DNA of 10,369 bases, taken from Bacteroidia bacterium (GTDB lineage: Bacteria > Bacteroidota > Bacteroidia > Bacteroidales > VadinHA17). The notes beneath the pieces are model-generated. The model searched no databases, had not been told where the DNA came from, and saw only the letters and a program-made list of their open reading frames with translations. The DNA lies in contig JAPLDX010000107.1 in NCBI GenBank assembly GCA_026391215.1, forward strand, positions 1 to 10,369. The letters are read 5' to 3'. This document shows, one piece after another, positions 1 through 10,369 of this stretch (within the stretch, counting starts at the first letter, position 1; each line of letters opens with the position of its first letter). Position numbers and translations under genes: made by a program.

Positions 1-627
1 GGGTCCCTGACCTTCCATCCCGATTATGCCATCCATAATGAAGAAATGAGGCATAACTGTCCTGTTAAGATCGACAAGGAAGCAGGAGAATCTCTCCCTA
101 TCCTGGTATAATGCATGCTGCTTTGCCTTGGTGAATCCCGGTACTAAGCCCAGTGTATTTTTTATTGCACCGGTAAAGTATACAAGCCCATGATTTTTAA
201 GCTTTGGCAGTGAGATGATCACATCAACCTCATTGATTACAGACGCTACTTTTATCCTGACTCCCCCCGGCATGGTTCTTTCTGAAGGATTCTTCATGAA
301 GTCAACCCATACTGCTCCTGTCTTTTCACATATCTGGTAGATCCCTGATTTAACAGGCTTTAAGCCGCGAAGGTGAATAGAAGGTGAATCGCCGACAAAA
401 ACAACAGCCCCTCTGGATTGAAGATATCTTATCATTGCCTCCAGCACAACAGGATGCGTGCATACACATTTTGAGGAATCGCTGTCAGTAAGTATGTTAG
501 GCTTCAAAAGAACCTTTTTCCCTGACACATCCGGTCCTTCACAGGATTCATATATATCTGAAATAAGGTTATATACCTTCTGAAAATCATATTCCCTGCA
601 TACCCTTACGGCAACCTTATTATTCAT
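1..627 (-). CDS. DUF362 domain-containing protein (partial, runs off the left edge; the family often carries a C-terminal 4Fe-4S domain)
   Basis: Not in the ORF track. Manual translation from ATG at 627 gives MNNKVAVRVCREYDFQKVYNLISDIYESCEGPDVSGKKVLLKPNILTDSDSSKCVCTHPVVLEAMIRYLQSRGAVVFVGDSP...ISLPKLKNHGLVYFTGAIKNTLGLVPG...IMDGIIGMEGQGP. The KVLLKPN, THP, GDSP, LPKLK.H, TGAIKN and DG...MEG.GP motifs are typical of DUF362. The start overlaps the dacB stop by 8 bp. Confidence 0.85.
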   Translation of the reverse strand, partial: MNNKVAVRVCREYDFQKVYNLISDIYESCEGPDVSGKKVLLKPNILTDSDSSKCVCTHPVVLEAMIRYLQSRGAVVFVGDSPSIHLRGLKPVKSGIYQICEKTGAVWVDFMKNPSERTMPGGVRIKVASVINEVDVIISLPKLKNHGLVYFTGAIKNTLGLVPGFTKAKQHALYQDRERFSCFLVDLNRTVMPHFFIMDGIIGMEGQGP

Positions 628-2056
628 TTAATACTATTTCTTTAAGTATTTCTTCAATATGAGCAACAATATAACGGGACGGACCTGTGAAATTATTGAC
701 AATAATACTGAATATCAGGTCATTGTCTGCATAGGTTTTAATATAGCCGGAGTAGCTTCTTACCCTTGTCATTGATCCGCTTTTTGCTGACATCCTTGAA
801 ATAAAAACAGGATCCGTAAAATAATATTTGAGTGTTCCCTCTTTACCCGCATCGGGAAGAGAAGCAAAAAACTCATTAAAATACCGGCCTTTATTCTTCA
901 TATAAAATAAGAGATCCACAAGACCTTTTGCATTGACTGCATCAAGAGGGGAGAGACCGCTGCCATCTTCAATGAACATACCATCCGTATTTACTCCTGC
1001 ATTTCCAAGAAATTCGTTTATTACAAGAGTTCCTGATAAGGTGGAACCATCGTTCTTAAACACTTTCCCCAGTTCTTTTAAGAGGTGTTCGGCATACAGA
1101 TTGACACTTTCATGATTCAACTCCTCTATTATATCTTTCAAAGGAGGAGATGTAACTTCAATTATTGAGATAACATCTTCAGGCACAGAAGATTCCAGTC
1201 TGGCGGTTGTAGGATCTCCTGATATTTTAATGCCCGCAGATCTCAGTTTTTTATCGATGATTTCTGCCATCAGGAGGGGAGGATCCTGGATAGAGGCTTT
1301 GAGAACAAAATCATCCTCATTTGAAGGAATCCTTCCGGCAATCCAGCCATCCTTATCGTAAGGGGCAGCAAAAACATACCCTTCGTCATCTGTTCCTGAA
1401 ACAATGAGCCGGTCCGATAATTCTGTCCTGCACTCTTCAGAGAATACCCCGGTTATAATATGATTTGAGCTGTCGAATGATGTTTTGAAGTGTATTTCAT
1501 AATAATTATCGAAAAGGCTTAAGCCATAAGCTCCGGCGCCGTAATAGTTACCCATATCTTCCCATAGCCATACAGGAGGAACAGGCTGGTAATCATAATA
1601 GGAATCATCTGTTATTATCCTGCCGTTTATCTTTTTAATACCTGCTTTCTTAATTTCATCGATCCATTTACCTGTGAAATCAGTATAATATTCTTCAAAT
1701 TCTTTTGATCCGAGCGCCGGATCGCCTCCTCCTTTTATAACAATGTCACCTTTTAGTGTTCCTGACCGTTTATTTAAATCTCCTGTATAACCTATCGTGG
1801 TTCTGAATGTATAGCCGGGTCCGAGCAGTTCTAAAGCAGCCGAGGTTGTCACCAGCTTCATTACTGAGGCAGGAATAAGGCTCTTTCCTGAGTTGTAGTC
1901 AAATACTATCCTGCCGCTGTCCGCATCAATTACATAAAAAGATACGGCGGCATGTTTCATAACAGAATCGGCAAGAAAAGAATCGAAAGCTTTTTCCTGT
2001 GAAAGAGATGGAAGGGAGATAAGGAACAGAAGGAACAGCAGGAACTTTATTCTCAT
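620..2056 (-). CDS. dacB: D-alanyl-D-alanine carboxypeptidase/endopeptidase (PBP4, peptidase S13)
   Basis: N-terminal signal peptide. Catalytic motifs are present: SxxK (PASVMK), SxN (ESVNLYAE) and KSG (AKSGSM). The family motifs GGGDP and DGSGLS are also present. Confidence 0.95.
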   Translation of the reverse strand: MRIKFLLFLLFLISLPSLSQEKAFDSFLADSVMKHAAVSFYVIDADSGRIVFDYNSGKSLIPASVMKLVTTSAALELLGPGYTFRTTIGYTGDLNKRSGTLKGDIVIKGGGDPALGSKEFEEYYTDFTGKWIDEIKKAGIKKINGRIITDDSYYDYQPVPPVWLWEDMGNYYGAGAYGLSLFDNYYEIHFKTSFDSSNHIITGVFSEECRTELSDRLIVSGTDDEGYVFAAPYDKDGWIAGRIPSNEDDFVLKASIQDPPLLMAEIIDKKLRSAGIKISGDPTTARLESSVPEDVISIIEVTSPPLKDIIEELNHESVNLYAEHLLKELGKVFKNDGSTLSGTLVINEFLGNAGVNTDGMFIEDGSGLSPLDAVNAKGLVDLLFYMKNKGRYFNEFFASLPDAGKEGTLKYYFTDPVFISRMSAKSGSMTRVRSYSGYIKTYADNDLIFSIIVNNFTGPSRYIVAHIEEILKEIVLNE

Positions 2057-3105
2057 GATTTTACTTGTTTATTTTGTTCCAGAGTGGATAGTAAGCCGCA
2101 GGCTGCCCTTATATCCTCACCTCTTGAATTCCTGATTGTCGTGAGTATCCCTTTTGCGTTCAGCGCTTCCTTAAAGCTGTTTGCAGCCTCATGATCAGGG
2201 CTCTTCAGTTCCGATCCCGGAATCTGATGAAACCTTATTATGTTTATCCTGCATTTGATCCCGTTCAGTATTCTCGCCAGTTCTTTAATGTGAGCAGGGG
2301 TGTCATTCATTCCTTTGAAAAGGATATATTCAAATGACACTCTTCTCTGACTGTTGAAATCAAAATCCCTTATTATGTCAAGGACTTCTTTTACTGTATT
2401 GGTATGCTGGATGGGCATTAGTTTTCTTCTCTCCTCATCGAACGGTGAGTGGAGGCTGACTGCCAGGTGGCAGCGGCTCTTCACGAGAAACTCCTTTATT
2501 GTCGATGTAAGGCCTACAGTACTGACAGTGATACGGGTAGGGCTCCATCCATAGCCCCATTCATTTGTCACGATTTCAAGGCTTTTCATCACCTCGGTGA
2601 TATTATCCAGAGGCTCACCCATCCCCATATAGACCATGTTTGTGAGCGTTTTAAATTCGGGAAGGCTCCTGAACTGGTTCAGTATTTCGTTCGATGAGAG
2701 GTTTCCCTGGAATCCCTGTCTGCCTGTCATGCAGAAAATGCAACCCATTTTGCAGCCGGCCTGCGATGAAACACATATTGTCGCCCTGTCATCTTCCGGA
2801 ATATAGGCAGTTTCTATGTATTTGTCTTTCAGCACATTATATAGGTATTTTTTTGTTCCGTCACTGCTTTCCATAACATTTACCGGGGCGGCAAGTCCGA
2901 TTTCATAATCAACCGACAGTACCTCTCTCATCTTTTTCGAAAGGTTAGTCATCTCATCGATTGATGATATCTCCTTTTTATATAGCCAGTCGGTAATCTG
3001 TTTAGCGGCAAAGCCTGGCAGCTTTACCCGTTTTGTGACTGCAATCAGCTCATTTAAGGTCTTCCCGTATAGTTTTTCTTTTAACATTATTTTATTGTCA
3101 TTCAT
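2053..3105 (-). CDS. rlmN: 23S rRNA (adenine(2503)-C2)/tRNA methyltransferase RlmN, radical SAM
   Basis: CVSSQAGCKMGCIFC (CxxxCxxC), MGMGEP, ITVST, LAVSLH, EYIL and C-terminal RGEDIRAACGLL. Its stop overlaps the dacB start (ATGA, 2053-2056). The true start may be the second Met (MLKEKL). Confidence 0.96.
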   Translation of the reverse strand: MNDNKIMLKEKLYGKTLNELIAVTKRVKLPGFAAKQITDWLYKKEISSIDEMTNLSKKMREVLSVDYEIGLAAPVNVMESSDGTKKYLYNVLKDKYIETAYIPEDDRATICVSSQAGCKMGCIFCMTGRQGFQGNLSSNEILNQFRSLPEFKTLTNMVYMGMGEPLDNITEVMKSLEIVTNEWGYGWSPTRITVSTVGLTSTIKEFLVKSRCHLAVSLHSPFDEERRKLMPIQHTNTVKEVLDIIRDFDFNSQRRVSFEYILFKGMNDTPAHIKELARILNGIKCRINIIRFHQIPGSELKSPDHEAANSFKEALNAKGILTTIRNSRGEDIRAACGLLSTLEQNKQVKS

Positions 3106-3110
3106 TTTTT

Positions 3111-3207
3111 ACCACAGAGTAACACAGAGTATTTCACAGTGTTACACATAGGATTCTTATTTACATGATACTGTGAAACTCCGCTGAACTCTGTGTTACT
3201 CAGTGGT
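3111..3207. repeat. Imperfect ~97-bp palindromic miniature element built from 10-bp CACAGAGT-like units
   Basis: ACCACAGAGTAACACAGAGT (3111-3130) matches the reverse complement of 3188-3207 (ACCACTGAGTAACACAGAGT) at 19/20 positions. An inner pair, TTTCACAGT (3132-3140) and ACTGTGAAA (3170-3178), is also complementary. Confidence 0.8.
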
Positions 3208-3983
3208 TATTTTTCTATTTTCCCTTCGAATACGAAAGTCGCAGGTCCTGTGAGCCAGATGTTGATTACTTTTTCCTTCTTTATTTCAAGTTCAACCTTC
3301 AGATTACCTCCTCTTGCCCTGACATTGACAGGACCAGTGCCAAAATGTCCTTTCAGAACTGAAGCAATGGCAGATGCTGTGACACCAGTTCCGCATGCGA
3401 AAGTCTCTTCTTCAACACCGCGTTCGAAAGTCCTGATGTACAGCCCTTTATCATAAGTTTCCACAAAGTTTACATTGGTTCCTCCGGGTGCAAATGCAGG
3501 AGACCATCTCAGCTTTTTGCCTTCCTGGTTGACATCTATTTTATCAATCCCGCTTGTAAATACCACATAATGAGGAGATCCGGTATTAATAAAATAATTT
3601 TCGCCGATGATCTTGTATTCATTGACATCAGCCATCTGAAGGCGGACAATATCCTTGTTAACTTCAGCCTCATGAATGCCATCGAATGCAAGGAATCTTT
3701 GCTTTTTACCAGCGATGCCATGTTTAAGGGCAAAATGAGCGGTACATCTTCCCCCGTTGCCACACATTGATCCTGTTTTGCCGTCGGAGTTGAAGTATTT
3801 CATTTCAAAATCAGCGTCCGGTTTTGACGAGATAAGGATCAGTCCGTCAGCGCCTATGCCAAATCTGCGGTCACATAATCTGTTAATTAGTTTTGAATCG
3901 GATGGATTGAAATTGCCGCTTCGATTGTCTATAATAATGAAATCATTACCTGCGCCCTGGTATTTGTTAAACGTTATTATCAT
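3207..3983 (-). CDS. dapF: Diaminopimelate epimerase
   Basis: F.KYQGAGNDF, CDRRFGIGADG, NSDG...MCGNGGRC, TGSPH, NVNFV and RTFERGVEEETFACGTG. Both catalytic cysteines are present. Confidence 0.97.
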   Translation of the reverse strand: MIITFNKYQGAGNDFIIIDNRSGNFNPSDSKLINRLCDRRFGIGADGLILISSKPDADFEMKYFNSDGKTGSMCGNGGRCTAHFALKHGIAGKKQRFLAFDGIHEAEVNKDIVRLQMADVNEYKIIGENYFINTGSPHYVVFTSGIDKIDVNQEGKKLRWSPAFAPGGTNVNFVETYDKGLYIRTFERGVEEETFACGTGVTASAIASVLKGHFGTGPVNVRARGGNLKVELEIKKEKVINIWLTGPATFVFEGKIEK

Positions 3984-4159
3984 CTAAGTTAAAGTGTTGT
4001 TAAAACTGCTTAATATATTGAAGATCATTGAAAAAATGCATGATCTTTGTAAAACAAAAATGCCGGAAAACGGTTATAAAGATATGAATCTTTTACTAAG
4101 GCATATTATTTGACAATCGTTGACAGTTTAAAATTAAATAACTTAAAATTGGAATAATT

Positions 4160-5611
4160 ATGAAGGGTAAATATTTTTTAGGTGCAATATTTATGGCTCT
4201 GGTAGGTGCCGGGATAGCTTTGTTTGCCTATACATCCATTAATAAAAAAGCGCAAGCAGTAATTGTGAAAGACAGTTCAAATATTGAGGTGCCTGATGCC
4301 CAGGCTATCCTCACTTCCTTCCAGATGCAGGAGGGGCAGGTAGATTTTACTTACGCTGCCGAGCAGACCGTTCATGCAGTTGTACATGTCCGTACAAAGA
4401 CGATGGTCGAACAGCCTGAAAATCCTCTGCTTGAGTGGTTTTATGGTGATCGTTACAGCAACAAACCAAGGGAAGTAGCTGGTTATGGATCAGGTGTCAT
4501 AATATCATCTGACGGATATATAATAACCAATAACCATGTGATAGAAGATGCTGAGAATATTGAAGTTAAGCTTAATGACAACAGGATATTCAATGCGGAG
4601 CTTGTTGGACGCGATCCGAGTACTGACATTGCGGTGCTGAAGATCAAGGCTGAAAATCTCTCATATCTTAAATATGGAGATTCTGAAAAGCTTAAGGTAG
4701 GGGAGTGGGTGCTGGCAGTTGGCAATCCATTCAACCTTACATCGACTGTTACAGCAGGGATTGTAAGCGCAAAGGGCAGGAACCTTGGTCTGCTGAACAG
4801 TGATTACAGGATCGAATCCTTCATTCAGACCGATGCTGCTCTTAACGTTGGGAACAGTGGCGGTGCGCTTGTTGACACAAAAGGGCTGCTGGTTGGTATC
4901 ACATCAGCAATATATTCTCCCAGCGGAGCCTATGCAGGTAATTCATTCGCAATACCCGTAAGTATTGTCCGGAAAGTGGTTGGGGACCTGAAAGAGTTTG
5001 GTGAGGTTCAGAGAGCTATAATCGGGGTAAATATTACAGATGTTACTTCAGAAGATGCTGATAAGTACAATCTTACTGAGATAAAAGGAGCTTTGATAAC
5101 AAAGGTAATAGACGGCGGATCTGCTGCCGATGCTAACCTTAAGGAAAATGATGTTGTGATTGAACTTGACGGAATAAACATTAACTCTGTTTCAGAACTC
5201 CAGGAGCAGATCGGCAAGCATCGTCCGGGTGATAAAGTTTCTATAACTTATTTAAGGAATGGGAAGGAATCCACAGTTCCCATTACACTGAAAAATATAG
5301 CAGGAAACACAAACGTTGTTCCGGTCGGGATGGGTACAGGTGTGATCTTTGGTGCAAGGTTTGAGTCACTGAGTCAGATGGACAGGAATTCGTACAACAC
5401 CGAAAACGGAGTAAAAATCGTTGAAATCAACGATGGACTTTTTAAGGATATGGGTCTTAAAAAAGGGACCATAATCCTGAGGATAAATGATAAAAAAGTC
5501 AATAATACTGATGAAATACGTCAGGCGACGAATAACAGCGAAAGATCCCTGAAATCGATAGAAGGGATCGCCTCTGACGGAAGAATATTTAATTACAGGT
5601 TCGGAAATTAA
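4160..5611 (+). CDS. htrA: HtrA/DegP/DegQ (Do) family serine protease with N-terminal membrane anchor and two PDZ domains
   Basis: Hydrophobic N-terminus, GSGVIIS.DGYIITNNHV (His), TDIAVLK (Asp) and IQTDAALNVGNSGGAL (Ser). Two C-terminal PDZ-like segments follow. Confidence 0.93.
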   Translation: MKGKYFLGAIFMALVGAGIALFAYTSINKKAQAVIVKDSSNIEVPDAQAILTSFQMQEGQVDFTYAAEQTVHAVVHVRTKTMVEQPENPLLEWFYGDRYSNKPREVAGYGSGVIISSDGYIITNNHVIEDAENIEVKLNDNRIFNAELVGRDPSTDIAVLKIKAENLSYLKYGDSEKLKVGEWVLAVGNPFNLTSTVTAGIVSAKGRNLGLLNSDYRIESFIQTDAALNVGNSGGALVDTKGLLVGITSAIYSPSGAYAGNSFAIPVSIVRKVVGDLKEFGEVQRAIIGVNITDVTSEDADKYNLTEIKGALITKVIDGGSAADANLKENDVVIELDGININSVSELQEQIGKHRPGDKVSITYLRNGKESTVPITLKNIAGNTNVVPVGMGTGVIFGARFESLSQMDRNSYNTENGVKIVEINDGLFKDMGLKKGTIILRINDKKVNNTDEIRQATNNSERSLKSIEGIASDGRIFNYRFGN

Positions 5612-5689
5612 CCCAAACCAATTGAAAGTAGTTGATATACAGGGAGTTTGTAAAAACCCCCTATCTGTTAATAACAATACTGATTAATG

Positions 5690-5721
5690 TTTGTTATTAC
5701 ATTAATTAATACTATCTTTGC
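5690..5721 (+). promoter_or_regulatory. Bacteroidota primary-sigma promoter (-33 TTTG / -7 TAnnTTTG) for the sigma factor gene
   Basis: TTTG at 5690-5693, a 19-bp spacer, then TATCTTTGC at 5713-5721. The ATG is at 5743. This matches the established Bacteroides consensus and spacing. Confidence 0.8.
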
Positions 5722-5742
5722 GACACTTTTCTAAAGGCATAA

Positions 5743-6603
5743 ATGAGACAACTAAAGATAACCAAATCCATAACAAACAGAGAGAGTGCTTCACTCGACA
5801 AGTATTTGCAGGAGATTGGTAAAGAAGAGTTGATATCGGTAGAAGAAGAAGTTGAACTGGCTCAGCGTATTAAAAAAGGAGACAGAACTGCTCTTGAAAA
5901 ACTCACAAAAGCAAACTTGCGTTTCGTAGTATCTGTTGCAAAACAGTATCAAAACCAGGGACTCAGCCTTCCGGACCTTATCAATGAAGGTAATCTGGGG
6001 CTGATAAAAGCTGCCGAAAAATTTGATGAAACCAGGGGTTTCAAATTCATCTCGTATGCTGTATGGTGGATAAGGCAGTCTATTCTTCAGGCGCTGGCCG
6101 AGCAATCGAGAATAGTCAGACTACCTCTCAACCAGGTTGGTTCACTCAATAAGATAAATAAGGCTTTCTCCAAATTTGAACAGGAAAACGAGCGTACTCC
6201 TTCACCTGAAGAGCTTGCAGATGTTCTTGAACTTCCAAAGGAAAAAGTCACGGATACCCTTAAAGTATCAGGAAGGCATGTTTCTGTTGATGCTCCCTTT
6301 ATTGAAGGCGAGGACAACAGTCTTCTTGATGTACTTACAAACACCGATTCACCGGTAGCTGATAAGCTTCTGATGGATGAGTCGCTCTCAAGGGAAATCT
6401 GCCGGGCTCTGGCAACCCTTACAGAAAGAGAAAGGGACATAATACGCTATTTCTTCGGTATAGGCTGTCAGGAAATGACACTTGAAGAGATAGGAGAGAA
6501 ATTCGGTCTTACCCGTGAAAGAGTCCGCCAGATAAAAGAAAAGGCTATAAGACGCTTAAGACATACATCAAGGAGCAAGTTATTGAAAGGATATTTAGGA
6601 TAA
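5743..6603 (+). CDS. rpoD: RNA polymerase primary sigma factor, Bacteroidota short form lacking region 1.1
   Basis: 286 aa with the N-terminus [26 protein letters not shown]. Region 2 reads [12 protein letters not shown]...[32 protein letters not shown]. The region 4 HTH reads [19 protein letters not shown]. Confidence 0.95.
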
Positions 6604-6619
6604 AAATGTGAAACTTCAG

Positions 6620-6651
6620 AAAAAGGCGCACTGACAACAGGCGCCTTTTTT
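6620..6651. terminator. Probable bidirectional intrinsic terminator downstream of rpoD
   Basis: AAAAAGGCGC (6620-6629) pairs with GCGCCTTTTT (6641-6650), with an inner CTG/CAG pair around an ACAA loop. There are U-tracts on both strands, and it begins 16 nt after the rpoD stop. Confidence 0.85.
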
Positions 6652-6658
6652 ATTGAAA

Positions 6659-6914
6659 CGACGAAGTCACAGACTTCGCCTAGCAGAGCGGAAGAAACGA
6701 CGAAGTCACAGACTTCGCCGAGCTGAAAGATTAAAACAAAACAGCTAAGCGAAGTTTGCAACTTCGCTTCATGACATCATAGTTTTAGATTTTGTTTTAA
6801 TTACGACGAAGTCACAGACTTCGCCGAGCTGAGCGGAAGAAACGACGAAGTCACAGACTTCTCCGAGCTGAAAGATAAAAACAAAACAGCTAAGCGAAGT
6901 TTGCAACTTCGCTT
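6659..6914. repeat. REP/REPIN (BIME-like) cluster: two 145-bp-period modules, each A-A-B
   Basis: Type A hairpins (CGACGAAGTC-ACA-GACTTCGCCG-AGCTG on the plus strand) are at 6659-6686, 6698-6725, 6804-6831 and 6843-6870. Type B hairpins (CAGCT-AAGCGAAGTT-TGC-AACTTCGCTT) are at 6742-6769 and 6887-6914. The A-A period is 39 bp with linker AGCGGAAGAAA, and the A-B spacer is 16 nt and A-rich. Confidence 0.93.
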
Positions 6915-6928
6915 TATATGCATGAAAA

Positions 6929-7495
6929 TTATCTATAGGTAAACCATGGTAAAACCAGGACAGGTATATCAATAGGCGCCTCCAGCGAAGCATAATTACG
7001 TGCACTGGAATATAGATAATCCTCTGGATTTCTGACAATTCCTGCTCTGACAGGATTATCATGGATATATTCTATTTTTTCTCTTATAAATTCATTGCTA
7101 TAAAGAAGCATAGCATGATTTTCATGGGTCCATACCTGATACACTTCATTCCTGGAATGTTGTGAAGCTCTGAATCTGAATCTGTTGAGTAGCCATTCCT
7201 TCCGACTTTCATTTACTTCAAGAATTGTGCTGATGATTCTTTTACTTGTGAATTTTTTTAAATCTCTGATATTATCACTTAATCTTCCAATACTGCTTTG
7301 TGCAACTAAATGAATATGATTTGACATGATCACATATGCGAAAATCTGAAATCCTTTATTCTCAATAGAGTATTTAAAACTATCAATTATGATATCTTTA
7401 TATACCTTCCTGGTGAAAATATCAATCCAGTCTACAATTTGAAAAGTTAAGAAATGTAAACCTTCCTGATCCTTAATCTGGTACCCTGTTGTCAT
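6929..7495 (-). CDS. REP-associated tyrosine transposase (RAYT/TnpA-REP-like; IS200/IS605 Y1 HUH superfamily)
   Basis: N-terminal HFLTFQIVDWIDIFTR, HUH motif in AYVIMSNHIHL, YQVW...NH, catalytic Tyr in KIEYIHDNPVRAG, and YLYSSA. The 188-aa ORF is intact, is flanked on both sides by short hairpin repeats, and has no adjacent tnpB. Confidence 0.9.
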   Translation of the reverse strand: MTTGYQIKDQEGLHFLTFQIVDWIDIFTRKVYKDIIIDSFKYSIENKGFQIFAYVIMSNHIHLVAQSSIGRLSDNIRDLKKFTSKRIISTILEVNESRKEWLLNRFRFRASQHSRNEVYQVWTHENHAMLLYSNEFIREKIEYIHDNPVRAGIVRNPEDYLYSSARNYASLEAPIDIPVLVLPWFTYR

Positions 7496-7593
7496 TGATT
7501 CTCTTTAGCACGTGAACAAGACACAATAACAATGCAATTTAAATTAATTTCAATAAAACATCATTATTTATGACCTTGCATTTTAATAATAAA

Positions 7594-7665
7594 CAACGAA
7601 GTCACAGACTTCGACGAGCTGAAAGATTAAAACAAAACAGCTAAGCGAAGTTTGTAACTTCGCTT
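7594..7665. repeat. Single A-B REP pair (REPIN-like unit) upstream of the RAYT gene
   Basis: A copy at 7594-7621 (CAACGAAGTC-ACA-GACTTCGACG-AGCTG), the 16-nt spacer AAAGATTAAAACAAAA, and a B copy at 7638-7665 (CAGCT-AAGCGAAGTT-TGT-AACTTCGCTT). Positions 7591-7670 match 6695-6774 at 77/80. Confidence 0.93.
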
Positions 7666-7736
7666 CATGAGATTTTTAACTGCTTAAATACATCACCTTT
7701 TAACTGAATTTATGATATTTGACCAAACAAACGTAA

Positions 7737-9752
7737 ATGGATTTTAAGCTGGTATCGGATTTTGTTCCGACAGGCGATCAGCCGGAAGCTATTGATCAGC
7801 TTGTTGACGGACTCAGGAAAGGTGTCCCATTCCAGACCCTTCTCGGGGTTACTGGTTCCGGCAAAACCTTTACAATAGCAAATGTAGTAGAGAAAGTCAA
7901 CAGGCCTGTACTTGTGCTGAGCCATAATAAAACCCTGGCTGCCCAGCTTTACGGAGAATTCCGGCAGTTCTTCCCGGAAAACAGGGTTGAATATTTCGTC
8001 TCATATTATGACTATTACCAGCCGGAAGCTTACCTGCCGGTATCAGACATATACATAGAAAAAGACCTTTCAATTAATGAGGATATTGAAAAATTAAGAC
8101 TTAGCGCAACTTCATCACTTCTCTCAGGAAGAAGGGATGTGATTGTTGTATCCTCAGTTTCATGCATATATGGTATAGGTAATCCAGATGATTACCACTC
8201 AAATACAGTTCATGTAAAAACCGGACAAAACATAGGGAGAAATCATTTTCTCAGAAAACTGGTCGATAGCCTTTATTCACGTAACGAGCTTGAATTCAGA
8301 CATGGAACATTCAGGGTTCGCGGTGATACAGTGGATATTTACCCTGCTTATGCTGATATTGCAGTGAGGGTTGTCTTTTTCGGCGACCAGATTGAGGAGA
8401 TCAGTACTTTTGATCCTGTCGATGGGAACCGCCTGGAAACCCTTGATGAATATATTGTTTATCCGGCAAATATTTTTGTTACAACCCGTGAGAGAATAAA
8501 CCAGGCTATAGACCAGATACAGGATGACCTTGTACTTCAGATTACACATTTTAATGATATAGGGAAGAAAGAAGAAGCAAAGAGACTTGAGCAGAGAGTT
8601 TCGTACGACCTGGAAATGATAAAGGAACTTGGCTATTGCAGCGGAATAGAGAATTATTCACGTTATTTTGACGGGAGAAAATCAGGTACCAGACCATTCT
8701 GTCTGCTTGATTATTTTCCGGATGATTTCATTACAGTTATCGATGAAAGCCATGTAAGCATTCCGCAGATAAGAGGAATGTACGGAGGCGATCATTCGCG
8801 AAAACAAACACTTGTGGAATACGGATTCCGGCTGCCGGCAGCCCTGGATAACAGACCAATGCGCATTGAGGAATTTGAATCCCTTACCGGCCAGATAATA
8901 TTTGTCAGCGCCACCCCTGCTGATTATGAGCTTGAAAAGAGCGAAGGGGTATTTGTAGACCAGGTCATAAGGCCGACAGGGCTTCTTGATCCGCCTATTG
9001 AGGTGCGGCCAAGCATGAACCAGATCGCCAACCTGATGGATGAGATCAGGGAGAGGACTAAATCAGGAGAAAGAACTCTGGTCACTACTATAACAAAGAG
9101 AATGGCAGAGGAACTCACAAACTATTTCCTGAGATTCGATATAAAATGCCGTTATATCCATTCGGATGTTGACACCATAGAACGGATAGAAATCATGGAA
9201 GGACTTAGAGCAGGCGCATTTGATGTGCTTGTGGGAGTAAACCTGCTGAGAGAGGGACTGGATCTTCCGGAAGTATCCCTGGTAGCAATCCTGGATGCTG
9301 ATAAGGAAGGATTTCTGAGATCATCACGGTCGCTGACACAGACGGCAGGGAGAGCTGCCCGGAATCTTAACGGGAAAGTGATAATGTATGCTGATAAGAT
9401 AACCGGAAGCATGCAGATGACAATAAATGAGACCAACAGGAGGAGAGAAAAGCAATTGAAATATAACGAAAAGATGGGGATCACCCCTGCACAGATTCAC
9501 AGAAAAACAGGATCAATATTTACAGGACTGACGGGGAAAGGGGTCTCAGTAAAAGCTTATATTGAACCTGAACGGCCTGATATTGCAGCCGACCCGGTTG
9601 TGAAATATATGAACAGGGAAGCTCTCGAAAAGACAATCGAAAAGACAAGGAAGAATATGGAAAAAGCTTCTTCCGAGCTTAATTTTGTTGAAGCTGCACG
9701 ATTCAGGGATGAGATGACTGATCTTCAGAAATTGCTTAAATCCAAAGTATAA
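7737..9752 (+). CDS. uvrB: Excinuclease ABC subunit B
   Basis: PTGDQP, Walker A GVTGSGKT, HNKTLAAQLY, beta-hairpin YFVSYYDYYQPEAY, IDESH, GFRLP.A.DNRP, VSATP, NLLREGLDLPEV, QTAGRAARN and a C-terminal UVR coiled coil (FVEAARFRD). Confidence 0.98.
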   Translation: MDFKLVSDFVPTGDQPEAIDQLVDGLRKGVPFQTLLGVTGSGKTFTIANVVEKVNRPVLVLSHNKTLAAQLYGEFRQFFPENRVEYFVSYYDYYQPEAYLPVSDIYIEKDLSINEDIEKLRLSATSSLLSGRRDVIVVSSVSCIYGIGNPDDYHSNTVHVKTGQNIGRNHFLRKLVDSLYSRNELEFRHGTFRVRGDTVDIYPAYADIAVRVVFFGDQIEEISTFDPVDGNRLETLDEYIVYPANIFVTTRERINQAIDQIQDDLVLQITHFNDIGKKEEAKRLEQRVSYDLEMIKELGYCSGIENYSRYFDGRKSGTRPFCLLDYFPDDFITVIDESHVSIPQIRGMYGGDHSRKQTLVEYGFRLPAALDNRPMRIEEFESLTGQIIFVSATPADYELEKSEGVFVDQVIRPTGLLDPPIEVRPSMNQIANLMDEIRERTKSGERTLVTTITKRMAEELTNYFLRFDIKCRYIHSDVDTIERIEIMEGLRAGAFDVLVGVNLLREGLDLPEVSLVAILDADKEGFLRSSRSLTQTAGRAARNLNGKVIMYADKITGSMQMTINETNRRREKQLKYNEKMGITPAQIHRKTGSIFTGLTGKGVSVKAYIEPERPDIAADPVVKYMNREALEKTIEKTRKNMEKASSELNFVEAARFRDEMTDLQKLLKSKV

Positions 9753-9775
9753 GAAATTTTATTCCAGCCCTGGAA

Positions 9776-10369
9776 TCAACGGATTGCTGACCATTTTTTC
9801 TCACCACTGCTGTCCGTGACGATCCCTTCCATCCTGTCACCTGAAACCCGGCCGGTATAAAGCCGGTCATTTATTTTGAAGGTGATCTCTTCTCCCCGCA
9901 ACCTTCCATCTTTGATATATAATGATTTATCACCGCTGGTCAGCTTTCCATAGATCATCTGGAATTCCTGGTTAATAGAGAGTATATCCCCGTCCAGCTT
10001 CCAGTTTCCTCCTGCTTTGGCAGGAATAATCCAAAGTAAAGCCGTATTCCAGCTGTTCCAGTTTTCCATGGTTGTAACCTCATAATCGGATTCCCATTCA
10101 GCCATGGTAAATGTGTTTGAAACCACCCGTGTACCGGGTTTCAGCTCAAGGAGTTTTGGTCTTAACTTCAGGTTGATCTCGGGAAGAAGAAACATTGTTA
10201 TGACAGTTGCTTTAGATAGGTCATACTCAAAAAGATCGGCTTCTATGAACCTGGTCAGATGGCTCACACCTTCCTTCTCAGCATTTTTTATTGAGAGCTC
10301 TACCATATCATGATTATATTCAATGCCGACAGCATAGGCGCCTCTTTTAGCAGCTGAGATAACGGTCCG
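9776..10369 (-). CDS. Class I SAM-dependent methyltransferase with C-terminal beta-rich extension (partial, start lies beyond the right edge)
   Basis: The frame stays open past the track's Met at 10306 to the window end: RTVISAAKRGAYAVGIEYNHDMVELS...FIEADLFEYDLSKATVITMFLLPEINLKLRPKLLELKPGTRVVSNTF. This is the region following motif I (DLGxGDG, expected just outside the window), including the acidic motif II residue and LKPG. Confidence 0.85.
   Translation of the reverse strand, partial: RTVISAAKRGAYAVGIEYNHDMVELSIKNAEKEGVSHLTRFIEADLFEYDLSKATVITMFLLPEINLKLRPKLLELKPGTRVVSNTFTMAEWESDYEVTTMENWNSWNTALLWIIPAKAGGNWKLDGDILSINQEFQMIYGKLTSGDKSLYIKDGRLRGEEITFKINDRLYTGRVSGDRMEGIVTDSSGEKKWSAIR

Follow-up and report, generated by a model that had tools for sequence, protein, structure and literature searches.

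A RAYT Gene with G[CT]T-footed Hairpins in a Bacteroidales Genome, Probably a REPtron of the Non-GTAG Bacteroidetes Branch

The window analyzed here is a stretch of 10,369 nucleotides from a Bacteroidales draft genome (GenBank assembly GCA_026391215.1, contig JAPLDX010000107.1). Between a sigma-70 gene and uvrB it harbors an intact gene for an HUH/Y1 nuclease of the RAYT (TnpAREP-like) type, accompanied by eight short hairpins. The locus is probably a REPtron, i.e. a single-copy, vertically inherited RAYT gene together with its cognate stem-loops, of the Bacteroidetes branch published as TnpAY1 subclass 2.6 (Quentin et al. 2018, BMC Genomics 19:475, PMC6006769), which equals RAYT group 5 (Bertels et al. 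2017, PMC5581495). It represents a well-preserved case of this already reported non-GTAG subfamily rather than a new system. The novelty lies in a consensus of foot, stem, and loop that holds family-wide.

Gene and protein

The RAYT gene (6929–7495, minus strand) was assigned from its open reading frame and translation, from profile searches, and from the predicted fold. It encodes 188 amino acids with the HUH motif H60-I-H62, the predicted catalytic tyrosine Y143 in EYIHDNP, a W122-T-H-E-N-H motif, and a YSSAR tail. The protein scored 98.6 bits with the NCBIfam model NF047646 (REP_Tyr_transpos; cut-off 80) and 27.7 with PF01797 (cut-off 23), passing both. A first-pass annotation had proposed a RAYT–REP system of Bacteroidota, and a system of the RAYT/REP type in a Bacteroidales genome was borne out; the syntenic nearest homologues are labeled Bacteroidales. 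The IS200 model NF033573 failed (18.6 bits, cut-off 55), and tblastn detected a single copy of the gene in the 3.39-Mb genome.

The AF2 model of the protein (pLDDT 92.7) had 4ER8, the E. coli TnpAREP (RayT/YafM) bound to REP, as its top PDB match (E 1.2e-7; TM 0.70 by target length). The two proteins share the HUH/Y1 fold at 16% identity. This fold is common to IS200/IS605 as well (IS608 and ISDra2 TnpA, ranks 2–28 of the fold search), both of which 4ER8 outranked. In the profile alignment, Y143 is paired with Y115 of 4ER8 and N147 with N119. Five residues (H60, H62, W122, N147, and P148) do not vary across 75 homologues, in which Y143 reaches at least 90% conservation. The model contains an extra helix at about residues 99–111 beyond E. 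coli TnpAREP; profile positions 84–120 match 4ER8 residues 86–92, leaving some 30 extra residues in the RAYT protein. Five GTAG-contacting residues are given by Quentin et al. (2018, PMC6006769), W94, Q95, E100, H101, and R104. Only W94 is matched, by W122; the others align with T123, A128, M129, and Y132.

Eight hairpins around the gene

Searching the window for CGAAGTYTGYRACTTCG with up to two mismatches gave eight matches, all inside 6662–7662. The chance expectation from shuffles was 0.02, and eight matches were reached in none of 200 shuffles. The initial description of an intact HUH/Y1 gene flanked by eight hairpins was thus confirmed, as was that of their feet: read in their own orientation, hairpins 2 to 8 carry CAGCT immediately 5' of the stem base, and CTGCT takes its place in the outermost copy.

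Two hairpin types, A and B, alternate. Outermost is hairpin 1 (6659–6686, minus strand), of type A (AGGCGAAGTC TGT GACTTCGTCG). Hairpin 2 (6698–6725, minus strand), also of type A (CGGCGAAGTC TGT GACTTCGTCG) and with G·T at pair 3, is arranged foot-to-foot with hairpin 3 (6742–6769, plus strand), which is of type B (AAGCGAAGTT TGC AACTTCGCTT). Hairpins 4 (6804–6831, minus strand) and 5 (6843–6870, minus strand) are type A copies of hairpins 1 and 2, the former in tandem with a 145-nt period and the latter with a C-to-A change. Hairpin 6 (6887–6914, plus strand, type B) lies 15 nt past the RAYT stop codon with its foot distal to the gene, and its reverse complement followed by AGCTGTTTTG is terminator-like on the strand of the gene. 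On the other side, hairpin 7 (7594–7621, minus strand) is a degenerate type A copy (CGTCGAAGTC TGT GACTTCGTTG) that lies on the coding strand, 99 nt ahead of the RAYT start, its foot likewise distal to the gene. It stands foot-to-foot, across a 16-nt spacer, with hairpin 8 (7638–7665, plus strand), a type B copy with the loop TGT.

A 10-bp stem, originally assigned to each hairpin, was obtained for five of the eight when they were folded with DNA parameters: the three plus-strand copies are perfect, and those at 6698 and 6804 contain one G·T each within their ten pairs. The assignment failed for the copies at 6659 (9 pairs), 6843 (an internal mismatch created by the C-to-A change), and 7594 (7 pairs). 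The five minus-strand hairpins are fully paired solely on their own strand (-7.8 versus -6.1 kcal/mol) because G·T becomes A·C on the opposite one.

Repeat search and blastn resolved positions 6658–6917 into two tandem 145-nt units, each with hairpins A, A, and B, and the repeat search placed a third, partial copy at 7554–7668 on the other side of the RAYT gene, which is thereby bracketed by direct repeats of an A/B doublet. A 115-nt repeat is present in three copies (100, 96, and 71%), and blastn aligned blocks of 75–80 nt at 93–96% identity among the hairpin arrays. Because the eight hairpins sit in the three copies of the 115-nt repeat, they are non-independent local duplicates representing about three hairpin lineages. 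The constancy of CAGCT within the window is largely a matter of recent local duplication.

A foot, stem, and loop consensus across the family

The comparison set comprised 79 homologous loci from named genomes, nearly all Bacteroidota, at 45–79% identity, and both strands were scanned for hairpins. At 65 of the 79 loci, strand-asymmetric hairpins were present no more than 250 nt from the gene, 136 in all. Their last three nucleotides before the stem were GTT or GCT in 65 of 136 cases, versus 9 of 136 on the control side. Upstream hairpins on the plus strand (48) and downstream hairpins on the minus strand (51) exceeded those in the opposite orientations (13 and 24); the feet thus point away from the RAYT gene in the majority of cases. 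A G[CT]T foot was carried by 94 of 156 feet-distal hairpins compared with 17 of 96 in the opposite orientation. A G[CT]T foot was present at 57 loci; 12 had hairpins with another foot, mostly xCT, and 10 had no hairpin within 300 nt.

Among the 94 feet-distal G[CT]T hairpins, the stem is 10 bp long in 83 and the loop starts with T in 88. At stem position 3, 88 have G, paired as G·T in 59; C occupies position 4 in 89, A position 7 in 81, and G position 8 in 81. The resulting consensus is a usual C-rich run, G[CT]T, a 10-bp stem NRGCGWAGNN, and a T-first loop of 3–5 nt. Inspection of the homologues' flanks, as suggested at the outset, therefore revealed similar hairpins, and the proposal that they replace GTAG with a different conserved 5' foot was upheld by the 57 G[CT]T-footed loci. 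CAGCT as the foot of the class had to be given up: a congener has tGCT and cGCT feet at its orthologous locus, and G[CT]T alone is conserved family-wide.

Foot type clusters on the RAYT tree, with 24 changes against a mean of 37.4 after shuffling and none of 200 shuffles as low; the tree is a quick version, and related genomes also share foot labels by descent. The clade holding the RAYT studied here has 12 rows, 8 of them with GCT.

The locus in relatives and dispersed hairpins

The three closest homologues (L027, L028, and L032) likewise lie between sigma and uvrB; L032 is the copy in genome G073, and G002 probably has the gene in the same position. These syntenic orthologues are 71–79% identical in amino acid sequence and free of stops. 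In G073 the nucleotide identity is 70% for the RAYT gene, 81% for sigma, and 76% for uvrB, and divergence of the gene in the range of its neighbors fits vertical descent. RAYT-like genes were detected in 3 of 24 congeners (one draw). Four congeners without a detected RAYT gene keep one or two such hairpins at the sigma–uvrB site.

The genome-wide count that had been proposed as a check was carried out. The exact motif of the first-pass annotation gave one copy besides the eight local ones. The idea of a purely local population was dropped when a relaxed search, requiring a CG[AT]AG core and stem complementarity, yielded 17 further loci. These dispersed CG[AT]AGnn hairpins have a CGTAGTT core in 16 cases, form six pairs spaced 51–65 nt apart, and differ from the local hairpins in having T instead of A at stem position 6. 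GCT or GTT stands at the stem base in 11 of them, and 6 are devoid of a G[CT]T foot. Another Y1 gene was considered as owner of the CGTAGTT family and rejected: none of the six other PF01797 matches adjoins such a hairpin, the nearest being 23 kb away (contig C100).

A sample of 201 genomes of the order was examined with a strict foot-plus-hairpin pattern and a gene threshold of E ≤ 1e-20. The pattern matched 204 times in 39 genomes, with at most 21 matches per genome, versus 22 matches for the backwards control. Genes like the RAYT under study occurred in 50 genomes. Both were present in 19, the pattern only in 20, the gene only in 31, and neither in 131; of 22 genomes with at least four pattern matches, 15 had the gene. 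Some genomes contained several gene matches, some of these with internal stops (G220, eight; G170, seven; G206, five).

Relationship to subclass 2.6 and to the E. coli REPtron

The first-pass annotation regarded the locus as a possibly undescribed subfamily. It is superseded by Quentin et al. (2018, PMC6006769), who describe subclass 2.6 as mostly Bacteroidetes and "flanked by atypical secondary structures." In their Table S1 are hairpins prefixed GCTA, GCTG, GCTC, or TGCT from several Bacteroidetes (Aequorivita, Flavobacterium indicum, Flexibacter, Owenweeksia, Pedobacter, Spirosoma, and Zobellia), at least one record (F. johnsoniae) being given on the opposite strand. Its ...CGGATT TGC AATCCG... 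stems resemble those beside our more distant homologues L012–L014. A foot consensus for the subclass is not stated in the available text (PMC6006769). Beyond this paper and Bertels et al. (2017), no relevant description of Bacteroidota or Bacteroides RAYTs or REPs was found in a literature search that covered papers accessible without subscription.

The gene probably belongs to this branch. It and the published subclass 2.6 both have Bacteroidetes hosts, low copy number, hairpins without GT[AG]G, further copies elsewhere in the genome, and an insertion between helix alphaC on the side of the HuH block and strand beta4 before the Tyr helix. The length of 188 residues compares with a published median of 179, the HuH motif NHIH fits NH[LIV]H, and the YSS tail fits the SS tail. 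WT and YIHDNP differ by one residue each from the published WQ and YIH[QN]NP; relatives at 38–45% identity (L013, L014, and L021) read WQ and YIHNNP.

The E. coli REPtron (Ton-Hoang 2012; Messing 2012; Corneloup 2021) shares with our locus the single-copy gene at a fixed position, hairpins in alternating orientation, and variable local amplification. Some E. coli strains devoid of tnpAREP retain the flanking BIMEs, according to Ton-Hoang (2012), just as congeners here have lost the gene and kept hairpins. Two hairpin types alternate in both (Y/Z and A/B), and both have a conserved non-Watson–Crick stem feature, a bulge in the E. coli REP and G·T at pair 3 here. The foot is GTAG in E. coli and G[CT]T here, and stems that are species-specific in proteobacterial REPs are conserved across families here. 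Two canonical REP features are missing, GT[AG]G at 0–2 nt 5' of the stem and a high number of dispersed copies: tens of copies stand against hundreds of REPs in E. coli. Since 8 local and 17 dispersed hairpins in 3.39 Mb, a lower bound in a draft of 135 contigs, contrast with the hundreds of classical REPs, present-day activity may be weak or absent.

TIRtrons offer another comparison. According to Di Nocera et al. (2013, PMC3733652), these TIRYT systems contain RAYT-like genes in species without GTAG REPs, and their inverted repeats may be self-complementary and form moderately abundant families, as dimers or clusters. The TIRs are described there as long and unrelated to REPs, some sharing GGGGWSAS (PMC3733652); compared by this text description, the flanks here are short REP-like stem-loops instead.

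Alternative explanations

The gene and two flanking foot-bearing hairpin ends might form an autonomous mobile unit, IS200/IS605-like or a TIRtron, in which the hairpins are element ends and not trans-mobilized REPs. Outward feet on both sides look like terminal inverted repeats, and IS200/IS605 elements have subterminal hairpins with a short 5' guide sequence. The scarcity of the gene among congeners and its multiple matches in some genomes of the order would suit such a unit, as would the bracketing of the G073 cassette by host DNA in direct repeat (252 bp, 99%). Bertels et al. (2017, PMC5581495) further report that flanking 16-mers of group 5 have about the same frequency as those of insertion sequences. 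Against this stand the single gene copy here, the sigma–uvrB position shared with relatives, a divergence of the gene in the range of sigma and uvrB, and the failed IS200 model. The tyrosine motif is YIHDNP and not Y...Q as in IS200/IS605. In IS608, both element ends lie on one strand, and excision is single-stranded. Here the proximal hairpins are on opposite strands with distal feet, a misfit with excision of that type, whereas those of IS200/IS605 are on the same strand and the elements have several copies per genome. Hairpins are also found without the gene, at the sigma–uvrB locus and elsewhere. Taken together, we consider a mobile unit unlikely.

It is very improbable that the hairpins are ordinary terminators or mRNA-stabilizing structures of the neighboring genes with no functional connection to the nuclease. 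A consensus scan did find six terminator-like minus-strand sites against 0.5 expected from shuffles, hairpin 6 closely follows the RAYT stop, and REPs are reported to terminate transcription and stabilize mRNA (Quentin et al. 2018, PMC6006769). Eight arrayed copies, however, far exceed the needs of termination, the upstream copies are wrongly oriented to terminate the RAYT gene, and the sigma gene has a terminator of its own at 6620–6650. Moreover, foot, stem, and loop are tied to the gene family at most of the homologous loci, in many Bacteroidota families. A terminator role of hairpin 6 is compatible with the REPtron reading and does not replace it. Rfam gave no family at gathering score in 6400–7900; the best match, STnc40 (30.1 bits, gathering score 45), overlaps the sigma terminator.

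A decaying relic, with a gene kept intact by chance or for some other role in the host and with hairpins that are unprocessed fossils, would account for the few dispersed copies that differ from the local ones, the degenerate copies at 6843 and 7594, and the loss of the gene in many hairpin-retaining congeners. However, none of the catalytic or family-invariant residues has been lost, the reading frame is full-length and has stop-free syntenic orthologues, and the 96%-identical duplicated units in the local arrays point to recent local amplification. A relic therefore seems improbable to us, and a REPtron with an intact gene remains the preferred reading.

Proposed mechanism and implications

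The following scheme for the REPtron takes E. coli TnpAREP and IS608 TnpA as its models; how RAYTs select and cut hairpins has so far been established for the proteobacterial groups 2 and 3 (Corneloup 2021), which all use GTAG. The enzyme would act as a monomer, binding the stem-loop while the strand in question is single-stranded and reading G-C-T, within CAGCT, 5' of the stem together with the T-first loop and the stem base NRGCGWAG, in which pair 3 is often a G·T wobble. Y143 would then cut nearby, form a 5'-phosphotyrosine link, and allow the strands to be rejoined. Over time, hairpins and foot-to-foot doublets may have been created, duplicated, and occasionally dispersed in this way. Binding, position of cleavage, the foot as guide, and present-day mobility are all inferred in this scheme.

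We suggest, tentatively, that the branch might possess a recognition code of its own. In such a code, a variant of the G[CT]T foot (GCT, GTT, or xCT) that tracks the enzyme clade would be read along with NRGCGWAG, a near-obligatory G·T wobble in pair 3, and the T-first loop, and the hairpin would be conserved across whole bacterial families, in contrast to proteobacterial REPs, which are species-specific. Should cross-pairing of the last two bases of the foot set the cut site, a model put forward for GTAG/CT, the cut dinucleotide would be other than CT; AG is predicted for GCT and AA for GTT. The branch would then be a natural test of the guide model. The system is compact, its foot differs from GTAG, a wobble pair is conserved, and the same genome has a second RAYT, of GTAG type (C57:21062–21571, with a GTAG palindrome), for comparison; this combination would permit a direct test of the 5' bases as guide. 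The consensus itself lets annotators find Bacteroidota hairpins that GTAG-based searches miss.

The RAYT locus between the sigma-70 and uvrB genes

The window, which is the complete contig C62 (10,369 bases), one of the 135 contigs of the 3.39-Mb draft genome G000, carries a sigma-70 gene (5743-6603, plus strand), in which regions 1.2, 2, 3 and 4 were detected, and uvrB (7737-9752, plus strand). The spacer of 1133 bases between them contains a 188-codon ORF, the RAYT gene (6929-7495, minus strand), and eight stem-loops. The first-pass annotation had described an intact HUH/Y1 gene flanked by eight hairpins. Its hairpin motif, with up to two mismatches, was found eight times in the window, all within 6662-7662, compared with 0.02 matches expected from dinucleotide shuffles; eight were reached in none of 200 shuffles. 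The gene and its hairpins were thus confirmed at the positions given. As also claimed, the foot, i.e. the bases directly 5' of the stem in the hairpin's own orientation, was CAGCT in seven hairpins and CTGCT in the outermost one. Type A hairpins (CGGCGAAGTC TGT GACTTCGTCG) were present in five copies, all on the minus strand, and type B hairpins (AAGCGAAGTT TG[CT] AACTTCGCTT) in three copies on the plus strand. Folding with DNA parameters bore out the 10-bp stems assigned earlier for five of the eight copies, but gave nine pairs for copy 6659, an internal mismatch in the stem of copy 6843 and seven pairs for copy 7594. Type A has a G.T at pair 3 and reaches full pairing on its own strand only (-7.8 vs -6.1 kcal/mol).

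The hairpins are contained in a 115-nt repeat present three times in the window (100%, 96% and 71%). They are therefore not independent, and the window alone offers about three independent looks at the foot. Blocks of 75-80 nt, 93-96% identical, flank the RAYT gene on both sides, and direct repeats of the A/B doublet bracket it. Hairpin 6 may also act as the terminator of the RAYT gene. Just past the sigma-70 stop, positions 6620-6650 comprise AAAAAGGCGC, 11 nt and GCGCCTTTTT, followed by TATT. This structure, likely the sigma terminator, is conserved in the spacers of congeners, and the first RAYT hairpin begins 9 nt past it.

Properties of the RAYT protein P0001

The 188-aa product of the gene, P0001, passed NF047646, the NCBI equivalog model for REP-associated tyrosine transposases (98.6 bits, cut-off 80), failed the IS200/IS605 model (18.6 bits, cut-off 55) and lay narrowly above the threshold of Pfam Y1_Tnp (27.7 vs 23). 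One copy of the gene was detected in G000 by tblastn. In an alignment of 75 homologues, H60, H62, W122, N147, P148 and S164 were invariant, and Y143 was conserved in at least 90%. An AlphaFold2 model calculated from this alignment had a mean pLDDT of 92.7. Its best match among solved structures was 4ER8, E. coli TnpAREP in complex with a REP hairpin (E 1.2e-7, 16% identity); the ISDra2, IS608 and IS200 transposases ranked next. A profile search of the PDB aligned positions 120-164 of P0001 with residues 92-136 of 4ER8, so that the catalytic Y115 corresponded to Y143 and N119 to N147. About 30 extra residues, modelled as a helix at 99-111, separate the HuH block from this stretch. In TnpAREP, GTAG is contacted by W94, Q95, E100, H101 and R104 (Quentin et al. 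2018, PMC6006769). P0001 has a counterpart of the tryptophan alone; the other four contacts align with T123, A128, M129 and Y132, and in their place the family conserves W-[TQ]-H-E-N-H.

Quentin et al. (2018) split Y1 proteins into classes, among which subclass 2.6 (63 proteins, median 179 aa) is mostly from Bacteroidetes, equals Bertels group 5 and is marked by NH[LIV]H, WQ, YIH[QN]NP and an SS tail. P0001 fits this signature save for one residue in each of two motifs, which its more distant homologues match exactly.

Hairpins at homologous loci

The family of P0001 comprised 4211 proteins among the candidates at E<=0.001, many of them labelled 'REP element-mobilizing transposase RayT' by one source. 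With one genome per species, 79 loci at 45-79% identity to P0001, nearly all from Bacteroidota going by record titles, were scanned on both strands for GC-containing stems of at least eight pairs with loops of 3-5 nt. In 65 of them, 136 hairpins within 250 nt of the gene paired better on one strand, which set their orientation independently of the foot. The last three bases before the stem were GTT in 45 and GCT in 20 (65/136), whereas G[CT]T occurred in 9/136 on the control side (reverse complement of the 3' flank). Upstream hairpins lay on the coding strand in 48 cases and downstream ones on the other strand in 51, the opposite orientations accounting for 13 and 24; thus, the feet face away from the gene. 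When the register could shift by as much as 2 nt, G[CT]T was found in 94 of 156 feet-distal hairpins and in 17 of the 96 with the opposite orientation. Counted per locus, the foot was GTT in 34, GCT in 20, both in 3 and another in 12, and 10 of the 79 loci had no hairpin within 300 nt of the gene. Similar hairpins therefore do flank the homologues, 57 of the 79 loci having a G[CT]T foot, but CAGCT proved too specific as the foot of the class, G[CT]T alone being general.

The 94 hairpins, selected on the foot alone, had stems of 10 pairs in 83 cases. Stem position 3 was G in 88 and formed a G.T pair in 59; positions 4, 5, 7 and 8 were C (89), G (69), A (81) and G (81). Loops were of 3 nt (56), 4 nt (29) or 5 nt (9) and began with T in 88, and the five bases 5' of the foot were C-rich. 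These counts give a family consensus of a C-rich run, G[CT]T, NRGCGWAGNN and a T-first loop, which the window's hairpins fit.

In a tree of 75 RAYTs built by a quick maximum-likelihood method, from which matches shorter than 160 residues or with stops were left out, foot type changed 24 times (shuffled mean 37.4; 0/200 shuffles as low). Foot type is clustered on the tree, part of the clustering being due to relatedness itself. GCT was the foot in 8 of the 12 rows of P0001's clade, and GTT that of two large clades; a clade of nine had other feet, the readable ones mostly xCT, or was hairpin-free within 300 nt.

Distant Bacteroidota loci (L030:560-581, L041:3297-3385, L024:747-767 and 1986-2006) share another hairpin type whose foot contains GCT, gctg/gctc CCGCGCGAA tcct TTCGCGTGG, with a variant CCGCGCGTT tgt. 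It equals the Flavobacterium indicum records in Table S1 of Quentin 2018 (PMC6006769) and is probably a property of another RAYT in the same subclass.

In that table, many subclass 2.6 hairpins begin with GCTA, GCTG, GCTC, TGCT or CTGG, and one record at least, that of F. johnsoniae, gives the strand opposite to the others; the accessible portion of the paper states no hairpin consensus for the subclass. Flanking 16-mers of group 5 are reported to reach roughly the same frequency as those of insertion sequences (Bertels 2017, PMC5581495). Bacteroidetes are not mentioned in Nunvar 2010 or in the accessible part of Ton-Hoang 2012, the RAYTs tested in the available part of Corneloup 2021 were of groups 2 and 3 only, and a search of the openly available literature for other Bacteroidota RAYT/REP descriptions found none beyond Quentin 2018 and Bertels 2017. 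Of the substrate class proposed as new, the non-GTAG foot stands, but its newness does not, as it was already published at class level (subclass 2.6). Judged by its sequence, the window locus is a real, well-preserved REPtron, i.e. a RAYT gene with cognate hairpins, and probably belongs to an already known RAYT subclass from Bacteroidetes. Published knowledge is refined by a consensus for the whole family, the G.T wobble, the placement of the feet distal to the gene and the way foot variants cluster by RAYT clade, which together make the guide question testable.

The sigma-uvrB spacer in related genomes

The sigma gene and uvrB also bracket the three nearest homologues, L027 (79% identity), L028 (78%) and L032 (71%), with 98% amino acid identity for sigma and 85-89% for uvrB. 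L032 is the same contig as in genome G073, and its RAYT gene is oriented as in the window. In G073, one intact hairpin lies on either side of the gene, gatGCT AAGCGAAGTC ttca GACTTCGCTT on the 3' side and atcGCT CGGCGAAGTC ttca GACTTCGTCG on the 5' side. Compared with CAGCT in the window, GCT alone is thus common to the orthologous loci. In G002, an 80%-identical gene fragment adjoins uvrB at a contig end.

The sigma-uvrB spacers of twelve congeners were read by eye. The RAYT gene itself was present in one (G073), no such hairpin was seen in six (91-299 nt), and G057 had a degenerate copy. One or two such hairpins were found in four: G010 (acGCT AAGCGAAGTT tgt...), G018 (one hairpin, GCT being present on either strand), G001 (a doublet of types A and B) and G006 (GTTC GGCGTAGTC tcca...). 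A search of these four genomes with P0001 gave no gene at E<=1e-5. They parallel E. coli strains that, according to Ton-Hoang 2012, precisely lost tnpAREP and retained the flanking BIMEs. Recombination between the A/B direct repeats of the window would presumably leave one doublet, like that of G001.

At L119 (G073:C4:195800-198900), a 252-bp direct repeat of 99.2% identity (697-948 and 1822-2073) brackets the RAYT cassette. It contains the final 168 nt of the sigma gene, the sigma terminator and a degenerate hairpin, and its second copy starts 5 nt past the GCT foot of the 5'-side hairpin; it may have arisen by tandem duplication or through Campbell-type integration of circular DNA. The 'empty' spacer L111 of the congener G023 holds a different palindrome, GTAGTGTCATGCCATGGCATGACACTAC, with GTAG at its start and CTAC at its end. 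Hairpin elements of different kinds may accumulate at the sigma-uvrB intergenic site.

Dispersed hairpin copies

The exact motif was nearly local in the genome-wide count proposed earlier, 8 of 9 matches in G000 being at the RAYT locus, but a search with a relaxed pattern (a CG[AT]AG core, two free pairs and a 3-5-nt loop, with a check of complementarity) gave 24 loci, of which 7 lay in the window and the other 17 were spread over 11 further contigs. Among these 17, 16 had a CGTAGTT core, 12 fell into six pairs at 51-65 nt spacing, and 11 had a GCT or GTT foot on one or both strands; none adjoined any other Y1 gene of G000.

The order was sampled with 201 genomes of at least 90% completeness. 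The pattern GYTNRGCGWAGNN-N{3,5}-NNCTWCGY matched 204 times in 39 of them (backwards control, 22 matches), with a maximum of 21 in G000. Hairpin copy numbers were tens, not hundreds. A P0001-like gene (E<=1e-20) was present in 50 of these genomes. Cross-tabulated by hand, gene and pattern co-occurred in 19 genomes; the pattern was seen without the gene in 20 and the gene without the pattern in 31, and the other 131 had neither. In these counts, stem variants outside the strict pattern are missed, related genomes are non-independent, and drafts may be short of repeats. The gene was present in 15 of the 22 genomes with at least four matches. The link between gene and pattern is real but loose.

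Proposed mechanism

Family, fold, retained catalytic residues, hairpin anatomy and conservation, strand asymmetry and arrangement were shown by the analysis; the remaining mechanism is inferred. The enzyme would, by analogy with E. coli TnpAREP and IS608, bind single-stranded DNA in its folded form and read the bases 5' of the stem together with stem irregularities; the tyrosine would then cut, and the strands would be rejoined. In the model of Corneloup 2021, the last two bases of GTAG choose the CT cut site via cross-pairing. If it holds here, a GCT foot is predicted to select AG and a GTT foot AA.

Other Y1 genes and hairpins in G000

A second RAYT (C57:21062-21571, plus strand, 169 aa; NF047646 82.1 bits, cut-off 80) has the motifs DHIH, WQQRF and YIKNNP. 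A 33-nt palindrome, GTGTAGAGACAGGTC tca GACCTGTCTCTACAC (C57:21625-21657), lies 54 nt past it, carries a GTAG foot at either end and occurs once in G000. Thus, a canonical GTAG system coexists with the GCT system in this genome.

Five further Y1_Tnp matches were located at C31:297-764, C101:10655-11089, C100:45451-45897, C119:58505-58987 (one TAG inside) and C93:6-143 (a fragment). All three tested scored above the IS200 cut-off (55.5-78.6 bits), and the full-length matches carry a Y..NQ..HH motif like that of subclass 1.2 of Quentin 2018. The C101 gene is flanked by TT[AG][TC]CGTCAGC tgaa/ttca GCTGACGGTAA hairpins at C101:10366 and 11114, with a further TT[AG][TC]CGTCAGC hairpin at C101:17013.

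No associated gene was seen in G000 for another abundant, strand-asymmetric hairpin, (T)CCCCCTC[CT]TT[GA]C, loop gaa/ttca/ttta, then G[CT]AG[AG]GAGGGGG(A). Unrelated to the RAYT hairpins, it is present at roughly 70 positions across many contigs (e.g. C3:6051, C8:13919, C29:11128 and C77:40767), with core counts of 27, 26, 8 and 8.
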